From Octopus sinensis (lineage: Eukaryota), in NCBI RefSeq assembly GCF_006345805.1, contig NC_043023.1, forward strand, positions 3,658,001 through 3,722,000: 64,000 nucleotides of DNA, given 5' to 3'. The stretch's first letter is position 1; the number at the start of each line of letters is the position of its first letter. Shown piece after piece: positions 1 to 64,000 of this stretch. The notes under the pieces are model-generated. The model saw only the letters and a program-made list of their open reading frames with translations, did not search any database and was not told where the DNA came from. The translations under genes were made by a program, and so were the position numbers.

Positions 1-559
1 AACATTTAAACTAAATTTTCTCAAAAACAACTTGTCCGACCGTCCATAGGCCTCCCCTTTGAGAAACACTAATGTTAAGCTAAATTGAGACACCAGCAAA
101 GAAGAAAAAAGATAGACTTTTTTTCAATTCCAAAGAAAAACGATTTTATACACAAAATATGCAACCGAAGAGTTTAAAGTACCAGTAATTATAAGGCTGT
201 TGACTGGAGGAAGAACAAAACATGGTTTTAACTGTAAGCTGGCAGGAAAGAAAACGTGACTTTAAGCAGTACAAAAACAACAAAAATGGAAGGTGCAGTT
301 ATGTACAGTTTGACAGAAGAAAAGCAGGACAAAAACGATGCCTGCAAATGGGTTAGCTGGAGGTAAATCTAAATGGAAAAGCATGATGAATTTATGAGAA
401 TGTACCTGGGACAATAATAAGTTTATCTGATAAAATATGTAGGAAATCAACTTGGGGTGATTTTTGATGAAAAGCAACAACCTAGGGACCTAAGTAACTA
501 ATTTTAAGCTAACTTACTTTACAGGAAAAGCTAGGGAGCGCAGGGTATGGAAAAGCTAG

Positions 560-860
560 TGGAGCGCAGCCTTGTAAACCACATTCTTTGTTACTCATCT
601 GGAGCGTAGTAGAAAAGGTTTGTCGAATAGCCCACATACAGTTGTCCGTGCGAAAAGCAGGGAGTGCTGAGGTCCAACCCTCACGACTTTCAATGACTTC
701 CCCTGTGCTTTGTTGATGGTCATCGCAAAGCTCAGGCGAATCAGGAATTGAACGCATTTCATCGGGTAAACACAGTCGAACAGAATCAATGGCATGCGGG
801 AAATAAAAACAACACCCCCTACTCCTTGACCCGTGATAACTTTTGCCTCGAGAACATCTG
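560..860 (-). pseudogene. Helitron Rep/PIF1-helicase C-terminal fragment (frameshifted)
   Basis: Minus-strand frames give DVLEAKVITGQG, VFISRMPLI..QFLIRLSFAMTINKAQGKSLKVV and CFSHGQLYVGYS, matching Helitron helicase motifs (FPxRLxFAMTINKAQGQS, FSHGQLYV). Confidence 0.9.
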
Positions 861-1136
861 TGCAAACAGCATGTGCATTTTTCTCACGTATGTGTAGTAT
901 CGATCACAACAGCTGGTGTACTTGCATGTACGAATGCACGTTCCCACGACTTTATCGATCGCATTCTCACCCAGAATTGATTTTTGTAATTTTTTCAAGA
1001 CTTATACACACCCTGATACCGTTGCTATCTACATATCAAATTTGAGTGCAATCAGATGGAGGATGCCCGAGATCCTAGAAGACACGCACAAAGACAGACA
1101 GAATGGATTTTATATAATAGAAATATATATATATAT

Positions 1137-1580
1137 GGTTTGGACAAAATAATGGAAACACCTAGCATCATAATTTTGAAATATCTATAAAACTGTTGAA
1201 AGCTTGTTTATTTTTATGTCTTTTGATTTATTATTAGTTGCTGCTTAATATGTTTTGCTAAAATTGCTGTTTCTTTTGCAGATATCAGAAAAAGGTAATT
1301 AAAATGACAGATCTATTGGACTTTCAAAGAGGTCAAATTGTTGAAAACAGCCGAAATGTTTGGTGTATCAAGAAGTACCGTCTCGAAAGTAATGACAGCC
1401 TTTGAAAAGGAGTGAAAAACCTACTCAAAGCAAAACTGTTGAACTCTTAAGCGAATTGTTAGAAAGGATCACAAAAGTACAGCTCTCAAAATTACGGCAG
1501 AGCTAAATGACCGCCTCAAGAACCCAGTTTCCACAAAAACTGTTCGCTGGGAGCTGCACAAAGCGGGATTTCACGGGAGT
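1137..1580 (+). mobile_element. Tc1-family transposon 5' remnant (TIR-like end plus transposase N-terminal HTH)
   Basis: From ATG 1304: MTDLLDFQRGQIV..KTAEMFGVSRSTVSKVMTAFEKE*..TLKRIVRKDHKSTALKITAELNDRLKNPVSTKTVRWELHKAGFHG, typical Tc1 paired-like domain with deletions and a stop. Confidence 0.85.
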
Positions 1581-1774
1581 AATCTGAAATCCTGAGGTTT
1601 AATCTTTTTGTAGCTTCAATCATTGGCAAGCATACATTCACACACATACACACATGCCTGTGCGCTCACATATATGCGCATAAACATATACATGCATGCA
1701 TATACACACACAGAGCAAGGGTGGCATCTCATACCACCACCCACCTAATATATATATAGGTAAAAACGGTAACT

Positions 1775-2188
1775 CTTACTCTTTCTTTTACTCTTTTACT
1801 TGTTTCAGTCATTTGACTGCGGCCATGCTGGAGCACCACCTTTAGTCGAGCAACTCGACCCGGGACTTATTCTTTTTGTAAGCTCAGTACTTATTCTATC
1901 GGTCTCTTTTTGCCGAACCGCTAAGTGACGGGAAGTAAACACACAGCCAACGGTTGTCAAGCAATGCTAGGGAACAAACACAGACACACAAACATATACA
2001 CACACATACTATATATATATATATACATATATACGACAGGCTTCTTTCAGTTTCCGTCTACCAAATCCACTCACAAGGCATTGGTCGGCCGGGGCTATAG
2101 CAGAAGACACTGCCAGGTGCCACGCAGTGGGACTGAACCCAGAACCATGTGGTGGTTAGCAAGCTACTTACCACACAGCCACTCCTAT
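1775..2188 (-). mobile_element. tRNA-derived SINE family A (tRNA head + CORE-like box, (TA)n(TG)n spacer, ~190-bp 3' module ending in (AAAAGAGT)n)
   Basis: A box TGGCTGTGTGG, B box GGTTCAGTCCC, CORE-like CACCTTGGGCAAGTG; >30 copies in window. Confidence 0.9.
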
Positions 2189-2250
2189 ATATATAAGCAA
2201 TAATAAATCTCTGATATATATATATTATATTATATATATATATATAGCAG

Positions 2251-2572
2251 CTATTCTTTTGTTCTTTTACTTGTTTCAGTCATTTGACTGTGGCCATGCT
2301 GGAGCACCACCTTTAGTCAAATGAATCAGCAGCAGGACTTATTCTTTGTAAGCCTAGTAATTATTCTACTGTTCTCTTTTGTCAAACTGCTAAGTTACAG
2401 GTACGTAAACACACCTCTACACACACACACACATAAAACGGGATTCTTTTTAGTTTCCGTCTACCAAATCCACTCACAAGGCTTTGGTCGGCCTGAGGCT
2501 ATAGTACAAGACACTTGCCCAAGGTGCCATACAGTGGTACTGAACCCAGATCCATGTGGTTGGGAAGCAAGT
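2251..2572 (-). mobile_element. SINE A, head-truncated
   Basis: Same 3' module and CORE-like box, diverged. Confidence 0.8.
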
Positions 2573-2575
2573 TTC

Positions 2576-2648
2576 GTCCAGGTATCAATACATTACGGCC
2601 ACTTCGAGCGGCTCCATTGAAACGGCCGTAATGTATTGATACCTGGAC
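2576..2648. repeat. Perfect 25-bp inverted repeat with 23-nt spacer
   Basis: gtccaggtatcaatacattacggcc (2576-2600) is the exact reverse complement of 2624-2648. Confidence 0.95.
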
Positions 2649-2718
2649 ATCCTTGTTATTTATTCACCTAAATACACCAAAGTGGACTGGTGCCTCAATT
2701 TAAGGACCTAATTCAACT

Positions 2719-3535
2719 GTAGCTGTGTGGTAAGTAGCTTGCTTACCAACCACATGGTTCCAGGTTCAGGCCCACTGCGTGGTATTTTGGGCAAGTGTCT
2801 TCTACTATAGCCTTGGGCTGACCAAAGCCTTGTGAGTTGATTCAGTAAATGGAAACTGAAAGAAGCCTGTTATATATATGTATGCGTGTGTGTGTGTGTG
2901 TGCGCGCGCGTGAGTGTGTGTGTGTGTATTTGTTTCCCCACCATCTCTTGACAACCGATGTTGGCGTGTTTACATCTCCATAACTTAGCAGTTCGGCAAA
3001 AGAGACCGAGAGAATAAATACTAGGCTTACAAAGAATAAGTCCTGGGGTCAATTTGTTTGACTAAAGTCAGTGCTCCAACATGGCCACAGTCACATGACT
3101 GAAACAAAAGAATAAACGAATAGGAGTGGCTGTGTGGTAAGTAGGTTGCTAGAAACCACATGGTTCCGGGTTCAGTCCCATTGCATGACACCTTGAGCAA
3201 GTGTCTTCTACCATAGCCTCAGGCTGACCAAAGCCTTGTGAGTGGATTTGGTAGATGGAAACTGAAAGAAGCCCGTCGTATATATGTGTATATATGTATA
3301 TATATATATATATGTGTGTGTTTGTGTGCCTGTCTCCCCTAGCATTGCTTGACAACCGATGCTGGTGTGTTTACGTCCCCGTCACTTAGCGGTTCGGCAA
3401 AAGACACCAATAGAATAAGTACTAGGCTTACAAAGAATAAGTCCTGGGGTCGATTTGCTCGACTAAAAGGTGGTGCTCCAGCATGGCCGCAGTCAAATGA
3501 CTGAAACAAGTAAAAGAGTAAAAGAGTAAGAGTAA
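2719..3535 (+). mobile_element. Two tandem SINE A copies (2719-3115, 3122-3535)
   Basis: Two complete head-spacer-tail units back to back. Confidence 0.9.
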
Positions 3536-4192
3536 ACAAATAAAAGAATACAGAGAAAGAAGAGAAAGAGTTAGCTAACCAGTGAAAGAAAAAGGTACGC
3601 AGCATATTTAATAGATGTTACGCGTATTATTAAGTTTTTTAAACATTCTGATTAGGGTGCATGCAAAAGAGCTTTCACAAGCTTCAAACAGAATCCCATC
3701 TCTTTAAGGCTCATGGTAGCCTTACGTGACATAACTCCTTTCAGCTGTAATGAAAACTATCACATCCGCATGTACTAATTCCCAGGGAACATTTCTAGCT
3801 TCGCAATTAACAAAGCCATCAATGAAGGAAGCATGGATTAAGAACACGTGCAGGGGATGATCCTAATGCTATAATCCGCCACCACCACCACCACCACACC
3901 CCTGCATCAGATTAGATAATTTATCTTTGCACAGTTTTGATTTTATAACATTTTTTAGCTAGGGCCCACCGTGACTGGCAAGCAATAAAGAACTGGGAGT
4001 ATTAAAGTGCACTGGGACAAGATTCCTCAAAGAGGGTCCCATGAGAGCATTCAAGGGTTTTGTGAGATAAGGCTTTTTGATAACATTTAATTCATATGTT
4101 TGTATACAAACTGTAAGGTTGCATTGTAGCAAAACGGGGCTACTAAATGCAAGGGGGAGTCTGAAGGTTGAAGACACACACACATTATATAT

Positions 4193-4571
4193 ACTCTTTT
4201 ACTCGTTTCAGTCATTTGACTGCGGCCATGCTGGAGCACCACATTTTAGTCGAGGAAATCGACCCCAGGACTTATTCTTTGTAAGCCTGGTACTTATTCT
4301 ATCAGTCTCTTTTGCCGAACCACTAAGTAACGGGGACGTAAACACACCAGCATCGGTTGTCAAACAATGCTAGGGGGACAAACACAAACACACATATATA
4401 TATATACATATATACGACAGGCTTCTTTTCAGTTTCCATCTACCAAATCCACTCACAAGGCATTGGTCGGCCCGGGGCTATAGCAGAAGACACTTGCCCA
4501 AGATGCCACGCAGTGGGACTGAACCCAGAACCATATGGTTGGTTAGCAAGCTACTTACCACACAGTCACTC

Positions 4572-4574
<3 letters not shown>
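4193..4574 (-). mobile_element. SINE A
   Basis: Full-length match to family A. Confidence 0.9.
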
Positions 4575-4610
<36 letters not shown>

Positions 4611-4614
<4 letters not shown>

Positions 4615-4812
4615 ATCCAAACAAGAAAACACAAAAAAACACAACGCGAAGACATGGAACAAATATAGTATTATTGGACGCTCAGGAAAGAAGGGAAGAA
4701 GGAGGGTTTAACGTTTCGAGCGGAGCTCATCGTCGGAAACATAGGAGAAGGAAAGATCCAGAGAAGGGAAGACAGAGGATAAAAATCGCCAACAGTACAC
4801 ACGAGGTCACAT
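4611..4812 (-). mobile_element. Penelope-like element (PLE) terminal remnant with degenerate hammerhead motif
   Basis: Abuts (TA)n; minus strand CCGACGA-T-GAGC-TCC-GCTC-GAAAC..GAGCGTC. Confidence 0.5.
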
Positions 4813-4963
4813 TTTGAAAGCTCTCATGGAACCTTCTTTGAGGAATCTTGTCCCAATACACTTATAATACCCCCACTTCTTTATTGCTTGCCAGTCACGG
4901 TGGGCCCTAGCTAAAAAAAATGTTATAAAATCAAAACTGTGCAAAGATAAATATATATATATG

Positions 4964-5378
4964 CGCAGGAGTGGCTGTGTGGTAAGTAGCTTGTTTACCA
5001 ACCACATGGTTCCGGGTTCAGTCCCACTGCGTGGCACCTTGGGCAAGTGTCTTCTACTATAGCCTCGGGCCGACCAAGGCCTTGTGAGTGGATTTGGTGG
5101 ACGGAAACTGAAAGAAGCCCGTCGTATATATGTGTGTGTATATATATATGTGCGTGTGTGTGTTTGTGTGTCTGTGTCTGTCCCCCTAGCATTGCTTGAC
5201 AACCGATGCTGGTGTGTTTATGTCCCCGTTACTTAGCGGTTCAGCAAAAAGAGACCGATAGAATAAGTACTGGGCTTACAAAAGAATAAGTCCCGGGGGT
5301 CGAGTTGCTCGATTAAAGGCGGTGCTCCAGCATGGCCACAGTCAAATGACTGAAACAAGTAAAAGAGTAAAAGAGAGT
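4964..5378 (+). mobile_element. SINE A
   Basis: Full-length, low-divergence copy. Confidence 0.9.
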
Positions 5379-5612
5379 AATATATATATATATATATATA
5401 TATATATCAAAATAAGCAACAAGGATAGTCAGAGGTACTTAATTTTGAACATACCAGCATGGAAAACAAATGCTAAAGGATGATACACATACACACACAC
5501 ACACACACACAATTATGTATACACAAGCACATGGACATATGGAGAGGGTGCCGAAAAGTTCCAGGCTTTCGGTAAAAGAAAATACAGGAAGATCAGTTAA
5601 TTAGGATTTTAT

Positions 5613-6022
5613 TACTCTTTTACTTGTTTCAGTCATTTGACTGCGGCCATGCTGGAGCACCACCTTTAATCGAGCAACTCGACCCCAGGACTTATTCTTT
5701 TTGTAAGCCCAGTACTTATTCTATCGGTCTCTCTTTTGCCGAACCGCTAAGTAACGGGGACATAAACACACCAGCATCGGTTGTCAAGCAATGCTAGGGG
5801 GGACAAACACAGACACACAAACACATACACGCATATATATTTATATATATACATATATACGACAGGCTTCTTTCAGTTTCCATCTAACAAATCCACTCAC
5901 AAGGCTTTGGTCGGCCCAAGGCTATAGCAGAAGACACTTGCCCAAGATGCCACGCAGTGGGACTGAACCCAGAACCATGTGGTTCATAAGCAAGCTACTT
6001 ACCACACAGCCACTCCTGCACC
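5613..6022 (-). mobile_element. SINE A
   Basis: Full-length; inverted relative to 4964-5378. Confidence 0.9.
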
Positions 6023-6450
6023 TATTCAGGATATTCCCCTCTCAGGCTCAAACATTTATTACAGCAGCCCTTAAAAGAACTTGGAAACTAAGGCCCCCAA
6101 CCAGGCCTTTCACAATACCCTCAAAGCCAAGAACTTTGCAGTACCCTCACCTAAGTGTTACAGGTGTGTATATCTATATACTTACATACATACATACATC
6201 ATAGATACATAAACACACTCACACACATATGCACACACACACATCAGGCTTCCTCGTCAAATTCATTCAGGTTCTGGTCAGGTGAGGGCTTTAATACAAG
6301 ACTTTTGTTCAAGGTACTCTGCAATGGGATTGAACCCAGAACCACATGGTTGCAAAATGAGCTTCTTAACCACACAGCAGCCATGCTTGCAAACCTCCGT
6401 ACTTGACAGGTACTTTGTTGACTCCACAAGAACAAAAGATCACATATTAT

Positions 6451-6454
<4 letters not shown>

Positions 6455-6488
<34 letters not shown>

Positions 6489-6612
6489 GAAAGAAAGAGA
6501 AAGAGAGAGAAAGAGAGAGAGAAAGAGAGAAAGAGAGAGAGAGAGAAAGAGAGAGACAGAGAGAGAGACAGAGAGAGAGGACAGAGAGAGAAAGAGAGAG
6601 AGAGAGAGAAGA
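6455..6612. repeat. (GA)n-rich microsatellite
   Basis: Direct reading. Confidence 0.95.
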
Positions 6613-6841
6613 AGACGTCCCAACTAAATACGCAGGTACATGGCTGGGTTATCAGAAAATTAGTGGCGTACAAAGTTTATCAGCCGAAATATTGTTTACA
6701 AATTAAGTTATGAACATATGAAGCTAATTTATGACGCACAAACGAACACACCCTGTTTGGTGCACGACAAACATCAGAGATAACAAAACTAGAACCCACA
6801 AAACTGGTGGTCGCAGATGCAAATAAAATTATTATTATTAT

Positions 6842-7410
6842 TGAGTGAGAGAGCGGTGCATGCCATCAAAGTGACACTGGGGTAAAATATACGAAGCCCA
6901 ATATACCCATCATGACTACCCGTCTGATAAGGGTACACCAGGCACATGCATCACAACCATGTGTGTGCGACATGGTGATCTCATATCAAGATAAACAGCA
7001 CATGACCTTGCAGGTGGGGTCCAGTTAGAATTTTCTTCTTGTCGAGTAACCCATCCTGCTCAAAAGGTCAAAAGGTCCCTGAATCAGGGTTGTTTAAGGA
7101 TGTTGAACAAAACACCCATGTTTCCAGAGGTGAATTATTCAAACCCCAAAGAATCCCTCTCAACACATGGCTATGATGCTCCCCCACTATTCCTGCCCGT
7201 GATCAGAGATGCAAATATCGTCAGCCACCAAAGGACATGCTCAACTGGTTACGGTCAAACAACTGACAAGCAAATCTGTGGTATTGAGCAGAATATTTGC
7301 TGTAGCCCATCTTTCATACCAAGACAAAACAATGTACATGATAACACTTCCAATCAGTTAAGATCAGAAGCCATGAGAGCCACAGCCTGGGACGGCATCA
7401 GGGCATTTAT
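6842..7410. mobile_element. Unclassified ~570-bp interspersed repeat; partial copies at 7917-8110 and 12015-12115
   Basis: 6842-7035 is highly similar to 7917-8110; 12015-12115 matches in reverse; flanked by (ATT)n. Confidence 0.65.
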
Positions 7411-7429
7411 TATTATTATTATTATTAAG

Positions 7430-7600
7430 GCAGAGAGCTGGCAGAATCCTAAGCACACTGGACGAAATGTTTGGAGGTATTTCACCCATCCCCACATTCT
7501 GAGTACAAATTCTGCCAAGGTCGACTTAGCCTTTCATCTTTTTGGGGTCAATAACTTAAGTACCAGTGAAACACTGGGGTCAATGTAATCATCTAGTCCC
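7430..7600 (+). mobile_element. tRNA-SINE family B (Nin-domain-like), diverged
   Basis: GAGCTGGCAGAA head and GCCTTTCATC(C/T)TTT.GGGGTC(G/A)ATAA..AAGTACC box. Confidence 0.75.
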
Positions 7601-8777
7601 CTGCCCAGTAGAAAGGATTATTATTATTATTATTATATTATTATTATTATTATTCTATGTTTGACTTTTGCTTTACATTTGTACAAGTTGGCCCCAAGTC
7701 TCACCCAGAGACCTCAATAGACAACAGGGTTGGAAGTTCATGTTGGTGTTATGCTTAGGGTGCCATATATTTGGTTTTGTACTTAGTGTTGTTCTAGAGA
7801 ATGTCTACCATTATTATCATTATTATTATCATTATTGTTGTTGTTGTTATTATTATTATTATTATTATAATTATCATATTATTATTATTATTATTATTTC
7901 ATTATTATTGTTGTGTTGAGTGAGAGAGCAGCACATGCCATCAAAGTAACACTTGAGTACAAATATACGAAGCCCAGTATACCCATCATGACTACCCATC
8001 TGATAAGGGTACACCAGGCACATGCATCACAACCATATGTGCGCAACATGGTGATCTCATATCAAGATAAACAGCGCATGACCTTGCAGGTGGGGCCCAG
8101 TTAGAACTTTCTGCACCCTGTCTTTCATCCTTTCGGGGTCAATAAATTAAGAACTATTGAAACACTGGGGTTAATATAATCGACTGTCCTCCTACCCTAA
8201 ATTTGAGGCTTTGCACCTTTAGTAAAAGGGATCAGAGAATATTATTATTATTATTATCATCATTATTTTCATCACTATTATCTTTGCTATTATCATCATT
8301 ATTTTTGTGATTATTATTATTATTATTATTTGCCAATAAACCCATTTTCCTCCTCACCTAATAATAATAATAATAATGTTTGTCTTATCTTCACCATCTG
8401 GTGATGCCATATTTTCTATGTTTTCACCAGCTCACCCACGACCACCACCACTTATTATAACATTCTTTAGCAAGATCGCCCTCATAGTGTTGATTTTCTT
8501 TTTGCTGCTCTTGTAACATGTGAGTGTGTACGTGTGTGTGTGTGTGTGTGTGTACATATGTGCATATATATATGATTATGTGTCTATATATGTTTATATA
8601 ATATACATGTGTATGTTAGTATGTTTATATACATACATAAATATATATATATATGTGTGCGTGTAAGTATGTTTATATAATATACGTGTGTGTATGTTTA
8701 TATATATATATTATAGATTCATTGCATATATATATATATATATAATTATCTACGTATGAGTACATGTGTGTGTGTAT

Positions 8778-8819
<42 letters not shown>

Positions 8820-9134
8820 ATGAATCTATGTAATATATAATGTATATATGTATGTGTGTGTGTGAGTATACATATATTTAATGTATCTATGTATGCGTGT
8901 GTAATGTATCTATGCATGTGTGTATATGAATATGTGTGTATCTATATATGTGTGTGTGAGTGTATATATATTATATATATGCATAGGTAAATGTATGTGT
9001 GTGTTTGTATATATATATAGTATGTTTTTTTAATATATGTAAATAGGCGGATTTCAGGTGGGTATGATTAATGTAGATTGATAGAGATAGAGAGAAAGAG
9101 AGAGAACAGTCTCATGCGAGAGAACGAATCTCTC

Positions 9135-9190
<56 letters not shown>

Positions 9191-9192
9191 GG

Positions 9193-9245
<53 letters not shown>

Positions 9246-9519
9246 TATATACACACACAGATGAAAAGATAATGATAGAGATGATAGATAGAAGAAGGTG
9301 TGTGTATATATTTATATATATACACACACAAACATAGATATGTGCACATGATAGTAGAGAAAACACTTAACTTTTATCTTTTGTTTGTTTCAGTCTTTGG
9401 ACTGTGGCCATACTGGGGCACTGCCTTGAAGAGTTTAACTGAACAAATGAAACCTCTCCCAACTGATTATTTAATATTTAAAAAATCTAAATAGAATGAA
9501 CAGTTATCTACATCTATGC

Positions 9520-9549
<30 letters not shown>

Positions 9550-9550
<1 letters not shown>

Positions 9551-10060
9551 GGTGAATGAATTATCCTATGTTTATTGTCAGCATGGAAAATTTGTTTAAC
9601 CGAAACCTAGGTAGCAAATTCATGTCAGAAACACGGTTGAAGCGACCTGTCCAAAGGTAGAAACTCTGGGTTCATGTGCAGAAATTTGTGTGTTATATAT
9701 GAATAAATGAAAGAATGGAGTCGAATGAAGATGTTAACAAAATTCCTTTACTCTCGACATATGTTTCGAAGACAACATGGTTCATTCCAAAGGAATAAAG
9801 GGTGTATGATGCAATCTTCTCATCAGGAAAGAAAGGGAGCCTCTCTCGACAACAAGACAAATAAATATTTCGATGACTGCGTACATGGTAAACAAAATGA
9901 TAATAAGTGTTTTTAAAAAAACCGTTAGTAGAATTGACGTCAAAGATAAATAGTAGGAAGAGAAGGGTTAAAGGAATAATAGGTAGGGAACAAGTGGAGA
10001 GGGAAGGGTATGTTGATTGAAAGAATGTTCGAATGTTCGATTCCAGGTGAGCATGTGATC
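9550..10060 (-). mobile_element. Probable Penelope-like element remnant
   Basis: Next to (TA)n and carries a complete hammerhead fold; no ORF recognised. Confidence 0.5.
9745..9837 (-). ncRNA. Type I hammerhead ribozyme motif
   Basis: Minus strand: stem I CCCTTTCTTTC / GAGAGTAAAGG, core CTGATGA, stem II GAAGATTGCAT / ATGTTGTCTTC, GAAA, palindromic stem III ACATATGT, GUC site at 9758-9756. Confidence 0.8.
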
Positions 10061-10064
10061 AATA

Positions 10065-10262
10065 AAGCCGTTTTTGTCCACCTTTTTTTCCGTCAACCTG
10101 TACATAACTGCACCTTCCATTTTTTGTTGTTTTTGTACTGCTTAAAGGCACGTTTCTTTCCTACCAAGCTTACTGTTTAAACCATGTTTGTGTTCTCCCA
10201 GTCAACAGCCTTATCATTACTGGTACTTTAAACTCTTTGGTTGCATATTTGTTTGAATAAAA
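10065..10262 (-). repeat. ~200-bp dispersed repeat, inverted copy of 141-340
   Basis: atatgcaacc.aagagtttaaagtaccagtaat.ataaggctgttgactgg shared. Confidence 0.85.
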
Positions 10263-11096
10263 TCATAGTTGGCACAAGGCTATAGCAGAAGACACTTGCC
10301 CAAGGTGCCACACAGTGGGATTGAATCCAGAACCATGTGGTTGGGAAGCAGATTTCTTACCACAGTTGTGTAAGACTGGAACAATACAAGAAGGTACAAA
10401 GTAAACTACAAAAGGAAAAGAAAGCAAAACAAAGGACATTTGAGAAAAGTGAGGGATGGAAAAGTCATTGGCCAGATGTGTGGGAGAAGAAAGGAGAGGA
10501 AGGAGGACGAGAGAGGAAGGAAGAATGTGACATTCGCAGATTGAGGTTGCTATAGCAACCAATCTGCTTCATGTAGTTCCTTCCCGCTCTTAATGGCTGG
10601 TCCCAATTCAATCAAAAGGAGGCCCTCTATGATTCTGAGATTGTCCCTGTTGCGTCGGGTGGGCCTGATAGATACTTTAATATCCTAGGTCTGACACTTC
10701 TTTAGCGTTCTTTTTTTTTTTTTTTCGAAAGGTTTCCATCCAGTTTCCCCTCAACTGATTTCACTCACAAAGCATTAAGTCAGCCCCCGAGTAACAGTAC
10801 AAGACACTTCCCCAAGGTGACACGCAGTAGGACTGAACCCAAATCAACAAGGTCACACAGTGAACTGCTTAACCACACAACCAATGCCTGAAAACAAACT
10901 TAATTATTTTTCTAACCCCCCCTCCCAACTCAAATTCTTAATTATTTTCAAAGATAGCTCAACCAGATAAGCAGAGCATTTAATTAAAGATATGGTAATG
11001 AAAGAGTTTATGGAATGCTCGTTCTTCCGTTTCTAATCAGAACCAGTGGAATGGTTCACACCCACTTCTGGAATCAGCAGGTATCTATAATGACGA

Positions 11097-11990
11097 GGCA
11101 GCGAGCTGGCAGAAACGTTAGCACGCCGGGCGAAATGCTTGGCGGTATTTCGTCTGCCGCTACGTTCTGAGTTCAAATTCCGCCGAGGTCGACTTTGCCT
11201 TTCATCCTTTCGAGGTCAATTAAAATAACTACCTATTTCTTTACTACCCACAAGGGGCTAAACACAGAGAGGACAAACAAGGACAGACAAATGGATTATG
11301 TCGATTATATCGACCCCAGTGCGTAACTGGTACTTATTTAATCGATCCCGAAAGAATGAAAGGCAAAGTCGACCTCGGCGGAATTTGAACTCAGAACATA
11401 ACGCGGCAGACGAAATACCTATTTCTTTACTATCCACAAGGAACTAAACACAGAGGGGACAAACAAAGACAGACAAACGGATTAAGTCGATTATATTGAC
11501 CCCAGTGCGTAACTGGTACTTAATTTATCGACCCCGAAAGAATGAAAAGTAAAGTTGACCTCGGCGGAATTTGAACTCAGAACGTAACGGCAGACGAAAT
11601 ACCGCAAAGCATTTCGCCTGGCGTGCTAACGTTTCTGCCAGCTCACCACCTTATTGATTAAATAAGTACCAGTTACGCACTTGGGTCGATATAATCGACT
11701 TAATCCCTTTGTCTGTCCTTGTTTGTCCCCTCTGTGTTTAGCCCCTTGTGGGTAGTAAAGAGATAGGTATTTCGTCTGCTGCTACGTTCTGATTTCAAAT
11801 TCTGTCGAGGTCAACTTTGCCTTTCATCCTTTTGGGGTCGATTAAAATAAGTATCAGTTACGCACTGGGGTCAATGTAATCGACTTAATCCGTTTGTCTG
11901 TCCTTGTTTGTCCTCTCTGTGTTTAGCCCCTTGTGGGTAGTAAAGAAATAGGTATTTTGTCTGCTGCTATGTTCTGAGTTCAAATTCCAC
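11097..11990. mobile_element. SINE B multimer (+) interrupted by an inverted SINE B dimer (11231-11652, -)
   Basis: Plus copy breaks at ..ggtcaattaaaataa and resumes at gattaaataagtacc (11653). Confidence 0.85.
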
Positions 11991-12224
11991 CTTTGGAAAC
12001 ATAGGTGGTTCGTTCAACATCCTTAAACAACCCTTATTCAGGAATCTTTTAAGCGGGATGGGTTACTCAACCAGAAGAAAATTCTAACTGGGCCCCACCT
12101 GCAAGGTCATGCACTTTTTAATTGATTAGATCTACCTCAGTACTTGACTGATAGTTTATTGAACCCCAGAAGATAATAGGTAAGACAGACACCTGCACAT
12201 ACATTTATGCACATTTATTCACAC

Positions 12225-12715
12225 ACATACACACACATCCATAAACACATACATATATCTGTATATACTTACACATCTACACGTACATATATATTCATAT
12301 ATACATCTACACATACATTTACAGACGTACATTTACAGGTATATATACATACATATGTATACACCAGTATATCTCTACATATACATACATCTATACATTT
12401 ACATACATCTATACATATATATATATACATACATCTATACATGTATATATACATACATCTATACATGTATATATAAATACATCTATACATGTATATATAA
12501 ATACATCTATACATCTATATATATAAATACATCTATACATCTATATATATAAATACATCTATACATATATATACATAAATACATCTATACATACATATAA
12601 ATACATCTATACATATATATACATACATCTATACATATATATACATACATCTATACATATATATATACATACATACATATATATATACATACATACATCT
12701 ATACATGTACAGTAA
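12225..12715. repeat. ATACATCTATACAT(AT)n-type minisatellite
   Basis: Direct reading. Confidence 0.9.
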
Positions 12716-12914
12716 TAGGTTTACACACACACACACAAATACATAAACTTAATAGCTAGCTATGTGTGTGTAGATGGATAGCTAGGCAGGCAGACAGACA
12801 GACTGACAGGAACACACACACACCACACATAAACCTCTCTAATCACCTGATATGAATGATAATATATAAATAGCATAGATACATAGAAATGAGCAATCAC
12901 TAGTGTAACACCCT

Positions 12915-14012
12915 GCAGAGGTGTTGTTTAACCCCAGGTCAAAGACCTAGGATCAAGGATCTCCAACACTACATTATCTGATGTGTAGTATAGGAGTTAG
13001 TATTAGTGGTTAAGGCTGTTGTTGTTGTTTAGCCCCAGGTCAGTCCTGATCCAGCAGACCAATGATCAAAGAGGTTCCAGCTGTGACCATCCCATCTTTT
13101 ATTCAGGCATAGTGTAGCATGGACTACATTATCAAATGTATAGTATAGTAGTTAGTATTAGTGGTTATAGTTGGTGTTGTTTAGCCCCAGGTCAGTCCTG
13201 ATCCAGCAGACCAATGATCAAAGAGGTTCCAGCTGTGACCATCCCATCTTTTATTCAGGCATAGTGTAGCATGGACTACATTATCAAATGTATAGTATAG
13301 TAGTTAGTATTAGTGGTTATAGTTGGTGTTGTTCAGCCCTAGGTCAGTCCTGATCGAGATAGGCCAATGATCAAAGATGTTCCATTTGTGACCATCCCAT
13401 CTTTTATTCAGGCATAGTGTATCTAGGACTACATTATCTAATGTACAGTATAATAGTTAGCATTAGTAGCTATTGTTATTACTGTTTAGCCCCAGGACAA
13501 CCCTGATCCAGTAGTCCTATGATCATAGATGTTCCAGCTGTGACCATCCCATCTTTTATTCAGGCCTAGTGTATCTAGGACTACATTATCTAATGTATAG
13601 CATAGTAGTCAATATTAGTCGCTGTATTTTTTATTATTTAGCCCTAGGTCAGTCCTAAACCAGTAAACCTATGATCTAAGATGTTCCAGCTGTGAGCATC
13701 CCATCTTTTTTTTTCAGGCATCGTGTATGTAGGACTACATTATTTAATGTACAGTATTTAGCATTAGGGGTTATAGGTGTTTAGTCACTTCAAGGCAGTC
13801 CTGATTTGGTAGATTTGCAATCAAAGATGGACGTTCCATTTGTGACCATCCAATCTTTTATTCAGACATAGTATATCTAGGACTACATTACTTAATGTTA
13901 ATGGCTGTAGTTTTGGGTTTTAGCCCCAGGTCAGTCGTGATCCAACAGATCTATGATCAAATATGCTCCAGCTGTGATCATCAAATCTTTTTGTCAAGTA
14001 TAGTGTATCAGG
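12915..14012 (+). repeat. ~152-bp satellite family C, ~7 units
   Basis: ccc(c/t)agg recurs near 13033, 13185, 13337, 13490, 13642, 13924. Confidence 0.9.
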
Positions 14013-14026
14013 GACTGTATTAAAAA

Positions 14027-14519
14027 ATCAGAGAGAGATAGAGAGAGAAAGAGAGAGAGAAAGTGAATAAGAGGGTGTGAAAGAGAGAGGGGGTGGGAGA
14101 GAAAGAGTGATTGATAAAGAGTGAAAGAAAGATAAAGAGTGAAAGAGAAAGAGTGAGAGAGAAAGAGTGAGAGAGAAAGAGTGAGAGAGAAAGAGTGAGA
14201 GAGAAAGAGTGAGAGAGAAAGAGTGAGAGAGAAAGAGTGAGAGAGAAAGAGTGAGAGAGAAAGAGTGAGAGATAAAGTGTGAAAGAGAGAGGAAGTGTGA
14301 GAGAGAAAGGGTGAGAGGAGGAGAGGAAGAGAGAGAGAGAGAGAGGAAGAGTGAAAGAGGGAGAGAAAGAGTGAAAGAGAGAGAGAAAGAGTGAAAGAGA
14401 GAGAGAAAGAGTGAAAGAGAGAGAGAAAGAGTGAAAGAGAGGAAGAGTGAAAGAGAGAGAGGAAGAATGAAAGAAAGAAAGGTAGAGTGAAAGAGAAGTG
14501 AAAGCAAGAGAAGAAGAAT

Positions 14520-14555
<36 letters not shown>
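14027..14555. repeat. Polypurine tract with 14-bp GAGAGAAAGAGTGA units
   Basis: Direct reading. Confidence 0.95.
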
Positions 14556-14556
<1 letters not shown>

Positions 14557-14739
14557 GAGAAGCATTTAGAAGCATGTGTATGTGGAGATGTGTTTAGCTC
14601 CAATGCCTAAAAGTACTTTTGCTAAAAGAGGTTGATGACCAGATTGCTATGTCAAACCAACTGCATCCAATCACCCAATTGTTACATTCCATTTGTGGGT
14701 GGGAGTGGATGAGTAAAGGCGATCACCTCCAGATTATCA

Positions 14740-14970
14740 CATGTATTTTATAGAAACATTAATTTCCAGACAGCCAAATTTGGTACAGATTGATCCAGCA
14801 GTTTGGCCACGCCTAGAGGAAACACACACACACACAGGCAGTAAGAATAAAAGCGAAACAATTAATGAAAGAATATAAAGTGAAACAATTAATGAAAGAA
14901 TACAAGCGAAACAATTAATGAAAGAATAAAGTGAAACAATTAATGAAAGAATACAAGTGAAACAATATTA
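14740..14970 (-). mobile_element. Non-autonomous Helitron-like fragment plus ~26-bp tandem repeat x5
   Basis: (TG)n..ggatcaatctgtaccaaatttgg core motif; aag(c/t)gaaacaattaatgaaagaata repeats at 14850-14965. Confidence 0.5.
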
Positions 14971-15122
14971 ATACTCTCAGTCTGCCCCTGCATCCAACCC
15001 ATGCCAAGTTGGGAAAAATGCTAAATCATCATGATGAAGTCTAAATGGGTGAAATGTAAAGTTGACCTCAAGAGAACTTGAACTCAAAACAAGCCAGAAC
15101 AAATTCTCTCAAAGAATTCACA

Positions 15123-15524
15123 TACTCTTTACTCTTTTACTCGTTTCAGTCATTTGACTGTGGCCATGCTGGAGCACCACCTTTAGTCGAGCAAATCGAC
15201 TCCAGGACTTATTCTTTGTAAGCCTAGTACTTATTTTATCGGTCTCTTTTGCCGAACCACTAAGTTACGGGGATGTAAACACACCAGCATCGGTTGTCAA
15301 GCGATGTTGGGGGGACAAACAGACACACAAACACACATATATATATATACATACATATATACGATGGGCTTCTTTCAGTTTCCGTCTACCAAATCCACTC
15401 AAAAGGCTTTGGTCGGCCCGAGGCTATAGTAGAAGACTCTTGCCCAATGTGCTATGCAGTGGGACTGAACCCAGAACCATGCCGTTCGTAAGCAAGCTAC
15501 TTACCACACAGTCACTCCTACACC
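15123..15524 (-). mobile_element. SINE A
   Basis: Full-length. Confidence 0.9.
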
Positions 15525-15799
15525 ACATCTACACTTTAAGCATTTTGCCATAACACAACTCTAAGATAAGCTCTGATAATCCTGCTCCCTGTAGAGAATT
15601 GGCACCTGCCAAAGAACAAATACATTTTCGAAATTTTTTTTTTATCGGTTATTCAGAGAAATGGGTTATACTCATGACTATTCACAGAGATTCTGATATT
15701 GGTGAAAGTGAAGGAAAGAAAGGATCATGCATTGTAACCATGTGACTTCAGGTCCCGTACCACCACACAGCCCCGTTCACTGTAGCCCAGGATGAATGG

Positions 15800-16405
15800 A
15801 TACCTATTTCTTTACTACCCACAAGGGGCTAAACACAGAGAGGACAAACAAGGAAAGACAAATGGATTAAGTCGATTATATCGACTCCAGTGCGTAACTG
15901 GTACTTATTTAATCGACCCCAGAAGGATGAAAGGCAAAATAGACCTCGGCGGAATTTAAACTCAGAACGTAACGGCAGACAAATACCTATTTCTTTACTA
16001 CCCACAAGGGGCTAAACACAGAGGGGACAAACAAGGACAGACAAAGGGATTAAGTCGATTGCATCGACCCCAATGCATAACTGGTACTTAATTTATCGAC
16101 CCCAAAAGGAAGAAAGGCAAAGTCATCTTCGATGGAATTTGAACTCAGAACGTAGTGGCAGACGAAATACCTATTTCTTTGTTACCCACAAGGGGCTAAA
16201 CGCTGAGGATACAAACAAGGACAGACAAACGGATTAAGTCAATTGCATCGACCCCAGTGCGTAACTGGTACTTATTTAATCGACCCCGAAAGGATGAAAG
16301 GCAAAGTCGACCTCGGTGGAATTTGAACTCAGAACGTAACAGCAGGCGAAATACCGCTAAGCATTTCATCTGGCGTGCTAACGTTTCTGTCAGCTCGCCA
16401 CCTTA
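15800..16405 (-). mobile_element. SINE B with head plus three tandem body units
   Basis: Units joined at GAAATAG|GTATTT. Confidence 0.9.
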
Positions 16406-16831
16406 TGAATGAATACCTTGTGAGTGAATATGATAGAGGGAAACTGTGTGGAAGCCTAGTGTGTGAGAGATAGAAAAAGAAGATGGGCATTGAGACTTGG
16501 TACTATAAATAAAAAGATTATGAAGTTAGTACCCATGTTGTTGTTTTTCTTATTACTGCTGTGCTCTTTGTGATATGTTACAGTTCCCAGCTCAACAGTA
16601 GAGAACCCATGTGTACATGCAGCAGAGGGAGTTTAAAGTGAATAGCATTAGAGCTGAAACCGGAATGGATTAATTGCTAGCCAGCTCCATGGTCAAACCG
16701 TCCAACCCATGCCAGCATGGAGAGCAGACGTTACACGATGATGATGAGGAATATATATCTTTACTATTCTGTCCCATATTCACATTGTATATAAGACAAA
16801 ATTGAGTGAAAAAACTACAGAAGACTTATAG

Positions 16832-16998
16832 GCGGAGGAGTGGCTGTGTGGTAAGTAGCTTGCTTACCAAACACATGGTTCCGGGTTCAGTCCCACTGCG
16901 TGGCACCTTGAGCAAGTGTCATCTACTAAAGCCTCGGGTTGACCAAAGCCTTGTGAGTGGATTTGGTAGATGGAAACTGAAAAGAAGCCCGTCGTATA

Positions 16999-17029
<31 letters not shown>

Positions 17030-17233
17030 ATGTGCTTGTGGCCCCAACATCGCTTGACCACCGATGATGGTGTGTTTACGTCCTCATAACTTAGTGGTTC
17101 GGCAAAAGAGACTGATAGAATAAGTACCAGGCTTACAAAGAATAAGTCCTAGGGTCGATTTTCTCGACTAAAGGCGGTGCTCCAGCATGGCCACAGTCAA
17201 ATGACTGAAACAAGTAAAAGAGTAAAAAGAGAG
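16832..17233 (+). mobile_element. SINE A
   Basis: Full-length. Confidence 0.9.
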
Positions 17234-17254
17234 ACTTGTATATATATACATATA

Positions 17255-18187
17255 TTGTTTGTCCCCTCTGTGTTTAGCCCCTTGTGGGTAGTAAAGAAAT
17301 AGGTATTTCGTCAGCCATTACGTTTTGAGTTCAAATTCCACCAAGGTCGACTTTGCCTTTCATCCTTTCGGGGTCGATTAAATAAGTACCAGTTACACAC
17401 TGGGGTCGATATAATCGACTTAATCCGTTTGTCTGTCCTTGTTTGTCCCCTCTGTGTTTAGCCCCTTGTCGGTAGTAAAGAAATAGGTATTTTGTCTGTC
17501 TTTACTTTCTGAGTTCAAATTCTGCCGAGGTCGACTTTGCCTTTCATTCTTTCGGGGTCGATTAAATAAGTACCAGTTACACACTTAATCGACTTAATCC
17601 CTTTGTCTGTCCTTGTTTGTCCTCTCTGTGTTTAGCCCCTTGTGGATAGTAAAGAAATAGGTATTTCGTCAGCCGTTACGTTCTGAGTTCAAATTCCTCC
17701 GAGGTCGACTTTACCTTTCATCTTTTCGGGGTCGATAAATTAAGTACCAGTTACGCACTGGGGTCGATTTAATCAACTTAATCCGTTTGTCTGTCCTTAT
17801 TTGTCTCCTCTGTGTTTAGCTCCTTGTAGGTATTAAAGAAATAAGTATTTCATCTGCTGCTGCGTTCTGCGTTCAAATTCCGCTGAGGTCAACTTTGCCT
17901 TTCATCCTTTCGGGGTCGATTAAATATGTACCAGCTACACACTGGGGTCGATATAATCGACTTAATCCGTCTGTCTGTCCTTGTTTGTCCCCAAAGAAAT
18001 AGGTATTTCGTCTGCCGCTACGTTCCGAGTTCAAATTCCACCGAGGTCGACTTTGCCTTTCATCCTTCGGGGTCGATTAAATAAGTACCAGTTACGCACT
18101 GGGGTCGATGTAATCTACTTAATCCATTTGTCTGTCCTTGTTTGATCCCTCTGTGTGTAGCCCCTTGTGGGTAGTAAAGAAATAGGT
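17255..18187 (+). repeat. Headless tandem array of ~5.5 SINE B body units (~160-185 bp)
   Basis: Junction aaagaaata(g/a)gtattt near 17300, 17485, 17657, 17840, 17998. Confidence 0.9.
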
Positions 18188-18818
18188 TGTCATGTCTTAG
18201 AAAGAGCATCGGCTGCAGAAACCATGCCCTCTGCGCCGTCGTCTCTTGTCAGAAAGTTCAATCCATTACCAGCTATGAGGACAGGGAGAGAGAGACAAGG
18301 AAGAAAGGGATATTAAAGCCATATTATTAAGAAATAAAATTGAAGAATGAGAGATAGAGAAAGAAGATAGGGCGGAGGGAGAAGAACGAGATAGAGAAAG
18401 GAATATAAAATGCAAATGACGAGAGAAAGAAAGATGGGATAAAAAGGAGGTAAAGTGAAGAAAAATATGATAGAAAGAAAAAAACAGGCGGAGAAAGACA
18501 GAAGAATGAAAGAGAATTTGGGGAGGAAAGTAACAGACGTGAGGAAGGGTGGGAGGAGAGGAAGAGAAAGAGGGTTTAGGACCGAAAAGAAAGCAAGTCG
18601 TGTGGAAAGGGGAAGGAAGGGGAAGATAGAAACAAAGAGACGTGCAGAGGGAGAGAGCGAGAGAGAGAGAGCGAGAGAGAGAGAAAGAGAGAATGTGAGA
18701 GACAGGAAATCAAATTGAAAAACAAAAAAAACTTGTTGGCGGGAATGAAAATTAAGAGGAAGGTGCGTCACGTAGGGAAAGAACAGGAATGTGACACTAT
18801 ACACACGACATATGTATG

Positions 18819-18876
<58 letters not shown>

Positions 18877-18938
18877 CACACATATATATATATATATATA
18901 CACACAGCAAACTCTGCTACCACTAAGATTACTACTGT

Positions 18939-19167
18939 TACTCTTTTACTTGTTTCAGTCAATTTGACTGTGGCCATGCCGGAGCACTGCCTTCTAGTCG
19001 AGCAGATCGACCCCAGGACTTATTCTTTGTAAGCCCAGTACTTATTCTATAGGTTTCTAATGCCGAACCGCTAAGTTACGGGGACGTAAACACACCAGCA
19101 TCGGTTGTCGAGCGATGTTGGGGGGAGGGACAAACACAGACACACAAACATATACACACACACACAC

Positions 19168-19204
<37 letters not shown>

Positions 19205-19505
19205 AGTAGGTACTGTAAATTTAGGGTGAATACTTGATAAGTATAAGCACCTGTATATGCCAGAGTGGCAGAGGTGAGAGGGAATATATCAAATAAAATT
19301 AAAAACAGAACACAAAGGATATATATATATATATACATATATACGACGGGCTTCTTTCAGTTTCCGTCTACCAAATCCACTCACAAGGCTTTGGTCGGCC
19401 CGAGGCTATAGTAGAAGACACTTGCCCAAGGTGCCACGCAGTGGGACTGAACCCGGAACCATGTGGTTGGTAAGCAAGCTACTTACTACACAGCCACTCC
19501 TACAC
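18939..19505 (-). mobile_element. SINE A with ~115-bp insertion (19203-19318) in its TA spacer
   Basis: Tail and head intact on either side of unique sequence embedded in (TA)n. Confidence 0.85.
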
Positions 19506-19929
19506 CTTACTATACTATTATTAGTGTCACTAAGTCCTTATTAAGATATTGCTTATACAAGAGACCTACTTGATTACAACAGACCAGGATTATATATATA
19601 TATACATACACATATACATATGTGTGTTCATGTATATGTATATATTCAGGAAGCTAAGATTTTACAACTTCCTTTTATAAATGTATCCACATGCTTCGCG
19701 CGCGCTTGTATATAAATATATATACATATATATACACATACATACGCAACAGATATATGTATATATGTCCGTCATCGTCTGACAACCAATGTTGGTGTGT
19801 TTACGTCCCCGTAACATCGCTGTTCGGCAAAAGATATCGATAGAATAAAGTGCTGGGGTCGATTCATTCGACTAAAAATTCTATGCGGTGGTGCTCCACT
19901 ATGGCCGCAACCTCGTAACTGAAGCAGGT

Positions 19930-20129
19930 AAAAGATATATACTTACACACAAACATGGACACAGTGGACATTGCCCAGGGGCCACATGAGTTTAGAAACC
20001 CCAGTACAAATTTATGTAGGGCTGTAGCTGTCTTTATAAGGGTCCTATGACAGCTTTGTGCAAAGACTTATAATGTATTGAGACAGCCCTGACACACACA
20101 TGCATACATGTACAAGAGGGTGATGTATT

Positions 20130-20164
<35 letters not shown>

Positions 20165-20286
20165 GTAAACAGTAAAAATAATTACAGACATGGACAAGAA
20201 CATGAAACACCACAGAGACGACACAAGAACCACAGGACGGGACATTCGAAGCCCTCAGTCATCAGTCAAGAACCAGATCATCTTAG

Positions 20287-20329
<43 letters not shown>

Positions 20330-21670
20330 AATACATCACCCTCTTGTACTGTCTTATATTCCTCCCCACCACTACAAACACAACACCACTATAAAATGGT
20401 CAAAACTTTTCACACAGGAACTTAGTTCGATTTGAAAACCCCACTAGAATGGGAGAAAGCGCTAATACATGATCTAAGTTATATGATATATAAAAACGTA
20501 ATATACAAATAAATATCTGTAAATATAAAACCATCCGATTTTCTGAGTACCTCATTTCTTCTAATATAAAATACATGTACATCATCTCCAAACCTTCCAA
20601 TATATATATACATATATACACACATATATGTTCAAACATACACTTATGCGCGCGTACATGTTATATATACTACGAAGTGCCTGCTAAGAGACTAAATTAT
20701 AATTTAATAAAACTAATACTCATTCCATTACCTCAATATACAACTCTCTCTCTCTTTTACTAACTTATAAAAAGTTCGTTACAACTTTATATACATCTGT
20801 ATGATGTAATATGTATCTATGTATGTATATATGTCATCATCATGTTTGTAATATATGTACGTGTGTGTACAGAGAGACTTTTTTTACACATGTATTGAAT
20901 TCATTTAGTGTCCGTAGATTTTTTTTTTACCTTAAAATACACTCACACATACGTGTATATATATATACAAGCGTGTTACCAAGCACACATAACGTGGGGA
21001 CAGATATGAGTAAGAGACAACGAGGTAGCCTGTACGAGGACGCTCGTAATGCTAAAACGAGCAGCTAAATTTAGCTCAAATTACAACATACTATCTACAA
21101 AAAAGAACGACACGACACTGAAATGCAGTAGCCCTAGATATAATACTATGAACGAAAAGATGTAAGGGTGAAGATGGTTAGAACACTTTGGGTTCATGAG
21201 GTCACCTTGACCAGGGAGTGACTTGAAATTAAACAAGCAACACGTGTTTCCAATACAAGATTGCGTCATCAGTTTTAAGCGGGTAGCGGTTGGAGAGGAC
21301 ACACCCAGCACAGCATGTCCCCAAATCAGGGGCGTATGCTCTGGGTGTGCACTAACACACCCATCGAAAATGGCAAATTCATTATAAATATTAACCTTCC
21401 TTATTTATTTAACCACAAATCATAATGGAAAACTTTTGTTATAAACCCTTGCTTGAAAGGTGGTGACGGGTGTCTTGAAATAATAGCGCATGGTATAATA
21501 AAAGATATATACATACATCACATGGACACACTGGGCATTGCCCAGGGGCCACATGAGTTTAGAAACCCCAGTACAAAATTATGTAGGGCTGTAGCTGTCT
21601 TTATAAGGGTCCTATGACAGCTTTGTGCGGAGACTTATAATGTATTGAGACATCCCTGATGCAAACATGT
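19930..21670 (+). repeat. ~170-bp direct repeat pair (19930-20110 and 21500-21670)
   Basis: cattgcccaggggccacatgagtttagaaaccccagtacaaa.ttatgtagggctgtagctgtctttataagggtcctatgacagc shared. Confidence 0.9.
20110..20349. repeat. Inverted arms gtacaagagggtgatgtatttg(ta)n enclosing a 130-bp core
   Basis: 20110-20135 is the reverse complement of 20324-20349. Confidence 0.9.
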
Positions 21671-21984
21671 ATGTACATGTGCGTATATATATATACAAAT
21701 ACATATATACACACACAGATATGGTACCAGGCATATCGTAGTATAATGAAAGAATGGCAAAAAAAATTATGGTGAGGGTGGGCGACAGCTTTGACAGTAC
21801 GGTCGCCTGTTCGTGTTCGCGGTGAGAAGTTGTACGTTTAAATTAATTCAAAATTCCTGAACGAAAGCTAATTTCTTTTACAATAATTGTTTTCTTACAA
21901 TATAATCATATAGCTTTGATCTTAATTTGTTTCCAAAACTAATAATAAAGTGGTTCGTTGTACGACGAGATGGAACTTACACCT

Positions 21985-22544
21985 CTCTCTCTATATCAGG
22001 GGTTTTCAACCAGGGTTCCGCCAGTACAGTCCAGGGGTCCGCAAGAAGTTACAAAAATGCTAAAAATCGACAGTAATTTTTAATTCTCCTGTGCAGATAT
22101 GTGTGCAGAAGACTATTAAATTATTGCACAGGGGTTCCCCGAGCCAGTGAAATGTTTCCTTGGGGTTCCGCCCCAGCAAAAAGTTTGAAAAGCACTACTC
22201 TATATAAAGCTGAAGTTGTCTGTGTATGGCAGGTTTGGTAGCCTTCAACAAACACCATTTCCTCCGAGAGTATGATAGAAGAAGGCTTGCTCTTCCTTCC
22301 GTAGAAGAAAAAATTCAAATCAGACCATGTTAACACCAAAAATTATTTACATCAAAAAGGTATTATTTTTTTCTATGAAAATCCCTATTTTTGACTGGTG
22401 TGTCGCGATTTTCGGTGTATTTCAACCAGAAAAATGTTCACTTAAAGAGAATAACAAGCTACATAATGCAAAATTTTTACTTTTCAAAAATTCCAATTCT
22501 AAAGGGTCGAAACAAACCCGAGCAACGCCGGGCTATACTGCTAG
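21985..22544 (+). mobile_element. Non-autonomous Helitron (family H1) with an hAT MITE inserted near its 5' end
   Basis: 5' TCTATATA start, 3' hairpin CCCGAGCAACGCCGGG then CTAG (22541-22544). Confidence 0.85.
21997..22197. mobile_element. 201-bp hAT-type MITE
   Basis: Ends CAGGGGTTTTCAA / TTGAAAAGCACTA; exact 8-bp TSD ctctatat on both sides. Confidence 0.9.
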
Positions 22545-23027
22545 TTAATTAAAAATTCCTGAACTAAAAGCTAATTTCTTTTACAGTAATTGTAATTACA
22601 ATATAATCATATAACTTTGATCTTAATTTGTTTTCAAAACTAATAATAAAGTGGTTCATTATACAACGAGGTTATCCTAACATTTTTACGTCTCAAAGAA
22701 GAATGGAACTTAATATTGAAATAAAATTATGTGGTTTCTTATTTATCAGTGTTTGCACATAAGAAAATCATGGCTCATTTTAGAATGCTTACAATTTAAA
22801 TACGGAATTATTAATTCAGTTTAATTTAGTGCCATATATCTGTATCCCAGTTGAATTAAGTTTACATTATTTACATTTTGGATTCCGCATTTTGAATAGA
22901 AATACAAAGTTTGTTTGCTTAATTTGAGTAATAGTGATGTTAATCATAGTACGGTCTGTGTGACAGTATACCTAATAACAACGACCATACACCACTGAAC
23001 CACATGTCGGTCGTCCCATACACTGGA

Positions 23028-23395
23028 TGGAAGCACTCCGTCGGTTACGACGACGAGGGTTCCGGTTGATCCGACCAACGGAACAGCCTGCTCGTGAAAT
23101 TAACGTGTAAGTGGCAGAGCACTCCACAGATACGTGTACCCTTAACGTAGTTCTCGGGGATATTCAGCGTGACACAGAGAGTGACAAGGCCGGCCCCTTG
23201 AAATACAGGTACAACAGAAACAGGAAGTAAGTGTGAGAGAAAGTTGTGGTGAAAGAGTACAGCAGGGATCACCACCATCCCCTGCCGGAGCCTCATGGAG
23301 CTTTAGGTGTTTTCGCTCAATAAACACTCACAACGCCCGGTCTGGGAATCGAAACCGCGACTCCGCTGCCCTAACCACTGGGCCATTGCGCCTCC
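23028..23395 (-). mobile_element. tRNA-SINE family D (GGAGGCGCAATGGCCCAGTGGTTAG head)
   Basis: A/B boxes; its 3' module is shared with the SINE at 43523-43855. Confidence 0.85.
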
Positions 23396-23779
23396 ACTCC
23401 CATACACTACACACACAGAGAAACATCCTCTGCGTTACAGAAACATATTCTAGAAACTTTCTGCTGTAATACAAAACGTAATTCTTCAATTAAAACCATG
23501 TTTCACGCTGTGACAAAATTTTCAGAAACACTGTAATAGCGAAACACGTGGGAAGAGGGTCACACCACATTCACACTTCCTTGTAATTTATACATGGCGA
23601 GTGTCTTAGAGTGCGCTCGTAAAAGAAACTGCTACTTGTTGTTGGTTACCGCTTATCAGGAACAGACTCAAGGAGGAAGGAGGTGAGAGGCACGTGTCCC
23701 CACCCCCAAGAAAAAATGTGCACCTTTCTAAATAATATTTTTACGCCCTTTTCTCTTGGAACGGTATTCCCTTCTGAAA

Positions 23780-24422
23780 GGCGGCCAGCTGGCAGAATCG
23801 TTAGCACGCCGGGCGAAATGCTTAGCAGTATTTCGTCTGCCGCTACGTTCTGAGTTCAAATTCGGCCGAGGTTGACTTTGCCTTTCATCCTTTCAGGGTC
23901 GATAAATTAAGTACCAGTTACACACTGGGGTCGATGATGTAATCGACTTAATCCCTTTGTCTGTCCTAGTTTGTCCCCTCTATGTTTAGCCCCTTGTGGG
24001 CAATAAAGAAATAAGAAACGTTAGCACACCGGGTGAAATACTTGGTGGTATTTCATCTGCCGTTACATTCTGAGTTCAAATTCCTCCGAGGTCGACTTTG
24101 CTTTTCATCCTTTCGGGGTCGATAAATTAAGTACCAGTTATGCACTGGGGTCGATGTAATCGACTTAATCCCTTTGTCTGTCCTTGTTTGCCCTCTCTGT
24201 GTTTAGCCCCTTGTGGGTAGTAAAGAAATACGTATTTTGTCTGCCGCTACGTTCTGAGTTCAAATTCCACCAAGGTCGACTTTGCCTTTCATCCTTTCGG
24301 GGTCGATAAATTAAGTACCAGTTACGCACTGGAGTCGATGTAATCGACTTAATCCGTTTATCTGTCCTTGTTTGTCCCCTCTGTGTGTAGCCCCTTGTGG
24401 GCAGTAAAGAAATAGGTATTCC
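23780..24422 (+). mobile_element. SINE B multimer with two heads and three bodies
   Basis: Junctions GAAATAAG|AAACGTTAGC (~24014) and GAAATAC|GTATTT (~24231). Confidence 0.9.
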
Positions 24423-24741
24423 CTTCTGACCTTGTGCCCTCCCATCAAAAAATTCTTGGCACCACTCCTGCTTGTTATCCCACCTTCCCGAGTAATCACA
24501 AGAGATTGTCAGGTGTGTGATACTCTGTACAGCATAGGAGAAATATTATTAATAACGAGAGGTTTTTCTGATGGAAATTTTTATATTTTAGTAATGTGTA
24601 GCTACATATGTTTCAGCATAACATGTGTTTGTGAGAATGTAGTCACAAACAAACATGTCATGCGGAAACACATGAAGAAGCAATGCAGTAATAAAAGAGA
24701 AAAATTTCCATCTGAAAAATTTCTTGTTATTAAAATATATA

Positions 24742-24894
24742 TGTGGCTGTGTGGAAAGTAGCTTGCTTACTAACCACATGGTTCTGGGTTCTGTCCCACT
24801 GCATGGCACCTTGGGCAAGTGTCTTCTACTATAGCCTTGGGTTGACCAAAGCCTTGAGTGGATTTGGTAGAAGGAAACTGAAAGAAGCCCGTCG

Positions 24895-24929
<35 letters not shown>

Positions 24930-25140
24930 ATATGTTTGTGTGTCTGTGTTTGTCCCCACAACATCGCTTGACAACCGAAGCTGGTGTCTTTATGTCCCCG
25001 TAACTTAGCAGTTTGGCAAAAGAGACCGAATAGAATAAGTACTAAGCTTACAAAGAATAAATCCTGGAGTCGATTTGCTCGACTAAAGGCGGTGCTCCAG
25101 CATGGCCACAGTCAAATGACTGTAACAAGTAAAAGAGAGG
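24742..25140 (+). mobile_element. SINE A (extra tail end at 25228-25285)
   Basis: Full-length. Confidence 0.9.
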
Positions 25141-25715
25141 CTTTAGTTTTGATCCCTCTGACCCTTTACCATTTAAAGTGACCAGCTCCAGCTCAAATAT
25201 TCTGCCAGTTTTATGTTCAAAATGGGCCAGATTCCAGCATGGCCACAGTCAAATGACTGAAACAAGTAAAAGAGCAAAAAGAGAGAGTATATAATGTGAT
25301 GACGATGATGATTATGATGCATTTGGCATGACGAATTTTGCAAACCATGTTATCAACCAGGCACTGTAATTAGTGTACAGTGAAAACGGCCTGCAGTGAC
25401 ATTAGTGTGATGTGTTTTTGAGAATGTAATCGTGACTCACGAAGAATTTATCGCAAACCCGTTTCGAGGGCACCGGGGGCAGCAACAGTCTCTCAGATTA
25501 TGTGGGAATCCGTTATTTCTGGACAGATCTTCTTACTTGAACTTTTGAAGAGGCATTCAAATATCTTCTGGCTCGAAAGAGAAAGTGTTTCTCCTGCAGA
25601 AGATTATACCTAACAGGCAGGACTATTCCGATGGCTGTGTTTAACAGCAGGACTATTCTGGATATATGAGCAGCAGTGTTAACAAAGCCTATGTCATCTG
25701 TGCGTCTGCATATAT

Positions 25716-26556
25716 AGGCGCAGGAGTGGCTGTGTGGTAAGTAGCTTGTTTACCAACCACATGGTCCCGGGTTCAGTCCCACTGTGTGGCACCTTGGGCA
25801 GGTGTCTTCTACTATAGCCTCGGGCCGACCAAAGCCTTGTGAGTGGATTTGATAGACGGAAACTAAAAGAAGCCTGTCGTATATATGTATATATATATAT
25901 GCATATGTGTGTTTGTGTGTCTGTGTTTGTCCCCCTAGCATTGCTTGACAACCGATGCTGGTGTGTTTATGTCCCCGTTACTTAGCGGTTCGGAAAAAGA
26001 GACCGATAGAATAAGTACTGGGCTTACAAAAGAATAAGTCCCGGGGTCGAGTTGCTCGATTAAAGGCGGTGCTCCAGCATTGCCGCAGTCAAATGACTGA
26101 AACAAGTAAAAGAGTAAAAGAGTAAAGAGTTATATACAGACACACAAACACACACGCATATATATATACATATATATATATGTACGACAGGCTTCTTTCA
26201 GTTTCCGTCTACCAAATCCACTCACAAGGCATTGGTCGGCCCGGGGCTATAGCAGAAGACACTTGCCCAAGATGCCATGCAGTGGGACTGAACCCGGAAC
26301 CATGTGGTTGGTAAGCAAGCTACTTACCACACAGCCACTCCTGCACCCATATATATATATACATATATATCCATATATATATATACATATATACGATGGG
26401 CTTCTTTCAGTCTCTGTCTACCAAATCCACTCACAAGGCTTTGGTCGGCCCGAGGCTATAGCAGAAGACGCTTGCCCAAGGTACCACACAGTGGGACTGA
26501 ACCCGGAACCATGTGGTTGGTAAGCAAGCTACTTACCAAACAGCCACTCCTACGCC
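25716..26556. mobile_element. SINE A (+, 25716-26130) followed by two inverted head-only copies (26135-26346, 26378-26556)
   Basis: Direct alignment to family A. Confidence 0.9.
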
Positions 26557-26819
26557 TGTCCCAATATGCAAGCAGTGTTGTAATGTGGCCCAGAATGTCT
26601 ACGTCTGTGTAAAAACAGTAAGACTGTCACTGCTGTTAGCATTAAGTACTACAATGTACTTTTGTAGTGACACACAGTCCATTGTCTATAGAATATTTTG
26701 AACACTGCTAAAACAAACTTACCTATCATAAGACAAGAGTAATTAATAGATGACTGTACATTCATTCAAAGTGAAAGACAACCAAAGAACCTGAAGCAAT
26801 TGTTGACAGAAGGCAAAGT

Positions 26820-28226
26820 TTAATCCTTTTGATACAATATTTCTGTTGAAATACGCAGCCTTTGTTTGAATTAATTCTGAAAATAGCCAAGGATTAAGTA
26901 AAATAACTTTGTCGTTATGAAGCTGATGTTTGGAACATTAATTAACAGGAAATTTTGATGAAAGGTTTGAATTTAGACCACTTTAACCCCTTAGTTACCA
27001 TGGGCCGTTGCCAGCTTCGCCTGGCCTCTGTGCTGGTAGCACGTAAAAAGCACCATCCGATCATGGCTGTTTGCCAGCCTCGCTTGGCCTCCGTGCTGGT
27101 GGCACATAAAAAGCACCATCCGATCGTTAAATTTGACAGAGTAATTTGGATGTTAAAGAGTTAAGCTGGCCCTGTCTAGCCCAAACATTTTACTTCTATG
27201 TTCAAACCAATAAGGTCCAGCCTCTCTCACCTCCCCTACAATGTCATTCTAAAAATAAATAATTGCATCATTGAAATTTCAAAGCTATGAGATAATGTAC
27301 ATGATTAATTCAAAATAATGCGAATAAATAAGCATTACATTTGAGAGTTAATGCTAAAGAGTTAAACTAGCCATATTCATCGCTAATATTTAACCTGTTT
27401 TATGCTCAAGCTAGCCAGATCCAGCTTATCATACCTACCCTATAATGTTGTTCTAAAAATAGACATTCATATTATTCTTTTCTACTCTAGGCACAAGGCC
27501 TGAGATTTTGGGGGAAGGGAGAACCAGTCGATTAGATTGACCCCAGTACACAACCGATACTTATTTCATCAACCTCGAAAGGATGAAAGGCAAAGTCGAC
27601 CTCGGCGGAATTTGAACCCAGAATGTGAAAATAGATGAAATACCACTAAGCATTTCACCCAGCGTGCTAACATTTCTTATTTCTTTATTGCCCACAAGGG
27701 GCTAAACATAGAGGGGACAAACAAGGACAGACAAACGGATTAAGTCGATTATATCGACCCCAGTGCGTAACTGGTACTTATTTAATCGACCCCCGAAAGG
27801 ATGACAGGCAAAGTCGACCTCGGCTGAATTTGAACTCAGAACATAACGGCAGACGAAATACCGCTAAGCATTTCACCAGGCGTGCTAACGACTCTGTCAG
27901 CTCGCTGCCTTAGATATTCATATTATTGACATCCCAATGCTACAAGATAATGTATGTTTAATTCAAACCAATGTGAAAAAGCTTTACATTTGACAGAAGA
28001 AGCTGACTGTTAAAGGGTTAAACTGGCCATATCCAACTCAGATATTCAAACCCATTTTATTTCAAGCTGACCAGAACCAGCTTCTCACACCTACGCTACA
28101 ATGTCATTCTAAAAATAAAGAGTCATAACATTGAAATCTCAAAGCTACAAGATAAGCCATGATTAATTTAAAACAATGTAAATAAGCATTACATTTAAGA
28201 GACTAATCTGATTACTAAACAGTTAA
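26820..28226 (+). mobile_element. Cluster of TTAA-bounded piggyBac-like MITE units (~200 bp)
   Basis: TTAACCC-type start at 26983; units end aa(g/c)(a/g)gTTAA at 27164, 27365, 28021, 28226. Confidence 0.6.
27472..27912 (-). mobile_element. SINE B dimer inserted into a MITE unit
   Basis: Two Nin-like boxes with GAAATAAG|AAATGTTAGC junction. Confidence 0.85.
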
Positions 28227-28253
28227 ACCAGCCGTATCTGACTTATATTCTAC

Positions 28254-28740
28254 TATTGGGTCGTCCGGAAAGTTCGTGCCAATTTATAGTAGCTTACCTC
28301 ATGACTTATTTTAGAACATGGTTGAGTTCATAAAATAGGAGCACAGTTTAAGCTCTCTTTTCGTGGAAGAAGGTTTATGTTCCTATAACCTGTGTTAATT
28401 CTGTAACCCAGTGCTTTTCAACCTTTTTGCTGGAGCAGAACCCTAAGGAAAAATTCCACTGGCTTGAGGAACCCCTGTGCAATAATATAATAGTCTTATG
28501 CACACATATCTGCACAGAAGAATTAAAAATTACTGCCGATTTTAGCAGTTTTGTAACTTCTTGCGGAACCCCTGGACTGTACTGACGGAACCCTGGTTGA
28601 AAACCACTGCTGTAACCCATTAAAATTTGGAGATAAGAAAGTTCATTTTCAGCACTCGATGCTTTGGGAACCAGACAAAAATTGCTGCAGCTCGGCTGGG
28701 ATGTGTTACCCCACCCTCCATATTCACCAGATATTGCTCC
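28254..28740 (+). mobile_element. Mariner internal-deletion derivative, 3'-truncated by SINE A
   Basis: TIR tattgggtcgtccggaaagttcgtgccaattt; ..DKKVHFQHSMLWE joined directly to the sequence encoding TRQKLLQLGWDVLPHPPYSPDIAP, as at 46135-46445. Confidence 0.9.
28409..28609. mobile_element. 201-bp hAT-type MITE inserted in mariner
   Basis: TIR CAGTGCTTTTCAACC / GGTTGAAAACCACTG; exact 8-bp TSD ctgtaacc; empty site visible in the 46-kb mariner copy. Confidence 0.95.
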
Positions 28741-29066
28741 TTATTCTTTGTAAGCCTAGTACTTATTCTATCGGTCTCACTTACCGAAACACTAAGTGAC
28801 GGGGACGTAAACACACCAGCATTGGCTGTCAAGCGATGTTGAGGGAGACAAACACAGACACACAAACACACACACACATATATATTTATATATACATATA
28901 TACGACAGGCTTCTTTCGGTTTCCGTCTACCAAATCCACTCACAAGGCATTGGTCGGCCCAGGGCTATAGCAGAAGACACTTGCCCAAGATACCACACAG
29001 TGGGACTGAACCCGGAATCATGTGGTTGGTAAGCAAGCTACTTACCACACAGCCACTCCTGCACCT
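28741..29066 (-). mobile_element. SINE A, tail-truncated
   Basis: Direct alignment. Confidence 0.85.
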
Positions 29067-29184
29067 ATGTCTTATAAATATTTTGCAAAAAAACACTGCA
29101 AAGAGACTTTTTGAACACCCTGTACATGGACTTTTCTGTGTGTGAAAGAGAGAGGTGGGGAGAGATCATTATTATTAAAGACAC

Positions 29185-30055
29185 TAAGGTAGGATGGCCA
29201 CAGTTGGAAACATCTGATCACAGTTCCGCTGAATCAGGACCAACCTGGTGTTGAACAACAAATAATGCTAACTACTATACTGTACATTAAATAATGTAGT
29301 CCTAGATACACTATGTCTGAATAAATGAAGGGATGGTCACGGCAGGAACTACTTTGATCATAGGTGTGTCAGATCAAGCCTGACCAGGGGCTAAACAACA
29401 CTAATACTATCTAATACTCTGCACATTAGATAATGTAGTCCTAGATACACTATGTCTGAATAAATGAAGGGATGGTCACGGCAGGAACTACTTTGATCAT
29501 AGGTGTGTCAGATCAAGCCTGACCAGGGGCTAAACAACACTAATACTATCTAATACTCTGCACATTAGATAATGTAGTCCTAGATACACTATGTCTGAAT
29601 AAATGAAGGTGGTCACGGCACGCAGGAACTACTTTGATCATAGGTGTGTCAGATCAAGCCTGACCAGGGGCTAAACACACTAATACTATCTAATACTCTG
29701 CACATTAGATAATGTAGTCCTAGATACACTATGTCTGAATAAATGAAGGGATGGTCACGGCAGGAACTACTTTGATCATAGGTGTGTCAGATCAAGCCTG
29801 ACCAGGGGCTAAACAACACTAATACTATCTAATACTCTGCACATTAGATAATGTAGTCCTAGATACACTTTGCCAGAATAAAAAGTTGGATGGTCACAGC
29901 TGGAACGTCTTTGATAATATGTCTGCTAAATTGGGCTGACCCAGGGTTAAACAACAACTGTAGCCACTATCTACTACTATATGATACACTGTCTAATGTA
30001 GTCCTAGATACACGGTGACTGAACATAAGCCAGGATGGTTGCACCTGTGACAATT
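29185..30055 (-). repeat. Satellite family C, 139-bp variant, ~6 units (four near-identical)
   Basis: cctagatac at 29301, 29440, 29579, 29719, 29858, 30003. Confidence 0.9.
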
Positions 30056-30129
30056 CTATAAATATATATATTCTCCACCCCCCCCCCCCTTTGTGCCATA
30101 CATCCTACCTTCCTCATACACTGCACCCA

Positions 30130-30790
30130 CCTACCTACCTACCCCTCTCTCTCTCTCTCCCTTCCTGTCTGTCTCTCTCGCCACCCATCTCTCTCTTTGT
30201 CTCTCTCTCCCTCCCTTTCTGTCTCTGTCTCTTGCCATCCATCTCTCTCTCTCCCTTCCTGTCTGTCTCTCTCGCCACCCATCTCTCTCTCTCTTCCTCC
30301 CTTTCTGTCTCTGTCTCTCACCACCCATCTCTCTCTCTCTCCCTCCCTTTCTGTCTCTCGCCGCCCATCTCTCTCTCTCTCTCTCCCTCCCTTCCTTTCT
30401 GTCTCTCACCACCCATCTCTCTCTCCCTCCCTCCCTTTCTGTCTCTGTCTCTCACCACCCATCTCTCTCTCTCTCCCTCCTTTCTGTCTCTCGCCACCCA
30501 TCTCTCTCTCTCCCTCCCTTCCTTTCTGTCTCTCACCACCCATCTCTCTCTCTCTTCCTCCCTTTCTCTGTCTCTGTCTCTCGCCCCCATCTCTCTCTCT
30601 CTCTCTCCCTCCGTTCCTTTCTGTCTCTCGCCACCCATCTCTCTCTCTCTCTCTCCCTCCCTTCCTTTCTGTCTCTCACCACCCATCTCTCTCTCTCTCT
30701 TCCTCCCTTTCTGTCTCTGTCTCTCACCACCCATCTCTCTCTCTCTCCCTCCCTTTCTATCTCTGTTTCTTGCCACCCACCCATCTCTTC
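30130..30790. repeat. Polypyrimidine minisatellite (CTTTCTGTCTCTCGCCACCCATCTCTCTC units)
   Basis: Direct reading. Confidence 0.95.
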
Positions 30791-31194
30791 CCCCCATCGA
30801 CACCCCACAACCTACTCAACAGCTTGTCAGCTCTTTCATCTACCTGTCTACCATACATACCATCCATCCACCTGTCTAACCTGCCACCCTACACCAGATA
30901 TCCCTCACTCCTCCCACTCACATCCGACACCCTACCCTACTCTTTCCTACCCACCTTGTAGCTTGAGGGTCCACCCTGACACTTCTAGCTCCTCCCCCTA
31001 CACCAGCCCTTCTAAGCACATGTGCAGTCAACAAGAACCTGCATACCCCAGCCCTTTTCTCTCATTCTTTACCCCTCTTCTTATTCTCATACTATAAATG
31101 TTCCCCCCACTCAACTCATTCTCCTAGCATAAAGTTACCCCTTTCTATTCCTTAATCCCCTTGCATGAAGACCCCACTTCTCACACAAGGTCAG

Positions 31195-31593
31195 GCAAAG
31201 GAGTGGCTGTGTGGTAAGTAGCTTGTTTACCAACCACATGGTTCCTGGTTCAGTCCCAGTACATTGTACCTTGGGCAAGGATCTTCTACTAAAGCCTCGG
31301 GCCGACCAAAGCCTTGTGAGTGGATTTGGTAGACGGAAACTGAAAGAAGCCCGTCATATATATGTATATATATATGTATGTGTGTCTGCGTTTGTCCCCC
31401 CAACATCGCTTGACAACTGATGCTGGTGTGTTTACGCCCCTGTAACTTAGCAGTTCGGCAAAAGAGACCGATAGAATAAGTACTAGGCTTACAAAGAATA
31501 AGTACCGGGTCGAGTTGCTCGACTAAAGGCGGTGCTCCAGCATGGCCGCAGTCAAATGACTGAAACAAGTAAAAGAGTAAAGTGTAAAGAGTA
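31195..31593 (+). mobile_element. SINE A
   Basis: Full-length. Confidence 0.9.
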
Positions 31594-31639
31594 ATAAGAT
31601 TATATGTGTGTATATAGGCATATAGGTGTATACATGTGT

Positions 31640-31848
31640 ATATATAGGCTCATAAGGGCCGGTTTCCTGTTTCAGTGGCGTAGAAATTCCCCACCAGGAT
31701 TACTCATTTTTGCCAGCTGAGTGGACTGGAGCAATGTGAAATGAAGTGCTTTGCTCAAGAGCACAACGCGTTGCCCGGTCCAGGAATTGAAACCACAATC
31801 TTACGATCATGAGTTCAACACCCTAACCACTGAGCCACATGCCTCCAC
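31640..31848 (-). mobile_element. tRNA-SINE family E (Meta-domain-like)
   Basis: GTGGCTCAGTGGTTAG head; TGCTCCAGTCCACTCAGCTGGCAAAAATGAGT box. Confidence 0.75.
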
Positions 31849-31867
31849 AAATATTATTAATACAAAA

Positions 31868-32285
31868 CCCATTTCTTTACTACCCAAAAGGGCCTAAACA
31901 CAGAGAGGACAAACAAGGACAGACAAACGGATTAAGTCGATTATATCAACCCCAGTGCGTAACTGGTACTTATTTAATCGACCCTGAAAGGATGAAAGGC
32001 AATGTCGACCTCGGCAGAATTTGAACTCAGAACATAACGGCAGACGAAATACCTATTTCTTTACTACCCACAAGGGGCTAAACACAGAGAGGACAAACAA
32101 GGACAAACGGGTTAAGTCGATTATATCGACCCCAGTGCGTAACTGGTACTTATTTAATCGAACCCGAAAGGATGAAAGGCAAAGCTGACCTCAAGAGAAT
32201 TTGAACTCAGAACGTAACAGCAGATGAAATACCGCTAAGCATTTCGCCCAGCATGCTAACGTTTCTGCCAGCTCGCCACCTTAGT
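31868..32285 (-). mobile_element. SINE B dimer
   Basis: GAAATAG|GTATTT junction ~32050. Confidence 0.9.
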
Positions 32286-32509
32286 ACAATACCCTTTAAG
32301 TATGGGTGTTGGTAAACACCAGAAGCTGCAGATTTTTTGACTGGAAAAAGCAAGTACCAGTTAGACACTGGGATCAATGTAATCAACTTGTCCCCTTCCT
32401 TGGAATTGCTGGCCTTGTGCCAAACTTTGAAATCATTATTGATGTCATCTAATTAATGTAGATCTTTTCTCTTTTACTTGTTTTTAATTAACGGACAGCA
32501 GAATCCGAG

Positions 32510-33176
32510 TTTACTTGTTTCAGTCAGTTGACTGTGGCTATGCTGGAGCACCATCTTTTAGTCGAGCAAATCGACCCCAGTACTTATCCTTTGTAAGCCT
32601 AGTACTTAATCTATCGGTCTCTTTTTGCCGAACCGCTAAGTTACGGGGACGTAAACACACCAGCATCGGTTGTCAAGCGATGTTGGGGTGGACAAACATA
32701 GACACATAAACGTATACACACACATACATACATACATACATGCATACGTGTATGTATATATATATATAATATATATAATATATATATATATATATACACT
32801 AGCAGTATCGCCCAGCGTTGCTCGGGCTTGTTTTATTTTCGACCCTTTAAAATTGGGATTTTTGAAAAGTAATTTTGCATTATGTAGCTTGTTATTCTCT
32901 TTAAGTGAACATTTTTCTGGTTGAAATACACCGAAAAATGGCCACACAGCAGTCAAAAAATCTTAAAAAATAGGGATTTTAATAGAAAAAAAGCACCTTT
33001 TTGATGTAAAAAGTTTTTGGTGTTAACATGGTTCAATTTGAATTTTTTCTTCTATGAAAGGAAGAGCAAGCCTTCTTCTATCATACTCTCAATTTTAGTC
33101 ACCTTGTGCCGCAGGGTCTCGGAGTAGATAGTGTTAGTTGAAGACTACCAAACCTGCCACACACAGACAACTTCAG

Positions 33177-33225
<49 letters not shown>

Positions 33226-33395
33226 CATATATACGATGGACTTCTTTTAGTTTCCGTCTACCAAATCCACTCACAAAGCTTTAGTCACCCTGCGGCTATA
33301 GTAGAAGACATTTGCCCAAGGTGCCACGCAGTGGGACTGAACCCAGAACTATGTGGTTAAGACGCAAGCTACTTACCACACAGCCACTCCTACGC
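32510..33395 (-). mobile_element. SINE A split by a Helitron in its TA spacer
   Basis: Tail 32510-32720, head 33225-33395. Confidence 0.85.
32799..33190 (-). mobile_element. Non-autonomous Helitron H1, complete
   Basis: Reverse-complement homologue of 22198-22544 with CCCGAGCAACGCTGGG hairpin and CTAG end. Confidence 0.9.
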
Positions 33396-33814
33396 CGATG
33401 AATACACACCAACCAGGACATGCGAATGACAAAATTCCTCCCTCACAGCAATCTCGTTAACATAACATTAATTAGATTATCAACATTGTGGCCTACATAA
33501 CTACCTTGTGTCAAAATCTCGTTACATAGTCCTCAGAGACATGCTAAAAATAGCAGCCAAATCGCTTGTCAACACTAATGGAAGGACACCCAAGATAATA
33601 TAGTCCTTGATGTACGATTTTTAAAAAGTGGGATGGCCACAGATGGATTGTTTTATATGTCTGCCTGCTCCATCAGAGCTAAAACTGGTGTAAAGAATAT
33701 TCAGTACTTTAAAAAACTAAATGGGTGTATATATACACGTGTATATATAATAGTAGGCCAAACATATTTACATACAATTTTCTGTTAAGGACTCTACTTT
33801 CATATTTTTAATAT

Positions 33815-35745
33815 TCTTTTACTCTTTTACTTGTTTCAGTCATTTGACTGTGGCCATGCTGGAGCAACCCCTTCAGTCGAGCAAATCGACCCCGGGACTT
33901 ATTCTTTGTAAGCCCAGTATTTATCTATCTATCGGTCTCTTTTCTTTTACTCTTTACTTGTTTCAGTCATTTGACTGTGGCCATGCTGGAGCAACCCCTT
34001 CAGTCGAGCAAATCGACCCCGGGACTTATTCTTTGTAAGCCCAGTATTTATTCTATCGGTCTCTTTTCTCTTTTACTCTTTTACTTGTTTCAGTCATTTG
34101 ACTGTGGCCATGCTGGAGCAACCCCTTCAGTCGAGCAAATCGACCCCGGGACTTATTCTTTGTAAGCCCAGTATTTATTCTATCGGTCTCTTTTCTCTTT
34201 TACTCTTTTACTTGTTTCAGTCATTTGACTGTGGCCATGCTGGAGCAACCCCTTCAGTCGAGCAAATCGACCCCGGGACTTATTCTTTGTAAGCCCAGTA
34301 TTTATTCTATCGGTCTCTTTTATCTTTTACTTGTTTCAGTCATGATTGACTGTGAGGGCCATGCTGGAGCAACCCCTTCAGTCGAGCAAATCGAACCCGG
34401 GACTTATTCTTTGTAAGCAAACCCAGTAGTTGTATTCTATGGTCTCTTTTCTCTTTTATCTTTTTACTTGTTTCAGTCATTTGACTGTGGCCATGCGGAG
34501 AGCAACCCCTTCAGTCGAGCAAATCGACCCCGGGACTTATTCTTTGTAAGCCCAGTATTTATTCTATCGGTGTTCTTTTCTCTTTTACTCTTTTACTTGT
34601 TTCAGTCATTTGAGTGTGGCCATGCTGGAGGCAACCCCTTCAGTCGAGCAAATCGACCCCGGGACTTATTTTGTGTAAGCCCAGTATTTATTCTATCGGT
34701 CTCTTTTACTCTTTTACTTGTTTCAGTCATTTGACTGTGGCCATGCTGGAGCAACCCCTTCAGTCGAGCAAATCGACCCCGGGACTTATTCTTTGTAAGC
34801 CCAGTACTTATTCTATCGGTCTCTTTTCTCTTTTACTTGTTCAGTCATTTGACTGTGGCCATGCTGGAGCAACCCTTCAGTCGAGCAAATCGACCCCGGG
34901 GACTATTCTTTGTAAGCCCAGTACTTATTCTATCGGTCTCTTTTCCCTTTTACTTGTTTCAGTCATTTGACTGTGGCCATGCTGGAGCAACCCCTTCAGT
35001 CGAGCAAATCGACCCCGGGACTTATTCTTTGTAAGCCCAGTACTTATTCTATCGGTCTCTTTTCCCTTTTACTTGTTTCAGTCATTTGACTGTGGCCATG
35101 CTGGAGCACCGCCTTCAGTCGAGCAAATCGACCCCGGGACTTATTCTTTGTAAGCCCAGTACTTATTCTATCGGTCTCTTTTCCCTTTTACTCTTTTACT
35201 TGTTTCAGTCATTTGACTGTGGCCATGCTGGAGCACCGCCTTCAGTCGAGCAAATCGACCCCAGGACTTATTCTTTGTAAGCCCAGTACTTATTCTATCG
35301 GTCTCTTTTACCTTTTACTCTTACTTGTTTCAGTCATTTGACTGTGCCATGATGGAGCAACCCTTCAGTCGAGCAAATCGACCCCGGGACTTATTTTTGT
35401 AAGCCCAGTACTTATTCTATCGGTCGCTTTTCTCTTTTACTCTTTTACTTGTTTCAGTCATTTGACTGTGGCCATGCTGGAGCAACCCCTTCAGTCGAGC
35501 AAATCGACCCCGGGACTTATTCTTTGTAAGCCCGTACTACTTCTTCACGGTCTCTTTTCCCTTTTACTCTTTTACTTGTTTCAGTCATTTGACTGTGGCC
35601 ATGCTGGAGCAACCCCTTCAGTCGAGCAAATCGACCCCGGGACTTATTCTTTGTAAACCTACTAACCGCTAAGTTATGGGGACGTGAACACACCAGCATC
35701 GGTCGTCAAGCAATGTTGGGGGAGACAAACACAGACACACAAATA
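33815..35745 (-). repeat. Tandem array of ~15 x ~127-bp SINE A 3' termini
   Basis: ttcagtcat recurs about every 120-135 bp from ~33834 to ~35580, then runs into the rest of the tail. Confidence 0.95.
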
Positions 35746-35751
35746 TATATT

Positions 35752-36140
35752 ACTCTTTACTCTTTTACTTGTTTCAGTCATTTGACTGCGGCCATGCTGG
35801 AGCACCGCCTTTAATCGAGCAACTCGACCCCAGGACTTATTCTTTATAAGCCCAGTACTTATTCTATCGGTCTCTTTTGCCGAACCGCTAAGTAACGGGG
35901 ACATAAACACACCAGCATCGGTTGTCAAGCAATGCTAGGGGGACAAACACACACACGCATATATATATATACATATATACGACGGGCTTCTTTCAGTTTC
36001 CATCTACCAAATCCACTCACAAGGCTTTGGTCGGCCCGAGGCTATAGTAGAAGACACTTGCCCAAGATGCCACGCAGTGCGACTGAACCCGGAACCATGT
36101 GGTTGGTAAACAAGCTACTTACCACACAGCCACTCCTACC
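35752..36140 (-). mobile_element. SINE A
   Basis: Full-length, low divergence. Confidence 0.9.
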
Positions 36141-36235
36141 ACTATATACACATTTACTTATACATATTTATCAATATTTATACATGTGTCTGTAAGTGTG
36201 CAAATGTATGTATGTACGTATATATGCATATATAT

Positions 36236-36490
36236 CATCATCATCGTCGTTTAAGATCCGTTTTTTCCATGCTAGCATGGGTTGGATGGTTCAACCGGGG
36301 TCTGGGAAGTCAGGAGGCTGCACCAGGCTCCAGTCTGATCTGGCAGTGTTTCTACAGCTGGATGTCCTTCCTAACGCCAACCACTCCGAGAGTGTAGTGG
36401 GTGATTTTATGTGCCACCGACACAGTTGCCAGGGGAGTTTGGCAGTGGCCTCGATCAGTTGGTGCTTTTTATGTGCCACCGGCACAGGTG
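36236..36490 (-). mobile_element. RTE-like 3' end / SINE tail with (GAT)n terminus; other copies ~16685, 38015, 48000-48290, 48295-48410, 56400-56612, 57625-58045, 60325-60480
   Basis: GGCGTTAGGAAGG(G/A)CATCCAGCTGTAGAAAC..CATGCTAGCATGGAAAA..(GAT)n. Confidence 0.7.
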
Positions 36491-36537
36491 TGAGTGTGTA
36501 TATATAGGCGCAGGTGTGAGTGTGTGGTAAGAAGCTA

Positions 36538-36892
36538 GGCACAGGCATGGCTGTGTGGTTTGAAGCTTGCTTTCCAACTGCTTGGTTCGGGGTTCAGTCC
36601 CACTGTGTGACACCTAGGGCAAGTGTCTTCTACTAAAGCCTCAGACCAACCAAAGCCTTGTGAGTAGATTTGGTAGACGGAAACTGAAAGAAGCCCGTCG
36701 TATATGTGTGTATGTGTGTGTATATACATATATGAGTTTGTGTGTCTGTCCCGTGGTTATGTGCCTGTAACTTAGCGGTTCGGCAAAAGAGACTGATAGA
36801 ATAAGTACCTAGGCTATGTCCTGGGGGTTGTTTTGTTCAACTAAAGGCAGTGCTCCAGCATGGCCACAGTCAAATGACTGAAACAAAAGAAT
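36538..36892 (+). mobile_element. SINE A, diverged
   Basis: Direct alignment. Confidence 0.8.
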
Positions 36893-37238
36893 ATATATTC
36901 ATATATGTGTGTGTGTGTTTGTGTGTGTGTGTGTATTTGCTGTATATATTAATATAAATATGTATTGCAGTATTTAAAACAGGTTTAATTTCTGCATTAA
37001 TTTGTACTGTCTTCATTAACGGCAATAGGTTTTTTCCTCGGTTTTTCCTCGGATTTTATAATTTTATAATTTTTATAAGTTTTTTTATATATATATATAA
37101 CATATTTTTGACCTTTTTGTTATCGCTCGAAGATTGACCGTTTTTTTATAAAGGGCCAATCAAACAAGTCCATTTCTTTTTAAAGGTGTAGCGTTTGTAA
37201 GAGTATAGATTGAATTAATATATATGTTCCATTCTAGC

Positions 37239-37286
37239 AAAAACTGTCTGATGAACGGCAACGAGAAACTCAGAGTAACAGATTTT
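37239..37286 (+). ncRNA. Minimal type I hammerhead ribozyme motif (stem II closing pair mutated)
   Basis: AAAAACTGT-CTGATGA-A-CG-GCAA-CG-A-GAAA-CTC-A-GAG-TA-ACAGATTTT; GUA site at 37275-37277; followed by an AT tract. Confidence 0.65.
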
Positions 37287-37313
37287 GTTGAATTTTCTGC
37301 TGCTTAAAATAAA

Positions 37314-37345
<32 letters not shown>

Positions 37346-37559
37346 TGTCTTATATTCCTCCCCACCACTACAAAACTCTATAAAATGGTCAAAATTCGTC
37401 ACACAGGAACTTAGTTTGATTTGAAAACCCCACTAGAATGGGAGAAAGCGCTAATGATCTATGTGATATGAGATATATATATAAAAAATGTAATATATAA
37501 ATAAATATCTGTAAATATAAACCATCCGATCTTCTGATTACCTCATTTCTTCTAACTTT

Positions 37560-37702
37560 TTCTTCTTCGGAAGGAAGAGCAAGCCTTCTTCTATCATACT
37601 CTCAATTTTGGTCAACTTGCGCCACAGTTGGAGGAGATAGTGTTAGTGGAAGGCTACCAAACCTGCCATACACAGACAACTTCAGCTTTATATATATAGA
37701 GA
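37560..37702 (-). mobile_element. Helitron H1 5' fragment
   Basis: ctaccaaacctgccatacacagacaacttcagctttatatatataga. Confidence 0.85.
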
Positions 37703-38127
37703 GATATATTTACAAGTCTTTTGTAGGGCCAGGGCTACAATAGAAGACACATAAGGTGCCACACAAAAGGGGTTGAGAAGTGACCCTTCTCTTCATAAGT
37801 GTTCATTGGTCATAATGACCTCTCCGATGGTGTCGTTTGCTTGTACCCCACAGAAAAGCATTTCTTGCCCTCCTGGGACGTTGCATGATCTTTGTAAACA
37901 AAGGTCTCATTCACATGGTGTTGTTTCCAGTTTTCCAGATCAACATGTCCAGGGCCCAGGCTATTTGGGGTTTGCTAGTTTGGGAGATTGTTACCTGGCT
38001 TTGAAACAGGAGGGAGTTGACAACAAGAAGGGCATCCAGTAACAGAGAAACTCTGCCCTAACATACACTCCTCTAACCCATGCAGGCATGGAAAACTAGA
38101 TGTTAAAGCAATGATGAGGACACAAAT

Positions 38128-38167
<40 letters not shown>

Positions 38168-38171
38168 CAGA

Positions 38172-38545
38172 GGCAAGGCTGTGTGGTATGAAGTTTGCTT
38201 CCCAAACACATGGTCCCGGGTTCAGTTCCAATCTGTGGCACCTTGGGCAAGAACCTTCTATTATAGCACTGGGACAACCAAAGCCTTGCAAGTGGATTTG
38301 GTAGACTGAAACTGAAAGAAGCCTGTCATACCTGTTTGTTTGTGTGTGTGTGTGTATCACCACCACTTGACAACCAGTGATGGTTTGTTTACATCCCTGC
38401 AACTTACCAGTTGCACAGATAAGAGACCGTTAAAATAAGTATGAGGCTTAATAAAGAACTGGGGTTGATTTGTTCAACTCAACTCCTCAAAGCAATACCG
38501 CCCCCCCCCCCAACATAGCTACAGTTTAATGAATGAAACAAGTTC
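38172..38545 (+). mobile_element. SINE A, old diverged copy
   Basis: Head and tail recognisable. Confidence 0.75.
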
Positions 38546-38884
38546 AGGGGGTGATAAAATCTAATCCACCACCTTTCCATTTTGCCATCCCCTTTTCATA
38601 AAAACCCCTAGCATTAATACCATATCCTTTCCCCTATACCCAACCACATTCCTATAAGTGCTTACTCAACTCCTCTCTTATTCTCTCCACGACAACCCTA
38701 TCACAAGTATTTACCGATTCCTTTCTTACCTATTCTCCCTCATCAACCACTCTCTATTACGTTTTTCCCTCAGTTCTAGGGGTCACCTAGGCCCTTTGTC
38801 TGACAAGTTACACAGTGATCTTCACTAGTGCTGGCCCCACAGAAGAAGCATCCTGTACACTCTTTTCTTTTGTTCCTTCTCGAG

Positions 38885-39172
38885 ACACGCCTGGCTCATA
38901 AGGGCCGGTTTCCCGGTTTCCTTGGTGTATAGGTTCCCCACCCGGACAGGACGCCGGTCCGTCGCAGGTGAGCTGCAAGATGCAGGAGGAAAGAGTGAGA
39001 GAAAGTTGTGGTGAAAGAGTCAGCAGAAGTTCGCCATTACCTTCTGCCAGATCCACACATGGAGCTTAGGTGTTTTGCTCATAAACACATACATCGCCCG
39101 GTCTGAGATTCAAACCCGCAATCGCTCAACTGTGAGTCCGCTGTTCTAACCACTAGACCATGTGCCTCCACC
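38885..39172 (-). mobile_element. SINE D head with an alternative tail module
   Basis: Head like 23028-23395; tail ggctcataagggccggtttcc shared with ~31647. Confidence 0.7.
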
Positions 39173-39334
39173 ATCCTGTACACTCTGTAAAGTGGTTGGT
39201 GTTTAGGAAGGGCAGTGAGTTGTAGAGGAAGTCCTCTCATAGTTATATCATATCAGACTAACACCAGCCAACATGGAAGCTTATTACACACACGTACATT
39301 TATTAGATTCAAACGTGTGTGTGTGTGTGTATAG

Positions 39335-39562
39335 GCTGAGACCCCATTCGGCCTCCCCTCTCCACACCACCAGTGTTATCGAAGGTAAAGGCAAAGGGGC
39401 CGATACAGCTTGGCACCAGGGATGTCACAACTCATTTCTACAGCTGAGTGAACTGGAGCAACTTTGAAATAAAGTGTCTTGCTCAAGAACACAACACGCA
39501 GCCCTGTCCGGGATTCGAACTCACAACCTCACGCTCTAACCACTGAGCCATGCGCCTTCACG
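39335..39562 (-). mobile_element. SINE E (Meta-domain-like)
   Basis: GCATGGCTCAGTGG head; TTGAGCAAGACACTTTATTTC..GCTCCAGTTCACTCAGCTG. Confidence 0.8.
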
Positions 39563-39593
39563 TGTATGTGTGTGTATGTATATATATATATAT

Positions 39594-39982
39594 GTGCAGG
39601 AGTAGCTGTGTGGTTAGTAGCTTGCTTACCAACCACATGGTTCCGGGTTCAGTCCCACTGCGTGGCACCTTTGGCAAGTGTCTTCTACTATAGCCTCGGG
39701 CCGACCAAAGCCTTGTGAATGGATTTGGTAGATGGAAACTGAAAGAAGCCCGTCGTATATATATGTATGTATGTGTGTGCATATGTTTGTGTGTCTGTGT
39801 TTGTCCCCGCCCCAACATCGCTTGAGAACTGATGCTGGTGTGTTTATGTCCCTGTAACTTAGCGGTTCGGCAAAAGGGACCGATAGAATAAGTACTAGGC
39901 TTACAAAGAATAAGTCCTGGGGTCGATTTGCTCGACTAAAGGCGGTGCTCCAGCATGGCCACAGTCACATGACTGAAACAGA
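39594..39982 (+). mobile_element. SINE A
   Basis: Full-length. Confidence 0.9.
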
Positions 39983-39992
39983 TATATATATA

Positions 39993-40027
<35 letters not shown>

Positions 40028-40338
40028 AACATATACATACACGCACAAGTACTACAAAGACAGACATACACATACATACACTATCATGTATACGTACACA
40101 TGCACACACGCGAATACAAACACAGTCTCGTGCACACGCGTATACGTACACGCGCTCGCGCACAAGCGTATACACATGGATGCGCACACACATACACACC
40201 TATATATGCATAGACACACGCACAATCACACGTATATACATTCATTCTAACATGCACACACACACACACACACACACATGAGAGAAGGTAGTAGACATCA
40301 ATACACAATACAAAATCATACGATGGATCTGCTTCGAT

Positions 40339-40438
40339 NNNNNNNNNNNNNNNNNNNNNNNNNNNNNNNNNNNNNNNNNNNNNNNNNNNNNNNNNNNNNN
40401 NNNNNNNNNNNNNNNNNNNNNNNNNNNNNNNNNNNNNN
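40339..40438. other. Assembly gap (100 N)
   Basis: Run of exactly 100 N, probably a placeholder of unknown size. Confidence 0.98.
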
Positions 40439-40558
40439 AGCTGTGACCATCCCCAACTTTTATTCAGGCATAGTGCATCTAGGACTACATTTTCTAATGT
40501 ATAGTACAGTAGTTAGCATCAGTGGCTATATTTGTTGTTTAACCCTAGGTCAGTCTTG

Positions 40559-40601
<43 letters not shown>

Positions 40602-40769
40602 GGCCCTTTGGTGTAGGCCCTTACTATCAAGTCTTTACCATCTTATCTCTCCTCTCTCCTCAGCAAAAGAGACTGATAGAATAAGGTCCTGGGGTCGCTT
40701 TGCTTGACTAAAGGTGGTGCTCCAGCATGGCCACAGTCAAATGACTGAAACAAATAAAAGGATTTAATA

Positions 40770-41127
40770 ATTCTTCCTCTCTCCGTCTGTCTGTCTCCCT
40801 CTCTGTCTGTCTGTCTGTCTCCCTCTGTCTGTCTGTCTGTCTCTCTCTCCGTCTGTCTGTCTCTCTCTCTCTGTCTCTCCCTGTCTGTCTCTGTCTCTTT
40901 CTCTCCTTCTGTCTCTTTCTCTCCTTCTGTCTCTTTCTCTCCTTCTGTCTCTTTCTCTCCTTCTGTTTCTTTCTCTCCTTCTGTCTCTCTCTCTCCTTCT
41001 GTCTCTCTATCTCCCTCTGTCTCTCTCTCTCCCTCTGTCTCTCTCTCCCCCTCTGTCTCTCTCTCCCTCTCTGTCTGTCTATCTCTCTCTTTCCCTCTGT
41101 CTGTCTCTCTCTCTCCGTCTATCTGTC

Positions 41128-41160
<33 letters not shown>

Positions 41161-41235
41161 CCCTGTCTGTCTCTGTCTCTTTCTCTCCTTCTGTCTCTCC
41201 CTCTTTCTCCCCCTCTCTCTCTCTCTCTACCCTGC
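40770..41235. repeat. CT-rich minisatellite (18-bp CTGTCTCTTTCTCTCCTT units)
   Basis: Direct reading. Confidence 0.95.
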
Positions 41236-42353
41236 CTTCCAATATTTCAAGCCAACCCATTCCATATGACTAATAAAGAAGCACCACTAACGAGGAAATG
41301 ATTATCTGTGATTATATATGGGTGGGTGTGTATGGAAGGGTGGATGGGTGTCAGTTTGTGTGTGTATATGTATGTCTATTAATCTGTATAGGCATGGGTT
41401 TGTGGCTATGTATGTATAAGTGGATGTGTATTTGTGTGTCTATATGTATAATACATGTGTGTATGTATGTGTATGTGTTATATGTATGTGTATAGTGTGT
41501 GTGTGTGTAATATACATTTGTATGATTGTATGTAAATTTATGTATTTGTATGGTTGTGTGTGTGTATATCTGTATAGGTGTGTGTGTGTATATCTGTATA
41601 GGTGTGTGTGTGTGTGTGTGTATATCTGTATAGGTGTGTGTGTGTGTGTGTGTATATCTGTATTGGTGTGTGTATGTGTATAGGTGTGTGTATGTGTGTG
41701 TGTGAGAACCGTTTCATTGACACAGATTTATTTTGGTTATTACTGAAATAAAACACCGAGCCACCCCCCACCACCCCTCGACTCCCCTCTGTTCACCCCC
41801 CCCCCCGTTTATGTATTATAATAGGTATTGTTTAGTGCTAAATATCAGTATTTACCTGGTGATGGCCACTGACACACTTCTGGATTGGTTTACAAGAGGA
41901 ATTGTGTCAGAAGCCAACTTGCACAACTACTTCATGACTTCTGTCTGTCTGTCTCTCTCTGTCTTTCAGTGTGTCTCTCTGTCCATCTCCCTTACTTTGT
42001 CTTTCTCTCTCTCTCTCACTTTCTGTCTCCCTGTGTTTTTCTCACTTTATCTCTTTCTTTCTCTTTGTCTCTCTCCCTCTCTCTTTGTATAGGTATATAT
42101 AAATTTGTATATATGGGTATAAATATGGATGTGTGTTTGGGACTGTATGTATGGTTATAAATAGGAATATATATATATATATAGTCATGTATGTATGTAT
42201 GTACATATATATGTATGTATGTATATGCATGTATGTATGTATGTACATATATATGTATGTATGTATATGCATGTATGTGTGTATGTATGTATATATATGT
42301 GTATGTATGTGTATATATGTGTAATATGTATGTATGTAATGTATGTATGTATG

Positions 42354-42383
<30 letters not shown>

Positions 42384-42388
<5 letters not shown>

Positions 42389-42755
42389 ATATAACGGCAT
42401 TTTGTCTGTGCGTGTTTCTGTGTGTCTGTTTGGTTGTACCCTCACTCTGACCACGGCTTTCCACCCGATTCTGATGAAACTTGACACACACATAGCCCAA
42501 TGTCATAATTCAAAACTAACGCAGCGAAAATTTTGAAAAGTTCCCCCAGTTCTGAAAAAAATCGATAAATTCGACATGGGGTCGAGAATCAGAAACCCAA
42601 CCACAGACCGTCTAGGGACGCAACTCCACCTTTTTTAACTCTCAAAAAAATTTACCATTTTTTCATTTTTTTGCTATTTTTTGGCTATAACTCTCTAAAA
42701 ATGTTTTATAGTTATTTCCCTTACAAACCTGTGCAACGCCGGGCGATACTGCTAG
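42384..42755 (+). mobile_element. Non-autonomous Helitron family H2
   Basis: TC start inside (AT)n, CCGATTCTGATGAAACTTG core, 3' CCTGTGCAACGCCGGG hairpin then CTAG. Confidence 0.9.
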
Positions 42756-42767
42756 TATATATATATA

Positions 42768-42975
42768 TGGTGGCGAGCTGGGTGAAATACTTAGCGGTAT
42801 TTCATCTGACATTACTTTTTCATTCAAATTCCGCCGACATCGACTTTGCCTTTCATCCTTTCGGGGTCGATTAAATAAGTACCAGTTACACAATGGGGTC
42901 GATGTAATCGACTTAATCCCTTTGTCAGTCCTTGTTTATCCCCTCTATGTGTAGCCCCCTGTGGGCAATAAAGAA
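42768..42975 (+). mobile_element. SINE B
   Basis: Head, Nin-like box, tail. Confidence 0.85.
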
Positions 42976-43522
42976 ATATATATATATATATGTATGTGTG
43001 TATGTATATATATATATATAATATATATAAGTTCATATTTGGTTTGCAAGATTCTTGATGTGAATTCGTTTGTTGAAAGAAATACTATTGAACTTTGGGA
43101 CGGTCAATATGCCAGTAATGATAAACACACACACTGGTTTGGTTCTTTATTGTTAATGGGTTAGTTCCTCCATTAACCAATGTATTGATCAGCCGTTTTT
43201 TTACTATTTTTCAAACTCATATGTTAAACAATTTGGTCGAACAATTAACCATTCAACTGTTCGATATTGTTAGTGTTGCTGTTACTTATTTCATCACCTT
43301 GTTGCAATCTCTTCAGTGACATGTCACTTTACTTCCATTTCTTTTGAACTTATGTTCCAGCGTTGGGATTTGTCCGAGATGAGTATGTGAGTGTGTGTAT
43401 GTCAGCATGTGTGTGTGTGTTTATACATAATTGTGTGCATCCATATATGTGTGTGTGTGTGTGTTTTTTTTAAATACTGTGCCATTTTTCATATACACAA
43501 GTTAGTGGTTTTCTCTGTGTAT

Positions 43523-43855
43523 GTGGTAGGAGCACTCTGTTGGTTACGACAACGAGGGTCCCAGCTGATCCGATCAACAGAACAGCCTGCTCATGAAATT
43601 AACGTGCAAGTGGCTGAGCACTCCACAGACAAGTGTACCCCTATCGTAGTTCTCAGGGAGATTCAGCATGACACAGAGTGTGACAAGACCGGCCCTTTGA
43701 AATACAGGTACAAATCATTTTTGCCAACTGAGTGGACTGGAGCAATGTGAAATAAAGTGTCTTGCTCAAGGACACAATGTGTCTCCAGGAATCAAACTCA
43801 CGACCTTACAATCGTGAGCCGAATGCCCTAACCACTAAGCCGCATGCCTTCACAA
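43523..43855 (-). mobile_element. SINE E head with SINE D-type tail
   Basis: Meta-like box plus tail homologous to 23028-23215. Confidence 0.8.
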
Positions 43856-44321
43856 AGGTGTATGTGGTGATAGATGGATAAATACGCACACATACAAGCC
43901 TGGTTTTATGTCTGACTTTGCTTGCAACCATGTCTTTGAATTTAGCTCCATTGGGTAGCTCTCTATTTTGTGCCAGTTTTTAATGAGTTACTGTTCTCAT
44001 AGATAACTTGCCTGCACTATGATTTGCAGACACCATGTATCATTTATCTGCCACTTGCTTGCCATTGGACTGTGGCCATGCTGGGGCACCACCTAGAAGG
44101 GTTTAGTGAAACAAATTATTCCCAGTACTTTGTTTTTTGGTGAGGTCTGGTATTTGTTCTACCTAAAGCAACATGCATGCATTTACAGTAATGTGTCTGC
44201 TTCTATGGAAACATGCACATGTATGCATATCTAACACGTGTGCATGTTCACAGCAACATGTGCGTGCTCTTGTATCTGCAGCAAAATGCGTGCATGTCTA
44301 CACATGTGCATATCTACAGCA

Positions 44322-44475
44322 GCATGGCTGTGTGGTAAGTAGCTTGCTTCTCATCCACATGGTTCCAGATTCAGTCCCACTGCGTGGCACCATGGGCAAG
44401 TGTCTTCTACTATAGCCCCGGGCCGACCAAAGCCTTGTGAGTGGATTTGGTAGACGGAAACTGAAAGAAGCCCGT

Positions 44476-44526
<51 letters not shown>

Positions 44527-44722
44527 CTGTGTTTGTCCACCCAACATCGCTTGACAACCGATGCTGGTGTGTTTACGTCCCTGTCACTTAGCGGTTCGGC
44601 AAAAGAGACCGATAGAATGTGCTGGGCTTACAAAAAGAATAAGTCCCGGGGTCGAGTTGCTCGATTAAAGGCGGTGCTCCAGCATGGCCACAGTCAAATG
44701 ACTGAAACAAGTAAAAGAGTAT
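44322..44722 (+). mobile_element. SINE A
   Basis: Full-length. Confidence 0.9.
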
Positions 44723-45224
44723 CTATAGACGTAGATGTCTCTCTTACACAAAAACACACACACACACACACACACTCGAAGCATGTTATGAGTACCCCCC
44801 TATCAAAACCTTCCCATCTCCCCCCTCGTGTATCATCAAAGAGGAAGTGATTCTAAACAGGAAGTCCTAATGAGGTCACCTTCAATTAGTTTGACCCATA
44901 AATAAAATTTGTCTTCCTGTCTCTCTCACTGACAATTTTTTCTTCCCTGTATTCTTTATGTGGCTTGCACTGTCTTAGGGGGTGGTCACTTGTGTACATA
45001 TGTGTGTGTATGTGTATTGGGTGATGTTGTGGTTAAGAATATTCCAGCCATGACCATCCTGTGTAATTCTATCTGAAATCTGGAACTGTCTTGTACGAGT
45101 TGTCCTTCCGTTTTTTTAAGACAGTTGTGTGATTTGAGGGACGTTTGACTGTTATTTCTAGCATCTTCATTAACTGCATAGAGGATTCCTCATTGTGTAT
45201 GTGCTAATTTGAGTAGTCCAGCAG

Positions 45225-45690
45225 ACACAGGGTCAAAGATGTTCCAACTGTGACCATCCCATCTTTTATTCAGGCATAGTGTATCTAGGAGTACATTATC
45301 TAATGTATAGTATTGTAGTCTCTATTAGTGATTATGGTTGTTGTTGCTTAGCTCCTGGCCAGTCCTAATCCAGTCGACCTATGACCAAACATGTTCCAGC
45401 TGTGACCATCCCATCTTTTATTAAGACATAAGTGTATCTAGGACTACAATTTCTAATGTATAGTACAGTAGTTAGTATCAGTGGCTATATTTGTTGTTTA
45501 ACCCTAGGTCAGTCTTGATCCAACCGACCTATGATCAAAGCTCATCCAGCTGTAACCATCCTATCTCTTAAGACACAGTGTACCTAGGACTACATCATCT
45601 AATGTGTAGTATAGTAGTTTGTATCAGTGGCTATATCTCTTGTTGTTTAGTTCCAGGACAATCCTGATCCAGCTGTGACCATCCCAATTT
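45225..45690 (+). repeat. Satellite family C, ~3 units (also 40439-40557, 47165-47220, and 48445-48950 on -)
   Basis: accatcc..ctaggactaca motif spaced ~150 bp. Confidence 0.85.
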
Positions 45691-45711
45691 TTATCCATTC
45701 TTAGTTTAAGA

Positions 45712-47160
45712 TTGTGCATGGGTCAGTGGTTAGAGCTTTGGGCTGACAACCATGAGGTAATGAGTTCAACTCCCTGACCAGGCTGTGTGTTGTTTACTTA
45801 AGCAAGACACTTTATTTCACATTGCTCCAGTTCACTCAACTTTAGAAATGAGTTGTGACATCACTGGTGCCAAGCTGTATCGGCCTTTGCCTTTCTCTTG
45901 GATAATATCAGTGGCACGGAGAGGGCAGGCTGGTATGCATGGACGACTACTGGTCTTCCATAGACCACTTTGCTCAGACTTGTACTTTAGAGAGGAACTT
46001 TCTAGGTGCAATCCTATGGTCATTCGTGACTGAAGGGGGTCTTTACCCATTATCCTATGTATTGGATTGTCTGGGAAGTTCTAGTCGATTTTTAAAGGAA
46101 AGAAAAAGGTCAATAAATACTTGCCATTACATTTTTAATCAACTAAATATGAACCATTTTCTTGCACAATGCATCTCCATCTTTCCTTTAACTTGAAAAT
46201 ACTCTCTTCCCAGAATTGAGGTGGTTTCATGGCAAAGAATTCATCAAGGTATCTTTTTATGTCATCCAAGGAATTGAAGTTTTTACCATTAAGACTATTC
46301 TGCAGAGACCTGAATAAGTGGAAATCCGAAGGAGCAATATCTGGTGAATATGGAGGGTGGGGTAACACATCCCAGCCGAGCTGCAGCAATTTTTGTCTGG
46401 TTCCCAAAGCATCAAGTGCTGAAAATGAACTTTCTTATCTTCCATTTTAAAGGGTTACAGAATTAACACAGGTTATAGGAACATAAACCTTCTTCCAAGA
46501 AAAGATAGCTTAAACTGTGCTCTAAATGGAGGTGTAGTCAAATCCTATTTTATGGACTCAACCATGTTCTAAAATAAGTCGAAAGGTAAGCTACTATAAA
46601 TCGGCCGAGCTGCAGCAATTTTTGTCTGGTTCCCAAAGCATCAAGTGCCGAAAATGAACTTTCTTATCTTCCATTTTAAAGGGTTACAGAATTAACACAG
46701 GTTATAGGAACATAAACCTTCTTCCACGAAAAGATAGCTTAAACTGTGCTCTAAATGGAGGTGTAGTCAAATCCTATTTCATAGACTCAACCATGTTCTA
46801 AAACAAGTTGAAATGTAAGCTACTATAAATTGGCACAAACTTTCTGGACAACCCAATACATATAATGGTGTGGAGGGTAGGCTGGTATGCATGGGTGACT
46901 GCTGATCTTCCATAAACAAACCTTGCCCAGACTTGTTCCTCGGAGGGGAACTTTCTAGGTGCAATCCTACGGTCATTCATGATTTGATTGGGGTCTTTAC
47001 CCTTTACTCCATGTACCTATAATGGCATGGAGAGCAGGGGCTGGTATGCATGGGCGACTGCTTGCCTTCCATAAACAAACCTTGCTCGGACTTGTTCCTC
47101 GGAGGGGAACTTTCTAGGTGAAATCCTATGGTCACTCATGACCAAAAGGGGTCCTTCTCT
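45712..47160 (+). mobile_element. SINE E whose ~150-bp tail is triplicated, with a mariner inserted between units 1 and 2
   Basis: ggctggtatgcatgg..gaactttctaggtg at ~45925, 46880, 47038. Confidence 0.8.
46058..46858 (-). mobile_element. Mariner deletion derivative with both TIRs, TA TSD and internal ~230-bp tandem duplication
   Basis: ORF 46135-46407 ..HPPYSPDIAPSDFHLFRSLQNSL..; N-terminus MEDKKVHFQHLMLWE; TIRs 46058-46089 and 46827-46858. Confidence 0.95.
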
Positions 47161-47708
47161 TTTCACGACAGTAGTTAGTATTAGTGGCTATAGTAGTTAT
47201 TTAGCCCTGGGTCAGTCCTGGTGGTGTTAATCATGATGGTGGTGATAATGGTGGTATTGTTCATGATGTTTGGCACTGCTTTATTTTATAGTGTTGTTGT
47301 TGGTGGTGGTGATGGGTAGTGCAAATTTTGTAATTAGTATAACGAGCTAAATAGCTAAACACATCAGTGATCTTCTTAATTAATTAAATCTCTACAAGAA
47401 TAGAAGTGTCGAGTGGGAGGTGAGCTGGGAAGTTGTCTACTATTTCAGTGTTAATTACTACATCTCAATCAACCAACTCGTTTATTCTGGATATTGTCTG
47501 AAATATTTGTGTGTATGTGTACCTTTTCATACACGGTTCAGTCAGCAGTCTGTGGCCATGCTGGGGCATCACCTTACAGGGTTTTATTTGAACAATTCAG
47601 TTCTTGAACTTCATTTTTTTAAAAAAAATCTTGGTACTCCTTGCTGATAAACAAGTTACTGGATGCAAACAAACCAACACTGGCTGTCAAACAGTATTGG
47701 GGACAAAT

Positions 47709-47743
<35 letters not shown>

Positions 47744-47769
47744 AACACACACATGTGTATGTCTGGGTG

Positions 47770-47945
47770 TGAAGGTGCATTGGCTTAGTGGTTAGGGTGT
47801 TGGACTCATGATTGTAAGATTGTGGTTTCAATTCCTAGACTGACCAATGCATTGTGTTCTTGAGCCAAACACTTCATTTTACATTGGTCCAGTCCACCCA
47901 ACTGGCAAAAATAAGGAATCCTGCAGCAGACTTGCATCCTGTCCA
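47770..47945 (+). mobile_element. SINE E, diverged
   Basis: TGGCTTAGTGGTTAG head and Meta-like box. Confidence 0.7.
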
Positions 47946-49188
47946 GAGGGAAAATCTTTAGACCATAGACTCTGGGACCATTTGAGCATGGTCGTTGCCA
48001 GTGCCACCGGACTTGCTCCTGTGCAGGTAGCACGTAAAAACACCTCAGCGTGGTCATTGCCAGAACCATCTGACTGGCTCTCATGCCAGTGGCACGTAAA
48101 AGTACCCAGTATACTCTGAGTGGTTGGCGTTAGGAAGGGCATCCAGCTGTAGAAACTTTGTCAGATCAGATTGGGGCCTGGTGCAGCCTCTGGCTCACCA
48201 GTCCTCAGTCAAACCATCCAACCCATGCTAGCATGGAAAGCGGATGTTAAACGACGATGACGACGATGATGATGATGATGATGATCATTGTGATCATCCA
48301 TGAATATCTGTTTTTCATGCTGGCATGGGTTGGAAAGTTTGACTGGAGCTAACAAGTCAGAAAGTTGCACCAGGTTCTGATCTGATTTGGCTCGGTTTCT
48401 ATGCCTAGGTACCGTGTGTGTGTGTGTGGGTGAGTGTTATAGAATGGGAAGATCACATCTGGGACATCTTTGACCATGGGTCTGCTGGATTAGGATTGAC
48501 CTGAGGCTGAACAACTATAATCATTAATACTAACTACTATATACATTAGCTGATGTAGTCCTAGATACACTATGTCTGATATAAGATGGGAAGGTCACAG
48601 CTGGAACATGTTTGATCATAGTCTTGCTGGATCAGAACTGACCTGGGGTTAAACAACAACTATAGCCACTCATAGTAACTACTACTGTATACATTTCATA
48701 ATATAGTCCTAGGTAGACTATGCCTCACTAAAAGAAAGGTCACAGCTGGAACATGTTTGATCATAGGATGCTGGATCGGGACTGACCTAGGGTTAAACAA
48801 CAACTATAGCCACTTATAGTAACTACTACTGTATACATTAGATAATGTAGTCCTAGCTGCACTATGGCTGAATAAAAGATGGGATGGTCACAGCTGGAAC
48901 ATGTTTGATCATAGGTCGACTGGATCGTGACTGGCCCAGGGCTAAACAAGTATGAAATTTGTCACTGTTGTACTTTATGGTTGAATGGTTTTGCAGTAGG
49001 AAGGACTTTTGTGGCCATGTGTAAGGCAACATGTCACTTGCGCAACCAACCAACCATGAATAAATTCATATGAAACAGGAAGAAAGCTTAGAAGAAAGAG
49101 AAAAAAAACATTGGAATGGGGTGGAGTTGGGGTAGAAATAGGGTATGTGGTGTGGGTATTGTGTGGTATGTGGGGGTGTGTATTGTAT

Positions 49189-50590
49189 GGGCCTGCAGGA
49201 CTAGACCAAGGGGTTGTTAGAAGGCTGGACCATATGAAAATTTTCCTGTTTCATGGTGGTAGGCCCCTTTGGGATGTCACATGCTGAGCACCTTCAGTTA
49301 GGGGCCCAGGCTCTGCTGCTCGTCAAATTGACGGAAAAATCTGTCAAGGTATCCCAGGGATGTTAGAAGGCTGGACTATATGACAATTTTCCTGTTTCAT
49401 GGTGGTAGGCCTGTTTGGGATGTCACATGCTGAGCTACCTTCTTCAGTTAGGGGCCCAGTCTCTGCTGCTCGTCAAATTGACGGAAAAATCTGTCGAGGT
49501 ATCCCTGGGGTGTTAGAAGGCTGGACTGTATGACAATTTTCCAGTTTCATGGTGGTAGGCCCCTTTGGGATGTCACGTGCTCAACTACCTTCTTCAGTTA
49601 GGGGCCCAGTCTCCGCTGCTCGTCAAATTGACGGAAAAATCTGTCAAGGTATCCCAGGGATGTTAGAAGGCTCGACTGTATGACAGTTTTCCTGTTTCAT
49701 GGTGGTAGGCCTGTTTGGGATGTCACATGCTGAGCACCTTCTTCAGTTAGGGGCCCAGGCTCTGCTGTTCGTCAAATTGACGGAAAAATCTGTCGAGGTA
49801 TCCCAGGGATGTTAGAAGGCTCGACTGTATGACAGTTTTCCTGTTTCATTGGGATGTCACATGTTGAGCTACCTTCTTCAGTTAGGGGCCCAGTCTCTGC
49901 TGCTCGTCAAATTGACGGAAAAATCTGTCGAGGTATCCCTGGGGTGTTAGAAGGCTGGACTGTATGACAATTTTCCAGTTTCATGGTGGTAGGCCCCTTT
50001 GGGATGTCACGTGCTCAACTACCTTCTTCAGTTAGGGGCCCAGTCTCCGCTGCTCGTCAAATTGACGGAAAAATCTGTCAAGGTATCCCAGGGATGTTAG
50101 AAAGCTGGACTGTATGACAATTTTCCTGTTTCATGGTGGTAGGCCTGTTTGGGATGTCACATGCTGAGCACCTTCTTCAGTTAGGGGCCCAGGCTCTGCT
50201 GTTCGTCAAATTGACGGAAAAATCTGTCGAGGTATCCCAGGGATGTTAGAAGGCTCGACTGTATGACAGTTTTCCTGTTTCATTGGGATGTCACATGCTG
50301 AGCACCTTCTTCAGTTAGGGGCCCAGTCTCTGCTGCTCGTCAAATTGACGGAAAAATCTGTCAAGGTATCTGGTCGCTCTCTGACAGGTTTATGGTTGAG
50401 TCTATGGCAGTGGAGACCTCCAGCATTCTTGGTCCCCCTCCCCTCAGACTATATCCCTGCTCACCATTACTGGGGCAGAGATTGCTGTCTGCAAGTGCAA
50501 GCCCCTCAAGTCAGTGGCTGCCCCAGTGCATCTCCCTCACTACCATCCAGGGCAATGCTTCTTTTCCCATTCTGCCTGCTGGGGTCATGA
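49189..50590 (+). pseudogene. CRE-type non-LTR retrotransposon RLE domain remnant, its catalytic core amplified into a 149-bp satellite (8 units)
   Basis: 49189: GPAGLDQGVVRRLDHMKIFLFHGGRPLWDVTC* (cf. EPxGLxRxDGKRPDGxT..WD.TC); after the array SLSDRFMVESMAVETSSILGP..IAVCKC..QWLPQCISLTTIQGNA (cf. PxAVETxGxxGP..QRISLAIxRGNA). Confidence 0.8.
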
Positions 50591-50729
50591 GAAATGTTTC
50601 TATATTGTAAGAGGTGAGATTTTCCATATTCGAGTAATACAGGGTCTCCGTTATCCATTCACATTTAGGACGAGGCGCTGCAGTTATTTAACCCAAGGTC
50701 AGCCCTGATCGCTCAGATCTATGGTCGAA

Positions 50730-51135
50730 GATGATGGTGGTGGTGGTGGTGGAGAAGATGTGTGGTGTTGATGGTTGTGTTTGGGTGGTGATGGTTGTGG
50801 TGGTTATGGTCTTTGGGTTTTCGTAATGGTGGTGGTGGAGATGTGATGTTGATGGTAGTGTTTGGATGGTGGCGGTTGTGGTCTTTGGGTTTTGGTGGTG
50901 GTGTCAGTGGCGGTGATGGTAGTTGTAGTAGTGATGATGGTGGTGGTTGTGATGGTAGTGGTCTTGGTCATGGCAGTGGTTGTGGTGATAATGATGTTGG
51001 ATATCATGGTGGTATTAGAAGTCTTGATTCAGTAGTGGTGGGGGTGTTAAGCAAATGATTATGTTGGTAGTGGTGGTGGTTGTCATCACTGATGGGGGCG
51101 GGGGTGTTGTACTGATGATGTTGATGATGATGTTT
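50730..51135. repeat. GGT/GAT trinucleotide-rich low complexity
   Basis: Direct reading. Confidence 0.9.
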
Positions 51136-51172
51136 TAAACCAATATTTCATCCTAATTATTCTTTATTCCAG

Positions 51173-51293
51173 ATTACTTCCTGTTGCTGTGGAAGACCAA
51201 ATTTGGGAAGTGTTGATACTCTTGGATGTGAAGCAGTCTTTATAACTGTTAACTCTCTTTTTCTAAGATATTGGATTTTTGCTATTTCCTAAG
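51173..51293 (+). other. Candidate 121-bp exon, apparently non-coding
   Basis: Acceptor ttctttattccag| and donor AAG|gtaagc in unique sequence; all three frames contain a stop. Confidence 0.3.
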
Positions 51294-51364
51294 GTAAGCA
51301 GACAAATCTAAATTATATTCTGTTTAGTTTCCCTATCATATAAATTTTTAATGCTTTGGGACGG

Positions 51365-51510
51365 TCATTATACCAACAATAACACAAGCACTGATTCAAT
51401 ATCATTTCTTTATTGTTAGTCATTTGCTTAAATAATTGGATATTTAACAAACTGACTAACAATAAAGAAGTGATATGGAATCAGTGCTTGTGTTATTGTT
51501 GGTATAATGA
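51365..51510. repeat. Palindrome: 58-bp arms (2 mismatches), 30-nt partly paired spacer
   Basis: 51365-51422 vs reverse complement of 51453-51510. Confidence 0.95.
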
Positions 51511-51744
51511 TCCACCCAAGACAACAAGTTCTGTTTCAACATGAATTCCCATTAAAAAAATCTGAAGTAAATGATTATAGTTATGGCTTAATCTCAGGGG
51601 AACGGTAAAAGATGATGTTGGATTTGCAGATGTGGCTGTGTGAGTGAGAAGTTTCCTTTGAAGCCATACGGTTAGAGGTTCAATCCCTGTGGGAGTGCAC
51701 TGTCAGCTAACTTTCTGTACTGTATATTATAGCTATGTTTTACA

Positions 51745-52600
51745 TGGTGGTGGTCGTGGTGCATTTGACGGTAGTGATGGTGTGTTTGACGACAATGCTT
51801 TTGACAATGATGATGATAATTGTGTTTGACAGTGATGATGATGGTGCATTTGACGGTTGTGATGGTGTGTTTGACAATGCATGTGGTGATGGCTGCTTTT
51901 GGCAGTGATGATGATTATTTCATTATGCCGGCTACCATTTAATAATGCTGACTAGTAAGTCAGTTTCCCGTGGTAGCATCATGGTTATATCAAGATGATG
52001 TAGGATTAATATAATAATACCAAAAAATCTAGGATGGAATTCATGAATATCTAATATATCGTGATAATGATGGTACATTTGATGGTGGTGATGACAGTGC
52101 TTTTGACAGTGATGATGGTGCATTTGACGGTGGTGATGATGAGTGTGTTTGACGGTGGTGGTTGTGTTTGACAGCAGTACATTTGATGATGACAGTGATG
52201 ATGGTGCATTTGACGGTGGTGATAATGGTGATGACATTGTTTATGACAGTGATGATGGTGTATTTGACGGTGGTGATGATGAGTGTGTTTGATGGTGGTG
52301 GTGGTGTTTGACAGTAGTACATTTGATGATGACAGTGATGATGATGGTGCATTTGACAGTGATGATGATGAGTGTTTGACGGTGGTGGTGTTTGACAGCA
52401 GTACATTTGATGATGACTGATGATGGTGCCTTTGACGGTGGTAATGATGTTTTTGATGGTGGTAGTGATGACATTTTTGACAACGATTTTGGTGTTCTTT
52501 CATACTGATAAGTACTTTTCACAATAGCAACAATGATGATGATGATGATGACTGTTATTTGAAGATAAGGGTGCCTTTGATGACGATGATGATGATGAGC
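51745..52600. repeat. GATGGTGCATTTGACGGT minisatellite within (GAT)n
   Basis: Motif gtgcatttgac / gtgtttgac recurs more than 15 times. Confidence 0.9.
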
Positions 52601-53334
52601 GAAAATAAATAGCAGACATGAGGCAAAGCCTGGTTGTGTGTTAGCAACATGTACCTGTTAGATCAGATTAAAGAAGTGGAGAGATAGAAGAGGAGGAGAG
52701 GCAGAAGAGGAAGGCAGTGGAAGTGGAGGGGCAGAAGACTCGCTCACGCATTGATGTGAGTGTACTAAATAGCCTTTACCACAATCATCACCCCCTCTCC
52801 CCCTCTCTCTCCCTCCCTCTCTCTCCCTCCCTCTCCTCTCTCTCTCTCTCCATGCCACTGCTACCACCACTACACTCCGGCATTAATTAATATTATGAAA
52901 ACGTAATGAGCTAATTGGATGAAATTGCTTAGTGAGAGTGCGCAGTGGTGCGATGAGGTGTCTGGGGAGGGGACTCAGTCCTTGGTGTGGCGGGGGGGGG
53001 GGGGCAGGGGTTTTAGCTTTATGGTTGAAGCGGTGTTTAATAATGATGTGGTGGCCAGCCATGAAATGGTTACCAACCACTTCGGGAGGAGGGGTGGTTG
53101 GAGGGTGAGGGTTGGTGTGGAAGGAAGGGGGGTTGCCTTTTGTTTTTTTTTTGTGCTTTTATTTTCTGTTTCCGCTTTTTCTTTTTGTTGTTGTTCTTCC
53201 TCTTCCTGTCATCGTCACGGTTTGACGAACACACGTGAGTAAACTTTTAATGTTGATTGTGTGTGTGAGAGGAGGGTGTTGTGGTGTGCATTAGAGCCTT
53301 CTTTCAGATCCGAACACACACACACACACACTCT

Positions 53335-53381
<47 letters not shown>

Positions 53382-53459
53382 GTTGTTTGAAGTGATGGTA
53401 CAGGTTTTATGTATTAAGAAAGAGGTAGGTCAGAGTTTTGGATTATTATTTATTAGTGC

Positions 53460-53524
53460 TTTCATCTTGTTGTTCGTTTCCGAGCCTCATCAGATGAGTC
53501 TGGGAAACGAATGAGATGAAAGTG
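53460..53524. repeat. ~65-nt imperfect hairpin
   Basis: ctttcatct..ttcgtttcc..ctcatc / gatgag..ggaaacgaa..agatgaaag. Confidence 0.8.
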
Positions 53525-53886
53525 GTAATAAATGATTATCCAAAATTCTGACCTACCTCCTTTTACCTAATAAATAAATAAATCTATATATATATATATA
53601 TGTACACACACACACATACACACATACATACATACATACAGAGAGAGAGAGAAATGTATACATAGATGTGTATAAGGATAACAAATATTAATATATATAT
53701 ATTAATATATAATAATAAATATTAGGGAAATAATCCAATTTACAGGAAAAAAATCAGATTTAGGATTAAATCCAATTTTATAGTAAAATATTATAAAATA
53801 TTATTAGAGAAAAAACCACTATTTTGCAAAAAAACAAGGAAAAGACTTAATCAATACATAAAATTTAATAAATAGTCAAAAAACCG

Positions 53887-53927
53887 CCATACAATCGTTT
53901 CTGTCTTGATCGACAATCTTCAGGTGG
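53887..53927 (-). ncRNA. Minimal type I hammerhead motif (left arm)
   Basis: CCAC-CTGAAGA-TTGTC-GATCAA-GACA-GAAA-CGATTGTA-TGG. Confidence 0.65.
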
Positions 53928-53983
53928 ACTTCCAATAATTCAGTTACAAATTATGAAGTCATTTGTAATGAATTATTGGAAGT

Positions 53984-54026
53984 CCACCTGAGATTGTCGA
54001 TCAAGACAAGAGAACGATTGTAGTGG
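53984..54026 (+). ncRNA. Minimal type I hammerhead motif (right arm)
   Basis: CCAC-CTGAGA-TTGTC-GATCAA-GACAA-GAGAA-CGATTGTA-GTGG. Confidence 0.55.
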
Positions 54027-54154
54027 CGGTTTTTTTGACTATTTTAAAATTATGTATTGATTAAGCTTTCCTTGTTTGTTTTGCAAATAGTGGTTTTGTC
54101 TCTAATATATTTTATATATATATAATATACATACTACATACATACACATACAAA

Positions 54155-54186
<32 letters not shown>

Positions 54187-54191
<5 letters not shown>

Positions 54192-54324
54192 AAGTATACA
54201 TAGATGTAATAAGGATAACAAATATATAATATAATGTGTATATATATATATTATATACTTACACATACAAGGGAGAAATGTATGCATAGATTATATAAGA
54301 ATAACAAATATATAATATATATAT

Positions 54325-54355
<31 letters not shown>

Positions 54356-55246
54356 TATCTAATATATATATATATATATATATTTCTTTACTGCCCACAG
54401 AGGGGATAAACAAGGACAGACATAGGTATTAAGTCGATTACATCGACCCCAGGTGCGTAACTGGTACTTTATTTATTGACCCCGAAAGGATGAAAGGCAA
54501 AGTCGACCGGGCGGGAATTTGAACTCAGAACGTGACGGCGGACAAAATACGGCTACGCATTTCGCCCGGCGTGCTAACGTTTCTGCCAGCTCACCGCCTT
54601 CAGTGTATTTATATTACACTCACACATACAGAGAGAGAGAGAAATGCATACATAGTTGTATATAAAGATAAAAAAAATATATATATATATATATACATAC
54701 ATACATACATACATACAAACACACACAGAGAGAGAGAGAGAGAGCGAGAGAGGGAGTAGAAGTATACATAGATGTATATAAGGATAACAAAATATAATAT
54801 TAATGTGTATATATATATATACTTACACAACACATACAGAGAGAGAAATGTATGCATAGATGTATATAAGAATAACAAATATATAATATATATATATAGT
54901 GTGGTGTATTAATATATATATATTATATATTATTATATATATATATATTTCTTTACTGCCCACAAAGGGCTAAAACAGAGGGGGATAAACAAGGACAGAC
55001 AAGGTATTAAGTCGATTACATCGACCCAGTGCGTAACTGGTACTTTATTTATTGACCCCGAAAGGATGAAAGGCAAAGTCGACCTCGGCGGAATTTGAAC
55101 TCAGAACGTGACGGCGGACAAAATACGGCTACGCATTTCGCCCGGCGTGCTAACGTTTCTGCCAGCTCACCGCCTTCAGTGTATATATATATACACTCAC
55201 ACATACAGAGAGAGAGAGAAATGCATACATAGTTGTATATAAAGAT

Positions 55247-55277
<31 letters not shown>

Positions 55278-55330
55278 TTACAAACATACATACATAGAGA
55301 GAGAGAGAAATGTATACATGGATGTATATA
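54187..55330. repeat. ~575-bp tandem duplication containing SINE B (54383-54602, 54946-55180, -) in a ~60-bp minisatellite
   Basis: Both SINEs share private variants such as gtgacggcggacaaaatacggctacg. Confidence 0.85.
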
Positions 55331-55569
55331 AGAATAACAAATATAATTATATATACACACACAGAGAAATGCATACATAGATGTATATAAGGATAACAAA
55401 TATATATAATATATATACACACACACACACACACCACTCATTCAGAGAGAGTGAGAGGCAAATGTATATATATATAAATTTATTAAAATAATATAGGGTA
55501 GCAAAATTCAGGAAATTTCTCTACCAGTGACCTAGCATGTATGAAAAGTCAATAGACAACATATTTTCC

Positions 55570-55724
55570 ATATAAAATTAGTGTATATTTAAACACAAAA
55601 AGAGGTGACCCTTAACAGGTCGCCTTACATGTTAGAATGACGTTCTTGACTGCTCCTTCTAGCATGTAAGGTGGCTTGTTATGGGTCACATCTTTTTGTG
55701 TTTAAATGTATGCTAATTTTGTAT
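55570..55724. repeat. Hairpin with 68-bp arms and 19-nt loop
   Basis: 55570-55637 vs reverse complement of 55657-55724, 10 differences. Confidence 0.9.
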
Positions 55725-55945
55725 GTAAATATTTATGTATATTCCTACATATACATCTGTATAAATAGATATATATTAGAATAACAGACGCACACATCTA
55801 TAAAATAAAAGTATATGCTGGTGAGCAACTGGTGTTGGATTCGATCAGTTGTTCTCAACTGGGGTGTGTATAAGATTTTGTTGCACAAAAATTTGTGCAG
55901 TAAATTGGTTTAGCTTTTACGCTTCATTTTAACAATTTTTTTATA

Positions 55946-56178
55946 CGAGTGGTTGTGTGGTAAGTAGCTTGCTTACCAGCCACATGGTTCCGGGTTCAGT
56001 CCCACTGCGTGGCACCTTGGGCAAGTGTCTTCTACTATAGCCTCAGGCCGACCAAATCCTTGTGAGTGGATTTGGTAGGCAGAAACTGAAAGAAGCCCGT
56101 CATATATATGTATATATATATGTGTGTGTGTGTATATATATATGTGTGTGTATATATATGTGTGTGTGTGTATATATA

Positions 56179-56213
<35 letters not shown>

Positions 56214-56366
56214 TTAATGTGTGTGTGTGTGTGCCTGAGTTTGTCCCCCCAACATCGCTTGACAACCGATGCTGGTGTGTTTACGTCCCGTAACTTAGCG
56301 GTTCGGCAAAAAAGACAGATGGGATAAGTACTAGGCTTACAAAGAATAAGTCCCGGGGTCGATTTG
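55946..56366 (+). mobile_element. SINE A, tail-truncated
   Basis: Direct alignment. Confidence 0.85.
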
Positions 56367-56659
56367 CCTGTCTTGGTGTCACACCTAAAAACGCCTGTCT
56401 TGGTGCCACGCATAAAAGTGCCCATGTCTGGGTGATATCTTAGTGCCCATGTTGGTGTCACATTGAAGCACCCAGTACACTCTGTAGAGTGGTTGGCATC
56501 AAGCTGTGGAAACCATGCCCAAGCAGACAAATGGAGCCTGGGCAGTTGGCCAACTCCAGTCGAAGCATTCAGTCCATGCCAGCATGAACTATGGATGTTA
56601 AAAGATGATGGCGCAGGCATGGCTGGATCGTGAGTTTTGGGTTCAGTCCCACTGAGTGG

Positions 56660-56970
56660 CATGATGACGACGATGATAGTGATGATGACGATGATGATAA
56701 TGATGGTGATGATGATGACAATGGTGACGATGGTGATGATGACGATGGCGATAATGATGATGATGATGGTGATGATAGTGATGATGATGACGACGATGGT
56801 GATGACGATGGTGATGACGATGGTGATGACGATGGTGATGATGACGACGATGTAATGATGACGATGGTAATGATGACGATGGTGATGATGATGATGATGA
56901 CAATGGTAATGATGACGGTGGTCATGATGACAATGACAAGTGATGATGGCAGTGGTGATGGTGATGAATT
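56660..56970. repeat. (GAT/GAC/GGT)n trinucleotide tract
   Basis: Direct reading. Confidence 0.95.
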
Positions 56971-58072
56971 TTATGCTAATTTGTTCAAGACTCCGCTTAA
57001 TAATCTCAAAGTTATTTTACTAAATTCTTCATTATTCAAAAAAATTAAATTGAAACAAAGGCAACATGTGTTAAAAGAAACCTAGTAAATGAAAAAAAAA
57101 GGGTTACACTATTGTAGAAGGGGACAGAAACAGGTGTCTTTTTTGTAGAGACAATGGTTACCCCAGTTGGAGAAAGAGAAAGGAGATGTGCCAGGTACAA
57201 GGGGGTGGATGTAAATGGGGTGGGGGTATAGAGGATTTGATGGTGAGTGAGCAAGGGGTTCACAAGGGTGCAGCTGGGGAGAGGGAAGAAGGATAAAGAA
57301 AATGCAGTTAGGGGTGGATAAGGGTATATAGGGGAATGGCAGAATAGCAATGATACAGTTTTCAGGGGGCGGATACCAGAGAGAGGGAGATGACTAAGCG
57401 ACATTGAGCTGCAGGAGTAGGGGTGTAGAGACCCCTACTCCTGCATGGGATGTAGTTTGGTTCATTTATGTATGTATAGGTGTGTGTATGATTAAGAAGT
57501 TTGCTTCCCAGCCACATGGTTCTGGGTTCAGTCCCACTGCATGGCACCTTGGGCAAGTGTCTTCTATAGCCTCAGGCCAACTGAAGTTTTGAGTGGATGT
57601 GGTATACGGAAACTGAAAGAATCACATCATCATCATCTTCATTTAATGTCTGCTTTCCATGCTAGCATGGGTTGGATGATTTGACTGAGGACTGGGGAAC
57701 CAGATGGCTGCACCAGGCTCCAATCTTAATCTGGCAGAGTTTCTACAGCTTGATGCCCTTCCTAACGCCAACCACTCCGCAAGTGTAGTGGGTGCTTTTA
57801 TGTGCCACCAGCAAGATGGCCAGTCAGGTGGTACTGGCAATGGCCACGCTCAAATGGTGTTTTTTACATGCCACCTGCACAGGAGCCAGACCAGCGGCAT
57901 TGGCAACAATCTCGCTCAAATGATTTTTTCACATGCCACTGCTTGAATGGTGCTTTTTATGTGCCACCGGCACAGAAGCAAGTTAGCTGCTCTGGCAATG
58001 ATCATGCTCAGATGGTGCTCTTAGTGCTCCACTAGCACGGATGCCAGTCATCGAATTTGATTTCAATTTATA

Positions 58073-58103
<31 letters not shown>

Positions 58104-58471
58104 GTGTGTATGTTTTTCTCCCCCAACATTGCTTGACAACTGATGCCACTGAGAGAGACTGATAGAATAAGTACTACGCTTACAAATAATAAGTCCTGAG
58201 GTCGATCTGCTCGACTAAAAGCAGTGCTCCAGCATGGCCACAGTCAAATGACTGAAACAAGTAAAAAGAGATATATATATACACACATACATGCATGGAC
58301 AGTAATACATGCTAATACATATATATACATACATACATGCATGGACAGTAATACATGCTAATACATATATATACACAATATATATTTTTTTAATGTTCCG
58401 TACATGAATAGGAGAGAATATAGATATATGTGTGGTATGTTTGTGTGTTTGCACATATACCTATTCACCCG

Positions 58472-58522
<51 letters not shown>

Positions 58523-59440
58523 AATATATTCATGCTCGGGTTATGAATAAAATAGAATATAATTATAAACACGCAGACACATGTACAATATTATCTATTT
58601 ATATACAGTATATGAATAGAACTGAATATTTATATATCCCTATACTCTTGTATTTACACCCATATATATATAAATATATATATACATACACCCACACACC
58701 TTAATTTATATGTATTTATGTACATATATATATATACATACATACACGCACACACACCTTAATTTATATGTATTTATGTACATATATATATATGCACTAA
58801 ACATATTCTATTTATGTACTTTTTATGACCAGACCAATCTTTATACAGGCACACCCACCCCAATCACACCCCACCCCCACCCCAATCACACACACACACA
58901 CACCCTGATTAATATATATATATATTTAGACACCCTTTTACATACAGTCTGAATATAGCTTATTTATCTAAAGCAATGTTTATATGCTTATCTATACAAA
59001 GTCATACATATATATATATATATAGGAGAGAATGGATTATGCAATATGTTTTATTGCATCATACTACAATTGTTTCATCACTACTTTATTATCAGATCAT
59101 TGCTGAAACATTATAACTTGTTGTGGTGATGGACATTAACACCTCTGTGTGATTTAAAGGTGGACTTATTGAACTCTTATAAAGAGTAAGGTGTCTCGTT
59201 AAGAAAGGAAAGAAGGCGTTGGAATATCGTGTGTTGGTTGGCGGAAGTTACAAATGTGATTGCATTACTTTACCTCTGCTTTGTTAAAATCATATCTTGC
59301 AACCGAGGATACAAAGGTGGCTATGAGATATTTAAAGCTTGCGTCAGACGGTCAAATTTTTTGGTATGAATACAAAGAAAGAAATTGTTAACATGGTGGA
59401 TTTGTTGGCCTGTGTGGTGCAGTTGCCATAGCAGCAGTGT

Positions 59441-59790
59441 GGAGGCGCAATGGCCCAGTGGTTAGAGCAGCGGACTCGCGGTCGTAAGAACGCGGTTTCA
59501 ATTCCCAGACCGGGCATTGTGTGTGTTTATTGAGCAAAAACACCTAAGCTCCACAGGGCTCCAGCAGGGGTGAGTGGGTTTTGAACCCCGCTGTACTCTT
59601 TTCACCACAACTTTCTCTCTTTCTCCCTACTTCTACCACACGGTTTCAATTCCCAGACTGGGCATTATGAGTGTTTATTGAGCAAAAACACCTAAGCTCC
59701 ACGAGGCTCCAGCAGGGGTGGGTGGGTTTTGAACCCCACTGTACTCTTTCACCACAACTTTCTCTCACTCTTTCTTCCTACTTCTGCCAC
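59441..59790 (+). mobile_element. SINE D with internal 148-bp tandem duplication starting at the B box
   Basis: cggtttcaattcccagac at 59493 and 59641. Confidence 0.85.
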
Positions 59791-60481
59791 AAAGCAGAGG
59801 AACCATGGTGTAACCCACTATGGTGTGGTAAACTTTCAGACCCTAGTCTAGATTGCGAATCCTTTGTACCCCAGGATGGTTCAGCTCTCCACCCGTTAAA
59901 AGCCACCGTTTACAGAATGAGGATAACAATGTAGCTTTTGCGCCCGTGCAACCACCAGTCTATCGGGTGTGGTGGGTAGATCTTCAAGTTGCCACACGCA
60001 CTCTTAGTAGCTTAGAGTAGGCTCAAATTAGAGAATATTCTTTGTGGCTAATGGCATGAGTCTTGATTGGGAGTGACGGAGGAGGTGGCTTCACTAGGGC
60101 CCCACTACCAGATGTATTTTGTAGTCATACCCAGAACATATACAGACATGCTAATTAACTCATAGCTGGGTCCCCTCATTGGTGCTACAACTCTGGGTCA
60201 GAGAGTAGACCTGAGAATAATATTAGCTAAGAAGTGGTTCTACATTTCTCAAAACCCTGGAACTCCCTCTCCCTGCAGCCAGATACCATTTAAAGTGATC
60301 CATGGGACATACATACTCACACATCATCATCATTATATAACGCCCATTTTCCATGCTGGCATGGGTTGGATGGTTTGACTGAAAATTGGTAAGCTGGAAA
60401 ACTGCACCAAAACTGCACCAAATTCTTTCTATGGTTGGATGCCCTTCTTTACGCCAATCGTTCCAAGAGTGTGGTGGCACA

Positions 60482-60818
60482 TACAGGGTGGACCAAAATG
60501 ATCTGACACATTTGGAGGCTTAATAAAAGTACAAAATAAGAAATAATGAAAAGAAAAATTTTATTTTCTGAATGTACATATAATGCCATTTTATTCCATT
60601 AAGTTTTTAAAATGAAATCAGCTAAATGCTTCCCATCATTGTCAACACACTGTTGGAGACGTTCATGAAAGTCATCGATAACTCTTTGGATCATTTCTTC
60701 TGGAATGGTGAAAAGTGATTTCTTCTTGTGGGGATATTTAAAATCAAAAGTATTCAGTCATCACCCTCGAGCTATTGATGAATTAAAACGTGCAATTTGT
60801 GTAGAAAAAGCAACCATT
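60482..60818. mobile_element. Tc1/mariner transposase C-terminus plus TIR, with an inverted segment
   Basis: Plus 60717-60818 DFFLWGYLKSKVFSHHPRAIDELKRAICVEKATI; minus 60709-60599 TIPEEMIQRVIDDFHERLQQCVDNDGKHLADFILKT*; TACAGGGTG end at 60482. Confidence 0.85.
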
Positions 60819-60824
60819 AAGCGC

Positions 60825-61158
60825 AGGATGAAAGGCAAAGTCGACCTAGGTGGAATTTGAACTCAGAACATAACGGCGGACGAAATACCGCTAAGCATTT
60901 TGCCCAGTATACTAACGTTTCTGATTTCTTTACTATCCACAAGGGGCTAAACATAGAGGGAACAAACAAGGACAGACAAAGGGATTAAGTCGATTGCATC
61001 GACCCCAGTGCATAACTGGTACTTATTTAATCGACCCCGAAAGGATGAAAGGCAAAGTCGACCTCGGCGGAATTTGAACTCAGAACGTAACGGCAGATGA
61101 AATAGCGCTAAGCATTTTGCCCGGGCGTGCTAACGATTCTGCCAGCTCGCTGCCTTAC
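60825..61158 (-). mobile_element. SINE B dimer
   Basis: GAAATCAG|AAACGTTAG junction. Confidence 0.85.
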
Positions 61159-61589
61159 ACAGTTAGCAAACTTCTTACCACACTGCTACACTGCTTCCAA
61201 AGGGCAGAGGGATAAAATTTAAGGAAGACGTACGTGACTACTGTTTCTAGCAAATTGAATGACTCATAGATATAATAAGGGTCTGTTGTGAAAGGTCTGT
61301 TTGTTTTGGTTGAAGATAACCAGGAGGAGGAAGAAGAGGAGAATGGATGAGGCCAGCAATGAAAGACATTCCCCATCTCACTTCTGCTAATGACACATTC
61401 AGAATGACCTCTTTGTGTGTTGTTAGTAGGTAAAGGAGGGGTGAGGTGAGGGGGGAGATACGGGGGGTGGGGGGTTCTGTTAGCTTTTTTTTCTTTTCTT
61501 TTTTTTTCTCTTTTTCTTTCTCTGTGTTTCTTTTTCTTTCATTCATTTCTGCTTCTTTACATTTTTTCACTTTTGTTTCTTTCTCAGCT

Positions 61590-61596
61590 TCCTTGG

Positions 61597-61631
<35 letters not shown>

Positions 61632-62120
61632 CCTTTGTGTGTGTATCTGTCTTTCCACACTCACACTGCTTCTCTTTCTCTGTCTCTCTCTGCATCTCTT
61701 TCTCTCTTTGTCTCTCTCTCTCTACCTCTGTCTGTACCTCTCTTTATCTCCCTCTCTCTTCATCCCTTTCTCTTTCTCTTCATCTCTCTCTTCATCCCTT
61801 TCTCTCTCCATCTCTCTCATTCTCTCTCCATCCCTCTCACTCGTATCTCTCTCTTTCTCACTCTCTCTCTCTCTCTCTCTCACTCTCTCTCTCACTCTCT
61901 CACTCTATCTCTCTTTCTCACTCTCTCTCTCTCTCTCTCACTCTCTCACTCTATCTCTCTCTCTCACTCTCTCTCTCTCTCTCACTCTATCTCTCTCTCT
62001 CACTCTATCTCTCTCTCTCACTCCATCTCTACCTCTCTCTCCATCTCTGTGTTTCTGTCTCTGCCTCTCCCTTTCCCCCCTTTCTCTCTTCCCCTCTCCC
62101 TCCCTCCCTCTCCTACTAAC
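61590..62120. repeat. CT-rich microsatellite
   Basis: Direct reading. Confidence 0.95.
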
Positions 62121-62759
62121 ATAAAATTAGGTTATCACTTCCTTTTTAACTGTCCCCTCCTCCCCTCTCCCACCCCCCATTACCTCTTCCATGACCTGAC
62201 CACAACCTTAAGTGTTAGATGTGATGAGGTGATGGCGGTGGGATGCTGGTGGTGATGGTGTATAGGGGTGGGGGGGAGAGGGTGGCTGGAGTCCTTGTAG
62301 TAGGTGTGATTCATGGCCAGAGTGTGATGGGGGGGAGCTGTGATTGATGTGGGGGGTGAAGGGTTGATAGCTGAGGTGTAGGGGGTGAGGTGGTGGTGGT
62401 GGGAAGAGAGCAGGTGGTTGGGTGAGTGGGGTGTGATGGTTGGTAACACTGCTGTGTTTGTGTAGTGTGGTGTGCTCCCCCCCATGCAATCACACACACA
62501 CCCCACCTAGGGTGGAGTGAGGGTGGGAGTGAAGATCGAGGGGGAAGGATTGGGAGAAAGGGTGTAAGTGTGAGTGTCATAGTGTGTGTGTGTGGGGGGG
62601 GGCATGACACTGTTGGGTCATGTGGCACAGGGACGGGGGGGGGTGTTCTGTGGTGGTGGGCATGGTGTCACAAAATGGTGCTTTGACCAACTTGTGATAA
62701 CAGTTACAGATTTCTCCAAAGTGATGTTCAACTCTATCGTTACTCTTTTGAACTGCATC

Positions 62760-64000
62760 TGTCATTAGACTGTGGCACCGCCTTAAAGAATTCCTTAGTT
62801 GGATGGATTGACTTCAATTCTTTTTTTTTTTTTTAATTTGGTACTCATCTAATTATTCTATTGGTCACTTTTGCCAAACTGCTAAGTTATGGGGCTGTAA
62901 ACACACCAACACCAGTTATCAAGTAGTGGTGAGATGCACCACACACATACACACACACATGTAATAGGCTTCTTTCAGTTTCTTATTTCTTTATTGCCCA
63001 CAAGGGGCTAAACATAGAGGGGACAAACAAAGACAGACAAAAGGATTGTCGATTGATTATATCAACCCCAGTGCGTAACTGGTACTTAATTTATCGACCT
63101 TGAAAGGATGAAAGGCAAAGTCGACCTTGGTAGAATTTGAACTCAGAACGTAACGGCAGGCGAAATACCACTCAGCATTTCACCCAGCGTGCTAACGTTT
63201 CTGCCAGCTCAGAAATAGGCTTCTTTCAGTTTCTCCCCTTCCAAATCCACTCAAGTCTTAGGTTTGACCCAAGTCTATAGTGGAAAACATGCAGTGGGAT
63301 TGAACCCGGAACCGTATAGTTGGGAAGTAAACTACTTACCACACCTGTATACCTCTGTACCTACACACACACACACACCGCATATACACACGATGGGCTT
63401 CTGTCAGTGTCTGTCTACCAAATCCATTCACAAAGCTTTAGTCAGCCTGGGGTTATAAAAGAAAACATTCCCCCCCCCAACATGCCATGCAGTGGGACTG
63501 AACCCAGAACCATATGGCTTAGGAAGGAAACAAGCGTCTTACCCCACAGCCACACCTGTTTACTTGGAAGCTATAAAATTTGCTGACTTCATTTCCTATG
63601 AAAATATTAATCTTCCTTTCTTACATATTTGTATTGTCCTTTGAAATGTGCGTATGTACCGAATCCTATTTTGTATTGAATCTAATTTTGATTCAACATC
63701 TTCTCCATTTTTCTATTATTGTTTATGGTATATTTATACCTATAACGATATTTTTCAAATCCTATTTTCATATTCTTATTACTTGCTCTGACTGTTTTTT
63801 TTATGAATATACTCTTTTACTCTTTTACTTGTTTCAGTCATTTGGCTGTGGCCATGCTGGAGCACCACCTTTAGTCGAAGAAATTGACCCCAGGACTTAT
63901 TCTTTGTAAACCTAGTATTTATTCTATCAGTCTCTTTTGCCAAACCGCTAAGTTATAGGGACGTAAACATGCCAGCATCGGTTGTCAAGCGATGTTGCGG
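62760..64000 (-). mobile_element. Diverged SINE A pieces with a SINE B (62985-63212) nested in one; SINE A tail 63810-64000 runs off the window
   Basis: Direct alignment to families A and B. Confidence 0.75.

What the first reader, a model, noticed from the sequence alone, without database searches (positions are those of the whole stretch)
49189..50590. 149-bp higher-order satellite born from the catalytic core of a CRE-retrotransposon endonuclease
Seen: eight tandem units (seven intervals of 146-150 or 134 bp). Diagnostic variants define a B-C-D trimer repeated twice (~433-bp period; the D unit carries a 15-bp deletion both times). The unit translates to R(L)D.MTIFLFHGGRP.WDVTC..SAARQ, and the unique flanks continue in register (GPAGLDQG before; SLSDRF..AVETSSILGP..ISL..GNA after). 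Established: CRE/R2-type non-LTR elements end in an RLE with a PD..D catalytic motif. Inference: the PD..D segment itself was amplified at a cca(a)ggg microhomology into a non-coding, roughly nucleosome-length satellite, already forming a higher-order repeat.
Basis: partly seen in the sequence, partly recalled or inferred. Interest (0 to 1): 0.75.

Follow-up and report, generated by a model that had tools for sequence, protein, structure and literature searches.

The report
Tandem array inside dead retrotransposon fragment
A 150-bp stretch from the nuclease-coding end of a dead, truncated retrotransposon copy has been duplicated head-to-tail eight times at this one spot, which is a real but ordinary kind of repeat and not shown to be a genome-wide satellite.

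Summary
Window 49211-50370 is a tandem array of eight units (146, 150, 150, 149, 135, 150, 149, 134 bp). A 434-bp trimer is present twice, and units 5 and 8 share the same 15-bp deletion.

The coding origin also holds. One unit plus its unique flanks translates, with an in-frame stop, to a 134-aa remnant. This remnant matches the C-terminal domain of a large family of PHD-RT-CCHC-nuclease proteins, some with an added UCH domain (phmmer best E 7e-12; hhalign probability 99.1%). An AlphaFold model of that domain finds R2 retrotransposon proteins as its top seven PDB matches, followed by PD-(D/E)xK nucleases.

The unit covers the D...D...K core. All units share the same stop, P-to-L change, deletion and frameshift features, so a dead copy was amplified. 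Three independent related copies each carry one unit.

Not supported:
- the breakpoints share at most 1 bp of microhomology;
- "satellite" status is unshown (one 1.16-kb array, no other copy in the sequence I could search);
- the "higher-order repeat" is explained by a single unequal exchange between unit 5 and unit 2;
- "CRE" rests only on a SLACS name given to one homologue.

TE-ORF-derived tandem repeats are already documented. Interest is low.

The parts
49189..49210 (+). 5' end of the 5'-truncated retrotransposon fragment. Unique codons GPAGLDQ, in register with the first unit. Upstream is unrelated GT-rich sequence.
   Evidence: hhalign aligns PAGLDQG to profile columns 70-76, PxGLDRG. 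DNA homology to L001 starts at 49191.
49211..50370 (+). Tandem array of eight about-150-bp units derived from the RLE catalytic core (RPD...WDxTC...KxxKY region).
   Evidence: TRF, the repeat finder, alignment A1. Unit-only peptide vs profile A2: probability 96.2%, E 2.6e-9, columns 77-127.
49211..49356 (+). U1 (146 bp). Most divergent unit, with a private 4-bp deletion. Reads in one frame with one TGA.
49357..49506 (+). U2 (150 bp). Its 3' part (from 49415) is the donor of the 3' part of hybrid unit U5.
   Evidence: (family D1)
49507..49656 (+). U3 (150 bp), identical to U6.
49657..49805 (+). U4 (149 bp), 3 mismatches to U7.
49806..49940 (+). U5 (135 bp). Hybrid unit: the 5' part with the 15-bp deletion equals U8, and the 3' part equals U2 except for 1 base. 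This is the inferred unequal-exchange junction.
   Evidence: variable-column table
49941..50090 (+). U6 (150 bp), identical to U3.
50091..50239 (+). U7 (149 bp), similar to U4.
50240..50370 (+). U8 (terminal unit with the 15-bp deletion). It runs straight into the unique 3' flank after ...GGTATC.
49415..49848 (+). First copy of the 434-bp block (U2 3' part, U3, U4, U5 5' part).
   Evidence: the repeat finder D1: 49415-49714 vs 49849-50148, 99%. TRF period 434.
49849..50282 (+). Second copy of the 434-bp block (U5 3' part, U6, U7, U8 5' part).
50371..50610 (+). Unique 3' remainder of the RLE reading frame (WSLSDRFMVESMAVETSSILGP...ISLTTIQGNAS...) up to its stop codon.
   Evidence: hhalign of this flank alone vs A2: probability 96.5%, E 8.5e-10, columns 134-194. 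ORF 50392..50610.
50611..50630 (+). Short 3' non-coding end of the element. Similarity to independent copies L002 and L003 stops here.
   Evidence: alignment A3, blastn

Best explanation
This is a local, non-functional tandem expansion inside a dead retrotransposon fragment. The fragment is 5'-truncated and about 0.45 kb when collapsed. It is the 3' end of an RLE-type non-LTR retrotransposon, from a family whose intact members are PHD-RT-CCHC-RLE proteins.

Inferred steps:
1. The element inserted with the 5' truncation typical of target-primed reverse transcription, leaving only the C-terminal nuclease codons (49189 to about 50630).
2. The copy decayed. The RPD motif changed P to L, a TGA appeared after WDVTC, and a deletion of roughly 8 codons with a frameshift arose between WDVTC and GPxSAARQ.
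3. A 150-bp segment spanning the D...D...K nuclease core (CCA(A)GGG...GGTATC) was duplicated in tandem, with essentially no microhomology at the breakpoints.
4. Unequal exchange or replication slippage between the copies built an array of about five units, which then diverged by 7-9%.
5. Recently, one out-of-register exchange between the last unit (which carries the 15-bp deletion) and the second unit added three units. This created hybrid unit U5 and the 434-bp period.

The DNA has no demonstrated function.
For: Shown:
- Array anatomy.
- Homology of the uncorrected one-frame translation of U1 plus flanks to 48 proteins in an exhaustive phmmer search (best E 7.2e-12, aligned over residues 2-128).
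- hhalign probability 99.1%, E 1.2e-18 against an 18-sequence profile of the domain. The unit alone and the flank alone each match adjoining parts of the profile.
- Long homologues carry RVT_1, PHD and sometimes UCH domains, with this domain after the RT.
- The AlphaFold2 model of the domain (pLDDT 88, pTM 0.83) hits R2Tg, R2Pm and R2Bm proteins as Foldseek ranks 1-7 (E 1.3e-6 to 2e-3, TM 0.47-0.60). Next come PD-(D/E)xK nucleases: SPARDA, EndoMS, MspJI, Hjc.
- The RT of homologue P0024 hits R2Pm and R2Tg by sequence (2.6e-7).
- Every unit has a stop in the RLE frame, and six-frame stop-free stretches are at most 107 codons.
- The shared defects are in all units. Related copies P0001 and P0020 and the profile have the full-length spacer.
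- Three independent related loci (L001, L002, L003 = L004 = L005; 65-72% DNA identity) each have one unit, contiguous across both array boundaries, and no tandem repeat of period 20 or more.
- U5 equals U8 on its 5' side and U2 on its 3' side, with 1 private change. U3 = U6. U4 and U7 differ at 3 sites.

Inferred: the order of events, truncation at insertion, and the exchange mechanism.
Against: - Only one 64-kb window of this genome was available, so I cannot exclude other arrays of the same unit elsewhere.
- The first duplication has no microhomology, so its mechanism is unknown.
- U4 and U7 differ at columns 17 and 30 in a pattern that needs an extra short conversion tract.
- No read-level support for the unit number was available.
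- The 5' boundary could reflect a later deletion or insertion rather than truncation at integration.
Confidence: 0.8

Rival explanations
1. One reading: the 150-bp unit is a true satellite family of this genome, seeded from the RLE core. On this view the locus is either its birthplace or one of many arrays, and it is already organised in higher-order repeats.
For: The unit length is in the usual satellite range. Identity between the two trimers (97-100%) exceeds identity between non-corresponding units, which differ at 4-13 of 150 positions. Because both flanks continue in register, this locus is a plausible origin.
Against: There are only 8 units (1.16 kb) and 2 trimer copies. There is no other copy in the window, none in the metagenome scan, and related loci are single-unit. 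Many unrelated TE-derived arrays of similar size occur in the same window, so this looks like a general local-duplication habit of the genome.
Confidence: 0.1
2. The array belongs to a non-autonomous subfamily of the element that already carried internal tandem repeats and transposed with them. On this view the expansion did not happen at this locus.
For: Many TEs carry internal tandem repeats. The fragment ends at a defined 3' terminus shared with other copies.
Against: All three independent related copies and all 48 protein homologues have a single unit. The graded divergence among units, together with one very recent 434-bp duplication, fits stepwise in situ growth.
Confidence: 0.05
3. The tandem copies were made during integration, by reverse-transcriptase template switching on the element RNA.
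For: Non-LTR reverse transcriptases can template-jump. The array sits in a 5'-truncated copy.
Against: Units differ by up to 13 of 150 positions, while one pair is identical. The copies therefore have very different ages, which a single integration event would not give.
Confidence: 0.03
4. Assembly artefact: the true locus has fewer or more units.
For: Tandem repeats with identical units (U3 = U6) are hard to assemble, and the window contains an N-gap elsewhere.
Against: Units carry distinct, ordered diagnostic variants that form a coherent mosaic. The window contains many other arrays assembled with similar structure.
Confidence: 0.05

Closest known systems
C-terminal CCHC + restriction-like endonuclease (RLE) module of R2 non-LTR retrotransposon proteins (R2Bm 8gh6/8ibw, R2Tg 9nl3/9dou, R2Pm 9nl2)
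   Same: The parent domain family has the same fold. R2 proteins are Foldseek ranks 1-7 for the model. The family has an RT upstream, invariant C/H knuckle residues, and invariant D (RPD), D (WD) and K (KxxKY).
   Different: A sequence profile of the domain does not reach R2 in the PDB. Intact relatives have an N-terminal PHD finger and often a C-terminal UCH/USP domain. The window copy is a dead 5'-truncated fragment with no RT.
   Same: These are RLE-bearing single-ORF non-LTR elements. One close homologue of the parent family (P0053, 61% identical to P0024 over RT-RLE) is named 'Retrotransposable element SLACS protein' in NCBI.
   Different: The name is an automatic transfer. No RT phylogeny with CRE, R2, R4, NeSL and HERO references was possible here. 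Published descriptions call CRE mostly target-specific (PMC4640811), and no such target is evident at this locus.
Tandem repeats or satellite DNAs derived from non-LTR retrotransposon ORFs: chicken HinfI/CR1 ORF2, Phodopus PROsat/L1 ORF2, harbour seal Pvc20/L1 ORF2 (listed in PMC9659126)
   Same: A piece of a LINE coding region is turned into head-to-tail non-coding repeats.
   Different: Those are abundant genomic satellites. This is a single eight-unit array that still sits inside its parent fragment, with both flanks in reading register. The source is an RLE domain rather than an APE-type ORF2.
Higher-order repeats of alpha-satellite type
   Same: A multi-monomer period (3 units, 434 bp) whose copies are more alike than neighbouring monomers are.
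   Different: There are only two copies, attributable to one unequal exchange. There is no evidence of homogenisation over a long array or of any chromosomal role.

Membership tests
RLE-type non-LTR retrotransposon (parent of the repeat unit) | C-terminal nuclease with PD-(D/E)xK (restriction-like) fold | tested here: met
   AF2 model of the homologue profile A2 (pLDDT 88). Foldseek PDB ranks 1-7 are R2 proteins (E 1.3e-6 to 2e-3), followed by PD-(D/E)xK nucleases. The window peptide matches A2 at 99.1% probability.
RLE-type non-LTR retrotransposon (parent of the repeat unit) | Non-LTR-type reverse transcriptase upstream of the nuclease in the same ORF | tested here: met
   Met in the homologues: RVT_1 in 7 of the 8 long hits scanned (the exception, P0009, showed only UCH), with the matched domain downstream of the RT. 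The P0024 RT hits R2Pm and R2Tg. The window copy itself lacks the RT because it is truncated at about 49189.
RLE-type non-LTR retrotransposon (parent of the repeat unit) | CCHC zinc knuckle immediately upstream of the nuclease | tested here: met
   Invariant H19, C21, C24, H34, C38 and near-invariant C16 in A2. Absent from the window copy (truncated).
RLE-type non-LTR retrotransposon (parent of the repeat unit) | Catalytic D...D...K residues intact in the copy at hand | tested here: not met
In every unit RPD is R(L)D and WDVTC is kept. The invariant K of KxxKY aligns to I, with a K one position earlier. There are stops and frameshifts in all units.
CRE clade | RT-domain phylogeny groups with CRE1/CRE2/SLACS/CZAR rather than R2, R4, NeSL/Utopia or HERO | not testable with these tools
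   No clade reference sequences were obtainable and the supplements with RT alignments are not held. The only evidence is the name 'SLACS protein' on homologue P0053.
CRE clade | Site-specific insertion (e.g. spliced-leader genes) as described for most members | tested here: inconclusive
   At this locus the element sits between a GT-rich tract and a 51-bp fragment of another repeat followed by a TGG-rich tract. The flanks of the three related loci share nothing. This is too few copies to judge.
Satellite DNA | Many copies per genome in long head-to-tail arrays | tested here: inconclusive
   One array of 8 units. There is no other copy in the 64-kb window or in the JGI metagenome contigs. The rest of the genome was not available.
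Higher-order repeat | Multimer period whose copies are more similar than adjacent monomers, repeated along the array | tested here: inconclusive
   The 434-bp period reaches 99% over 300 bp, against 4-13 mismatches per 150 bp between non-corresponding units. However, there are only 2 full copies, consistent with one exchange event (hybrid U5).

The most novel reading that the evidence does not exclude
This locus is the birthplace, caught early, of a satellite family that has begun to spread in this genome. It would be a rare case in which the progenitor array still lies inside its parent retrotransposon fragment with both flanks in reading register, so every step from coding sequence to higher-order repeat could be reconstructed.
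Probability: 0.08. Interest if true: 0.45.

Novelty: new member of a known kind. Interest (0 to 1): 0.2.

Why it matters
This is a clean, fully resolvable small example of how a piece of transposable-element coding sequence becomes a tandem repeat:
- the parent fragment, both breakpoints, the shared pre-existing defects and the last unequal-exchange product (hybrid unit U5) are all readable in one locus;
- it shows that the first duplication needed no microhomology.

Beyond that it is ordinary. TE-derived tandem repeats, including ones from LINE ORFs, are well documented (PMC9659126, PMC6947457), and this window alone holds about a dozen other TE-derived arrays. It would gain interest only if the unit proved abundant genome-wide or variable among individuals.

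Tried and rejected
- A Pfam scan of the collapsed peptide found no family.
- The word-indexed protein search found nothing. Only the exhaustive phmmer search found the relatives.
- The sequence profile A2 against PDB gave only chance-level hits and no R2. The link to R2 needed the structure comparison.
- Exact-protein look-ups of four window ORFs, to find the same locus or other arrays in public assemblies, found nothing on record.
- A scan of JGI metagenome contigs with an invariant 26-mer of the unit gave 0 matches.
- Literature searches for a described PHD-RT-RLE-USP architecture or for the clade ('Ambal', RLE + PHD, RLE + USP) returned nothing usable. Supplements with RT reference alignments are not held.
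- A search for the SRA run of the related contigs matched only an unrelated accession, so the organism stays unidentified.
- Rfam, tRNA and promoter/terminator scans were empty.
- I considered and rejected chance resemblance to a nuclease motif, because of the E-values and because the unit and the flank match adjoining profile segments.
- I considered and rejected a coding tandem-repeat protein, because every unit has stops.
- I considered and rejected microhomology-mediated origin at CAAGG or CCA(A)GGG, because the junction sequence does not fit.

Full report
**1. Observation**

The window is repeat-rich eukaryotic non-coding DNA. It has no Rfam hits and no tRNAs, and its long ORFs are only low-complexity.

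At 49211-50370, Tandem Repeats Finder finds a 150-bp period x 8.0 copies (88% matches) and a 434-bp period x 2.6 copies (94%).

The units are:

| Unit | Coordinates | Length (bp) |
|---|---|---|
| U1 | 49211-49356 | 146 |
| U2 | 49357-49506 | 150 |
| U3 | 49507-49656 | 150 |
| U4 | 49657-49805 | 149 |
| U5 | 49806-49940 | 135 |
| U6 | 49941-50090 | 150 |
| U7 | 50091-50239 | 149 |
| U8 | 50240-50370/3 | 134 |

In the alignment, U3 and U6 are identical, U4 and U7 differ at 3 sites, and U5 and U8 share a 15-bp deletion. Non-corresponding units differ at 4-13 sites, and U1 and U3/U6 differ from all others at 10-13.

**2. Is it derived from a nuclease gene?**

U1 plus the unique flanks reads in one frame, with one TGA, as GPAGLDQGVVRRLDHMKIFLFHGGRPLWDVTC*APSVRGPGSAARQIDGKICQGI|WSLSDRFMVESMAVETSSILGP...CISLTTIQGNAS....

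- Pfam and the word-indexed protein search found nothing.
- An exhaustive phmmer search of 1.84 billion representatives found 48 proteins at E <= 1e-3. The best was E 7.2e-12, and most aligned over residues 2 to about 125.
- The long hits are single-ORF proteins with a PHD finger, RVT_1, this domain, and in many cases a C-terminal UCH/USP domain.
- An 18-sequence alignment of the region (A2) shows an invariant C/H knuckle followed by LEPxGLDRGDGkRPDG...WDxTC...AAxxAExxKxxxY...ETxG...QRxSxAxxRGNA.
- The window peptide matches this profile with 99.1% probability (E 1.2e-18).
- The unit alone (columns 77-127) and the 3' flank alone (columns 134-194) each match independently.

The sequence profile does not reach any solved structure. 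However, an AlphaFold2 model of A2 (pLDDT 88, pTM 0.83) has R2 retrotransposon proteins from zebra finch, big-headed turtle and silkworm as its seven best Foldseek matches in the PDB (E 1.3e-6 to 2e-3). PD-(D/E)xK nucleases follow. The RT of homologue P0024 also hits R2 proteins by sequence.

So the parent is an RLE-type non-LTR retrotransposon. The 150-bp unit covers the invariant D (RPD), D (WD) and K (KxxKY) of its nuclease.

**3. State of the copy**

- Every unit has R-L-D instead of RPD.
- Every unit has a stop shortly after WDVTC: TGA directly, except in U3 and U6, which stop six codons later.
- Every unit lacks about 8 codons between WDVTC and GPxSAARQ. Relatives P0001 and P0020 and the profile retain these codons.
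- Half of the units are also frameshifted there.
- No frame on either strand is open for more than 107 codons across 49189-50630.

The defects are shared, so a dead copy was amplified.

**4. Extent of the element**

Protein and DNA homology begin at 49189-49191, and upstream lies unrelated GT-rich sequence. The frame stops at 50608-50610.

Three independent related copies were recovered from Logan assemblies. These are L001, L002 and L003 (= L004 = L005), at 65-72% DNA identity. They lose similarity to the window, and to each other, at about window 50630. This marks the element's 3' end.

Collapsed, the fragment is about 0.45 kb, which is a typical 5'-truncated 3' end. Each related copy runs uninterrupted across both array boundaries and has a single unit and no tandem repeat.

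**5. How the array grew**

The unit runs from CCA(A)GGG to GGTATC.

The variable-site table shows that U5 is a hybrid. Its 5' part, including the 15-bp deletion, equals U8. Its 3' part equals U2 except for one private change. U6 equals U3, and U7 nearly equals U4.

One out-of-register exchange between the terminal unit (now U8) and U2 of a five-unit array (U1-U2-U3-U4-U8) yields exactly the present order and the 434-bp period. Two sites in U4/U7 need an added short conversion. The older five units differ by 7-9%, so the array grew in steps over time and not in a single event.

**6. What is not shown**

- "Satellite": there is no other copy of the unit in the window or in the metagenome scan.
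- "Nucleosome length": the same window has other arrays built from dispersed repeats with periods of 127, 139, 144-152, 184, 209 and 229 bp.
- "CRE": the only pointer is the NCBI name 'Retrotransposable element SLACS protein' on homologue P0053. Published accounts list five RLE clades: CRE, R2, R4, NeSL and HERO (PMC4640811). I could not obtain reference RTs to place this family.

**7. Comparison and verdict**

Tandem repeats born from transposable elements are well known. These include ones from LINE ORFs: chicken HinfI/CR1, PROsat/L1 ORF2 and Pvc20/L1 ORF2. Non-coding TE parts are the commoner source (PMC9659126; see also PMC6947457).

This is a new, tidy instance of that kind and not a new kind. 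Interest is 0.2. It would rise only if the unit proved abundant or polymorphic genome-wide.

Noticed in passing
window 12919-14028(-), 29185-30047(+), 33593-33647(+), 40439-40555(-), 45217-45705(-), 47170-47220(-), 48435-48949(+), 50683-50733(-): A dispersed repeat family that itself occurs as short tandem arrays of 139-152-bp units (2.8-6 units). One array lies 240 bp upstream of the finding. A 51-bp inverted fragment lies about 50 bp downstream of the retrotransposon fragment's 3' end.
   Followed up: partly
window 11230-11603, 15800-16355, 17255-18184, 24048-24420, 31867-32233: SINE-like units of about 184 bp arranged in tandem (2-4 copies each, 85-91% matches), on both strands. ARAGORN and Rfam find no tRNA or other RNA family in them.
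   Followed up: partly
window 33815-35656: The largest array in the window: 127-bp unit x 14.8 copies (92% matches), with a 249-bp double period. It is built from another dispersed SINE-like sequence seen elsewhere in the window.
   Followed up: no
homologues P0008, P0009, P0013, P0024, P0038, P0140 (not in the window): Several members of the parent retrotransposon family carry a full ubiquitin C-terminal hydrolase (UCH/USP) domain after the RLE (five of the six; P0009 showed UCH but no RT), and a PHD finger at the N-terminus was detected in P0024. One is annotated only as 'Ubiquitin carboxyl-terminal hydrolase 2'. A full-text search for non-LTR + restriction-like endonuclease + ubiquitin-specific protease found no paper. 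The window copy's lineage ends right after the RLE.
   Followed up: partly
window 50735-52500 and 56669-56963: Long degenerate TGG/TGA-rich minisatellite tracts, including a 140-bp period x 2-2.5 copies at 52086-52442. They give His-rich ORFs on the minus strand, and the two regions are 65-69% similar.
   Followed up: no
window about 40340-40440: A run of N (assembly gap) inside ORF 40278..40616, shown as X in its translation.
   Followed up: no
L002:1-57 vs window 42929-42985, 27679-27727, 23964-24012, 62985-63033: A Logan contig from run SRR11869394 that carries a related copy of the element also shares a short dispersed repeat (86-90% identity) with four places in the window. This suggests that those runs come from a relative of the window's organism. 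The organism was not identified.
   Followed up: partly
window 46375-46834: A 229-bp unit x 2.0 copies at 96% identity, a recent local tandem duplication of otherwise unique-looking sequence.
   Followed up: no
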